NCBI GenBank assembly: GCA_013265495.1
Contig: MU058205.1
Location: forward strand, 74,312-138,311
Source: Vicugna vicugna
Lineage: Eukaryota
Length of the DNA stretch: 64,000 nt
Direction: 5' to 3'
A model generated the notes under the pieces. The model searched no databases. It had not been told where the DNA came from and saw only the letters and a program-made list of their open reading frames with translations. A program made the translations under genes and the position numbers. Of this stretch, positions 1-64,000 are shown piece by piece (position 1 is the stretch's first letter; the number at the start of each line of letters is the position of its first letter).

Positions 1-869
1 TAAGGGGCCATGTGCTGGGGTCCCTGGGTGTTGGGAGAAGCCCTGCTCTTGGAGCTGGAAGCCCAGGCTCAGAGAAGCACTGAGCGTGTGATGAGACTGG
101 GAGGTCACTAGATGAGCCCTGGTTCCCTCACACCTAGGCAGCACTGCCTTTCTCACCAGGCTGTTGGAGTCCTGAATGCGCGCACAAGTGCGCGTGCAGG
201 GCAGACATCCAAGATGTGTCGTGGCCGTGGGAGGCGCCACGGGTCCCACCAGCTTTACAGTGAAGACCAGCAGGGCTCAGGGCTCCTTGCCTCCACGGGG
301 TGGACAGCACGCTTGGTCACTGAGTGAAGGATGGGCCTGCCTACTGTGTTCCCCATGGTGCCTCCAATGCCAGGCTACAACTTTTTGTATCCACTGAACA
401 GTCAACCACAATGGACTGGAAAACTGGGCAGAGAACAACTAAAACTACTGGCCAGCTGCCTGTGTCCTGGAGTGCAGGCTCACTTCCTGGCCGTCACGGG
501 CCTCCACAGGCAGCCTGACCCTAGCCCAAAGGCACCCGGAAGTTTCTCCTCACCCAGCCCTTGTCTGGGACAGACCACCCAGTCCCTTTAGAGGAGTTTA
601 GGGCATCTTCACAGAGATGTTCACATGACCTGAAGGGAGGTGAGGGGATGAGAAGTACCTGGGAGAAAATTTTCCAAAAAAAATAGCAGGTGCAAAGGTC
701 CTGAGGCAGAGAAGTGTCTGGCATGTCCTGCAGGCCTGTGTCAACAGACAGAAGGAGTACAGGGAGGGGAGCAGGAGATGATTTTGGGGAGGTGATGATG
801 TCAGGGAGGGGATGGGGCCTGGGAAGCCATGACATCAGGTAGAAGCGACAGGAAGAAAGAGGAGGGGAG

Positions 870-1060
870 GGCGTGGCTCCAGAGTCAGGCTGTTTGAATC
901 CTGGCTCTGCTGCTTACTGGTTGTGACTCTTTAAGCAACTTAATCTCTTAACCTTTCTTTATCTAAACTTTGAAAACTGTGCAGGGGATAAACATAGCAC
1001 CTGCCCTAGTGGGCCATTGGGTTTATGAGTATAAAGCGCTGGTGCACCGGAAGCCCCAGT
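870..1060 (+). mobile_element. MIR SINE fragment
   Basis: gagtcaggctgtttgaatcctggctctgctgcttactggttgtgact... resembles the MIR core; degenerate. Confidence 0.6.
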
Positions 1061-1246
1061 AAACGTCCACTCTGACCAGTCTTTCTGGTAATGTCCTTTC
1101 AGGCAGGATGTCCAGTTGATCAACCTACGATTGGCCCCTAATGCGTCTTCATCTCTATTAAATTTCATGAGGTATTAAATTTCATGAGGCATATTATGCT
1201 TTTTATGCATCATAGCATATTCATTTTTCAATTTCCATTCATTTTT

Positions 1247-1380
1247 GTTTTTTGCTGGGGGTTGGGGAGGCCGTTAGATTTATTTATTTACTTTTGAAGT
1301 GGTGATACTGGGGATTGAACCCAGGATCTCATGCATGCTAAGCACACGTTCTACCACTGAGCCCCATACCCTCTGCCCTC
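1247..1380 (-). mobile_element. tRNA-Ala-derived SINE (vic-1-like, camelid)
   Basis: ctggggattgaacccaggatctcatgcatgctaagcacacgttctaccactgagc is the reverse complement of a tRNA-Ala-like head; A-rich tail; tcattttt on both flanks. Confidence 0.88.
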
Positions 1381-1895
1381 TGCTCATTTTTATAGAAGAA
1401 GAGAGAAATACTTATATTATTCCAGGTGTGGCCCGGGCTGACTCTGGAACATAGATGCTGCTGCTGAGTGGGTGGGGGGACCCGTGTGCTGGCTCTTCAC
1501 CCACAGGTGGGAGTTGGGAAGGCCGAGCTTAGGGTATGCAGGTGGGTTGGGGAGTCAGGGCGAGGCAGCAGAACGTTGTGAGGAGCTCAGGATCTCCTGC
1601 GTTCCCGCCCTTGGCTAGGGTGTCCCTCAACTCCTTTCACACAGGAAGGTCTTCCCTAGTCTAGCGCACTCTTGGCCATTTTTAGAGCCACTGTTTATCA
1701 GCCTGAGTCACCAACTGCAATTTCCCCTGTCACTCCATGCCGAGGACAACCAAGTCCTGAAGAGACAGAGTCTGCGTGTGCAAGAGCCGTGCGGATGGGA
1801 ACCCAGTATCCATCCCTAAAAGAAGATGCATTCCTAGGCAGAATCTCTGTTTAGTCCCTCCTGAATGTCCCACAGGTCCTTCAAATTTAACTCAC

Positions 1896-2390
1896 TGTAT
1901 TAATTTCCTGTTGCTGCAGTAACAAATTACTATAAACTCAGTGGCTTAAAACACTGCAAATTTCTTACCTACAGTTCTGGAGGTGAGAAATCAGAGATGG
2001 GTCTCCCTAGGCTAAAATCAGGATGTGGACAGGGCTGAGTCCCTCTCTGGAGGCGCTGGGGGAATCCATTCTGCCTCTTCCAGCTCTAGGGCTCGCCCGC
2101 ATTCCTTGGCGGGGAACTTCCCCCTGCAAAGCAGCGCCGGTCAGTCAGGCCTTTCTTACATGGAATCCCGCTGATGCTGACTCTTTTATTTCCTCTTCCA
2201 CATCTAAGGACCCTTATTTTTCTGTTGGACCCACCCAGGAGTCCAGGGTAATCTCATCTCAAGGTCAGGGGATGAACAATCTTCATTCTATCTGCAACCT
2301 TCATCCCCCTTGGCTGTGTAACCCACATAGTCACAGGATCTGAGGCTTAGGACGTGGACATCTTTGTGGGCCTTCCTGCTGACCACACAC
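1896..2390 (-). mobile_element. MLT1 (ERVL-MaLR) solo LTR
   Basis: tgtattaatttcctgttgctgcagtaacaaattactataaactcagtggcttaaaac...gacatctttgtgggcc...ccaca, the typical MLT1 termini in reverse orientation. Confidence 0.8.
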
Positions 2391-2702
2391 ATCTCCCAGA
2401 GGCCAGCTCACTGGTCCCCAGCACCCCCTCTCCCGTGGTTTTAGGGGACACTCAGAACACACCACCGCAGCTGTCCACTTGTCCAAACCAGAAATCTGTC
2501 ATCAACCCAGACTCCCTTTCCTGCTCATTTGAATGCGATTGGTCACCAGGTCCTGTCTGTCGGGCATCGTCCTCATTGTCCTCCCCGTTACACCACCAGG
2601 GTGTGAATTCAGGCACCCCGCCCTCTCAGGCCCTCCTCTCAGTCTCCTTCCCCAGTCTCGCCCTTCTGGCCTCTCTCCATGGCACTCTCTGGCCAGCAGG
2701 GC

Positions 2703-3225
2703 TTTTTTTTTTTAAATTGCAGTATAGTCAGTTACACTGTGTCAGTTTCTGGTGTGCAGCATAATGTCCCAGTCATGCGTATATATATTCGTTTTCATTG
2801 AAAGTTAGTGTAAGATGTTGAATATAGTTCCCTGTGCTATACAGAAGAAATTTCTTTTTTAATCTGTTTATATATATATATAGTGGTTAACATTTGCAAA
2901 TATCAAACTCCCAAGTTTATCCCTTCCCACTCCCTTTCCCCCATAACCATGAGATTGTTTACTAAGTCAGAGTCTGTTTCTGCTTCATAGATGAGTTCAT
3001 TAGTGTCCTCTTTTTTTCTTTCTTTCTTCCTTTTTTTTTTTTTAGATTTCACATATGAATGATATCATATGGTATTTTTCTATCTCTTTCTGGCTTACTT
3101 CACTTACGAGTGATGATCTCCAGGTCCATTCATGTTGCTATATATGGCATTATTTTATTCTTTTTAATTGCTGAGTAGTATTCCATTGTATAAATATACC
3201 TACAACTTCTTTATCTGTTGATGGA
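2703..3225 (-). mobile_element. LINE-1 3' end (5'-truncated)
   Basis: poly-T followed by gaatatagttccctgtgctatacag...tccattcatgttgct...ctgagtagtattccattgta, the L1 3'UTR/ORF2 end in reverse. Confidence 0.88.
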
Positions 3226-3239
3226 TTTTTTAAAAAAAA

Positions 3240-3383
3240 TTAATTTTAAAATTTGGGGTGAGGGGATGCAATTAGATATTTATTTATTTGTTTGTTTATT
3301 TATTTTAATGGAGGTATTGGGGACTGAACCCAGGACCTCATGCATGTTAAGCATGCACTCTACCACTGAGCTATACCCTCCCT
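3240..3383 (-). mobile_element. vic-1-like SINE
   Basis: ggggactgaacccaggacctcatgcatgttaagcatgcactctaccactgagctataccctccc. Confidence 0.9.
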
Positions 3384-4334
3384 GCCAGGACTTTTTTGTT
3401 AAATAAGGAAAGCTTTTCATGACACTTCATTTCTAAGAAATGCTCACTGGTTCTCCGTTGCCTATAGCATTGATTTCCAAGCATAATGTCTCCACAGTTA
3501 ACAGGCCCCACTCGATACTAATTGTACTAATTGTACTTTTACTATTTTACCAACATACATAATGACAAAAAGCCCATGTAATTACACTTTTCAAAGCCTT
3601 TATGAATTTAAAAATGATTCGCATTTTAGTTCATGTTTGGTAATACTTTCAGTTGATAGTAAGTTAATCACAAAGCATCTCCATATAGTTGAAAAACAGG
3701 AGTACATACGTGTGCGACATTATTCTACGAGCAATGCTCGGCGCCCCTGTAGGTTCTCCCATCTCCTGTCATTAGCACCAGAGCGTCCCAGAAGTCTGTG
3801 GCCCTCAGGTGCAGGATCGGTGGCCTGCAGAAGAAAATCCAAACCTTTTTCCAAGGCCTGCAAAGATTTTCTTGCTCTGGCTCTTACCTCCTGTCCTGCG
3901 CCTGCTCTACTTGCTTCACACCCCGGTGCCCCTGAACGTGCCCTGGACTCTGGCTCACTTTACTCCCAGAGTGTGGAAGCCCCCCTTGCACACGTCTGCA
4001 CAATAAGCCCCTCTTCAGTGTCAGGGTTAATGTCACCTTCTCTGAGAAGTCTTTCTTCCATTGTTGTTTCTTCTGTTCTCTCTCTGCAAAAAGATAAAAT
4101 AAAATAACTATCACTTGCAGCCTGCTTCAGTCTTCTCTGTCTCCTAACTCCAGGGAGGGTCCCCTCTGCCTGCTTTTCCTACTCAGAGGGGGGTCCCCGC
4201 CGGACACTGCACACAGCTTTTCCTCTGCCTTTGCCTTCTCTCTCCATTGACTTCCATGTGCAGAACAACTGCTTTCCTTCTGCTGAACATACTTACAAGA
4301 GTGAAACCAAACCAAAACCCAGTAAAGGACAGTC

Positions 4335-4378
4335 GTGTGTGTGTGGGTGTGTGTGTGTGTATGTGTGTGTTCATGTGT
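4335..4378. repeat. (TG)n microsatellite, interrupted
   Basis: seen directly. Confidence 0.9.
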
Positions 4379-6606
4379 TAGGGATGCTATGATCTCCTGT
4401 TACTGGTGGTTGATGGCTAAGGTGAAGATGCTCTCCAGGAACATGAAAGTCAGGGAATTCAGGCTGTCCCCTTCACACTCAACTAAATTGTGAGATGAAC
4501 ACAAAGTGGAACTAGGCAAAGCTATTCTGAGGCGAGAGGCTGGCTCCAAGGCCAGCAGAGCTTGGTGATCATCCTGAACTCACAGCCACATGGGGAGGGT
4601 TCTTGGCAGATGGAGGCAGCAGTCTTGGTCAGAGATGGGAGCAGGGAGTCCCCGGGCAAATGTCGGCAGGACCCTCTTTGGCTTTGGGGCCGACGAGGGA
4701 CAGATTGCCAGGTCATCTCTAGTTGGCTACTGGGCGTGGTGGTCAATGACTTTGACTATTTCTGATCCTATTGGCAAAAACATCTCTCTTGTGATTGAAT
4801 GAAATCTTGTCTTATCTTGATATCACTAAACATCCGAATCTCCTGCCTCTCCTTATTCTTCAAGACACGGTGAACAGCGTTATTATGACTCGGCATCTCA
4901 AGGAGGTCTCCAAAGGGAGAGGATGCACCCATTACACCAACCACCAGAGTTTCCTTTCCCAAGACGGTGCTTTCTCATATTACATGAATAGTGTGACTTC
5001 TGACTTGAACTGGGGAGAAAATGTTCTAAAACTGCTGATGTAAATATTTTATGTCTTTGCCTGGTTTTACGGAACTGGAGAAATATTCCCCCTGGGGCCG
5101 TTTCTAGCACTTCCTCTCAATCAAACAGCTGGAGGTGTAGCATTAATTTAGCAGACGGTGGTCGTGACTCCGGAGAGCATTCTCTGGGGGCCCATGTGCT
5201 TATTGTAGTTCTGCTTTGGCTCGTTTAAACATCAAGCACACAGAGAACTGAGACACTCTTATGTACCTCTCAGCACACAAGCTTTCGTAGCAGCACCTGC
5301 ATCAGTCACACTTTGACAGATGCTGGATGACAGCTGGTCCAGGTTTTAACTTTAAGATGAGTACCAATAGTGTGCGTGGCTGGTGGGGGAGAGACTTGGG
5401 TGCTTGGGGAGCAAATATGATATCTGACCTTTTACCCTGGAAACCAGGGAGCCTGACTGTTTGTGCTTCAACTTGTCGTGAGTTTAGATGGCACCGGGTC
5501 CTGCTGGCTGGGTCCAAATTCCATTTCGAGTCTGCTCAAGTCTCCAGAGAGGTACTTGCTAGGAACTTAGAAATCTGATAACTAAAATATCACCAGCTGT
5601 AGCAATAACAACAGAAATATTTGGCTTGACTTTATTTATCAAAGGTTTAATTGATAGAAATCACACACACACACTTGCCCACACCCAGCTTCTCCCTCCA
5701 CTCTGACCCTCTTTTCCCCGCTGTCCATTCTCTCTCCTGAGCTTCCTGGCTTCCTACTTTTCATTCTGGAATGAAATCTCAGGCCAGACCGCAGAGCTTG
5801 GAGGGCTGTACACAGGCTTTTATTGCTCATTAATGATCTAAACCAGACATAGTTACTGAGAAGTGCACTTTCAAAGCATTTATTTGATCAACACAATTTA
5901 CTGCCTCTGTCCCTCTCTTGCAGGATCTAAGGGATGAGTCGTCACTGCCTTTGTGACAACCTTCAGTAATTCTGAAGACTGACCTTGTGTTGCTGGATGT
6001 TCACTCACAGTTAGATAGTCTCCTGTGTCAGCAGCAACCAGGCACCCAACCTAAACCACCCACCTTCACCCCCAAAACTGACCAGCGCTGCTGAACGTCA
6101 AGGGTTTCCATTTCAAAATGGAAAGAGTAGAAGGGGGTCAATTGTTCATGAGATAAACAATTGTTTAGGTAAAACAATTCATATTTTTCTTATAAAATGT
6201 GGGTAGAGGAGACCAGGGAGCAGAGATCGTTTATAAGAGGAGAAAGTATTTTGGTAATATCGTAACATCTGAAAGTTGTGAAGCACATACATTTCTTGAG
6301 CATGAAAAATATTTCACGTATTCTGGTACCTCTCTAAATGTTCTCTTGATCAAGTTGTGATATAAATGAATAAAACACAAATCCAATGTCTTTCCTAACT
6401 TCACACCACCCATGGTGGGCATGTTTAGATTGGTTATTATTTATTAGAGAGAGAAACAAAAAGACTAAGTTTTTAAGGAAGGGACTCTGCATGAGTTCCT
6501 GGTAGAACCATTACTCAGCAGAGGGTATTTTAAGCCTGAATTTCCTTTTTCCCTTTCTCCCCTTATATAGAAGATGTAGAGGGGCCTTTAAAACCCCCAG
6601 TAGGGA

Positions 6607-7010
6607 TGTATTAATTCAGTGATCTATTTCTGTATAACAAACCACCCCCTCACTTGGTTTAGTGGCTTAAAACAATAGCTGCTTATTTCTTCTTATGATC
6701 CTGGGTCTAGCTGGGCGGTTCTGCCGAGGTCGTGTGCAGCTGGGAGCTTCACCGAGGTGGGCCATCTAAAGACTCCCTGGGTCTCCCTCCCCGGCCCTCA
6801 CATCTTTAGTAGTCTAACCCGAGTTTCGTTGCAGCGTGGAGACTGCCTTCCAGGAATGAGTGTGCCAGGAGGGGACACAGAGGCTTATCAAGCCTGCTCG
6901 CAACATGCTTGTTAATGTCCGTGAGTCAAAGCAAGTCCCAAGGCCAAGTCCAGAGACAGTGTGTGTGTGTGTGTGGGGGGGGGCGGTGAGGCAGGAGTCG
7001 CACAAGTATG
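6607..7010 (-). mobile_element. old MLT1-type LTR
   Basis: tatttctgtataacaaaccacccc...agtggcttaaaacaatagc MLT1 hallmark; right boundary uncertain. Confidence 0.6.
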
Positions 7011-7558
7011 TGAACCCTGGGAGAGATGTTTCCTTGGGGCCTGCCAGGTGGACTGATGTGGGAAAAGGAGGCGCTGAGGCTGCCGGGGCTGGTAGCCTAT
7101 CATTCACACCTACCTGGATGCAGAGGGGTGCATCATATGTACTGCTATGCAGGTGGAAATTGCGACTGGCCCAGCAGTTAGGACTTCTGGTGCTAAAAGG
7201 TGTATTTATCACCTGTGTTGTTTTCGTTGGGGTCAGTTCAAATGAGCAATGTGATACCTTGCCTGAACTCTCTACTGAATCTTCCTCCTTTGTGGGGGGA
7301 GGGGGAAGCTTAAAATGAGCAAACATTGGTACTTTGCTGAGTGTGCAGATGGCTGGATGAGATGGAGTCTGGGTGTTTCTGCGGTTTCCATCTGCCCCCT
7401 TTCCCAGAAAAAGGGACAGATTTCAGCTGCATTTGGACAAATAGAGTAACAGAGCACAGGGCATAGGAAGCCCTTTTAAAAACCTATCATCATGATCTTC
7501 AGTAGCAGTATTCTACACAGAGCTGACGCTACTCTGCACCTGCGTCCCAGAGCAGTAA

Positions 7559-8083
7559 AGTTGGGTTACAGGTGTGAGCAAAAAATATTGCCAGCCATAA
7601 TCAGTAAAGAAAGCATGCTGTGGCCATCAAGTCGTCAGCTGCTGCTGCCACCCCCGACAGTGAGCAGAGGGAACTCAGGATGCAGACAAGCAGGCAGCCT
7701 GGCCTCTGCAGCCACCCCCAACCTTGCACCTTGAGGGAACTCAGGATGTGAAAGGACAGCACACTGGCCCTAGATAGCCAGGTGCATATCAAAGGAATGA
7801 TTTCAGTGAGCCCATACCTTTGCACCTTCCCAAACACAGAAAAGCACTAAATTCCTTAACTTGAGATACCTGGGTTTCTTTAATTAACAGTAATCTTTTG
7901 ATGTTCTGACTACCTGGTCTTTGTTGCAAAAACTTATATATCCTGGCTTCTCCCTTGTCCCTTCAGAGCAGTCTCTCAGAGCAACCTGAGAGGCTGTCAC
8001 CCCAGGCTTAAGTCCTCAGAAACGTCTGCCGAATAAAACATTAACTCTCAACCTTTAGGTTGTGCACTTTATTTCAGTCGACA
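7559..8083 (+). mobile_element. ERV solo LTR
   Basis: TATA-like ttatata at ~7934, AATAAA at ~8032, terminus ttcagtcgaCA; ~520 bp long. Confidence 0.65.
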
Positions 8084-8693
8084 CAGATGAGCTGCAGCCC
8101 TGCCTCCCCCAGGGTCAGCATCGGTGGTTTTGCCCTGGGGATCCTGTCTGAGACCATCGGATTTTGACTGCCTGTTACTGTTCTTCTGCCACGCCCTGGC
8201 TACACTTCCCAGACATTACTTTGCTTTTCCCTTGCAGGCAGTTTGTGAAATGCCCACATTTGGGGTTTAAGCAAGAACGAAGCTCTGGGAGAGCATGCTG
8301 GGACAAAACTGCTGGGAGGACCCGCAGGGCACAGAGCCGAGAGGAACGCCCAGTGTCACCAGGCTTCCGGAGCCTCGCCCTGCCTTTGCCACTGACCAAC
8401 TCTGTATGTTTCATCTCTTTGAGCTTTAATGTCTTCAGCCTCACCAGGAATTGAAGCTATGGAATCTCCATTGTCTCCTTTCTCTGTAATTTTAAGATAA
8501 TAACATTCTTTTCAGCTTTGATCTCCACAGGCTTCGGAATTTTCATCCTAAGCAAAATCAATATCAAATGAAGAAATCATTCATTCTCACTAAACTCCAA
8601 GTGCAGAAAAGTATGTCTTGAGACTGTTGGGATCAGTGGGCCGGTGGACAGAGTCCTTCTGCACAGACACATGGAGAAAAGAGGCAGCTGAGG

Positions 8694-8985
8694 TTTTTTC
8701 TTTTTCTTTTAATTAAAGTATAGTCAGTTTACAATGTTGTGTTAATTTCTGATTACAGCATAGTGATTCAGATTTATATATAAAATCCTTTTCATAGTCT
8801 TTTTCATTATAGGCCATTGCAAGGTATTGAATATAGTTCCCTGTGCTATACAGTAGGACCTTGGTGTTTATCTAATTTATATATACTAGTTAGTATCTAC
8901 AAATGCCAAACTCCCAATTTATCCCTCCACCTCCCACTTTCCCCCTGGTAACCAGAAGTTTGTTTTCCAAGTCTGTGAGTCTTTC
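8694..8985 (-). mobile_element. LINE-1 3' UTR fragment
   Basis: ttaattaaagtatagtcagtttacaatgttgtg...gaatatagttccctgtgctatacagtaggacc. Confidence 0.88.
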
Positions 8986-9249
8986 TGTTGTTGTTGTTGT
9001 TTAATTGAACTATAGTCTGTTTATAATGTGTTCATTTTGAAGAAGCTGTGGCTTTTAAGAGAGCAGCAGGCTGAGTCCAGGGTAGATGAAAGGTTTTCCA
9101 GGAAGACAGAGAATCTCTCGCTTTCTGATGCATGAGGCATTCAGTGAGTGGACTCTTCACTAATCAAAACCTGAGAAAGGTTAAAAGAAAAAAAGAAGAA
9201 GAAAGGGAAAAAGAAGAAGAGTCAAATAGCACAAAACAGAGAAAATAGT

Positions 9250-9600
9250 AAAGTTGATTAAAGTGAGTTTACGCCATGGGAATCTGTTGGTTTTTGTCTT
9301 TATATGAAAATAATTTGGCCTGCGCCCATCTGTGCGCGCCAACATGACACTGAACCCCTGCCCTTTAAACCTCCTATGCCAGACAGGGAAATTAATAGAG
9401 AGAGAGATGCGCTCCCTCTTTGATCTGTCCTCGCTGAGATTTCCCAAGTTAATTAGCCTCTCCTGGGGGAGGTGGCCTAATCTCTTATTGACTCAGTAAC
9501 AATTAACTCTTAACAATTAACCACAACCTTCAATCACAAATATGCCACAAATTAAACAATGTCATAACGTCCTTAACTGACAAAGACGTCAATCCGCAAG
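9250..9600. promoter_or_regulatory. candidate enhancer (motif-dense unique sequence)
   Basis: CTTTGAT 9418, TAATTA 9450, TGACTCA 9489, TAACAATTAAC at 9497 and 9511, AACAAT 9555; no recognisable repeat. Confidence 0.45.
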
Positions 9601-10450
9601 TACTTACTATCCTCGCAGCGCTGTGTTGACCGCGGGCCGGCAGGCCTCTAAGAGGCGGGAGGTGGAAGGTGTGGGGAGCAGGACGGCGACGCCTGCGCCG
9701 GGGCGGCTCCTGGGAACCGCGGGCCCCGCAGCAGTGACCTTCGGAAACTGCCATTAACAACTGTCTAGTTCAATACTTTTTTGAATCATAGAATTAACAT
9801 ATTCGCATTAGAAGAATGTTGGAAAAACCAGAAAGGAGAAATGCAGTCACAGTCCCACCCCGAGTGTCTGGCATTTTCACCCCAGTTCTTTCTCAGTCAC
9901 CGCGCTGCCCCCATCCCTGCCGGTCCGCGCCCCGGCCGCGTCTCTCCGTGCATCACCGGGTAGAGCCGGTGAGCCTGCCCTCGGGCTCCGAGCGGAGCGC
10001 TTAAGCCCCTTCCTGCACCTGCGGGGAGTGGAGAGGCTTCTGACGCGGAAATGTCAGTTTTGATTTTCTTCTTGGGGATGTTCTTTAATCGCTCGCACTA
10101 GTTTGATCCAAACGAGGGACGCAGCCGCGTCCTCAGTTTCCTCTGCCTGTGGACATTGCTGTGTGTCAGACCCCTGCTGGGACCCCAGGATTTCTCCCCT
10201 CACCTGCGCCCACCTGGAAGGAAGGGTTCTCCACACCCGCCTGAGCTCCCGCCGCCCTGCTAGTTCGTGACGGGTGTCAATCACACTGTACAAACGATCG
10301 GCAAGCATTCCGCGCGTTAGCAGATTCTGTTCCCTTGTGTCCATTCTCACGCAGCGTCACAAGTAAGTTCATGTCAAGGCTGGCTGCGCACGGACACTGG
10401 AAATCCCACGTTGAGCCGCGGGTGGGTGGCTGGGTGGGTGCTAGGAGGCT
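9600..10450. promoter_or_regulatory. CpG-rich island-like segment
   Basis: dense CpG (gaccgcgggccggc, gcgccggggcggc, ccgcgccccggccgcg, ccgcgcg) relative to the flanks; ratio not computed. Confidence 0.5.
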
Positions 10451-11100
10451 CCTTCCAGGCTGAGCTTTCATCTGGCACCCATCACTGAAACTCTGAGTAA
10501 GAAAAGGCGCTCGCTAGGGAACCCACACTAGGGAACAGCTGTTATTATACCCCCTCCCCGACCCCAAAGGCCCTGTGACCTCTTAGAGGTGGTCTTGCTG
10601 AGAACAAGACACAGCTTTGATTCCACGTGGAGCTGGCAAAATATTCAGGGAGCCCAGGTTTTCTAAGAGCCAAAAATAATCACATGACTGCCACATGGCA
10701 TGGCTGCCCAGATGGGAGCAGCAGTCAGCACTCTGGCCCTAGAGAACTGGGTGCTTGGCCGCCCAACGTTTCATGACGGCTGGGGGCTGGCAGTTGAGCG
10801 GGCAGCTAGCAGGAGGGGCGCCTGTCTTCTCCACACCACAGTCTTCCGAGCAGCGCTGGGCCTCACAGGCAAAGAGCATCCTCACTGGTCTGTCAAACCG
10901 TGTGATGCTTCTGACCAAACTTGCTCTGTGGGTACGCTGAAGACAGATGTGACAGTTGTGAGACTGGTGACTCTGTGGGTTTACAAGACCAAAAGATACA
11001 GAGCACGCGTGACACAGCTGACAATGGGCCCCGCTAGTGAGGTGCAGTCATTGAAAAGACAAGTTAAAGTCTGTAGCTTGATCAGTATCAAGAAAATGCA

Positions 11101-11212
11101 GAATACGAAAATGAATATATGTTTATATATGCACGACTGGGACATCGTGCTGTACACCAGAAATGGACACATTGTAACTGACTGTACTTCAATCAAAAAA
11201 ATTAAAAAAAAA
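11101..11212 (+). mobile_element. very short L1 3'-terminal insertion
   Basis: gaaaatgaatatatg...ccagaaatggacacattgtaactgactgtacttcaat plus A-tail; TSD aagaaaat(g/a)ca at 11090-11100 and 11213-11223. Confidence 0.85.
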
Positions 11213-11764
11213 AAGAAAATACAACAGTCCTGTAATGAGATTGCTTCCAGATTGGTTTGGATTTAACTGTAAAGGAGAAAGCTTTGTACCTACTGTTTTG
11301 TGCATCAGAGATTTAGTTAAGGGTCTGAAATGCCTTTAGTAGCAGAGTCCCCCCTCAAGGGCCACAGCGTAAGAGGGGTCTGAGGTCAGACAGGCCTGCT
11401 GTGGATCCAGGGCTCTGTCCCTTCATTACTGCAGAACTGTGAACATTATTTTTCTATGCCTAGTTTTATCAGTTAGAAAAAAATAATCCTCCTTTCTAGA
11501 GAGCTTTGAGAAAAAAACTAAGAACTAGTAAGGAGTTCTAGATAAGGAAAGCTCTCATGCTGCTAATGTCTGATGTGGTTGCCAGGCTTCGGAAAACTCA
11601 CCAGATACTGGGAATTCAGAGGCCCAGAGCTGGCTGGGGATAGGCTATGGATTTGGTTCAACTCATGCACGGTTCGAGCCAGGCATGGGTTGTGAGCACC
11701 AGGTGCTCCTCAGTAAGCCAGATCTTATGTGAGATCCATGTGGTGGTTGAACGTCCTTTGCTCT

Positions 11765-11816
11765 GTGTGTGTGTGTGTGTTTGTGTGTGTGTGTTTGTGT
11801 GTGTGTTTGTGTGTGT
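11765..11816. repeat. (TG)n microsatellite with TT interruptions
   Basis: seen directly. Confidence 0.9.
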
Positions 11817-12190
11817 ATGAGTTCAGGTCCTCCGGGCAGTAGACCATAAGATGGGGTTAGGAGTGAGGGAAGTTTGTCGGGGAGTGATGTCTACGGCAGG
11901 TGAAGGAGAGGAAGCAGGCTGGATAGCGCCACCACAGACGGTGCTGCAGATGGGATGGCCTTAGTCAATCCAAGGGGAAGCTCTGGGGCCCTGGTGTCCT
12001 TCAGAGGAGCCCCATGTTGGACAGGAGCAGCCGGGCCCCAGTTCCCTGCTCTGCTGGGTCAGCTGGGGTTGCCCAGGAGGAGCATGGCCTCAGCTCAAAT
12101 GGCCACTGCCTGCCCTCTTCACAGTTGGGCTGCCAGCTCCTTCCTGGAGGGGAGATGGGAGCCATGGCCTGTGTCTGCTGCACGACCGAG
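11817..12190. mobile_element. possible ancient ERVL LTR (LTR16-like)
   Basis: gtcctccgggcagtagaccataagatgggg...ggagaggaagcaggctgg...ggaagctctggggcc resembles LTR16-type sequence from memory. Confidence 0.35.
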
Positions 12191-13637
12191 GGGGCTTCAG
12201 ATCTGAGAGGTCCATGTGCTGCCCGCGTGGTGGTGAGAACAATGACTGAGTATTAGCCTCTAGCATGTGCTTGACCTTGTTTTTGATAATTGGGTTCTTC
12301 AAGCTTCAAAATAATGGAGTGTTAATTTGCATTTTCTATATTTGAAAGGTGAGAAGCTCAGGGAGCTTAAGTAACCAGTCCAAGTTCAATGGCTAGAAAA
12401 TAGCAGAGCCAAGGAACTTGAATGCAAGAAATAAAATGGTCATCCATGAAAGGTAAAAACTTGTCTTATATTCTTACAATAATAGAAGATGTACATTCAG
12501 CTTATCCAGAGAGTAGAAGGACTTTGCTCTGGTCACAGTGTGCGGTGGGAGGGGAACAGTGGGGACAGACTTCTGGACTAATTACATCAATGTGGGACAG
12601 AGGATGTGAGAGTGTCGGGTTGTAGGTGGACTAGAATCCTTATGGCCACCTGCCTCCAGAATAGTGGCCTGGAAAACCCGGCTCATAGGATGTCAGCATT
12701 CAGAAAGCCACAGAGGAACAGCAGCTAGTTCCTCTAGCTGAGAGGAGGTGGCGAAGGGAGTAGAGAATTGCCTTAAAAAAAATGGGCCACATTTTGAAAT
12801 CAAACTGGCAAAATTCATTATACCTGTAATGTTAACAGTGATAAGTAAGTTGATAAGAATCAGAGTTCAGACTTTCAACAATATTGGGTGGCAGAAACCG
12901 TCTTCCCCAGATGCCTTACTTAATGTGAATTTGCTGATAAATTTTATCCAGTCTGTCAGGGCAGATTTCCATGGATAGTGAAGATGAAACTACTGAGTTC
13001 CTGCAGGTCGTCGGGACACCTGCCTCCATTTCCCGTCCTGGGGGACAAGCCCTACTCTGCCTCCGAGGTGTCATTGTCCTTGGGGTTTCAGAAAGCGATA
13101 AGAAATTTATCGTCTGCTTTGAGTCTGTTGAGATTGCAGGTAGTGTCTTCAGAATTCCATCCCCCTAACCTGGATGGGCCTTTCTGATGCCCAGCTGTCC
13201 TTATTGAACTGGGAACTGGCAGGACTGGCTCTTCTCTCATCCATTCATAGAGCAAAAGGAGCCCATTTAAGTTCATCCAAAATCCACTGACAAGCGATAG
13301 AAGAAACATCTTTCTCCTAACCTGCAAAGTGGAATTTTGAAAGATCCTCAGAGAGTGAACAGTGGCCATTACAATTTGAATTCCTTCATCCTATTTCATA
13401 CAGCTCGTCCTGCTATTCCTACATGTCCAGCATTGAGAACAGACACTAGGATTCCTATGTCGAGGGTTCAAGTGAGGGGCAAAATGATTGCTTTACTCCC
13501 AGTGGGGTTATTCGTCCAAACACCCCTCCTAGGGGAGGAGGGGCATTGAACTGGGCTCAGGTCCTGGGCCTCCACCAGGGAAGCGGACACTGTGGCCTGG
13601 GATGGTCCAGCCTGGACTTGAGAGGTGACCTCCAAAC

Positions 13638-13775
13638 TAGGGTTGCCATGCAAAATTTGGGACATACTTCTACTAAATTACTTGCTGTCTGTCTGAAATT
13701 CAAACTTTTTTGAATTTATATTTTATCTGATTATTATCAATATTTTAAAATCCTGGGTTTTATCTGGCAGCCCTG
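13638..13775. mobile_element. hAT MITE (MER53-like)
   Basis: terminal inverted repeats agggttgcca...tggcagccct; internal ctgaaattcaaa. Confidence 0.7.
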
Positions 13776-15015
13776 CTCTCATCACAATTTCCTAAACTGA
13801 AGAACAGGGTCAAAATATCAGAGCGAAGGAGTAGACAGAAAGGTTGGCTCTGGTAACCAGGCAATGGGGTCAATTAGAGATTGATCAAAGCAAGAGCTCT
13901 GGAGTTGTCAGAATCAATAGAAATTATTGATTGATTGAAACATACCAAGTTCACATCACAGTGATGCGTGAAGCTCTCCACTAGACACAATATGAAGAGA
14001 TGCAGCGAGCACGTCCCCCTCACCGGGAACCTGTGACTCCCTCGCTGCGTTCTGAGCCCAGCTGAGTTTTCTGTCTGCCTTATGGCTCTCCTGGCCACCC
14101 ACCTCCACTGTCATCACCTGATCTCTGCTTCCCCTGGGGTTGGTTGATGGTGGGCCCTGGGGCACATGGGAGCCGGGAGAGGGTGAGGGTTTCGGTGCTT
14201 GGCTGCCCGGCTGGAGCCCAGGTTCTGTACTGACTTCTGACCAGTGCTTCCTGCTTGACCCTCCGGGCCCGGGTGGTGCGGCTTCTGCTGGTCACTGATC
14301 CCTGGGCTTCACCATGGCTCGCTGGTTTCCTTCATCCTCTTCTGACTTTTCTAGATAGCTTGCCACTTAAGTCTCCTCAGTTACCCCTTTGAGTGTGTCC
14401 TCTCTGTCCTGTGGGGACACTGATTGACACAAGTGTCACGGTCTCTCCTATGATTCTGCTTTTCAGGTTGTCCATAAAATCTGATGGAAAAAAAAAAAAA
14501 CCAACCAAAGACAAAATCAGTGAAGTGAAGGGATGCACTATACACTGGGAGAAAGTAAAACTACAGTGGCAGGTGTGCTGACCGTGCAGGGATGGCGGTG
14601 GTGGGGGCTGGGGCAGAGGCGCTGTGGCTGCTGGGGTGGTGTTCATGTTGTGCTGGCCAAGGTCCGTTGTAAAAGAAGTCCTCGCGTTTATCATCCGTGT
14701 AAATATTATGTGCTTGTACAGTGACAGGCGGAATAGCCGTTCCAATCTATGCAGCGACAAATTTCCATAAATATGTATTTTATATAATATACACGTGTAC
14801 ATCTCATCTAAAGAAGACCTCAAATAGTTGACTGGTTTTCACAAAGAGGAAAGCAAATCTCCCAGGATGAATGACTGCTACCTTTCCTTAAACATATTTT
14901 GAGCTGCCCTAAGAGAGATCACAAAAGACAAAGAAGGATGTTCTAGGGAAGGAAAGTTTACTTCTGTGCCAGCGAAAACTTTGTAACAGTGTGAGATCCA
15001 AAAAGAATTCATAAA

Positions 15016-15145
15016 GGGGGAGGGTATAGCTCAAGGGGTAGAGCTAGTGCTTAGCATGCACAAGGTCCTGGGTTCAATTCCCAGTACCTCCTTTAAAAAA
15101 TAAATAAACCTAATTACCACCCCCTAAAAAAGTAAAAAAAAAAAA
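15016..15145 (+). mobile_element. vic-1-like SINE
   Basis: ggggagggtatagctcaag...cttagcatgcacaaggtcctgggttcaattcccagtacctcc, then aaataaacctaattaccaccccc and an A-tail. Confidence 0.92.
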
Positions 15146-16488
15146 TTTTACAGTTCAACTCTATGTTGTTTGTTCATAAGAATCACTTGCCTTTGGTGAT
15201 ATAACATATTTTGTCATTTAAAAGAAAATCTCATGAGTTCAATTACGTGGCATAAACAGATTAAGAAAAAGTTTGCTAAGCTGTCCCAGCCCTGGTAGCC
15301 CCTTTTAACGTAGGGCTCACTATTTTTTTTCCCCCTTGCATGCAAAGAGCCTTAATGAAAAATGGATTCTTGCCAGAAATGTCTAGGAGTCAGTAGTCTT
15401 TTAAATTTTGGAGGATGTGATATTAGGAAAAAAACTCTGAATGAGTTAGTATGTTAGAACACTGCCTGGCTCATAGTAAGTGCAGTGTAAGGCCTGCTAG
15501 CGTCCTTGTTAATATTTAACTTGGGCATCATCTTTTCACACCAGGGTTCCAGGTCCTGAGAACTCTGCTCCACCTGCCATCGGCACCACCCACCCCCTCG
15601 GCCCGCCCCACCCTGCAGCTTGTCCCCACTGTCGCCACCTGCACACCCGTGGGAAGTTACGCCTGGTCTCTGCTTCTGCAGACGCCCCACAGAGGTTGAA
15701 GAGGAAGATGCCCCCAGGGCCGTCCCCTGGTGTCCAGCAGCTCCCCACCCAAGTTTCCACCGCCCGAGGCACGGCGCCGACAGCCACAGGATGGTCGGAT
15801 GCTGTTCTGCCACAGACTCTGGGATGGAAGGTGGAAAGGAGGCTGTGGGGAAATTAACATAGTTTCTAAGTAAAAAGAAAGTGTGACTCTGGCAATTATA
15901 GTATATCCTCACACTGGCCCAACAGCCGGTTACAAATAGTCACTAATAACCTGAACGTAGGCTGGAATGTTAACACCACCAATTAGTTATTTAAACTTAA
16001 TTATGCAGTAATTAAATGGAACACTTCTCTTTTGCACTTTTCCTTTCCTCAGAATGGTTCAAGTCTTTATAAGAGTCTGATTAACTTGCCATTTTCACAG
16101 AGTATGAGGCTTATGGTTATTTTTGGTTTGCATACAAATGTAACTAACAGTAATTCGTCATTGCAGCTACAATTTTTAAATACACAACTCATTGCAATGG
16201 GAAAGGCCTGTGAAGTGTCTTATAGAAGAAAATTCAGGGGGAAAAAAGAGAAGGAAATTCAGAAGCAGCCATTTCTTCAGACGCTGTACAAACTTCGTCT
16301 CTTTTTAGATAGGGATCCATATTTTTACTGGTTTAACAGCAAAATAAAAGGCAATTGCTCACTTATGAGCTGACTCTAGTACAGAAACTTGTTCCTTTTT
16401 AGATCTGATGAAAGGTCACCCAGCAGCAAGAATCCTTGCAAGAGCGGACATATAATATCAAGTTATTTGGGTTCAATTCAGCCAGTGG

Positions 16489-16830
16489 GTTTTTTTTTTT
16501 AACTTTTTTACTTTTAAAAAAATTTTTATTTTTTTCAGTTTTATTAGGTAGAATTATTACAGTTTGGCTGCACATACACATTATACTGCATGTAAACACA
16601 TATATACAATACACTGCACAATTTTTTTAGTTTAAATACATGCACTGATCATTGTTTCTAAGAACAGATTAGAGCTTTAGCTTTTTAACTTCCATAGTTA
16701 TCAAAGGAATAAAGCCAATCACAAAATAAGAATCAACAGAATGCAGTAACCCAATCATAAAGGACAGTCAGATGTGCTCACACATATTCAAGAAATCCAT
16801 CATCTAAGTTATAAATAGTAAGTAGTTAAT
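16489..16830 (-). mobile_element. unidentified polyadenylated retroposed sequence
   Basis: poly-T tract, then tttatt (AATAAA on the minus strand) at ~16540, then AT-rich sequence with a homolog at ~50005-50130. Confidence 0.5.
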
Positions 16831-16839
16831 TTGTGTCCT

Positions 16840-16917
16840 TATTTTTTTATTTTATTACTTTTTATTTTTTAAGTGAGTTTATTTACTTCTTTTATTTTCC
16901 TTTTCTTTTCTTTTTTC

Positions 16918-16948
<31 letters not shown>

Positions 16949-17025
16949 TGATGAAAGGACTGGGGATTGAACCCAGGACCTTGTGCATGACATGCTCTAC
17001 CACTGAGCTATTCCCCTCCCTCCCC
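16840..17025 (-). mobile_element. vic-1-like SINE with long A-tail
   Basis: ctggggattgaacccaggaccttgtgcatg...ctctaccactgagctattcccctccc. Confidence 0.88.
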
Positions 17026-17659
17026 TAGATAGTGTTTTTTTAATCAATCATCACATGCTAGACACTATTCCAGGCATTGTGAATTTGGAGATGATTAAGG
17101 TGCTGTGTCCTTCAGAAGCTCACAGTTTCTTCCTGAGACCGGAAGCTAGCACACAGAGAGGAGTTCTATAGATGGTGCCCAGGATGGGAGCCTTTATGGA
17201 GCACCCGAGGCTGGCGGTTCCTTCCAAAGGGAGCTCGCTTTTCCTGAGTTATGTGTCTGTCCCCTCTGGTCGACTAGGTACTGCTGGAGAACAAGGACCA
17301 TGTCTTCCTTGTTCTATCCCTACCAAAAGTCCAGGGCTCAACTTACTTTTTTTTTAAAAGACAACTATAAAGAGAAAGGGAAGGAGGGAAGGAGGGAGAA
17401 AGAAAAAAACACAGAAATAGAAATGTTAATAAAAGAGGTGTGTCTTGAGTCAAACATTAAAGGATGAATATGATTTTTCTAAATTAGAAAAGGAAGAGGG
17501 AATGCTGAATTCTGCCTGGAATGGGAAAAGAGTCAGCAAGGATTTCATAGAAGACACGACATTTGAGCCAGGACTTAAATGGTACCAGCATCTGCCACAA
17601 GGAGAAGGAGAAAAGGGGCGAGGCATAGCACACAGAGTGACACATATAAAGAAACGTAA

Positions 17660-17858
17660 GTGACAGTGTGTCAATTTCTGTGTACAGCACAGTGTTCCAA
17701 TCATGCATATATAGACATAAATTCATTTTCATATTTCTTTTCATTAAAGTTGTTACAAGATACAGAATATAGTTCCCTGGGCTGTACAGAAGAAATTGAC
17801 ATATTGTAGCTAACTCTACGTCAATAAAAAATTTTTAAATTAAATTAGAAAAATTAAA
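17660..17858 (+). mobile_element. short L1 3' insertion with 5' inversion
   Basis: inverted L1 tail 17660-17790, sense tail plus A-tract 17791-17858; TSD aaagaaacgtaa at 17648-17659 and 17859-17870. Confidence 0.85.
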
Positions 17859-18539
17859 AAAGAAACGTAAATACTTGGAAAATGGATCGATCAGACATGT
17901 TGCCAGTGTGGCCTAGACATGGAGAACTGAGGAGAGATGAGGCGGACTCCAGATGGTGAGACCATGAATGGCAGACCAAGAAGGCAGCTCACAAAGTAGA
18001 AACAATTGATCTGGTCCTTGATTCAGAGACATACCCAGAGTGGAAGAAGGGAGGAGTAAAGAGAGACCAGGAAATAAATTGAGACCCTTCACGCTGGTCC
18101 AGACCGAAGGCAATGAGGGTCTGAGCTCGAGAAGGAGCCGGGGGAATGAAAAGCTGAGTTGTGGGCTGGGCTCTCGACAGATGATTGACCACGGGAGAAG
18201 CTGTATTTAACAAGAGTAAGATTTCCCTTCCAAAGGGACGATGCCTGCACTACACGCAGAAAAACGAAATCGGGGGAGGAGTCGGTCACGGGCTGGGGGA
18301 GGGTGGTGATCTGATGATGTTGCGGGATTAGGAGAGACCTGCAAGGGAAGGCTGGACCTGCTGGCAGGGGTCTTAGCGCCATCTGCCCCGAGCAGCATCG
18401 TTGACTGATGTCAGGCCGACCCCCAGCGTCCCGCCCTGCCTGCACCTCAGTCTTAAACCGCTAATGGGTGCACAGCCTCTCCCCAACCCCAACCCTCCTC
18501 ACCCCTGCCCTGTTGAACATGACCTCACTTTACCCTTCT

Positions 18540-18790
18540 CTGAGACAGGATCGGCTTGGTGATGGTGCCGTAACATACACCCTCCAAACCTTAATGGCTC
18601 ACAACAATGAAGGTTCATGTCTTGTTCACATTACACATTGTTGCAGGTCAGCTGGGGTCACTGCTCTGCATCCTCACTGGCCTCCTTACGGGTCCAGGCT
18701 GATGGAGCTGGTATTAACAGTCATCACAGCAGTGGGAAGAGAGACTGTGGTAAAACCTGCACTGGCACCTGACATTTCCATTCTAGTGGC
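18540..18790 (-). mobile_element. old MLT1-type LTR fragment
   Basis: tgccgtaacatacaccctccaaaccttaatggctcacaacaatgaaggttcatgtcttg. Confidence 0.5.
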
Positions 18791-18939
18791 ACAAGGGACA
18801 AGGGATCCGGGACCCAACTCCCATCTTTTGTGGAAGAATTCCAGATACTCCTCTCTCAGAGACAGAGCTCAACTTCCCAGTTCCCCATGTGTGCTGTGCT
18901 CAGCGCTCCTTCCCAAAGGCATGGAAAAGAGAAAAACAG

Positions 18940-19405
18940 TACCGTGACAGTGGAGAAGCCTGACAAACACCCCACCGGCCAGGTGACCACTGAGAAGTCA
19001 CGCTGGTAGCACGTCGCCTGGATATGATGTTGTGGGAACCTCCAGGTCTTCCTCCCTAAAACCTACATCCCCAGTCTATTATTTTATTTTTTACTTTTTT
19101 TCTCTTTTTTAATGTATTTTATATATTTTTTGGGGGGAGGTGGTTAGGTTTACTTATTTATTTTTAGAGGAGGCACTGGGGATTGAACCCAGGACCTCGT
19201 GCATGCTAAGCATGCGCTCTACCACGTTGAGCCGTACTCTCCCCCCAAGGTTGGCTCCTTAGTTACCATAAATGTGGCATGTTCGTGTGAGATGTTAACT
19301 GTAGAAGGAACCGGGGGGCGGATTTCTATGGAAAATCTATTAACTGTCTTTGCAATTTTTCCACAAATTGAAAAATATTCGAAAGTAAAACGTTTATTTC
19401 TATTA
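18940..19405 (+). mobile_element. old L1MC-type 3' fragment interrupted by a SINE
   Basis: acagtggagaagcctgacaaacac...; gtgagatgttaac...actgtctttgcaatttttcc. Confidence 0.5.
19082..19246 (-). mobile_element. vic-1-like SINE
   Basis: ctggggattgaacccaggacctcgtgcatgctaagcatgcgctctaccac. Confidence 0.9.
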
Positions 19406-21984
19406 AACAAAAAGAGGCACATGCCATTTCCAATCACAACGTTAACCCAAGAACTCAGCTACTTGCTCACACTGGATTCTGCCTCTCAAATGCTGTCACT
19501 GGGTATCATAATCAGATGACTAAATAAATCAAGGCTGTGTTCCCCTTGTAAATAGCTTGTGGCCAAGAGTGACCAAATACCAAATAAATTCATCAACTGT
19601 AATTAGGGGCGAAAGGAAATCAAATCAAGGGTAGATGCTAGTATTCCGTAAAACATAGCAAAACAGCGAAGAAAAATGACAGCGCTCAGAACCATCGCTG
19701 CCACTCCTGTTTCACTGTCTGATGTGGGCCTTGTGACCACAGCTAATGCACAGCGTGTCCCCAGTATTTACCTCCTTCTACCCTTTAGATCTGAATCTTA
19801 GTGCCACTTCCTGGGCTTCTGTGACTCGGGGGTCCTTGGTAGCGAGGATTCTGGTTTTTGCGTTGCCCACCCTGGGTGGACGTCTCCCTTGGTCCAGGTG
19901 GGTCCCCACAACACAAAGTCCCTTCTTGTGCAGAGCGCTCCTGTCAGGTTGGCCTGGCCCCAGCAGTAAACGGAACAGAGGTAATAATATCTGGGTTGTA
20001 ACGTGAAAAGGCATCAGAATTCAACAGCATTGAGGAGGAAGGGAGAGGAGAGGTGAATGCACCCAGGACCAGGCATGCTCTGCAGGGGACGCAGCCAGGA
20101 CCCAGGCTGGCTGGACGGGAAGGCTTTGTCGGGGAGAGTGGGGTGAGGAGGAGGGGCTGTGGCTCTGGGCTGTGAAAGGCCCTGTGCGCTCACCAGACGG
20201 GCCTGCACTTCTGAGCAGGGAGAAGATGAAAGGGGTGTTGGGTGGAGGTTGTTCTGGGAAGATGAGTCTATGAAAGGATGCTCAGAAAGGATGTAGCAGA
20301 CTGTCGGGGTAGGAATGGTAATCTGAGAGATGTCCTCCATGGCTACCAAAATTGCCAGGAGTGTTCTGGAATAGAAAACAATAGAAAGACGTTCAAAGGT
20401 GGAAGCGAGATGGAAGCTGTCAGCTTTAAATCCCAAATGTATTTATGTACTGTCTATGATCTGCTCTTGGCATCTGAGAGAAAGCGATTTCCCAGAGGCA
20501 TACGCTGAGATGTTTCGTTTATAACAAACTGCTCCAGGAGAGAGATTCTCTCTCTTTCTCATCTGATTATTTTTTCTGAAGCCCTTGGTAGTCCTCATTT
20601 CCATGTCCACTCCTCTCAAAGTAACCTGCATCTCTGAGCGGCTCACCGGGTCACTGCTGCCTTCAATGAGTTAGCAGCCGGGCTGGGAGCCAAGATCACG
20701 CGATTTCATGTTTACAAATGGCCTTGTTGCATCCGCAGGGCTCAGTCACAGTTGGTGGGCCGGCGGTGAGTTCTTGCTGTGTCCCGGGAGAGAGTCTTCT
20801 GTTTTCTAGTGTCCCTTCTCTAATCAGTGTCATTATGCTCTCATTTCCTCAAATGCTGCCCCTGATGGGGGTTTCTGTTTCATGAAAGAAAGTAATTGAG
20901 TTGGTGTCTTGGCCATAAGGGTGCATCGACGTCTACGGCAGACACTGTAAACGGAGAGTGAGAGGTTGGATAATCGTGAGCGGTGCTGGGCGGGAGCAGC
21001 GGTGATCGCCCCGGTTTTCCTCCCAGGGGGTCCACGCAGCGTCTGGGAACTGTGCTCAGCCAACTGCCTCTGCTTTGCCGAAAAACTGCCTGCTGTGTTC
21101 ATGAACTGCTGTTTGGGTAACACTCTTCTCGCTGTCCTAGGCATTTTCCTCCTTTACAGAGATTTTTATAGTGTGTGGGGGGTCCCTTTGCTGGGGAACA
21201 GCACTGCGTACAGCAGTCAGCACGGCGCGGACTGCGGAGGCAGAGAGAAAGGAACGCTGGCCGTTCAGTTTCCAAATCTCCGGGTTCTTTTCTTCGTGGT
21301 TTGATGTTGCTTTGTTTCAGAAAATATTAGCATATAAAATTCAATTTGGCTTTCCTCCTCCCCTGATTTGAAGTTAATGAATTTTGTTGGTATTTGATCT
21401 GACCACAGGCTGTTTCATTAGCTAAATAAAAGTTGCGTTAATTTTAGGGACCTCATAATTACACCGGATGGGAGACCCTGGTGTGAGCGGGTAGTTACAT
21501 GGTTCTCATGCAATTTAATCTTATTTATTTTCCCTAGAGATGGACAGCGTGGTCCTGATCATTAACATAACTACTTTAATATGGATTACAAAACAGCGTC
21601 AAAAATTGGATAATGTCATTGTTCTCCGTGTAATCAGAGGCTGCATCTTCGTGGGGAGGGTCTCCCTCCAGAAAGGGGACCTCCCCGGGTCTTGTGGGAA
21701 TAGAGCAGGCAAGGAGACATTCAGACAAAACCCATTAGGCACCAAGAGAACTTGACAGGCTGTGATGAAACTGACAAATCATGGTTCCCTTGCCATTTCT
21801 TTCTCAAAAAAAGAAAGAATTTTAGATCCATTATACAAATATGTTTTAAAATACAAATCATTCTTTGCTCCTGTTGGTAGCTTTTAAGACAAGTAGAAGA
21901 AATGATTGTACTAAATGACATTTGAATTGTACAGCTAAAACCTAATCTTACCTATCACTTTACAGTTTAGAAACATTCAGGAAG

Positions 21985-22290
21985 GCAGCTACGCACGACA
22001 GTCTGAGTGTATCTCACAAACATCGTGTGGAGCAAAAGCAGCCAGACCCAGACGTTTATGTCCCACACGGCTGGTCACATAGTGATTTCTTGTATAAAAA
22101 GAGGCAAAACTCGTCTGTGGTCTTAGGAGACCAGAGAGGGGTTACCATAGGCAGTCATGTTGGGATGGGGCGTAAAGGGGGCATCTCGGGTGCTGATAAC
22201 ATTCTGCTTTTCATTCTGGTCATGTGAGTCTGCTCACTTTGAATTAGGTCATTGCAAGTTGTGTATATTTTTGTAAATAGAAAAAAATGT
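21985..22290 (+). mobile_element. old L1ME-type 3' fragment
   Basis: atctcacaaacatcgtgtggagcaaaagcagccagacccag...gggtgctgataacattctgcttttc. Confidence 0.5.
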
Positions 22291-23817
22291 CAAAAAAAAA
22301 GGAACAACTTTTCATCTAGAGAGAGAGAGAGAATATTCACATAAATATTTCATTTAACTTCCCAACAACAACCCGTGAAGGAGGCACGTGGAGTGTCAGG
22401 CCCCCACCCCAGAGGTGCTTTGGGTCTGGGAGAACTGCTCTTTGCTCCTGAGCTGAGAAGGGCCCGGCCCGCCCGTCTTCTGATGTGGGTCCAGCACGTT
22501 CCCTCCCCTGGTTCCTACTGGCTGGAATGTGCCAGTCGAATCAGGGCAGACGGGAGGAAGCCGGGCAGCCCTCTGGACACAGTATGATGTAGAGGAGAAG
22601 AGAGGCACACAGAGCCTTACACTTGGATTAACAAGAAAGAAACAGACATGAAATAAGTGGTTTCAAAGCCAGTTGGACCTGTTGCTAATCTGCTCAGCAA
22701 GTGGATGTGACCTTTGTCTTTCTTTCTGTCTCCGCGCTTGGAAGCTGTCACAACTGAAGGTGTTCACAAGTGTGTGGGGGAGGAGATCAGAGAGGACAGT
22801 TCATCCAGGAGTGTGTTTCCACTGTGGGGCTGTGTGGCGGGTGCTGTTCTCTTTGGGAGAAGCCATCACGTCCCTCGTCACCACCTGCCAATGAGCGTCT
22901 CCTCTGACTGTCTGCTTGGGGGTGACCCGACTTCTCACTAGGAACAAGCGTTGTAGGCCTGCCCCCATTTGTCCTCCACTCACTCAGATCCGGCCAGCCA
23001 CACACAGGGATATCTAAACACATCTGCCCTGAGTACTGAGGACTCTCAGTGGCCTCTGAAATACAGGGCAAGCCAAGGTAGGAAGGTTTTCCTTCTTTAA
23101 CTGCAGTTCTATCCAATGAAGAGATTGAATGGGATCACTACCACTTGAATGTTGTTTGTTTTCGACTCAAATGTCTACAAGGCTTCCAGTTACACATAGA
23201 GCCTTGAACCCATGCTCCATTCCAAAATCCCACTGAAATGACAGTAATGAATGACTGAGTGAATGGTATAAACCCAGGAGGACATGGAGAGTCTTGGTGT
23301 TGAGTATAGAAGACAGAGAACAGCAGCACAGTTTTGGCAGATGAGAGCAGAGCTGTGATTGGTAACTGATAAACAGGACAGAGAAAGAATGCAAACATCC
23401 CTCCCCACTCCCTACTGTGCCTCCTTCATTAAGCCACACAGCCAGGAGGAGAGTTTATTCTAAAGAGAAATCAAACCAGAGAGGCTCGGGACTTAGTGAA
23501 ATGAGCAGAGAGAGGGATGAAGTGCCCTACTAAAAAGAAGGGGACTTAGTAAAATCCTACATTCCAAGTGGTTGCAGCCCAAGAGAGAGATGTAGAGGTA
23601 TGAACACGTGAGGGTTTCCCAAGGAGACAGTGGGGAAAGACAGCCCACAACCCTGTGTGGTAGAGTCCATTGGATGCCAGCTTCAATCAGCTTTTTAGGG
23701 CCTCACTTCTAGCAGACAGAGGATGCCACCAGACACTCCAGGAAAGTTTTTATCATGAGAGGTGAGAACCAAAACAGTCTAAAAACAAAACATTGAAGGA
23801 AACAAGAGACAATGCCA

Positions 23818-23862
23818 GAAGAAGAAAAAGAAGAAGAGGAAGAAGAAGGAGAAGAGGAAGAA

Positions 23863-23893
<31 letters not shown>
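23818..23893. repeat. (GAA/GAG)n polypurine repeat
   Basis: seen directly. Confidence 0.95.
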
Positions 23894-23894
<1 letters not shown>

Positions 23895-24348
23895 TGACTA
23901 GTGTATAACATCAAGAGATGAGAAACGATTTTATATTCATGAAACAAGAACAGTATGCTTAAAAAAAAACCTTTGGAGAACAAGAAAGAAAGAGCTCTTG
24001 AAAATTAAAAATATAATTGCAGGAATATGAGTTCAAAAGAATGTTTTTGCTTTTTCAGAAGAGAAGTGTAAAAAGCATCACTAAACCCAAGGCTGGATGG
24101 ACAAGGACCCACATCAGCATCCAAATTGTTGCACTGACAGACTGAGGCAAATCAGCCTCTGCTGGCTGCCTGATTTCAAGTGGAGTGGAATCAGCAAGAG
24201 AACTACTGGAAAGTCCACTGCTATGCAAAGAGCTTCTTCAAACACAACTAGGTCATGAATAAACTCAAGGTTAAGTAGCCACATGGATCCCACTGATGTC
24301 TCCTTGCAGGACTCTGAAACCAGTAAGTACAATGTGACCACCATTGAT

Positions 24349-25124
24349 AACTCAGGTTCTTCTTGCTGCTGTAACAAATAACCACAAACTTAATGGCCTA
24401 AAACAACACACATGTATTATTTTAAATTGACCCACATGGGTCTGGCTGGGATCAAATCAAGGTGTTAACAGGGCTGCTTTTCTTTCTGAAGGCTCAAGGG
24501 AGAAACCATTTTCCTGAGCAGTCAAGCTGTTGGTAGAATTCAGTTCTCTGTGATTGTAGCCCTGAAGTCCCCGTTGCCTTGCTGGCTGTCAGCTGAGGGC
24601 CAACCCAGCATGCAGAAGCTGTGTGTTTTCTGATTCATGGCCGCCTCCCTCCTTCTTCAAGTCGGTAATGGTGGGTTGAGTCTCCCTCATGCTTCAGGTC
24701 TCTCCTATTCTTCTCCTGTCTTCTCCTCTCTCTGACATCAACTGGGTTCTCTACTTTTTTAAAACATTTTTTTTTGATTTATAATCATTTTACAATGTTG
24801 TGTCAATTATTTTTTTGGTGGGGGAGGTAATTAGGTTTATTTATTTTTTCTCAGAGGTGGCACTGGGGATTGAACCCAGGACCTCATGCACGCTAAGCAT
24901 GCACTCTACCACTTGAGCTATCCCCTCCCTCGGGTTCTCTACTTGTTAAGACCCCATGTGATTAGATTGTGCCCACCCAGATAACCCGGGATCATCTCCC
25001 CATCTTGAGATCCGTAACCTTAATCACATCTGCAAAGTCCCCTTTGCCATGTAATGTGGCATATTCCCAGGTCTCAGGGATTAGGACGAGGACATCTCTG
25101 TGGGCCATTGTTTGGCCTACCACA
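24349..25124 (-). mobile_element. MLT1 solo LTR inserted in the EEF1A1 pseudogene
   Basis: ttgctgctgtaacaaataaccacaaacttaatggcctaaaacaacac...ggacatctctgtgggccattgtttggcctaccaca. Confidence 0.85.
24757..24931 (-). mobile_element. vic-1-like SINE plus ~50 bp L1 terminus
   Basis: perfect 13-bp TSD gggttctctactt at 24744-24756 and 24932-24944. Confidence 0.9.
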
Positions 25125-26388
25125 CCTAGAACATTTACCAAAACCATGCTCACATATCTCAGGCTGACTCTCCTGCTTGTTGCTGTGGTGTTGATGAATT
25201 TGTGCCTGATGACTCGAAGAATGGGGGACATATAAGAAAGTCACTGAGAAGTCAGATGTACGTTTGAAAAAAATTGCTGCAACCCAGACACAGCATTTGT
25301 GTCACTTTCAGGTGACCAATGTGTAAGGGCTAGATGCTACTGGAGATGGAATGTTGCTGTGGGAATGGCCACAAAGGGCTGCCTGCTGACCACGTCCTGC
25401 CGGCAGGACCTCTGTCTGTTCCTGCAGGGCTACCCTGCCAGCTGAGTGGAGACTGGCATTCTCACGGCTTACATGGTGGTCACTTTTGCCCAGTCAAAAA
25501 TCACAAATCTGATGAAATGCTTCACTTTCAGCAACGCTCAGCCTCATGATAACAAGGGCTTCAACATCAAAAAAATGTCTATCAGAGATACTTGTTGCAA
25601 GAAGACTGACCACTCCTCCCATGGAAACTGCCAGATTCCCTGCATAAGTGGTAATAACCCTGAGCTGTAGGCTGAATCAGAACTGATCCAGCCCTGGGCG
25701 ACATTGTCACATGGCTTGGTTGTCTGCAAGAAGGTTGATCTGGCCAGAGCCAGAAGAAGCATGAAATCTTGAAATCTGGAGTGATGCCGCAGTTGGCACG
25801 ATTCCAGTGGGTTTTCCTTGATCATCTTCTCTGGAATAGTGTTCCTGTCCGGGATATAAGAGTCTGCAGCTGTCCGTGTCTTCAAGGCTGTTAACACGAA
25901 GGCTGATGGAAGTAGCAAGATCCCACCATTTGTCCAGAAATCTCAGAGTCTACAAGAATAATCTGTCCCATACCTGCCCTACTGTCCCACTAAGGTAGAA
26001 GAACTGACCTGAGCTGTGTGTCCTGTTGGATCATTTAAGTCATTTTTTTTTATTCAAGAGGAAAAGATTAGCTAATGAAAATAATGCATCACAAAAGTTT
26101 CAAAAGGAAAGGAATGTTTATGGAAATTTTAAGTTTTTAGATTTTAAAGTCAATATTTAAAAATGAAAACAACTTGACCAAAAGTGGGTCTCAGATTATT
26201 AACACAGTTAAAATAACATTTAATGTGAGAAAAATTCGAAGGAGATATTGTAGGATAAATGTGAAGCCATCTCCCAGGAACTAGAATAAAGAAACAAAAA
26301 GAAAAGACAAAATCAAATGCTCCATCCACAGGGCCCAACATCCTACTAGAAGGAATTCCACGTGAGAATGAGGAAAATGCAGGGAAGA

Positions 26389-27510
26389 TTAAACTTACAA
26401 GCTTTTGCACAGCCAAGGAAACCATAAGCAAAACAAAAAGACAACCTATGGAATGGGAGAAAATATTTGCAAAATATGAGACTTACAAGGGCTTAATTTC
26501 CAGAATATATAAGTTCATACAACTTAATAAAAATAAAACAAACAAACCAATCCAAAAATGGGCTGGAGACCTAAATAAGCAATTCTCCAATGAAGACGTA
26601 CAAATGACCAACAGGAACATGAAAAAAAATGCTCAACATCACTAATTATCAGAGAAATGCAAATAAAACTACAGTGAGGTATCACTTCACACTGGTCAGA
26701 ATGGCCATCATCAAAAAGTCCACAAACAATAAATGCTGGAGAGGGTGTGGAGAAAAGGGAACCCTCCTACACTGCTGGTGGGAATGCAGTTTGGTACTAC
26801 TTTATGGAAAACAGTATGGAGATTCCTTAAAAAACTAAAAATAGACTCACCATAAGATCCAGCAATCCCACTCCTTCCTGGGCATGTATCCAGAGGGAAT
26901 TTTAATTCAAAAAGATACATGCACCCCAATGTTCATAGCAGCACTATTTACAATAGCCAAGACATGGAAGCAACCTAAATGTCTATCAGCAGATGACTGG
27001 ATAAAGAAGCTGTGGTATCTTTATACAATGGAATACTACTCAGCCATAAAAATATAAAATAATACCATTTGCAGCAACATGGATGGGCCTGGAGATTGTC
27101 CTTTTAAATGAAGAAAGCCAGAAAGAGAAAGAAAGATACCATATGATATCACCTATATGTGGAATCTAAAAAAAAGACAGATGAACTTATAAAACAGAGA
27201 CAGATTCACAGACACAGAATAAACTTATGGTTACTGGGAGGGAGGGGGTGAGAAGGGATAAATTGGGAGTTGGGGATTTGCAGATACTAACTACTATCTA
27301 TAAAACAGATAAACAAGTTTCTCCTGTACAGCACAGGGAACTACATTTAATATCCTATAGTAACCTGTAATGAAAAAGAATATGAAAATGAATATATGTA
27401 TGTATATGGGTGACTGAGGCATGATGCCTCACACCAGAGATTGACCCAACAGTGTAAATTGACTATACTTCAATACAAACATTAAAAATTAAGAAAAAAT
27501 TTTAAAATAA
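26389..27510 (+). mobile_element. LINE-1, 5'-truncated (ORF2 C-terminus plus 3'UTR)
   Basis: MEWEKIFA..., [38 protein letters not shown] (L1 ORF2 Cys-rich domain); TSD aggaaaatg(c/g)agggaaga at 26371-26388 and 27511-27528. Confidence 0.95.
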
Positions 27511-28402
27511 AGGAAAATGGAGGGAAGAGTTTGTCAAAGACGTCAGTGAAGTAAAAACCTCAGAACTAAAAGCCATGAGACGTGGGTCCAGCCACGTGCC
27601 CAGCACACAATGAACGAAAAATGCCCTCAGCAAAGTCTCTTGCACACACTTTCAGGACTGCGGTTTAAAAAAGACCCTAAAACTCTCCACAGGGAAAAAA
27701 ATTACTCCCATATAGAGAATGAGGATTTGAATGCTGTTGGATTTTTCAGCTGCTCTAATGAAAGTGAGGAGCAAGTCTTCAAATTTCTGAAGGAAAATGT
27801 ACCCTCGAAAAGGTCCACTGGGTATAGTCACGTGCTGTTATAAAGCTAATTTCAGACGGGCAAGCTCTCAAAGAGATGTCTTTCTCATGCACCCTTTCTT
27901 CAAAACCTTAATCAAAAGAGGAAGTAAGCCAAGAAAAGATGATTTGGGATTCCAGAAACAGGGATCCCACGCAGGGGAAGAGTCGCAGGGAATTCTCCGC
28001 TTTACAGGGACAGGAGCCCGGGGAATACCGCCCGTCCAGGCTGGCCAGGGGCACAGAGGCTTCAGGAGGGATATTTCCAAGGGGAAAAAAAAAAAAAACC
28101 CAAACTGATGCATTACCTGATGTCTTTGTCTATATTGAGAGGAACTGTGTGGCTCTGCTTGGAGAATTTGATTAAGAGTAAGTGGTTTCTATCTAAAGAT
28201 ATTTCTAAAGATAGAAAACTGCAATCTTCAGGAAAACAGCATGCTGCACTAGAAATCAAATTTGCAGCTCAGCCTGGTGTCATAGTCACACGGTTGTTCA
28301 TAATGGAACTGCAAACTATTAATTGGGCCAAATCTCGTGATACAAGTATATTAAGAGGAGGAAGAGAGGAAGTACGTACATGCGGAATGAAAGGGGGGAG
28401 AA

Positions 28403-28543
28403 GGGGGGATGGCATAGCTCAGTGGTAGAGCATGTGCTTAGCATGCATGATTTCCTGGATTCAATCCCCAGTCCCTCCATTAAAAATAAATAAGTAAATA
28501 AACCTAATTGCCACTCCCACATAAAAAAAAAAAAGAAAAGAAA
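28403..28543 (+). mobile_element. vic-1-like SINE
   Basis: catagctcagtggtagagcatgtgcttagcatgcatgatttcctggattcaatccccag plus tail. Confidence 0.9.
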
Positions 28544-29207
28544 TGGGGGAGATACCGGCAGAAGAGCTAGATTCTGATCCCATGTTGTAGGAAGTCAATA
28601 AATGATGTTTAAAATTGTAAAACTTTTTAAAAAGCCAGGCAACTGCATCATTTAAAAAATGCAGAAGTAAACTCCAGAAGGGAACTAAAAGAGCTGCCTC
28701 TGCAGGGTGGAGCTCAGGGCTGAGGAAAAGGTGTCAGGAGACCCCCTTTCCACCCCAGGACGTGTGGGATCGTTTGAATGTAAAAAAAATTCTATGCATA
28801 TTTTGCTCTAATAGAAATCCAAATTTTAAAATGTGAAAAACAAGGAGAATTTCTCTGCTGTTATGGTAGCTGTGTGTGTCCCAGTACACAGACACGTGAC
28901 GTCTGCGTGATCACACAACAGACGGGGCGGGTCAGGCACAGGCCACCCGAGGGGCTGGGTCACGCTGGATTTCCCCACGGATTTCTTGAGGCCACTTTCA
29001 TCTCTGAGGATCACCGGGTGATCAGGAAAGAATGGCTTAGACATGTTGATAACCAGAAGTGATGTATCTTAAGACAATCATCTTGTCATAACCTATAATG
29101 GACTATAATCTGCAAAAGTATTGAAAAAAACAAACAACACAGGGTGATTATCTGGATAATCCTGACTCATTAAGGTAAAAAAACAGCACTATTTTATCTT
29201 GGAGTTC

Positions 29208-29320
29208 TTTTTTTTATTGTATTAAAGTATAGTCAGTTACAATGTGTCAGTTTTGGGTGTAAAGCATAACGTCCCAGTCATACATATATATATATACATA
29301 TATTTGTTTTCATAGTCTTT
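29208..29320 (-). mobile_element. very short L1 3'-terminal insertion
   Basis: ttaaagtatagtcagttacaatgtgtcagttttgggtgtaaagcataacgtcccagtcat...ttttcatagtcttt. Confidence 0.8.
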
Positions 29321-30267
29321 CGAGGGGTTCCTTTGAATTAAATTTCCTGAGATTGGTGTCCACCTTGATCAAACTTGCTGCACATCTGCTGGGCATACAC
29401 TTCGCCTGGTCAGTAACTCAGTTTGAGAGACTTGTGGTGAAGCTCACCCCAACCTAAGCCTGAATCTAGCCTTCACGCTGGGGGACTCAGGTCCCTTAGA
29501 ACTCACACCGTCTTTCTCTGCTCAAGCTTTGAGTCCAAATGAATATCTTTTTGAAGCACTCCTTCTCTGTCTCCCTGCTTTAAGTTCTGTGCTAAGTGCC
29601 GTATGTGTTCGGTTGGCGATCAGAGTCTGTGTGTTTAGACACTGGAGGATGGCTACCTGCCTGATCCAGTTTTCCTGTGTTTGTGTCATGGTGCTGGGTG
29701 CACAGCCTCCTGGCCGCAGGACCAGCTCCTAGAGAGAGATCCTGGCCAATGAGAACCTTCCCCTGCCCACCTGCCTCTCTGAGCTGGGCTTGGGGCCACT
29801 GGGGTGACAGCAGTGGTCTCATCTGTCACCTCTGACTTCTCTGCCTGCGTGGAGAATGTGGGTCTGGCATTGAAATGCTTAGAACGGAACACAGAAATCC
29901 AGCCATGAATCTTGTAGCTAACTTCCAAGGGATAAAATTTCCAGTTTTGTACAGACATCAAGTAAAATGTAAGACTGAATGGATGACATGCCCAGAATCA
30001 GTTCAAAGGATTGTGCTTCATCTGGAATATCTAGAACCATGAGAGGAAAGAATGCATTGTTCATGATAGGAACTTGTCCCTGGATACTTGACACGATTTT
30101 GCATGTGCACATGGTGCAGGCTGGGGGCTTTGGTCTGCTCTAGATGTTCGGCCTGTCTTAGAAAACTGTGTGGTGACTTTGACAGTCAGGTTTTACAGGG
30201 AGTCCGGGGAGTTGGTGTGGGTTTGGGTTTGTACCTGAAAGAAATGTGAATTATAATCAGTTTGTGA

Positions 30268-30855
30268 GATACCCATTCTCACCACTTTTATTCAACATAG
30301 TATTGGAAGCCCTAGCAACAGCAATCAGATAAGAAAAAGAAATAAAAGGGATCCAAGTTGGAAAGGAAGAAGTCAAACTGTTACTGTTTGCAGATGACAT
30401 AGCACTATATATAGAAAACCCTAAAGATGTCACCAAAAATCTATTAGAACTAGTAAATGAATTCAGTATAGTTTCAGGATATAAAATTAACATACAGAAA
30501 TATGTTTTATTTCTGTACACTAAAAATGAACTATCAGAAAGAGAAATTAAGAAAAAAACTCCACTTACAATTGCATCAGAAATACATTGAAATAAATCTA
30601 ACCAAGAAGGTAAAACACTTGTACTCAGAAAACAGTAAGACATTGATGAAAGAAATTGAAGATGCCACAAACAAATGGAAAGGTATACTATGTTCATGGC
30701 TTAGAAGAATTAATATTGTTAAAATGACCATACAACCCAAGGCAACCTATAGATTTAATGTAATGCCTATCAAAATGCCAATGACATTTTTCACAGAACT
30801 TGAACCTATCATTCCAAAATTTATGAAATACAATGGAAATACAAAAGAACCCAGG
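30268..30855 (+). mobile_element. LINE-1 ORF2 reverse-transcriptase fragment
   Basis: ctgtttgcagatgacatagcactatat (LFADD motif); [45 protein letters not shown]. Confidence 0.92.
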
Positions 30856-30914
30856 CATGAGGTATGCTCCCCCAAACCTTCTCTCTTCGACCCTCCCTGC
30901 AGACTCAGGTCACA

Positions 30915-31030
30915 GGTGAGCTACTATCCCTATTTTCACTCAAAGAAACTGAGGTACAGAGGGTTTAGATGACTTATTCAGGCTGATAATTGGCAAAGCC
31001 TGGTTTTGAACCCTGGTTTCCAAGTTGCAA
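30915..31030 (-). mobile_element. MIR fragment
   Basis: ctattttcactcaaagaaactgaggtacagagggtttagatgactt. Confidence 0.6.
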
Positions 31031-31059
31031 GCTCAAACTTGTTTTTTCATTTCTTAAAC

Positions 31060-32020
31060 TCTTTTGTTGGAGTATAATATGCATATGCACAAAATGTGCA
31101 AATAGAGCAGACTTATCATCAGGTGAGCAGACCCTTGTAATCCCCCAGATCAAGAAATAGGGCATTAGTTGTGTCCCCAAAGCCTCACTATCCTTCTCTA
31201 ATCTTATTACCCTCCTGACTTCTCTTGGCTCCCTCCTTCCCAGATGTTACCACTATTCTGACCTTCCATTGTACGTTAGTTTTGCCCCCTTTTGAACTTT
31301 ATGGAAATGAATCATATGGTTCACAGTCTTCTGTGTCTGGCCCTTTTTCACTCAGTATTATGGACGTGGTGTCATCCAGGCTGTCCTGAGCAGCAGTAGT
31401 TCATTTGTTTCCGTTGTATGATCAGACCACAATTTATCCATTTTGCTGTTGGTAGATATCTGAGTTGTTTCAGGGGAAGGTTGTTCTGATTGTTGCTGCT
31501 TGTGGCCATTCTTGTATACATCTTTTGTATCCCTGCAGTTACTTCTACCGGATCTGTTCCTAGGGGTGGAGTTGCTGGGTCACAGGGTTCATGTGTTTAT
31601 CTTCATTTCACATTGTCAAATGCTTTTTTGAAGTGGCTGTACCACCTCAGTGCTGCACTCCTGCTGGCCGTGTGTGGGTATCCCAGTCACTCTGCATCTT
31701 TTCTTACACTTGGTGTGATCAAAGTTTAATATTTTAGCCCTTCTTGTAGTTTTACTCTAGGAGTATCCTATTACATGAAGTGCCTGTTCAAATCTCATCC
31801 CTTATTTTTAATTGGGTTGTCTGTCTTGTTCTTGTTGATTTGGATACATCGTTTAGATATTCTGGATGCAACCCATCTGCTTGTTTAAATGATACAAAAA
31901 TCTTCTCTCACTCTGTGGTTTGTTTTTTTCATGCTCCTTATGGTGTTTTTTGATGAGGAAGATGCTTTATGAATTTTCTTCTTTGCATAGTGGTTCTCTG
32001 ACACATGTTAAAGAAGCACC
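31060..32020 (-). mobile_element. old L1 (L1ME/MC-type) 3' region
   Basis: cccagatcaagaaatagggcattag...ggagttgctgggtcacagggt...tgcctgttcaaatc...ttttaattgggttgtctgtc. Confidence 0.7.
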
Positions 32021-32194
32021 TAGGGATCTGTGGTTTCCTGCTCTTGTTCAGCAGGGTGTCCAGATCTCTGTGGCTTTGTTCTGGCTTTAGCCATCACATC
32101 TTCAGCTGGGAGACTTTCCTCCTGAATTTCTTTTACTTTTCTTTTTTTCTTTTTTGATAGTTTATAAATTATTAATAGTTTACAAGATGCTATG

Positions 32195-33990
32195 ACTTTT
32201 TATTGTAGTATAATTGACTTACAATATTATATTAGTTTCATGTGTACAACCGAGTGACTTTATATTTCTAGACATTACAAAATGATCACCATGGTAAGTC
32301 TATTTACCGTCTGTCACCATACAAAGTTATTACATAGTTATTGACTAGATGTCCCACTCTGTACATTTCATCCCCTTGACTCATTTATTTTGTAACTAGA
32401 AATTTGTAACTCAATTTTTCTCACCTAGTTCATTCAACCTCCTTGCACCCCTTCTTCCCTCTGGCAACCATCTGTTTGTTCTCTGTATCTATCTGTTTCT
32501 GTTTTATTTTGTTTGTTCATTTGTTTTGTTTCTTAGGTTCCACATATAAATGAAATCATACAATATTTGTCTTTACCTGTCTGATTTATTTCAGTTAGCA
32601 TAGTACCCTCTTGGTCCGTCCATGTTGCCACAAATGGCAAGATTTCATTCTTTTTATGGCTGAATAATATTCCTATATATACATATATATCATATCTTAA
32701 TTATCCATTCATCTATCAATGGACACTTAGAGTGCTTCCCATATCTTGGCTATTGTAAATAATGCTGCTATGAATACTGGGCTACATGTTTTTTTTTTAA
32801 ATTAGTATTTTATAATTTTCTTTGGATATATATCCAGAAGTGGGACTGCTGGATCATATAGTAGTTATATTTTTAATTTTTTTTAAGGAAGCTCCATACT
32901 GTTTTCTATAGTGGCTGTGCCAGTTTACATCCCACCAACAGTTTACAAGGGTTCCCTTTTCTCCACATCATTGCCAACACTTATTTGTTGTCCTTTTGAT
33001 GACAGCCATTCTGACAGGTGTGAGGTGACATCTCACTGTGGTTTGATTTGCATTCCCCTGATGATTAGTGATGTTGAGCATCTTTTCATGTGTCTGTTGG
33101 CCATCTGGGTGTCTTCTTTGGAAATGTCTGTTCAGGTCCTCCATCCATTTTTAAATCAGATTGTTTTTGTGATGTTGAGTTTTATGAATTCTTTGTATAT
33201 TTTGGATATTAACTCCTTACTGGAGTTATATAATTATTTTAAGTGGATGACTTCTTAAGTTTGAATGCGTTCCTATAATCCTGTTTTTTTTTACTCCCCT
33301 CTCATGACAATTAACATTTTCGACATTATATTCTAAATCTTTTTATTTTGTGTATCCCTTAACTGCTTGTTGTGGATATAGACGATTTTACTACTTCTGT
33401 CTTTTAACCTTCTTATCAGCTTTATAAGGCTGATCTGTTGCCTTTATTGTATGTTTGATTTTACCAGTGAGATTTTTGCCTTTTGTAATATTTATATTTC
33501 TAGTTGTGGTCTTTTCCACCTAGAGAAATCCCTTTAACATATTTTTGTAAAGCTGGTTTAGTGGTGCTGAACTCTTAACTTTTGCTTGTCTGTAAAGCTC
33601 TTGTATCTCCTTCATATTTGAAAGATAGACTTGCCAGGTAGAGTTTCCTTGGTTGTATGTGTTTTTCTTTGTATCTCTGTTTATCTCTATGCATTAGGTA
33701 GGTCAGTTACATTTCCCAGTCTTAGAGAACTGGTCTCATGGCAGAGACATCCTATGGGGCCCAGCAGCACACCCCTCTCTGGTCACAGCGCTTATGCTCT
33801 AGGCGTGCCTCCTACGTGGGCTGCCCTGCTGTGGAAGGCTGACTACTGTGGGTGCACTGGTAGATGTGGCTGGTCCCTGCCCGGTTGGCTGCTGGGCCCT
33901 CCCTCTGAAGAAGCTGCCAGTCTGCTGGTCAGTGGGGCCAGATTCCAGTATCTGGCTCTGGGGCCCAGTGTGTCTCGGATGCAACCCCAA
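32195..33990 (-). mobile_element. LINE-1 with large internal deletions (3' end, inter-ORF/ORF1 end, 5'UTR piece)
   Basis: 3'UTR/ORF2 end 32195-33220; ORF1-end motif tccctttaacat...aaagctggtttagtggtgctgaactc at ~33530-33575; GC-richer 5'UTR-like segment 33680-33990. Confidence 0.75.
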
Positions 33991-34226
33991 ACTCTTAACC
34001 ACTCCCACTTTCTTATGCTGGAAGCCAGGAGACCTGGTCTGTTCCTCAGGGGTTATGTGACCTGAGGGAAATCATTTCCTTTTATGGACTTCTGGGGCTT
34101 TTTCTCTATAAAGTGATTTAAGTTTTGATAAGAGTAACCCTGGGCCCTTTTGGACACTAGGATACATGCCCAACATTGTGGTAGGAGCTTGCACACAGTA
34201 GGCATTTAATAAGTGTGGGGATGAGT

Positions 34227-34366
34227 GGGGAAGGTATAGCTCAGTGGTAGAGTGCAGGGCTTAGCATGCAGGAGGTCCTGGGTTCAATCCGTGGTACCGC
34301 CATTAAAAATGATAATAATAATATACAAACAAACCAAATGACCTTTCCCCCACCAGATTAAAAATA
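34227..34366 (+). mobile_element. vic-1-like SINE inserted in a MIR/L2-like remnant
   Basis: ggtatagctcagtggtagagtgcagggcttagcatgcaggaggtcctgggttcaatcc; TSD taagtgtgg(g/a)gatga. Confidence 0.9.
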
Positions 34367-34523
34367 GTAAGTGTGGAGATGAATGAATAGGTTATTTACG
34401 AGGAAATCATTCTTTCTTAGCAGCAGAAAATCACCTACCTATGCAGGTATTTGAAAGCCAGAAACTGGAAAGTGGAGTCCAGGGCCACAAAGGGCTCAGA
34501 GCGCCTCTTATCAAAACTGCAGA

Positions 34524-34778
34524 CACAGAATACAAACTTGTGGTTGCCAAGGGGGCGGGGGGTGGGAAGGGACAGACTGGGATTTCAGAATGTAGACTAG
34601 ATAAACGAGATTATACTGTGTAGCACAGGGAATATATACAAGATCTTTCGGTAGCTCACAGAGAAAACAATGTGACGATGAATATATATATGTTCATGTA
34701 TAACTGAATAATTGTGCCCTACACTGGAATTTGACACAACATTGTAAAATGATTATAAATCAATAAAAAATGTTAAAA
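34524..34778 (+). mobile_element. LINE-1 3' UTR fragment
   Basis: acaaacttgtggttgccaagggg...gacacaacattgtaaaatgattataaatcaataaaaaatgtt; TSD aaaact(g/a)caga. Confidence 0.88.
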
Positions 34779-34829
34779 AAAACTACAGAGGAGACACAGG
34801 TAATGAGTTTTTATTTTTTAAAGAAGTTG

Positions 34830-34955
34830 CTTTTTTTTTGGGGGGGGGAGGAGGTAATTAGGAATATTTATTTATTTTTGGTGGAAGTACTGGGGTTAGA
34901 ACCCAGGATCTCATGCATGCTAAGCACGCGCTCTACCACTGAGCTCTACCCTCCC
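34830..34955 (-). mobile_element. vic-1-like SINE
   Basis: ctggggttagaacccaggatctcatgcatgctaagcacgcgctctaccactgagctctaccctcccc. Confidence 0.9.
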
Positions 34956-35064
34956 CGCTCCCTGGGAACAACTTTGAATTGCAGTTTTTGCTACTTTTCA
35001 CTTCCTTACGACTGCAAGCCCCCCCCACCCCCTGAAACCTGGTTGTCACTGAATGTTTTGCCCT

Positions 35065-35195
35065 ATGTGTCCTCAGACTTCAGTAGGTATAAGACACCCC
35101 TGGGGAGACTGCAAAAATGCAGGTTCTTTGGCTCCACCCCCAAGGGGTCCTGACTCAGAATGTGACCCAGAAATCTGCACTTTCACAACTACCCA
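35065..35195. mobile_element. MER5-like hAT-Charlie remnant
   Basis: cacccctggggagactgcaaaaatgcaggttctttggctccacccc...gaaatctgcactttcacaa. Confidence 0.55.
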
Positions 35196-35493
35196 AACAC
35201 CTGGTGCTTTGTTCTATGATCTTCAGTGGGATGAACCTTCTACTCTGGGTGAATTCAGGAAAAATTGCTTATTAGATTAAATCATGTGTTTCTGAAGACC
35301 CCCTCCCACCTCAGTGGGTGGAGGATCAGGGTGGAGTCCCCTTCCAAAGTGGCTGGTGTGCAAGGAGACGCTGAGTGCCCAGGGGCTCAGGTCCAGGGTG
35401 GCCCACTTTAAGGAGCAAGACAAAAAGTAGGAGCCAAAAGGACAGAGCACTAGGCAAGTTGCATTGTGAAGAATAGAAAATGACCAGAAAGTA

Positions 35494-35633
35494 GGAGAGG
35501 GTAGAGCTCAAGTGGTTGGCATGCTTAGCATGCAGAAGGTTCCGGATTCAATTCCCAGTACCTCCATTAAAAAAAAAAATAAACAAATAAACCTAATTAC
35601 CCTGCCCCTCCCAAAAAAAAAAAAAAAAAAAAA
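35494..35633 (+). mobile_element. vic-1-like SINE
   Basis: agctcaagtggttggcatgcttagcatgcagaaggttccggattcaattcccagtacctcc, tail module and a long pure A-tract. Confidence 0.9.
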
Positions 35634-36701
35634 GCGACAAGAGCTCTGTTTATCGGTTGCATGGGCATGTCGTGCAGGTGGATGGAGCAAGACAGAGCGG
35701 ATATTTAAAAAGTGACACAGGGGACCAACCATGAATGTCTGCTGTCCACAGCTCAGGATGGCCTGGCCTGGGGAGAGGGGGCAGTAGGGGGAGAAGGGGC
35801 CGCTGGGTGCTGGCGCGGCCTGGGCCTGCGTTGCTGCCGGACCCATCCTCTGCCCCACATCCCCATCACGTGGTGCAGGGCCCTGCCCTCGGTGGGGCTC
35901 ACAAGTGTCTTCTTAATTGGGAAATGTCGCAGGTAGCAGCCTGATGGGGCCAAGCCAGGAATCTGATGCTGTATTCAAAGCAGGAGGAGGATTCTCCAAG
36001 GTAAATAAATAAGGGAGTTGTTATCATTGATCAGAGAGTCCTGGGCGAGGGTCAGTGCCTCTCAGAGGCCATGTGTAGAATTAAACCAAAACCAAAACCA
36101 AAACCAAATTTGAGTCAAGTCACCAAGAACAAAAAGGCCCTTTGTGTCCACTGAAAGCCTGCTGCGTCTCAGAAGTCTCCCCCTCTCTTCTGAGTAAAAT
36201 AATCTAAGTGTCAGCTCACCCGGGAGGCAGCCCCCAGGGCAGGGCCAGGCCGTGTAAGACGGAGCTGTTTCCTGTACCCCTGCGGCCTTGTGATAAGAAA
36301 GTGCGTAAATAGATGGGGTGGGGGGAGGTTGGGGGTGGACAGAATCCTAGGGAGAGCCGCTGTCTAGTTCCAAGCGTGCTTCCGTGCTGTGATGGGAAGG
36401 AAGCGACACTTATGTACATTACGTACGTTGTTTCATCATCATCTTTTGTTCTTATAGGACACACCCCACTTGCCCCCAGTGCTGCCTATTCCCTGTGCTT
36501 TGGGGGAACTTAGCTACATCTATGTTATGTGTCAGCGATGCTGGCAAGGGACATCTGTTTTAGAGGCGGGTGCAGCTCATCTGACAATCTTTGCCTGAAG
36601 ATCCCAGCTTTTGTTTCAGAGGTAGACGCCAGCCCCTCCCAGGGACAAGCAGTCTTCTTGGCCGGCTTGGCTTGTAATTCCTCCCGAAATTCTTTAGGGG
36701 G

Positions 36702-36742
<41 letters not shown>

Positions 36743-36800
36743 TGTTCGCGTGTGTGTGTGTGTGTGTGGAGAGAGAGAGAGGGAGAGACACAGACAGAGG
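36702..36800. repeat. compound (TG)n(GA)n microsatellite
   Basis: seen directly. Confidence 0.95.
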
Positions 36801-38937
36801 CAGAAGGTCACCTCCGGAGGAATGATGGGTGTACTGTCATTCATCTCAGAGCTCAAAAGTTCACCAACTCAGCATTCAGCCAGCACCCTGGACTTTCAAC
36901 TGTCCTGGAGCCCAGATGAGTCAGCCAGGATAAGAACTCAGTAACAGCTTCCAAGATCCAGGGCCCTGTAAGGATCTAATTCCTAAGGGGTGAGGTAGCT
37001 CACTGGGTCCCGGCCCGTAGATGAAGGGTGGGGAGGGGGAGGGGACAGAACTACATTTTCTCCCACTCCTTTTGCCCTTGAGGGGGAGGGAAGGTACACG
37101 AAGGTCGAGTCCTGAGTCTGTTTCCCCGCCCCTCCTGGGAGGTGAGGGCTCTCCTCCTTTCTCGTGCACTGACTGTTTTGATGACTCACGAATCCGCCCC
37201 GACTGCCCGCTGCCCAGCAGGCGCCGCGGTCAGGAGCACGGCCTCTGGCAGCAGAGCACCCAGGTTCAACATCCGATTCTGCCACCGGGGCTGGAGAAGT
37301 CACTGAAGTCCTCATCTTTCAGATGGGCTTGGTCACACCCATCTTTGCTGCCCAGAGCGAGTGTGAGGTTAGATGCCTGATCATTTGCCGTGGTGGCTTG
37401 CAAGTTATAGCAATGGCCACGTCCCCAGCTGCCACTGGACAGTCAATTCTTAGAAACGGATGGAGGCCATGACACACAGACCAGTGCGGGGACCCAACCA
37501 CACATCAGCAGGTCTGGATCTCCGTCGCTCTCTAGTCCAGTGGAGGGACAGTCTCCTGGCCTTGCTTTGATTCATCTCCACTGGACGTCTCCTGGCAGCA
37601 CCCTCAGCGCATCCCAAGCTGAGGACGATGTGACCTCCCCAGCCTGCTTTTCTGGGCTTTCTGTTCTGCCACCTCCACTTTCTTGGTCACTCAGCCTCCA
37701 CCCTCTCGCATCAGGAGGCCCCAGGGATTCTCCCTCTTGCCAGTCCCTGCCCTCCTGCGGCCACTGCCCCCAGCAGATCTGAGTCATCTCAGCTGAGGAA
37801 GGTCAGAGCCACCTCGGAAATCTCTCAGCCCTTCACACGCCAGCCGGCACTTATTAAGGTGTTGCTTTTAGTACATCCCCTCCCGGCTCCAGACCCTGCC
37901 AGGCTCCCTCTGATTCTCACCAGGGGCCCCCACCTCCAGCCCCGGCACGCCTTCCCCGTCTCCTCTCCAGCTCTTCCACCAGTGAGGCCCCATTCAGCGA
38001 GGGCTTTGCTCTCCCGCCCTGAACCTGGCCGTGTCCTTCTCAGTCCTCTTCCCTGCATCCCTCCTCCCCCACTCACAGTCTGGGGCCTGCCCTGGGCTTG
38101 TTTTTATTAGAGAGGAACTGAGAGGCCCATTGGGTTGGCCGCCATCATCTCAGATTCAAGCCACTCTTGCCGTTTCCTGGTCAACCCAGGCCTGCTGGCC
38201 CAGCTCCATTCGTGCATTTCCGAGACCAGTCTTGCACTTTGCTGCAGGAACTGGCTGTATTCTTTCATATTCCAGGGCACCAGGCCCTCCCTTTATAATC
38301 TTCTAGAGTTTAGAATAAAGACCTGACATAAGGGCAGTTAAAGACACTCTGTCCCTTGCCCTCACCTCCCCACATATAATTGTGGGGCACCATGTGGCAT
38401 TTGTGCTATATCCTCAAGTCTGTCTCCTCTTCAGGATTCCCCTCACGGTGACAGTCCAAGGTCCTGGGAGCTCTTCTTTGAAGGACTGGTGAGACTTCTA
38501 GCTTGGCCATCTTCCGCAGCTCCATTCCCCGCTCCCCACCCACAGCTAGGTCTCTGGGTTACGCCTTAAGCACACTTCTCACTGGCTCCCCTCCGGTCCT
38601 CTCCCGGCTCTGCCGTCTGGTCCTCACCAGCACCCCTCAAGTCCGTCCTTCTTCGAGGGACTGCTGCACGCAGCCCAGATTCTGAAATGCCCTCTCCGTG
38701 GGCTAAGGCAGGCTTCTCCCACTTTACAAAGGCAGGGCCCTTGTAATAAGCCTTACACTCTCCCGGGACCCTGCCCCCCGCCCCCAGGAGAACGAGCCTC
38801 GCTGGCTTCCCTTGCAGACTGACTCCTCCCCACGCCCCTGCCTCCCTCGAGCCTGGTGGAGGCTGTACCTGTCTGGGGCCCTGTACTTCTTTCTTGGTAT
38901 TCTTAAATTGTGTTTAAATAATAAAGATTGGGAGGAG

Positions 38938-39095
38938 GAGGGTGTAGCTCAGTGGTAGAGCACGTGCTTAGCGTGCACAAGGTCCTGGGTTCAGTCCCCA
39001 GCACCTCCACTAAAAATAAATAACTAATTCCCCAGTACTGCCATTAAAATAAATAAGCCCAATTAACCACCCCATGAAAATAATTAAAAAAAATA
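38938..39095 (+). mobile_element. vic-1-like SINE with duplicated tail
   Basis: gggtgtagctcagtggtagagcacgtgcttagcgtgcacaaggtcctgggttcagtccccagcacctcca; flanks aaataat(a/t)aagat. Confidence 0.92.
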
Positions 39096-39580
39096 AATAA
39101 TTAAGATCAGGTACTTGATGCTCGTTCACCCTCAAGCACAGGACGCAGAGCGCAGGTTTTGTTGACATTCGAACCCCCAGCATCCAGCATAGCTTCTCTG
39201 AACAAATCCTGAATCCTGGCTTCCTGAAAATATCACCATATAAGGCTACGTCCATTGCTTACGTGGTCAGGGACCGAGTCAAAGTCGGGGTCTTTACGAG
39301 GCTTTGAGGGTAGGTTTAAGGGGATCTTCCAGTGCTGGAGCAGGGGTCAGCTCAGACTGGATCAGGCCCATGAGATTAGAGTTAGGATTGGAGAACACAG
39401 ACAACAACGTGAGAATTTTGAGGCAAGGGGTTCAAAGAATCTTGGGGTGTAAATAGTCGTTCATGTTACTTGTTGAAAAGTCATATAGTTTAATGTTCAT
39501 TTGAATGGATTTTCCCGGGAACTTCTTGAAACAAAGCTATTTGGAACTTTTACTTTTACCTGACCTCCTTGTCTGCTCCG

Positions 39581-39722
39581 TGTGGCTGAGTCCTTGGGGC
39601 CCTTATCCAGGGAGGGTCCCTGCTGGGCTCAGCAGGACTGCAATGTGGCTGAGTCCTTGGGGCCCTTATCCAGGGAGGGGCCCTTATCCAGGGAGGGTCC
39701 CTGCTGGGCTCAGCAGGACTGC
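39581..39722. repeat. 63-bp-period tandem duplication with a nested 18-bp duplication
   Basis: units start at 39581 and 39644; ggcccttatccagggagg is repeated at 39661 and 39679. Confidence 0.95.
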
Positions 39723-41704
39723 TCTGTGCAGCCTCTTATGGCCCCAGAAGCCTCACATCCAAAAGCTCAATTCACTTGGACTGGGCAGGGGACCTCGTTC
39801 TGTTCTTCCTCACACTGCCGGGACTCTGGGCGCTCGTGGACCCCCACGCCTCGCGGACCGAGCTGTGTGGAAGTGGGCGGGGCCCTGGCCAAGTCACCCA
39901 GTCCTCTGAGGGTCGTTGTTCTTGCGTCAGGAGGGGACAGCCACCATCTCCGCTGTTGGGAGGGCCAGGCCACACGGCGCGGGGAGCTGCTCCACCCTAA
40001 CGGCGTCGCCCCTCCCAGCCTCTGGAGCAGCTTTCTCTCCCTGCTTCCTCACCTTCTCCCTCGCCCTCCTCTACAACTCAGTGAATTGAGTTTCCCCTCC
40101 TCCTGAGACAGAGATGGCCCTGGGTGCTCAAAGGGGGGCACCTCCCCACATCAGGGGGCCCTCAGGGGCTCCGCTCCATGCCCACCTATGGGCACGCGGG
40201 TCAGAGCCAGTGCTTAAAATCACAGAAGCCAGGGACAGCCTCGGGCTTCTCCCCCAGAGGGATGTGATGAGGTCTGATGAAGGGGGCCGGGCCCACAGCA
40301 ATACTGACTTTGCGGATAGTGTAGCTCTCCCCCCAGGGCCTTAACTTGCCTGGAGAAGATTCTGGAAATATCTGGTTCTGGGGCACGTTCTGCAGCATGG
40401 GCATGGCTTGGGGAGACTGTGACCATCTTCATCGCTCTGTTCTAGAGCTGAAGAGGGAAGGACCCTGTGCAGGCTGTGCTCCCGAGTCGCCTGCCCATGT
40501 GGCCTCTGACACGTCTTTTATCCCATCGGTGAGCCCTGCAATAAATAGCTCTCCGCCCATCCCAGGGTCTCCTGAGAAGGCCTGGTGCCCGGAGTGTCCC
40601 CTGTGGGCAGAAAACAAAGTCCGCGTCCTCCACGGAGGAGGGTGAGGGGTGGACCCGAGAGCAAAAGGCAAATGACCAGCTCCCAGGCCCCTGTGCTGCG
40701 CAGCCTGCGGACTGCAGACCCTGTCCACCTTCGAGAGGCCCTTCCCGGCTCGCCGCTCCTCCGCATGACAGGGAGAAGGAAACACAGTGAACCCAGGAAT
40801 TACGAGCCGAGCCAGGCAACGGCGCTCTCCACTGCTGGGAAAGAGTCATTGTTTGAAGGCAGTGCTGGGTGATTTGAGAGAAGACGTGGATGGGGGAGGG
40901 GGAAGGATGCTTCCATAGGAAACCTAGTGAGTGGGGGTAAGGTGACAGGGCAAGTCTGATCAGGGGAACGGGACCTGGGAGAGGAACAGGAGAAAAATCC
41001 TGTGAAGGGGCAGGGTTAGGGGTACAGCTCCAAACCCGCTGTGTTAGCTACCCGTGAGTCGACCTCACGCTTTCAGTTGCCGGAGCAGGCCTGAAATGGG
41101 GACCGTGCGTGTCCTGGGGGGTCCTGGGGAGCACGGAGCAATGAGGTGGGGACTAAGGAACGGACTTCTCTCTGTGCTGTCTTCCTGGGAGCCTTAATCC
41201 AGTGGGAGAGACACATACATTCTTACTCATGGAATATACATATGAAAAAGCTCTTCATAAAGCAACACAAACACCATTAAATATACGTGTCTGTGAGGAA
41301 TGCATGTTTCCCAAGGAAAGGAAGATGTCCAGAGGGCTTTGGTTTAAACCCACTTAGCTTTCCTCTGGCTCCGTCCTTTCCCCTCTGCAGCTGCTGCTTA
41401 CTTATATCCTGCCCATTTGCCTGGGGATAAACACATCTGTTCCTTCCTTGGGTCAGTCGCCTGGCTTCTCTGGACCTCGGTCTCTCACCTGTGCATTGAG
41501 ATGAGACCCAGCTCTGCCTTCCAAGAGCCGCTCGCGTGTTTGCATCAACCTTCTGTCAGTTTCTCTGGCCTCGCCCTGGTGTCCAGCCCTGGACAAAGGG
41601 CAGGCATTATTCACTACCCGACCTCTTGTCCTGCTCCCGGGATGAGCTAAGAAAGCTTTTCTACCTGAGAGTGGATTTCTAGTCAGCGGGAACTCTCCAG
41701 GAGC

Positions 41705-42055
41705 GCAATGGGCTAAATGTATCGCCTCCAAATTCAAATGTTGAAGACTTAACCCCCAAAGTGACGGTATTAGGAGGCGGGCCTTTGGGACGTGATTAGG
41801 TCATGAGGGCGGGGTCCTCATGGGTGGAATTAGTGCCCTCATAACAGAGCCCCAGAGAGCTCCCCCGCACTTTTCGACATTTTAGGACCCAGTGAGAAGA
41901 CAGCCGTCTATGAGGAAGTGGCCTTACTAGACACTGACTCTGCCAGTGCCTTGATCTTGGACTTCCAGCCTTCAGAAACGTGAGAAGCAAATTTCTGTTG
42001 TTTCCAGCCAGCCGCGTTATGGCATGTTGTCACAGCAGCCCATGTGGACCGAGAA
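41705..42055 (+). mobile_element. MLT1A-like solo LTR
   Basis: aaattcaaatgttgaagacttaacccccaaagtgacggtattaggaggcgggcctttggg...cttgatcttggacttccagccttcagaaacgtgagaag. Confidence 0.85.
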
Positions 42056-42479
42056 CGTGAAACGTGGAGCCCCTGGCCTGTCCTACGTGGTGTGCTTGCT
42101 TCCTTTCCGTTCTTAGTTATCACCTTTGCTCGCTCACCCATCGCACAAATACTGAAGTGTCCACAGTGTCTCAGGTTGCAAGCTGAGTACTAGGAATATG
42201 AAAGTTTATAAGAAGCTCTCAATATATTCGAGAAGCTCTCTGTTGAGCAGGGCATATGGATGCGGGAACAAATACTCCAGAATAGTGTGGTAAGTGACCC
42301 AGGAGGTGTGCATGAAGCATCATAAGAGCCCAGAAACAGGGACTGGCCAGGAGGCATGCGGGATGGAGACAGGAGCAGGTGTGGCACTGGGGTAGAGTCC
42401 TCAAAAATGAGCCAAAATTTGCAGGCAGAAAAGGCAAGGGATTGCGTATGCTCTGAGGGGCCTTGAGGGCCTGGGGGTT

Positions 42480-43700
42480 GCTGGGAAGACTGGGTTTAAG
42501 GTAAGAGTGGGACTGGCAGCAGATCAGGCTGAGGAGAGAGGCACGTGTGAAGGACTTCAGGCGTCCTACCTAGGAATTCAGATTTCATCCTGGCGGCAAA
42601 AGGGGACCACTAATGGCTATGAGGCAGGGCTGGATTTTGGCAAGTTGGGAGTGATGGGTGTGGGAAGAGGCCGTAGACAGTGAGTTTCTTTTGGTTCCAG
42701 GCTGGAGACAGGAAGAAGCAATGGGGGTGGGGCACAGCACTGTGGGGAGACACTCAGGAGTGCCCTCCAACGGAACCTGCTCACTGGTGTGGGTTAAAGG
42801 CAAGACAAGGATGAAGAATGACTTCGAGATTTCTAGTTTGGACAGCTGAGGAAAAGGAGCGAGGAGATGCAGGAAGAGGGGATATTACCCAAAGTGACAT
42901 CTTTTTTGGGGGGTGGGGGAGGTAATTAGTTTTATTTATTTTGATGGAAGCACTGGGGATTAAACCCACGACCTCTTGCACGCTAAGCACGTGCTCTACC
43001 ACTGAGCTCTATTCTCCCCACTAAAGTGACATCTTAAAGGGCCCCCTGAGAAGACAGTGGACTCTTTGTTTCTGCAGAGTATTTCCATGTGCTGTCTCTC
43101 TCCTGGAGGCCCCTCTCTGCTGGCCTGTTTTTGTGTCTTGATTGTGGTCTCACATCTGGCTTCTATGTCTCTGTTGAGTCCTTTGGAAGAGAAGCTCCAT
43201 TTGAACTTCTCCAGGGACAATGGCCTTGGACGTCCTTGACTGTGCAGCCTCCAGCTCCTGCCTGGCTCCATTCTGCTCTTCCCCGTGTCTTGCTTTGGCT
43301 TCCCGAATCCTAGCCCAAGGGCCCTGCTGGTCCAGATTCATAGGCAGGGAAGACGTGGAGAAAATTGTTTTTGACATGTTAGGCTCAATATGCCTGTGGG
43401 ACATCTGTGCAGAAATTTCTAGTGGGCAGGTGGTAAAGAGTTCAGAGGAAACAGGGAACTGCATTTGGAAGCCAGCAACACAGGGGATAGCCAAAGTCAT
43501 TTAGAAAGAGTGTAAGTGAGGGAGAAAAAAGACGAGACTGAAAATCGACCTCTACGCAAGGCCAGCATGAGGTTGGTAGGGCTTGGAAACCAGTGGAAGA
43601 GAATGAGTAAAGACAATCCCTAAGGTCACAGTGGACCAAGGGGAGGAGAATGTGTGCCAGCAGCCAAAGGAGGCAAATCTGATGGAGGCCATGAGCGTCA
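42480..43700 (-). mobile_element. L2 LINE fragments
   Basis: gaatgacttcgagatttctagtttggacagctg; tttgacatgttaggctcaatatgcctgtgggacatc; cagccaaaggaggcaa; discontinuous. Confidence 0.5.
42904..43022 (-). mobile_element. vic-1-like SINE
   Basis: perfect TSD aaagtgacatctt at 42891-42903 and 43023-43035. Confidence 0.92.
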
Positions 43701-44137
43701 GTATAAAACTGTTGCACGGAAGTAATTTCATTTGAACGTGAAAACATTTGGTGGCCTTCCACTGTGTGACACACACTGTGCCAAGAACAGAGGGTCTTCA
43801 GTCCCTGCCCTTAAGGACCTTATAGTTTAGTAGAAGAGACACCATAATAGATAAATGGAGCAAGTTGTAGGATACACGGGGAACTCAGAACCAAATATAT
43901 TGAACATGTGGAGCAGACTGTTGAGGCTTCAGAGAGGAGGTGACTTTCAGGGTGAGACAGGAGCTGTTTGCAGGCCTTCTCCAGGTGGGCAAACCAGGGT
44001 GCAGTGGGAGCTCTCACAGGCAGCCTGCATGAGCACAGTGGGGGTGATGCATGAAGCAGGGGCAGAGAGATGAGTCTGAAGACCACCCAGGCTCCAGACA
44101 GCTGCGGGCTTTATGGTTTGGAGCAACAGGGTTTTGG

Positions 44138-44580
44138 TTAGTGTATGTTTCCTGCAGATGCCATAACAAATCACAAACTGGGCAGCTAAAAACAAAAGCA
44201 ATGTCCTCTCTCACAATTCTGGAGGCCAGAGTCCAAAATCAAAGTGTAGGCAGGGCTGCACACCCTCCAGAGGCCAGAGGGAAGGGTCCTTGCTGGCTTT
44301 TCCAGCTTCTGGCTGCGGGTGTTCCTCGGCTATGATCACAGCACTCCAGTCTCTGCCTCTGTGTGTGACACACCAATTGGGCTGGGCTGTCTCCTGCTCG
44401 CCCTCTGTCCTCCTCTTATGAGGACACTTGGGGGGTATCTGGATGATCCAGGATCATTGTCCCATCTCAGGATCTCACTTAATCACATCTGCCAAGACCC
44501 TTTTTCCATACAAGGTCATATTCATAGCTTCCAGGGGTCAGCACTTGCATCTCTTTGTGGGCCATAATTCAGTCTATTAT
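44138..44580 (-). mobile_element. MLT1 solo LTR
   Basis: tgccataacaaatcacaaactgggcagctaaaaac...cacaattctggaggccagagtccaaaatcaaagtg...gggccataattcagtctatta. Confidence 0.85.
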
Positions 44581-46423
44581 AGTCCAGAAAAGAAAATGGT
44601 AGGGCTAGCAGTTAGATACATTATCTTCCTGGATGTGGAGGACAGATGGGTTGGAGAGGCCCCTACTGGAGTCAGGGACATTCATCACTTTAGGGATGAC
44701 CAGAGAAGTATAGGTAAGAGGTGCCAAGGCCAGAACTACATGAGATTTGGTGGCGGGGCTGATAGTAAGACCAGGAAGGAAAGTTTAAGTTGTGCTGAGT
44801 GGTTCTTAATGCCCTTAGGTTCTGGGGACAGAAGCTCAGCCACGCAGGTTGAAAGCAACAGGGGATTTCACTTCTCTTTAAACATTTTGCTGGACACTGA
44901 GCTAATTCTCAAGGGCAGCAGAGAGCCTGCATGTGTCTCGTGGTGTGGGGTGGAGCTCAGAATAGGGTGTCAGGAAGGAAGAGAAGGTGGAGAAACAGAA
45001 CGACTTTGAAAAAATCAGTGTTATGCTGAGGCATTTTGTCTTTAATCTCACTGCAACCGGAAACCATCAAGCAGGGAGAAGGTATCTGTTAGCTGAGCAT
45101 CCTTTAGAATTTTGAGCCTTAGGAAAAATTCCATCTAAGAAGTTTGCTTAGAAATAGGCCTTGAAATAGGATCACAAATGAAGTTACCTGCAAGGTGGAA
45201 ACAGGGCAGGCGACCTGCAAGCCCTACTTTCTATGTTCGGGGGACTCGGACTCACAAGCCCACCAGCCGCCAATGATTCACCTCCAGCCAGTGCCCCGGG
45301 CCGGGACCGCATGCCTGGGGCTCCTCCCCCTCAAGAACCCTGTAGGGCTCCATGAGCCCTGGACGATGCAGGAGTAAGAATCCTGGACATCCAGCTTCAA
45401 GGGGTCCAAGTGGTAACCTTGAGGCCTGACGAGCCCTATCAAAAATCATGTAGAACAGCATCTTGCTACCCCCAGAAGAGAGATGGCAGAGTTTCTAAAG
45501 GCCCGTTGGCTTCTGGGTACCAGGGAAGGGGTCCCATGAAAGATGGAAGTTCTGAAACAATCGGGTCCCATCTGGTGCTGCTCTTCCAGTCCCACCTCCC
45601 ACCCGATGCTGTCCCCTGGGAGCTGCCTTCCTGGTCCTGGCTGCCCATTGGCTGGTGAGGCTGCTGTCTTCCTCAGTACCGCCTGCCTCAGGACCTCGGG
45701 TGCCCCCTCAGCCTGCAGCCCTTCTCCCCGTGGGGCTCAGATCGAAGGCTCAGGCACAGGACAGGAGGACCCGCATCTTAGGCAGACATCAGGCCTCCAC
45801 CCCATCCCAGGCCCCCACCTTTCGTTAAAGGAAATGGGCCCCTCCTCCCTCCATCTCAACACCCTCCCCCTTCTGCTCCCTTCAGCAGAGAAAAGCCTCC
45901 TTCAGGTTGGTTCCCATCAGACCTTCTTCAGTTTGGGTTGAACCTGAAGCCAACGCAATTCAGTATGTGTTCTAAGGGCTTCATAGCACTCTTCCTGTTT
46001 GTCAGGCAATGCCCTGGTTGCTGGGCACACACTGGCTGACAAAATAGACTTGTGGCGTAGGGAACATGCCCCTGATGGGCTTACATGGAGGAGTTTACAG
46101 ACTCATGGGCGAGTGTTCCGCTGCACGAGCTGCAGGAGATGTTCTGCGTGTATAGGCGCCATTTGTACATGAGCTGTTATCCATTAAAAAATCCTTCTAG
46201 GAAGGAAGAGTTCTAATTTCTCCCTGTGACTGTCTTCTTGGGAACTAAAGTGCTTGCCTTGGACCTCGCTTTCTCTAGAAACCTGTGTTGTGGGCCGTGG
46301 CAGCTGGGTCTGGCCGCAGAATTCCGGGCCCAACGTGCTGGTCTGGCCGGTGAGCTCCCTGGGGCCGGGGGCGCAGTGGGAGGCGGACCCACAGGTACCG
46401 CTGTGAGTGTATGTGTGTGGACG

Positions 46424-46894
46424 TGTCACCGGAGGCAAGTTCGTGTGTCTGCTGCACCACGAGGCCAAACAAACTGAAACGTCGAAGTTTGGAGCAGAGA
46501 AAGGTTTACTGCAGGGCCGAGCAAGGAGGATTGGACGGCTCATGTCTAAGAAAACCCCGAACTCTCTGAAGGATTTCATCAGAGAATATTTAAAGGCAGG
46601 TGAGGGAGGGGAGGTCGCAGGGTGTGTGACCAGCTTGTGCACAGCCCTCTGACTGGTTGATGTGGAGGGAACAGTGCGTCAACACTATCAACCCCCAGGT
46701 GCCAGCAGGTTTAGGGGGCAATGTGCCCTCGAAGTAGCTAATTTTTTCCTCTTGGTGGTGGTTTTAAGCATCTGAAAAACTCAGAAAATATACATGAGAT
46801 ACTATTATACAGGTGTTTCAGAAAGGAGCCGCAGCAGGGAACGCTGGGGAGGGGTCTGACCCTGGAAGGCCCCCCAGGGCCCTGCTCGGTCACA
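46424..46894 (-). mobile_element. ERV solo LTR
   Basis: TG...CA termini (tgtcaccg...cggtcaca), 4-bp TSD gacg/gaca, polyA-signal variant tttact at ~46505. Confidence 0.8.
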
Positions 46895-47899
46895 GACACG
46901 CTTGTGCGTGCCCACCAGCACACACGGGCTCTCTGTGCACATGTACAGAAAGTCGCCACCGCCCTGGTAGCGCTCTGGTGCAGGGTCAGGCATGGAGAGG
47001 CTCATTTTCTAAGACTACCACCTTTGTAGCCACATCTCCAAGAAGAGGGAAGATTATAAACTAAGAGCACTGTGCATGGCATGTGGCTGCAGGAGCCCTT
47101 GTGAGAGAGACCAAACAGGCCTGGAAAGCTGAGAGACACGAGGTAAAGTTACTCCACGAGAGCTAGGAACAAGGTGGAAAGTCAAAGGGTGGTGTGTGGC
47201 AATCTCTGTACGTGGAGCCTGGGGACAGGGGAGAGGGGGAGCTTGCAGGGGACACTGATGGGCATTTTGTGTTCCCGAGAATCAGCATGGATTAAGATGA
47301 GTGCTGACCTCAACAGCAAGGAGGAGGAAGGCCAAGTCAGAACAGAGAGGGTGTCCCGGGGAGGCAGGTGAAGTCGAGCTGTGGGTCCCAGGGCCAGGGC
47401 TCCGGCCTCTCCTCGGAGGAGGCTGCACTGGTGAGTCTCCTGGAACCAGGCAGGGTCTCGGTGCCCAGGGCCAGCCTGCGCTCCCAGGGGAGGCCAGGAG
47501 CAGCTCCCTGTGACACTGGGATGCAGATGGCAGGGAATCTTGGCTTTCCCAGCAGGGGTGACTAAAGAATGACAAACAGTTTTCTTTAAAAGAGAAGCCG
47601 GTGGAGGACTTTTGGAGATGGGGGTCCACTCTACTGCACTGATTTCTGAGATTCTATTTTATTGTGAGGCTGTGCTTAAAAAAAAACATTTGGCCATAAA
47701 AAAGCCGAAGGCTTCAAACTCTCCATGGTCAGTGTTGACTTGGTGGCCACCACCTAAATGATGACAGAGCACCTGTCTCTTTAAACTGCACATGACACCC
47801 AGATTCTGCCGCTCCAGCCCTCCCGACCTGTGTCCTCGTCTCCTGTATCAAGGGACCCAACACACACCCTGAGGACGCTGCTTAAATTCAGGCTGTATT

Positions 47900-48232
47900 T
47901 AGTGTCACCTCATGTTTTATGTAAAGTCCAGGTAGTAAATGTTTTAGGCTTCGTGGGCCATGTGCTCTGTCTGAGCTGCTCAGCTCTGCTGTCGGAATGG
48001 GAAAGCAGCCAGAGACCACAGGTGGACGAATGAGCGTGGCTGTATTCCAATAAAACTTCATTTTAGACACTGAAATTTAGATTTCATATAATTTTCATGT
48101 CTCAAAATATTATTCTTTCTTTGACTTTTTTTTTCAACCATTAAAAATTTAAAAACCATTCTTAGCTGGTGGTCCAGACAAAAACAGAAGGCAGGTCAGC
48201 TTTGGCCCATGGGGTGTGGTCTTCCAACCCCC
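47900..48232. mobile_element. MER58B-like hAT-Charlie element
   Basis: ccaggtagtaaatgttttaggcttcgtgggcca...gtggctgtattccaataaaactt...aaaaaccattcttagct. Confidence 0.8.
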
Positions 48233-48338
48233 ACCCCACTGTATCCCAGTGCGAGGAATCCCAAGGGGATGAACCTCACGTTGGTCAGGCAAGTTTCGGG
48301 TATGTGACCCTGCACCACTCAGCCACGCAGGCTCCCTT

Positions 48339-48874
48339 TGTAACAGGAGAGACAACTCTGACTCCACATTAGATCTGTTCCTTTGGCTTTAACTTGTGCC
48401 CTGTTTTCTAGGCTGTCTTGCCGGCTCTGCACCTTTTGTAAAAGAATGTTGCCTTTAGCCTGAAATATGCAGGAGAGCCTACTCTCAAGGCTCTGACCTT
48501 TAAGGACATTAACACTTTTGCACGTCTATAAAGATGACAAGTTGTAGAATAGAAAATAACTTGTTTGTTTTGTTAGAGGTTTTGCAGGGGCACCAGGACC
48601 TGACCCACGTGGACAGCTGCAAGGACAAAGGATTCCAAGAACAAAGGATTCCGACACCAAGAAGTTTACAAAAACCAACCACACCCCCTCACCTTTTTAG
48701 TATAAAAGGAGCCTGAATTCTGACTTGGGGAAGATGGTTCTCCAGGACATTAGTCTGCCATCTTCTTGGTCTGCTGGCTTTCTAAATAAAGTCATTATTC
48801 TTTGCCCCAACACCTTGTCTCCTGTTTTATTGGCCTGTTGTGCAGCAAGCAGAAGGAGTTTGGACTCAGCAACA
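48339..48874 (+). mobile_element. ERV1-type solo LTR
   Basis: tgtaacagg...cagcaaca termini, TATAAAA at ~48701, AATAAA at ~48785, 4-bp TSD cctt/cctg. Confidence 0.85.
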
Positions 48875-49479
48875 CCTGAATGGTCTTTTGAAGTACTTGA
48901 TCCAGATAACGTCACAGGATAGGGTGGGATTGTCCAGCCACAGCTTATGATACCAAAGTAATGCCAGGAGTCCCAGGAGCTGAGGAAAATTCTAGGCTTT
49001 TATCGTTTCTCCTGCTTAATAAACTTGTCCTCCCCCAGTGAGGCCTGTTGAGCAAATGACACACAGTTGTGTAATCCAGAGCCACCCCCGGGGGGGTGGC
49101 GTGATCCAGCTCCCCACTCTTCACAGCAGTTACATCCTATGAATGAGTATCCAGGAACCCGGAGTCAGTGACCCTGAACCACTTCTCTTGGGGAAACACA
49201 GAGGTAGCTTCTCCAGACACAGCATTTTGGTCAAATATACCCTTGTCTGGTGTGTGGTTCTGTTTAGACACTTCATTTCATATTTGTTGAGCATCATGGT
49301 CACAGTGCTGACACAGGCGGGGAGGAAGCTCACCTAACATGTGTTTTCTCCATGGATCACATCAAACCTCTTTGAGCTTAGAGACACTAGACAGCGCTTC
49401 GGCTCTTCCCTTAGGGGTGATTTTATTTATTTTATTTTATTTTATTTTTTATAAATATTGTTTTCTTCTTTTTTTTTAT

Positions 49480-49995
49480 TAATACATTTTATTTATTTTA
49501 GAGCAGTTTCAGGTTCACAGCAGAATTGAGCAGAAAATACAGAGAGTTCGCACATAGCCCTCCCCACTCACACATATATCCTCCCCTGCCCTCAACATCC
49601 CTCATCAGCGGGGCATATTTGGTACAATCAGTGAACCAACATGGGCACATTATTATCAACGAAAGCCCATAGTTTACATTAGGGCTCACTCTTGATGTTG
49701 TACATTCTATGGGTTTTGACGAACGCATACTGACATGTAGCCACCGCTATAGTATCATACAGAGTAATTTCAATGCCTTACAAATCCCTTTGCTCCATCT
49801 ATTCATTCCTCCCTCCCTCCCTCTCCCCAAACCCCTGGAAACCACAATCTTTTTATTGTTTCTGTAGCTGTGCCTTTTCCAGAATGTCATTTGGTTGGAA
49901 TCTTACAGTTTGTAGCCTTTTCAAACTGGTTTCTTTCATTTAGTGACACGTCTTTTAAGTTTCTTCCATGTCTTTCATGGCTTGATAGCTCATTT
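49480..49995 (-). mobile_element. L1MC1-like 3' end
   Basis: tttagagcagtttcaggttcacagcagaattgagcagaa...cccatagtttacattagggctcactcttg...catggcttgatagctcatttc. Confidence 0.8.
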
Positions 49996-50374
49996 CTTTT
50001 TTTTAAACTACACATATATTTTTTAATTTACATATATGTACTGTTCATTGTTTCTAAGGATGTTTAGAGCTTTAGCTTTTTAAACTTACATAGTTATCAA
50101 AGGAATAAAGCCAAACACAAAATGAGAATTGATTCGAAAAGATACACACACCCTGCTATTAGCAGCAACATTATTTATAATTGCCAAGATATGGAAGCAT
50201 CCTTAGTGCACATCGATAGCTGAATAGATAATGGAGATGCAGCATATGTATATATGTAATGGAATACAGCTCACCCACAAGAAAGGATATTTTGCCTTTT
50301 GTGACCCTTTATTCACTTTTTTTCACTTCAAAAACCAGAATTTTATAACCAGCATAAACATTTCCATTACATGA

Positions 50375-50640
50375 AAAACATCAAAATACCTAGAAATAAA
50401 CTTAACCAAGGAGGTTACCTATACTCCAAAAACTGAAATGACACAAAGAAATGGAAAGATTTCTTGTGCCCTGAGATTGGAAGAATCAACACTATCAATA
50501 TGGCCACACTGCCCAAAGCAATCCACAGATCCAGTACAACCCCATCAAAATACTCATGACATTCCTCACAGAACTAGAACAAACAATTCCAAAATTTATA
50601 AAGAACCACAAAAGACCCTGAACAGCCAAAGCAATCTTTC
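50375..50640 (+). mobile_element. L1 ORF2 fragment, inverted relative to the adjacent ORF1
   Basis: aaaatacctagaaataaacttaaccaaggagg...gattggaagaatcaac...cagccaaagcaatctt. Confidence 0.85.
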
Positions 50641-50696
50641 ATAAGTCTTTTCTTTAATCTTTCTTTCCTTTGTTCTCTTTTCTTATGGTTTGATGA

Positions 50697-51570
50697 CTAG
50701 AGAAGGTCCTTTAACATTTGCTGTAGAGCTGGTGTGCTGGTGCTGAAATCTTTTAGCTTTTGTTTTTCTGTGAAGCTTTTGATTTCTCCATCAAGTCTGA
50801 AGGAGAGCCTTGCTGGATAGAGTATTCTTGGTTCTAAGTATCCCCCTTGCATCACTTTAAATATATCGTGCCGCTCCCTTCTGGCCTGTAGAGTTTCTGC
50901 TGAAAAAAGCTGATGACCTTACGGGAGTTCCCTTGTATGTTATTCGTTGCTTTTCTCTTGCTAATTTCAATATTTCTCCTTATTCTTAATTGTTGCCAAT
51001 TTGATGACCGTGTGCCTTGGTGTGTTCTTCTCAGGGTTGGTTCTGTGTGGCACCGTCTGCACTTCCTGGGCGTGGGTGACTCTTTCCTTTCCCAAGTTGG
51101 GGGATTTTTCGGTTATTATCTCTCTAAAAATTTTCTCAGATCCTTTCTCTCTCCTCTTTCTGGGACCCTATAATGCAAATATTAGAGCGCTTCATGTTGT
51201 CCCAGAGTTTTCTTAAACTATCCTCATTCCTTTCATTTTCTTTTTTCTGTTCTGCAGTAGTGATTTCCACTAATCTGTCTCCTAGCTCACCAATCCCTTC
51301 TTCTGCATCATTTAGTCTAGTCTTGTTTCCTTCTAGTGTGTTGTTCATTTCAGTGATTTTATTCTTTAACTCTGGGTATTCTTTATATTTTCCAGCTCTC
51401 TGCTAAAAACTTCACTCTGTGCTTCTATGCTCCTCTTGAGTTCTCTGAACACCTTGGCCTTCATTATTTCAAACTCTTTCTCAGATCCACTGCCTATCTC
51501 CTCATCACATTTCCTCTTCCGGGATTTTATCTTGTGCCTTGGCCTGGGAGATACTCCTTTGCTGCCTCAT
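50697..51570 (-). pseudogene. decayed L1 ORF1
   Basis: starts MRQQRSISQAKAQDKIPEEE (ATG at 51570); NTLEGNKTRLNDAEEGIGELGDRLVEI...EDSLRKLWDNMKRSNICIIG; ends PALQQMLKDLL* (stop at 50697); frameshifted. Confidence 0.9.
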
Positions 51571-52505
51571 ATTGTCTCTTTCTATATGTTTGTGGACTCC
51601 TTCCACAGGCTTTGGGGTTGTTGTTTTCTTATTTCTGAAATCTGCCCCTGGTGGATGGGACTGGACTAGAGGCTTATGCAGGTTTCCTGGCAGGAGGAGC
51701 CAATGCATGCACACTGCTGGGTGCAGCCTGGTCCTGGACCTCTGGTGGGCAGGGCTGTGTCTAGAGGCCTTTGTGCCTCAGGAAGTCTGCTGATGGATGG
51801 GGCTGTGTTCCCACCCTGTGTGTTGTTTGGCCTGACGCTTCCCTACAGGCTGTTGGGTGGGGCTGGGTCTCGGTGCTAATGATCCAATCAAGGTGTCAGC
51901 CTCCAGGAAAGCTCCTGTAGATGAACACTCCCGGAATGTTTGCCACCAGCTTTTATGTCCCCTGGGTCAGCCGCAGCTGCCCCCCATGTTCCCAGGAAAA
52001 CCTCCAAATGCAGCAGGCAGGCCTGGCCCAGATTCTTATGAAATCACTGCCTCTGCCCTTGGACCTGGCACATGGGAGTTTCCGTGTACACTTCCCATGA
52101 GAATGGAGTCTCTGTTTCCCTCGGTCCCATGAGGCTCCCAGAGCCAAGCACTGCTGTCCTTCAAAACCAGTTGTCCTGCGGTCTCCTCCTCCTCCCAATG
52201 CCAGGGCCCGGGCTGGGGAGCCTGGCGTGGGGCCCAGCGCTCTCACTCCTGTGGGAGGGCCTCTGTGACTTAACTACTCTTCAGCTTGTGGGTCCCCCAC
52301 CTGGGGGGTGTGGGGCCCAATTACATCGCGAGCACGCCCCTCCTACCGTCCTCCTGTGGTTTCCTCTTTATGATTCCAGTTGCAGAAGATCTTTTTTTGT
52401 TCCAGTCTTTTTTTAGATGGTTGTTTAGAAGTTAGTTGTGATTTCGTTGTAGTAGCGAGGGGGTGTGAGCTTGTGGTCCTACCACTCCACCATCTTGACC
52501 AGAAA
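51571..52505 (-). promoter_or_regulatory. L1 5'UTR/internal promoter
   Basis: GC-rich ~930 bp upstream of ORF1, ending in ccaccatcttg (caagatggtgg, the YY1-like motif found at L1 5' termini). Confidence 0.75.
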
Positions 52506-52523
52506 ATTGTTTTCTTCTTTTTT

Positions 52524-52971
52524 AATTGAAGTATAGTTGATTTACAATATTGTGTTCATTTCAGGTTTACAGCAAAGTGATTTGATTATACAAATATATA
52601 TAATGTGTATCTATATTCTTCTTTTGAGATTCTTTTCCAGTGTAGGTTACTACAAGATATTGAATACAGTTCCCTGTGCTATACAGAAAATCCTAATTGT
52701 TTATCTAGTTTATATACAGAAATGTGCATCTGGTAATCCCAAACTCCTAATTTATCCCTTCTCCCCTTCCCCTTTGGCAGCTATAAGTTTATTTTCTATG
52801 TCTGTGAGTCTGTTTCTATTTTGTCAATAAGTTCATTTGCACTATTTTTTAAATTCCACATGTAAGTGATATCATGTAATTGTCTTTCTCTGACTTACTT
52901 CACTTAGTATGATCATTACTAGGACCATCTATGTTGCTGCAAGTGGCAAGATTTCATTTTTTTAGTGGCTG
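52524..52971 (-). mobile_element. LINE-1 3' end; its A-tail continues at ~49425-49456
   Basis: aattgaagtatagttgatttacaatattgtg...gaatacagttccctgtgctatacag...ttttttagtggctgag. Confidence 0.88.
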
Positions 52972-53512
52972 AGCACTTGGGGGCCATTTTGAGTAGTGAG
53001 CTCCCCAACCCAAAGCACAAAAGTGCATAAAATGTGGCACTAAATGACCCCAAAAAGGACGCTTGTTTCCAAAGTAGGGCATCTCCTTGTTCAAACTCCA
53101 CTGGGAACCTGGGCGTCTGGAGACTCAAAGTTTTCACGAATTACCACCGTGAGTGTGGATTTCCAGGTGACAAATACATTTTAGCAAGTAGGTGAATTTG
53201 CAAATACTGAATCCATGAACAAACATCAACTGTATATTTCACCGCATTCATAGCTACCAGCCCTCTAAGTTTTATATCCTGTATACCTTACAATCTGTCC
53301 ACTTCTTTTCATTTACACCTTCCCCACCTCATGATGACTTCCCAGCAAACCTTCTCCTCTGGCTGGACCAGAGCCTTCGCTTCTGAACCCACACCAACTC
53401 CTTAAGATCTTCAGTTTATTTTAATTGGTAGGAAAATGGAAGGTTGGAGAAGAGGGCTGTGGAGAGAGAGGAGAGAAGGGGAAGAGGAAATTTACATTAA
53501 AGGGAATGTATT

Positions 53513-53605
53513 GGGGGAAGGTAGAGCTCAGTAGTAGAGCACGTGCTTAGCATGCACGAGGTCCTGGGTTCAATTCCCAGTCCCTCCAGTTAAAAAAAAA
53601 ATCAA
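53513..53605 (+). mobile_element. vic-1-like SINE (short tail)
   Basis: agctcagtagtagagcacgtgcttagcatgcacgaggtcctgggttcaattcccag. Confidence 0.9.
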
Positions 53606-56600
53606 TAAAGGGCCTGTAAGGAAGCCTGCTGCTGTCCCAGCATGTGTGGGTGTGTCTTCTTGATGACAACCTGTTGAGACTGTCACAGGAGGGGAAAGGT
53701 GAGAAGAGGCACACTGTTACTCGGGTGACACGCACACCGTCATTACTCCAGTTAACTGTTCCCACAGCCCTACATGTAGATACTATTCTTCCTTCTTCTT
53801 CTTGAAATGAGGAAGTGTGGACTTAGGAGTGTTTAGTCACTTGCTCAAAGTCACATCCGAATGAGAGAAAAGAGGTCAAGCGCAAACCCGTGCTCTGAGG
53901 TCCCGTGCCCTGTCCCTGGGGCACTGCCACGTTCCAGCAGATGAAGGCGTCTGGTTTAACCCCAGACCTCCACCATCATTTCCCGCTTAACTTCGGAGTC
54001 CCTGAACATCATGGAAATGGAGTATTCCAGAGAACACAGCTCTCCGTGGCCTTTGGGGCTGTGATGGAATCGCTCCCTATTCTTCCCCAGTTCCAGGGCT
54101 CCATCAGCGACTGTATCAAATTCAGAGAAGAGCTTTCAGCTGGACTCAGTGTAAGGGTTGGGTTGATGGGCTTGGACAGTAGGCCTTGCAAGCTCATTGC
54201 ACCTTAAGGGAAAACTTCAGAGATGACTGGACAAAGGACATCAGCTTCCTGACACCCAGCTTGGGAATCACTCCCTAAACCGGACATTTTGTTTACTTAC
54301 AGGAATAAATATCACATCTGCTGATAAAGCATGAATCAATTTTTGGAAGGGAAAACGCCTCTCCAAACACTCTCACATCCCCCCACCAGCCTGCAGGCCT
54401 TGGGCTGAGGCCCAAAGGGGCAGCAGGGAGCCGCCTGGCCAGCTTGTCCCCTTGGGGGGGTGTGGGGCGTTGTGACTCTGGCTTTGAAATGGACTAAAGT
54501 CCTTCTCCCAGGAGACTTGGAGCGAGCAAAGTGAGGCTGAGCCCTCGCTTGCTCTGAGGAATTAACGTAGATTGAGCAACTGAGCTCTGTTTCTTGCAGG
54601 CAGAATCCCGTCAAGGAACCACTTTGAAGCCTTTCCCTCTATCAGCGTCGGGTGACATTGGAACATGAGGTTATCATGACAGCAGCAGCCAGGCAGCCCC
54701 TTCGCCCCTGCCCCTCGCAGCCACATGGCAGAGAATGCTTTGAACTGGGTTTGCTGCATGTCCAGATCCTCGGGGGTCCCTGGCTTTGGACCGGGGCCCC
54801 TCTCTGATAAAGGCCTGCCTCTCTGTTCCCCTCACCGCGGGCTGTTCCCACCAAACACAGCTTCCTATTGCTAAGTTAGAGTAAACACAAGGCAGGCAAG
54901 CTACAGCTGACATATTAGGAAGAAACAAAGGGCTGAAGCGATGACTTTCTGGAGAGGAGAAATGATTCATATGTTTATACCCACCCCTCCCCTCTCCAGT
55001 TTGCCTTCTTATTCTGCGCAAATCCTTGTGGACGCACTGCGCCAGGGTGGAGGGACGGCACCGACACCGCGGCACTGGCTGACCGTCCCGTCTGTCACGG
55101 CGACGCCCTCCCTCCTGTGGTTGGTTGGAGCTGCTGGGTGTGAGGAGATCGTCTTTCACAAGCTGTCCTCAGGTCCCCAGACGTCACTCTTTCCCAAAGC
55201 AAAACAGTGTGCTTTGGCGCAGGAAGACAAAACGCGCCCCCAGCTTCCGGAGAGGATGCCCTGCGCGCCCTCTCCCATGTGCGAGCTGGGAGAGGCATCT
55301 GCTCCAGGGCTCCCTCCAATACCTGATGTTAGCATAAACTGAAATAACTATCGTTGCTCTGCTTTGAGGTCCGAAGGCATTGCCACTGGGATGTAGGGGG
55401 TGAGAGAGAAGTGGAGGGGGAGTGTGGATGGTGGGGTGCTGCTCCCACATCTGGGCTACAGAGTCCGCTTCCCTCCTCGCTCCCCAGGCGCGTCCTACCT
55501 GGCCAGCTGCTAAGCCCACCACATTGATGCCCATATCCCGCCCTCTCTTTCCCCCTCCCGTGCTCACCCGGTACCTGCCTGGATGCCCAGGTCCTGCCTG
55601 GGTCCACCCTCACCCTGCACTGTCTGAGTAATGCCGCCTAGGGCAGCCGAGCCAGACCCACTGCCGGCTCAGTTTCTCTGGGTCCCAGTGGGAGGGGAGG
55701 GTACAGAGCAGGAGCCGGAGGCTGGGCTTCATGATGTAAACCTGTGCTGGGCTTTAGCAAGTCTTTGCTATCCTTCCTTCGCCCGACCTGATGAGCCAGG
55801 AGTCTTAGCCATGGATACGCGGGGTCCGCCACAGGAGAGCTCCCTGGACTCTGAACTCCATGCCTCGGTTTCTCTGCTTGTAAGGCGAGAAGCGTGAGCC
55901 TGAGTCTCTCCCAGCAGGCTGGTGTCTGCGTGGAGGTCGTGGTCATGAATCAGTGCCGCTAGCCCACGGCACCACGGACAGACAAAGAGAGAGAGGCTGC
56001 TTCCTGCAAGGTGCAGCACGCGCTGTTAAAATGCTAAATGGCCGGTCAGACAGCAATATCCCTTTGGTCTCGTTTCTGCATTTTACTGGAACACTCAGGC
56101 ATGAAGTGTTCCCTGAAACAATAAAAAAATAATTTACCCAGCCAGCGTGGTCCCTGTCTTGACGCTCTGCTTTTTCAGGACGCTGTCCATTCCCAGAACT
56201 CCGAGAACGCTTTTTCCTTGTTTTGTTTACATTTGCTTGGCTAACTGCCTCTCACTTGCTGTTTCCTCTTCCTTTTGGTGACTGACTTTTCGCATCATTT
56301 CCCTGTCTGTTACCAAATAAGCAAAGCCTCTGGGTCCCGCACCCTCATTCTAAATCTCATTGTCAAAACAACTGCTTTGTGTCTCAGATTGGACTGAGCA
56401 ATTTAAAAAACCCAAATAAAGCTTAGGTTTTGCTTTCAAGCCAGGCATTTATCGGTGGTTGTCTGCGTGCAGCAGGCACAGTGCCAGCCAAAGGAGGCAC
56501 ACACGTGGCAAAGTGCAGTGGGAGATAGTTAGGAGCTGCTCTGGAGGCATAATAAACAGGTATTGTTGCGTGTGGACTCTGAGATAAACAGCAGTGAATT

Positions 56601-58349
56601 TACAGAGGCTTCGCACCAGTTAGCAATGTATGTAAGAAAGTAGGGTCTGTGACCGGAAGTCCAACTGAGGCAGGGTCTGCATTTGAATCAGAGGCTCAGT
56701 GAGGTCAGGGCTGGCATCTGGACTGTTCTCTCAGCCTCTCTCCATGGTCAAAAGGTGGCGGCCTCAGCGCAGGCCTCACGTCTGTGTTCAAGGTGGGAAG
56801 AGGGGGGCGGGCAAGGGATCAGGAACAAACGTCGGGTTCGTCCCTGCCCACTGCGGTGGTGCCTCCAGCAGCCTCAGGGCGAGCCGTGGGAAGCCCAGTG
56901 GATTCGCTGACCTCCCGGTGGGGCCACTGAAGGACAATGAGCATCGAAGTGAAGCTTTCCAAAGAGAATGGCCGAAGAGAAGGAAAGGACTAGGAGATGA
57001 CAGCATTGGGGGCGTCGAGAGCGGCAGTGCCCAACGGAATCCACCGCAAAGGAGCCCGAACCCGTGGGCACGGGAGAGCGGAGGAGATGCCCGGCGAGTC
57101 CCTGGGCTCACACGCGGAGACAAGCGGCAGGTCCTGGGCCAGGCGGGTCGGGGAGGCGCAGGGGTTAGGGGAAGAGGCACCAGATCTCTCAGGCTGTGGC
57201 TGTGGACAGGAGTCCAGGGTCCAGGCTTGGGTGTCCTCTCACAACGATAAATTTAGAAATTCTGAAGTTCTGGGGCTTCCCTTTCCCGGATACAGGGATC
57301 CTCTCAGAGCAACCCTGTCTTCTTGTTCGCATATAAAGAAAAAGATGACTTTATCTTTTTTCCCTCTGCCTCGGGCCCTCAGCTGCTGCACTCCAGGTGG
57401 GAGGGCGCACTCCTTTCTCTAGACTGTCTGTAAATCAAAGCCAACAGTACGTCTTATCTCTGTGCCTCAGAAAAGCGTGTTCAAGATTAATGAAGTTGTT
57501 GCCATCTCCCTGGATGAAAGTGCGTCAGCTTGTAACTGAATCTTTTTCGGTACATCGGACGTCATACTGGATAGGAAAGTAATTTCCCTGGGATAAGCAG
57601 CAAATTGCCACGGTGCCCTTTTCCAGGGGAGCCCTTTCCCTCCCTGCCCAGGCGGTGGGGTGGGTGCTGCCTGAGGTCCCGAGGATTCCAGAGTGAGATG
57701 GGATGTTTATGGCAGGTGTGGGTCACAGCGGGTCCTTGAGATACAGCACAAGGGAAGAATGTGGCGCAGACAGTCAGATGGGGGGCGAGCATGAGGGTTT
57801 GAGGGATGGAGGACCTTCCTTCCCAAAGCACCTGGAGCCTCGAGGCTGGGGTATGCTTGGGGTGGGGGACCCCACTTGGTCACTGTGACAGAGTGCTTTT
57901 TTCCTGTAAACAGTTTTTTATTTGCATATGTCATTGTTTAAAAGTGTCTACGTTGACCTATTGCTAGGTTAACTTATCAGTTTATTATTATTATTGTTAG
58001 CAAAACAGTAAAATAACACAAAGAAAAAAGTCACTTACAAACCTACCACCCTACTGCAACTTGATACATGATCGATTTATTCAGAACAGAGAAAATCTTC
58101 CCCCCCCCCATGCATTATTTTTTTCCCTTTTGGTGTTCAAACATCTGCAATTTGAACAGAAACACAAGTCCCTAATTCAGGTACCTCCACTCTCAGATTC
58201 TTTCCCCTTCTGTTATCTCCTCATTCTCTTGGGGCGATCACTTAAAATTATTTTTGCTAATTGAACACTTCATTGCCAGTGAACTCTTACATTTTTTGTT
58301 ACTTTTATAGTTTCATCTTTGGTCCTATATTTTTTTTCAAGATTTTTAT

Positions 58350-58535
58350 TTATTTTACTAACTTTTAGAGGGAGGAGGTAATTAGGTTCATTTATTTATT
58401 TACTATTATCATTTAAATAAATGTTTTGGGGGTAATTGGGTTTATTTTTTTCTTTTGGTGGAGGTACTGGGGATTGAACCCAGGACCTTGTGCATGCTAA
58501 GCAGGCACTCTGCCACTGAGCCACACCCTTGCCCC
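58350..58535 (-). mobile_element. vic-1-like SINE with two tail modules
   Basis: ggaggtactggggattgaacccaggaccttgtgcatgctaagcaggcactctgccactgagc; ggtaattaggtt and ggtaattgggtt tail modules. Confidence 0.88.
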
Positions 58536-58543
58536 CATGATAA

Positions 58544-58625
58544 TTTTTTAATGGGGCTACTGGGGATCAAACCCAGGACCCCGTGTGTGCCAAGCACGCT
58601 CTCTAACACTGAGCAATACCCTCTT
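58544..58625 (-). mobile_element. vic-1-like SINE (head plus short tail)
   Basis: ctggggatcaaacccaggaccccgtgtgtgccaagcacgctctctaacactgagcaataccctc. Confidence 0.82.
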
Positions 58626-58840
58626 CCCGGTCCCGTATGTCTTTAAATGTGCTAATATAATAGCCACGGACATTTTAGGCCACGGAAGATGTTTCAGAGC
58701 CCAGAGTCCACCATGGAAGGGCCACAATGAGCTGACTTATGTTCGCCTCAGGCTGGAATGGCCCTGAAGGCCCCGCGGTACCCTGTGTTCTTGAAACTCT
58801 CTAGAGAAAGGAAATTACTTACTCATCCCCACTCATCTTT

Positions 58841-59048
58841 ATTTATTTTAATTTATTTTTTAATGACTTAGATTTTTAATTTAGTTTTTATTATTTTTTT
58901 GAGGGGAGATTGTGCTTTTTTTGAGGGGAAGAGGTAAGTAGGTTTATCTATTTATTTATTTTTTTTAATTGAGGTACTGGGGATGGAAACCAGGACCTCG
59001 TGCATGCTAAGCACATGCTCTACTACTGAGCTCTACCCTCCACCCCCA
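58841..59048 (-). mobile_element. vic-1-like SINE with extended tail
   Basis: TSD ccactcatcttt at ~58829-58840 and 59049-59060. Confidence 0.9.
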
Positions 59049-59844
59049 CCACTCATCTTTAAACAAAACACTGAGTTAATGATCCATAATATTGACCTGA
59101 ACTGTCTGGAACTTAACACACCTCAAGGCTCCTGGGAAGTCTGACTCCTAATGACTGATGCTGATCATAGGATGAGATATGGAGCCACAAAACCCAGGCT
59201 CCTCCCTCAGGCTGAGAGATACCTTTGTCCCATGCAGTCCCGTCTCCTGTTGGAGGATGGGCCAGTGCCATCATCATCATTGTCTGAAGCTCTCTGTTTG
59301 TATAAAGGGGATTTTTGATGTCACTAGGGCGGGATGGTAAATCATTAGGTTCTGGATGAGACTAGGATTGCTAACGGCAATTTGCCCACACTAACATGAC
59401 TTGTATGTTTCTTTTTAGACATAGCTTTGCCCTCTGAAAAGGGATTAAATTTCACCCTTCTTTCTTTCTTCCCGTCCCTCTTCAATCATTTACACTGCCT
59501 TACTGGGAGGCTGAGCAGTCACTGAGCTCAGGGGAGTAAGTACACTTTATACCCGCCCTGTTCAAACAGCAGGGCCACAGGCAGTGTAGGGACCCCTGGA
59601 CGGTGAGCCCTGTCTTGGGACGGAGGTCACATCAAGATGCTTCGGGCTGCGAAAGTGCTGGAAGCACATTATCAACCAAGTTAACCCAGGAGAAACACTC
59701 TAGATTTTTATAACTCACAACACATATGATTTTAACTGGAAAAACCAATTACATATTCTACACGTGCATGTGTAAGAGTCATCATTAACTTTTAGAAAGC
59801 TGTCCAGGCTTTGTGAGGATTATCATCTTTGTTTCTTGTCCTGT

Positions 59845-61315
59845 TTACTGAGATGTAATTGACATACAGCCTAGTATACATTTAAGGGGTGCAGCAGAAT
59901 GGTTTGACTTTCACATAGTACGAAAAGATTACCACTATAAGTTTAGTTAGCATCCATCATTTCATATACATACAAAAAAAAAAGAAAAAAATGTATTTTC
60001 CCTTGTGATGAGAACTTTTGGGATGTACTTTTCTTTTTTTTTAAACAACTTTCAAATAGACTGTATAGCAGTGTTAACTCTAGTGATCACGTTGCTCATT
60101 ACATCCTAAATCCTTATTCATCTCAAGACTGGAGGTTTGTACTTTTTGACCATCTTCCTCCAACCCCCAGCCCCAGCCCCTCTGTCTTTGGTAATGACAA
60201 ATCTGACCTCTTTTTCCTGTGGGTTTGGTTTTTTAGACTTCACATATAAGTGAGATCATATAAAGTATTTGTCTATCTCTGACTTATTTCACTTAGTCCA
60301 ATGTCCTCAAGGTCCATCCCTGTTGTCACAAGTGGCAGGTCTTCCTTTTTTATGGCCCAATAGCATTCCATTGTGCACACATACCACAACCTCTTTATCT
60401 ATTCACCTGTGTCGATGGACATTTAGATTGTTCCCATGTCTTGGCTATTATTGCAAATAATTGTTGCAATGTTGAAGGGAGTGCACATATCTCTTCAACA
60501 TAGCATTCCCAGAAGTGGGACTGCTGGATCACATGACAGTTCTATTTTCAATTTTTTGAGGACGCTCCATACTGTTTTTCCTTGGTGGCTGTACCAATTT
60601 CCCACCAACAGTGCACGAGGCTTCCCTTTTCCCCACACTCTCACCAGCTTTTGTGCTCTCTTGTCTTTTTGACCATGGCTGTGAGGCGTGAGGTGATATC
60701 TCACTGTGGTTTTGATTTGCATTTCCCCCATGATTAGTGATGTCGAACACCTTTTCATGAACTCGTTGGCCATTCACATCTCTCCTTTGGAGAAATGTCT
60801 GTTCAGGTCCTTCACCCATCCTTTAATTGGATTTTTTGGTTTCTTTTGTTATTGAGTTATTTGAGTTCTTTATATACTTTGGATATTATCAGATAGATAC
60901 ATGGTTTGCAAATACTTTCCCCATTCTGTAGGTTGTCTTTTCATAACGTTGATTGTTTCTTTCACTGTACAGAAGCTTTTGAGTTTGCTGTAGTCTCATA
61001 TATTTATTTTTTCTTTTTTTGCTTGTGCCTTAGATGTTATATCCAAAAAATCATTGCCAAGACCCATATCAAAGAGCCTTTTTCTTGTGTTTTCTTCTAT
61101 GAGTTTTATGGTTTCCAGCCTTCCATTTAAATCTTTAATCTATTTCAAGCTAATTTCTGTGTGTAAGATAGGGGTCTGGTTTCATTCTTTGGCATGTGAA
61201 TATCCAGTTTTCCCAGCACCACTTATGGCAGGGACTGTTTTTCATCCATTGAGTATTCTTGGCTCCCTTGTCAAATATAAGTTGACTGTATGTGTATGGG
61301 CTTATTTCTGGGCTC
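59845..61315 (-). mobile_element. LINE-1 ORF2 3' part plus 3'UTR
   Basis: minus-strand ORFs [25 protein letters not shown] and PEISPYTYSQLIFDKGAKNTQWMKNSPCHKWCWENW. Confidence 0.93.
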
Positions 61316-63344
61316 AGAACAAGCACTTTTAAGACGTGTGCCTGGATTTGGACAGAACTTTTTCCTGTGTGGATTGAGAGCACTTCAGAATCCCAGGTTG
61401 TGGTGAGGAAGGTGGCTGGAGTGGAGACCCTGTGGGGTCTGGAATGCTGGTGCTAAGCCCTGAATTGTCCCATTTATAATTTACCCCTTGGTTTTATCAA
61501 GCTCTTCAGGATACGTTTGCTCAAAAAGAATCATTCCAGTTTTGTTTTAGATGACAGCTCAGGGGCGATGTCTGAACCCATCAGAAGCTAAGAGCGAAAA
61601 GCTTTGCTACATGGTCCGACCTAGTGCCACTCATTGAGCAAAAACCTACTAGGTTCTTACTCTGCTCTGTGATAGATGCTAGGAACAGAAAGACAGAGAA
61701 GAGATATTCTTGATGACTCAGAATCTGGAGGAGGAGAGAGCCATGCAAGGAAGAAGGTGTGGCAGCGGTGATGTGTCCTGCAGAGATGTGGGGAGGGAGG
61801 GCTGAGCTCATAGCCTGGGTGGCAGGCAGCCTTCGCAGGTTGACGTGAATGTGAGTCCTAATGGATAAGAAGAATTCTCAGGTAGAAAAGGTGGGCAGTG
61901 GCTCTCCACGGCAAAGGAACAGTGTATACAAAGACATGAGCTGCATGATCAGGAGGTGTGAGAAATCTGGTTTGGAAAAATGTGTATGTTTGGAAGGGCA
62001 TCAGAAAAGTAGCCAGTGGCCAGAGCAAGAAAAGCCCTGTTATCTGTTACTCAGGGCTTTTTTCCCATAGTTGCTAATGAACGACTTACTACGGCTTTAT
62101 AGGCAATAAAAGCAAATAAATCACTGTAACAAAGCTTTGTAGCATCGATGCAGAAAACCCAAGTGCATTTTCCTAGACTTCTCCGAGGCAGCCATTCTCC
62201 TACCTTGAGTTCTCCAAGGCATCAAGCATTAAAAAGGAAAGAGGAAGAAAAATAAAATGAAAAGGAAGAGGAATGTATTCACCAAGATCTTAACTGAATT
62301 GGCGACATGGTAAGACCAGGAGGTAGCGGGAGCTTGCTCCAGATGGCAGAAATGCTCTCTATTAATTAATCATCACTGTAGTTAATTAAACTTTTGGATG
62401 AACATAATGAAAGAACATTTGAAAGTCTCAGCTGAAAGGTTAGTTAAGGCTAACCTCCGCTGAGAGAGTTGGCTTTGTTCCATACAAGGAGCTATAGTTA
62501 TAGCTGGAGAAAGTGCTAGGATGCTTTTCAGCTTTCATGGTGATTGATTGCTATTTTGGGGAAACCGACAAAGAGAAATAACGTCACCAGACAAAGCTCC
62601 TGCTTTGTTTCTCAATTACAAGCATGTCCTCTAGAAATTCATACAAGGAGAATTACAGTCAGTAAACAAATATACGGAGAGATTCTCAACCTCACTTCTA
62701 ACCAAAGCCATTAGAACTGAAATATCAGGAAAGAATCACTTTATGCCCATTCACTCAGTGGGGCACTCGAACAGAATGACTTAACGCAGGCTTTTACTTT
62801 TTATTCTGCACGCTAGTGGGATCTTTGCCACACTTAGTTGCACTTATTTACATTCAAAATAATATAGGCTCACTAAATTATCTAATTGTACAATATTGAA
62901 ACCAGACAATAACCAATTCCTGATCTAATATACTCATATGATTGGCATGCATAAGAGCTTTCATGGTACAAATACCTCTAAAACTGCCCAAAACATGGGG
63001 ATAGCAAGAGTTAGCAAGACTGGTGGTTGTACATATTAGAAAGTATTTATTCAGCAAAGTTATGATGGCCAAATTCTGTATATCAGACATTTAAAAAAAA
63101 GCACTAATTTTGAGAATAACTAGTGATCTCCTTTCACTAGTAATACTGCTTTCAGAAATATCCTAGGAAATAATCTTCACTCCCACTCTACTCCAAAGAA
63201 AATCCTGCACTAAGTGTATACATAAACAAAAATGGTTATTTCAGCATCGTTATTTATAAATAACTGGAAAACTCAAAGTCACATAACTGCCCAATGATAT
63301 AAAAATGTGTATTCAATTATCACATTATAGTTCATCTACTGCAT

Positions 63345-63645
63345 TTGTCAGATAGAACAGGTTATGGTCCAAATAACAAACAACTCCAGAAACTGCAGTC
63401 GTCTAAGACACCAAAGGCTTGTCTCTTGCCTATTTACTGCCCAATGTAAGTTGAACAACTCACCAGAAAATCTCTCCTCCATGCAGTGATGTGGGGACCC
63501 AGACCACTGCACAATGTGAGGCACTGTCTCATCCCATGGCTTGCAGGAAGGGGAGGAGAGAAAACATGAAAAACTCACAACATCTTTTAAATAGTCTGAC
63601 CAGAAGTGATGTATCACTTCTGCTCACTATGTTTTTGCCCATTGT
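63345..63645 (-). mobile_element. old MLT1-type LTR
   Basis: ggttatggtccaaataacaaacaactccagaaac...cagaagtgatgtatcacttctgctcac. Confidence 0.55.
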
Positions 63646-63699
63646 CCGACTGAGTTGTTTGTTTCCTACTGTGTTTTAAGAGTTTTAAAAAATACATTC

Positions 63700-63860
63700 T
63701 AAAAAAATATGAAAATGGATATATGCATGTATTTGCGTGACTGGGACATTGTGCTGTGCCCCAGAAATTGACACACTGTAATTGACTGTACTGCAATTAA
63801 AAAATATATATACACTTGTATATAAAATAAATAAATAAATAAATATAAATATATATATAT
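63700..63860 (+). mobile_element. very short L1 3'-terminal insertion
   Basis: aatatgaaaatggatatatgcatg...ccagaaattgacacactgtaattgactgtactgcaattaaaaaa. Confidence 0.8.
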
Positions 63861-64000
63861 ACTAGATACTCGTTCTTTGTCAGACAGATGGTTTAAAAAT
63901 AGTGTTTTCCACTCTGTTGCTGGCTTTTCATCCTCTGAACAGGAGAGTGAAAGTTTTAAATTTGATGAAATCTGATTCACCAATTGTTCCTTTTATAGAT

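Follow-up and report, generated by a model that had tools for sequence, protein, structure and literature searches.

Half-L1 (HAL1) elements, which include human HAL1, HAL1B and HAL1M8 and the bat elements HAL1-1A_ML and HAL1-3_ML, are non-autonomous L1 derivatives that encode the ORF1 protein (ORF1p) only, as they are described in the available sections of PMC5753468, PMC5786205 and PMC3342881. According to the same sections, they have had several independent origins in mammals (PMC5753468), are abundant in bats (PMC3342881), and make an ORF1p that likely multimerises with the ORF1p of autonomous elements (PMC5786205); ORF1-only RNAs are able to retrotranspose in culture, as stated in the accessible part of PMC4859970. 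A pig element, HAL1_SSc, is 3,016 nt long with a 5'UTR of 944 nt and an ORF1 of 906 nt, in the consensus data available from PMC6501411. No description of a camelid HAL1 family was found in the literature searched, notwithstanding that Repbase, Dfam and Bao and Jurka (2010) lie outside that search and may already hold one; HAL1 is not mentioned in the available portion of the main text of a camelid transposable element survey (PMC8605555), and one 73-nt alpaca match to bat HAL1-3_ML is listed in the accessible part of PMC6726744.

Here we describe a 3-kb block, lying within the 64-kb stretch of DNA that was analysed (the window), that like the HAL1s has a full-length L1 5'UTR with a predicted promoter, a complete ORF1 and no ORF2, and that shows all the hallmarks of target-primed reverse transcription: a target-site duplication (TSD), an endonuclease site and a poly-A end. 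We consider it, with a probability of about 0.7, to be a dead copy of a non-autonomous, ORF1-only retrotransposon family of HAL1-like type that was mobilised in trans and is probably specific to camelids, although its membership in a family is something we infer.

Results

General features of the window

The window is mammalian DNA, and its SINEs resemble what we take to be the camelid element Vic-1. Two SINE copies are arranged head to tail within 58428-58634 (58441-58529 and 58544-58623), with a third at 58913-59047, and a 52-nt direct repeat of 96% identity with 81 nt spacing is present at 39596-39728. A plus-strand segment at about 48340-48875 resembles a solo retroviral LTR, having TG...CA ends, a TATA-like box and AATAAA. 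On the minus strand, an internally deleted L1 of about 1.75 kb (approximately 33945-32195) contains a short piece resembling a 5'UTR, roughly the final 50 codons of ORF1 and the proximal inter-ORF region, followed by the 3' end of ORF2 and the 3'UTR; no clear TSD was seen for this element.

A single retroposed unit inserted in the tail of another L1

In minus-strand orientation, the block is 3,031 nt long and consists of a 5'UTR, ORF1, antisense scraps of ORF2 and an L1MC-like 3' end, with no ORF2 in the sense orientation. The block lies between the two copies of an exact 18-nt direct repeat, the 5' copy at 52506-52523 (which is also the start of the A-tail of the host L1 described below) and the 3' copy at 49457-49474, both taken on the minus strand. 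This repeat is the maximal match between the ends of the block, and its first 11 nt do not occur elsewhere on either strand of the window. On the minus strand TT precedes the 5' copy and AAAA opens it, forming TT/AAAA, the target site of the L1 endonuclease. The start motif AAGATGG lies 9 nt beyond the end of the TSD, an offset that is identical in the pig L1A1 and HAL1_SSc consensuses as far as these are available. The earlier note on this DNA had proposed that the 18-mer brackets the block, and we find it to be an exact duplication, unique in the window and flush with a full-length L1 5' end. It had also raised the prospect that the match arose by chance between T-rich tails. Among the 1,378 pairs that can be drawn from 53 A-rich tracts of the window, a set that leaves the TSD pair itself outside, only one shares, whatever the offset, an exact run that is 18 nt or longer and includes 4 or more non-A bases, and a chance match is unlikely.

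Excision of the block in silico restores a single A-rich tail to a host L1 at 52524-52973 (minus strand), which corroborates the proposal that the block sits in the A-tail of an L1 of younger type. This host element is a 5'-truncated ORF2 end with a 3'UTR, 77% identical to window positions 27030-27510, and its final 21 nt recur without mismatch at the 3' terminus of pig HAL1_SSc in the available consensus, identifying it as of cetartiodactyl type. The remainder of its A-rich tail, displaced by the insertion, is at 49425-49456 (minus strand), and its own target-site duplication, with the 5' copy at 52974-52990 and the 3' copy at 49408-49424 (both minus strand), has decayed to 13 identical positions of 17 and encloses the host and the block together. 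Since the block splits the A-tail of the host L1, and the more decayed duplication of the host flanks both, the block is one retroposed unit that arrived in a single event. The enclosing duplication also establishes the order of arrival as the outer DNA transposon, which we take to be MER82-like, followed by the host L1 and then by the block. The L1MC piece, should its label be correct, predates the host L1 and must then have come as cargo. The chronologies of repeat elements in the available part of PMC1914374 include L1MC1 for human, cow and rat, with MER82 as its neighbour in the human one.

An L1 head with a complete but dead ORF1

The 5'UTR (51571-52505, minus strand) is full length at 935 nt and contains a predicted internal promoter; its homology to the pig L1A and HAL1_SSc 5'UTR (944 nt) is recognisable by eye in the available consensuses. 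It has a GC content of 55% and a CpG observed/expected ratio of 0.23, indicating decay. ORF1 follows at 50697-51570 (minus strand), and its 874 nt are full length and dead as assembled, with five frameshifts; homology extends through these frame changes over approximately residues 1-295 of a 295-aa relative. Two of ten frames are above a curated Pfam cut-off, matching Tnp_22_dsRBD (E 2e-21) and Transposase_22 (E 4.5e-8), and these domains, together with the position of the start motif relative to the TSD, bear out the earlier description of a minus-strand L1 5'UTR start with a decayed ORF1 at 51570-50697.

No stop codons interrupt the 281 homologous codons of ORF1, an outcome with a simulated probability of 0.22 at 5% decay, 0.07 at 10% and 0.011 at 15%. 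Over the C-terminal frame, identity to the closest relatives of ORF1 is 80%, among the best 120 of the 2,263 that passed from 2,321 candidates. Taken together, these observations suggest that the head has decayed by about 10% or less and that the copy, now dead, is moderately old. We note that a stop-free ORF1 is equally expected from an ordinary L1 that was intact until recently.

Between ORF1 and the first ORF2 scrap, where a short spacer had been described, there are instead 56 nt from the distal part of the L1 inter-ORF region (50641-50696, minus strand), which meet the ORF1 stop at a TAG common to both; a 13-nt motif within them is present in two of the available pig L1 consensuses, about 80 nt ahead of ORF2. 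An alternative assignment of these 56 nt to the proximal inter-ORF region was rejected, with 126 of 300 shuffles reaching its score. The remnant ends about 25 nt short of the expected start of ORF2, and about 300 nt are gone between it and the ORF1 stop, the inter-ORF region of pig L1A being up to 396 nt long. A TAG is present at both edges of the gap, and the available pig L1A sequence has GC after the ORF1 stop, AG before the distal part, and no pyrimidine tract. The gap may thus have arisen by deletion at a microhomology or through a weak GC-AG splice of the SpIRE type; the shared TAG fits a deletion equally.

The 3' half is a patchwork of repeats

The first of the ORF2 scraps, scrap A (50345-50640, plus strand), has internal deletions and reaches approximately residue 853 of human ORF2p, with one frame giving a weak match to residues 828-853 (E 0.0075). 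Scrap B (50130-50305, plus strand) derives from the C-terminal region of ORF2, carries stops and a frameshift, and is not colinear with scrap A. The two are separated by a segment of about 40 nt (50306-50344) with an AATAAA on its minus strand. Both scraps are antisense to the element, as the earlier note had it, and only the boundary of scrap A requires revision, from 50375 to about 50345, a limit that comes from a gappy alignment. A single inversion of ORF2 is ruled out by the scraps being out of order.

The 126-nt segment at 50004-50129 (minus strand) was previously regarded as an orphan, a name we keep for convenience, and proves to be a piece of repeated sequence: a second copy is present 33 kb away at 16610-16733, with 110 of 127 positions identical (87%) and none of 300 shuffles reaching the score. 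That copy is contained in a minus-strand insertion of about 330 nt (16500-16860), polyadenylated (AATAAA and an A tail) and situated in the tail of a SINE, which includes neither of the junctions that flank the orphan in the block. An A-rich repeat matching at 18 of 21 positions flanks this insertion and is of low information. The insertion may come from an mRNA, as a copy of its 3'UTR, or from the 3' end of a sister-family element. A proposed kinship of 50306-50374 with the same insertion was dismissed, 4 and 228 of 300 shuffles reaching the score in two comparisons. Unless the origin is local, a second orphan copy within 64 kb would require approximately 300 genomic copies for a probability of 0.01 and 1,600 for 0.05; finding one this close therefore points to a repetitive 3' cargo, or to local origin.

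The block concludes with an L1MC-like 3' end (49475-50003, minus strand) containing AATAAA motifs and a short A tail, which we take to belong to L1MC1; no second copy of it is present within the window. The passenger DNA had been described as older than the head, and this is arguably so for the L1MC-like end. The ORF2 scraps need not be much older: their identity to other L1 fossils of the window is 71-76%, so that they appear no further from these than the host L1, at 77%.

Presence of the block in relatives

In 19 of 24 entries for public runs, representing organisms A and B and seven studies, 40-54% of the sampled words of 48900-53400 were present, against the 32% at most that the flanks could give without the block. 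Judged by word content, organisms A and B thus appear to carry the block at about 98% identity, and the insertion would not be private to this assembly. Four small runs with 2-5% of the words give no evidence of presence. Even the best-matching runs share only about half of the 31-mers in this interval, corresponding to about 2% divergence, and the species or assembly of the window is noticeably unlike organisms A and B.

Discussion

Mobilisation of an ORF2-less L1 head and its passenger as one unit, the core of the proposal in the earlier note, accords with the TSD at an endonuclease site, with the full-length 5' end, and with the position of the block inside the duplication of the host. In the half-L1 family that we favour, a cetartiodactyl L1 would have been stripped of ORF2 and all that follows it, along with about 300 nt of the inter-ORF region. 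Its head would have ended up upstream of a patchwork made of the antisense ORF2 scraps, a segment derived from a different repeated RNA, and the old 3' end of L1MC-like type. The internal Pol II promoter would transcribe the whole 3 kb up to the L1MC polyadenylation site, the element would supply its own ORF1p in cis, and the ORF2p of intact L1s would nick the TT/AAAA target and reverse-transcribe the RNA in trans. These steps follow what is established of L1 biology, from Pol II transcription to target-primed reverse transcription, and the size and layout shared with pig HAL1_SSc count in favour of a family, of which many copies would be expected.

The strongest competing explanation is a one-off chimera, in which transcription of a broken L1 at one source locus ran on into adjacent fossils, or templates were switched in reverse transcription, and the product was copied once. 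The same insertion hallmarks are expected of such an event, and no copy sharing the junctions of the block was found in the sequences covered, among which there is little camelid DNA. Within the window, the motif spanning the ORF1-stop junction matches only itself; it has no matches in collections of genome and viral contigs that hold little mammalian or camelid DNA; and a protein search with a junction-spanning frame of 51 aa yielded three matches, all to the ORF2 scrap alone. Scans with orphan motifs returned four metagenome and three genome loci, each with only 22 nt in common with the window, which we attribute to chance, and matches to S10 ribosomal protein (E 0.05 or worse) are noise. 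Identity of 87% with the sequence 33 kb away corresponds to two copies decayed by about 6.5% each, as would be seen with a local template. Nevertheless, only one of the four passenger pieces has such a close match in the window, with the scraps at 71-76% and the L1MC-like end having none, and the size and layout of the block mirror those of a known multi-copy HAL1. We therefore regard a one-off origin as unlikely, though deserving of serious consideration.

Much less probable is a series of independent nested insertions that began with the L1MC-like piece, the 18-mer then being a coincidental similarity between A-rich tails. The TSD is indeed A-rich, and MER82 and L1MC1 are close in age (positions 137 and 139 among 360 in the available chronology of PMC1914374), such that direct entry into the Tigger element would have been possible. 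Against this, the match falls exactly at the 5' start and at the poly-A end, where even at any offset the null pairs scarcely produce one, and the outer duplication adjoins the host L1, not the L1MC piece. An assembly chimera of repeats is hardly credible. Assembly indels could be among the five frameshifts of the stop-free ORF1, and other runs contain only about half of the words, but misassembly does not make a TSD with an endonuclease site, nor a host tail that is split yet continuous, and seven studies exceed the word share that the flanks alone allow.

A half-L1 family thus remains our preferred reading, and a more speculative extension, which we hold only tentatively and think doubtful, is that camelids harbour several half-L1 families with a common promoter and ORF1 head and swapped 3' modules. 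One of these would reuse the 3' end of a long-extinct L1MC for polyadenylation and priming. The element at 16.6 kb would belong, in truncated form, to a sister family, and selection would have continued to act on ORF1 while the 3' cargo drifted. Such families, if real, would serve as a natural experiment on whether a passenger RNA needs anything beyond ORF1p in cis.

The block is real and probably uncatalogued, but the half-L1 way of life is already known and the block leaves the known mechanism unchanged. Should it represent a family, it would add one more independent half-L1 origin, reveal a gap in camelid repeat libraries, and show that a foreign, ancient 3' end is accepted by the L1 machinery; standard annotation would break each copy into unrelated fragments and date the L1MC pieces far too early.

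Comparison with known systems

Pig HAL1_SSc, in its available consensus, and the block are alike in their length of about 3.0 kb, their related 5'UTR and ORF1, the absence of ORF2, a patchwork 3' half and a poly-A end. The pig element retains the proximal inter-ORF region and has a cetartiodactyl L1 3' end, whereas the block retains only the distal part of that region and continues into antisense ORF2 scraps and an L1MC-like end. The 3' half of the block does not match the available HAL1_SSc consensus, nor do five short motifs from its orphan and tail have exact matches in the available part of the pig L1 consensus set, and an origin independent of pig HAL1_SSc is likely from these comparisons.

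Two further systems share parts of the proposed history. L1 3' transduction, as outlined in the accessible part of PMC13756887, involves read-through to a downstream polyadenylation site that carries flanking DNA, as we propose for the block. In 3' transduction, however, the L1's own 3'UTR and first poly-A precede the passenger, whereas the head of the block has neither and breaks off in the inter-ORF region; the classical form of transduction entertained in the earlier note is therefore rejected. The multiplication of MLT1F1 within L1MC3 and L1MD3, in the available part of PMC1914374, is an example of old repeats being amplified inside a younger master element, as would be the case here. L1MC3 and L1MD3 were autonomous L1s, whereas in the block the old piece itself forms the 3' end of the element.
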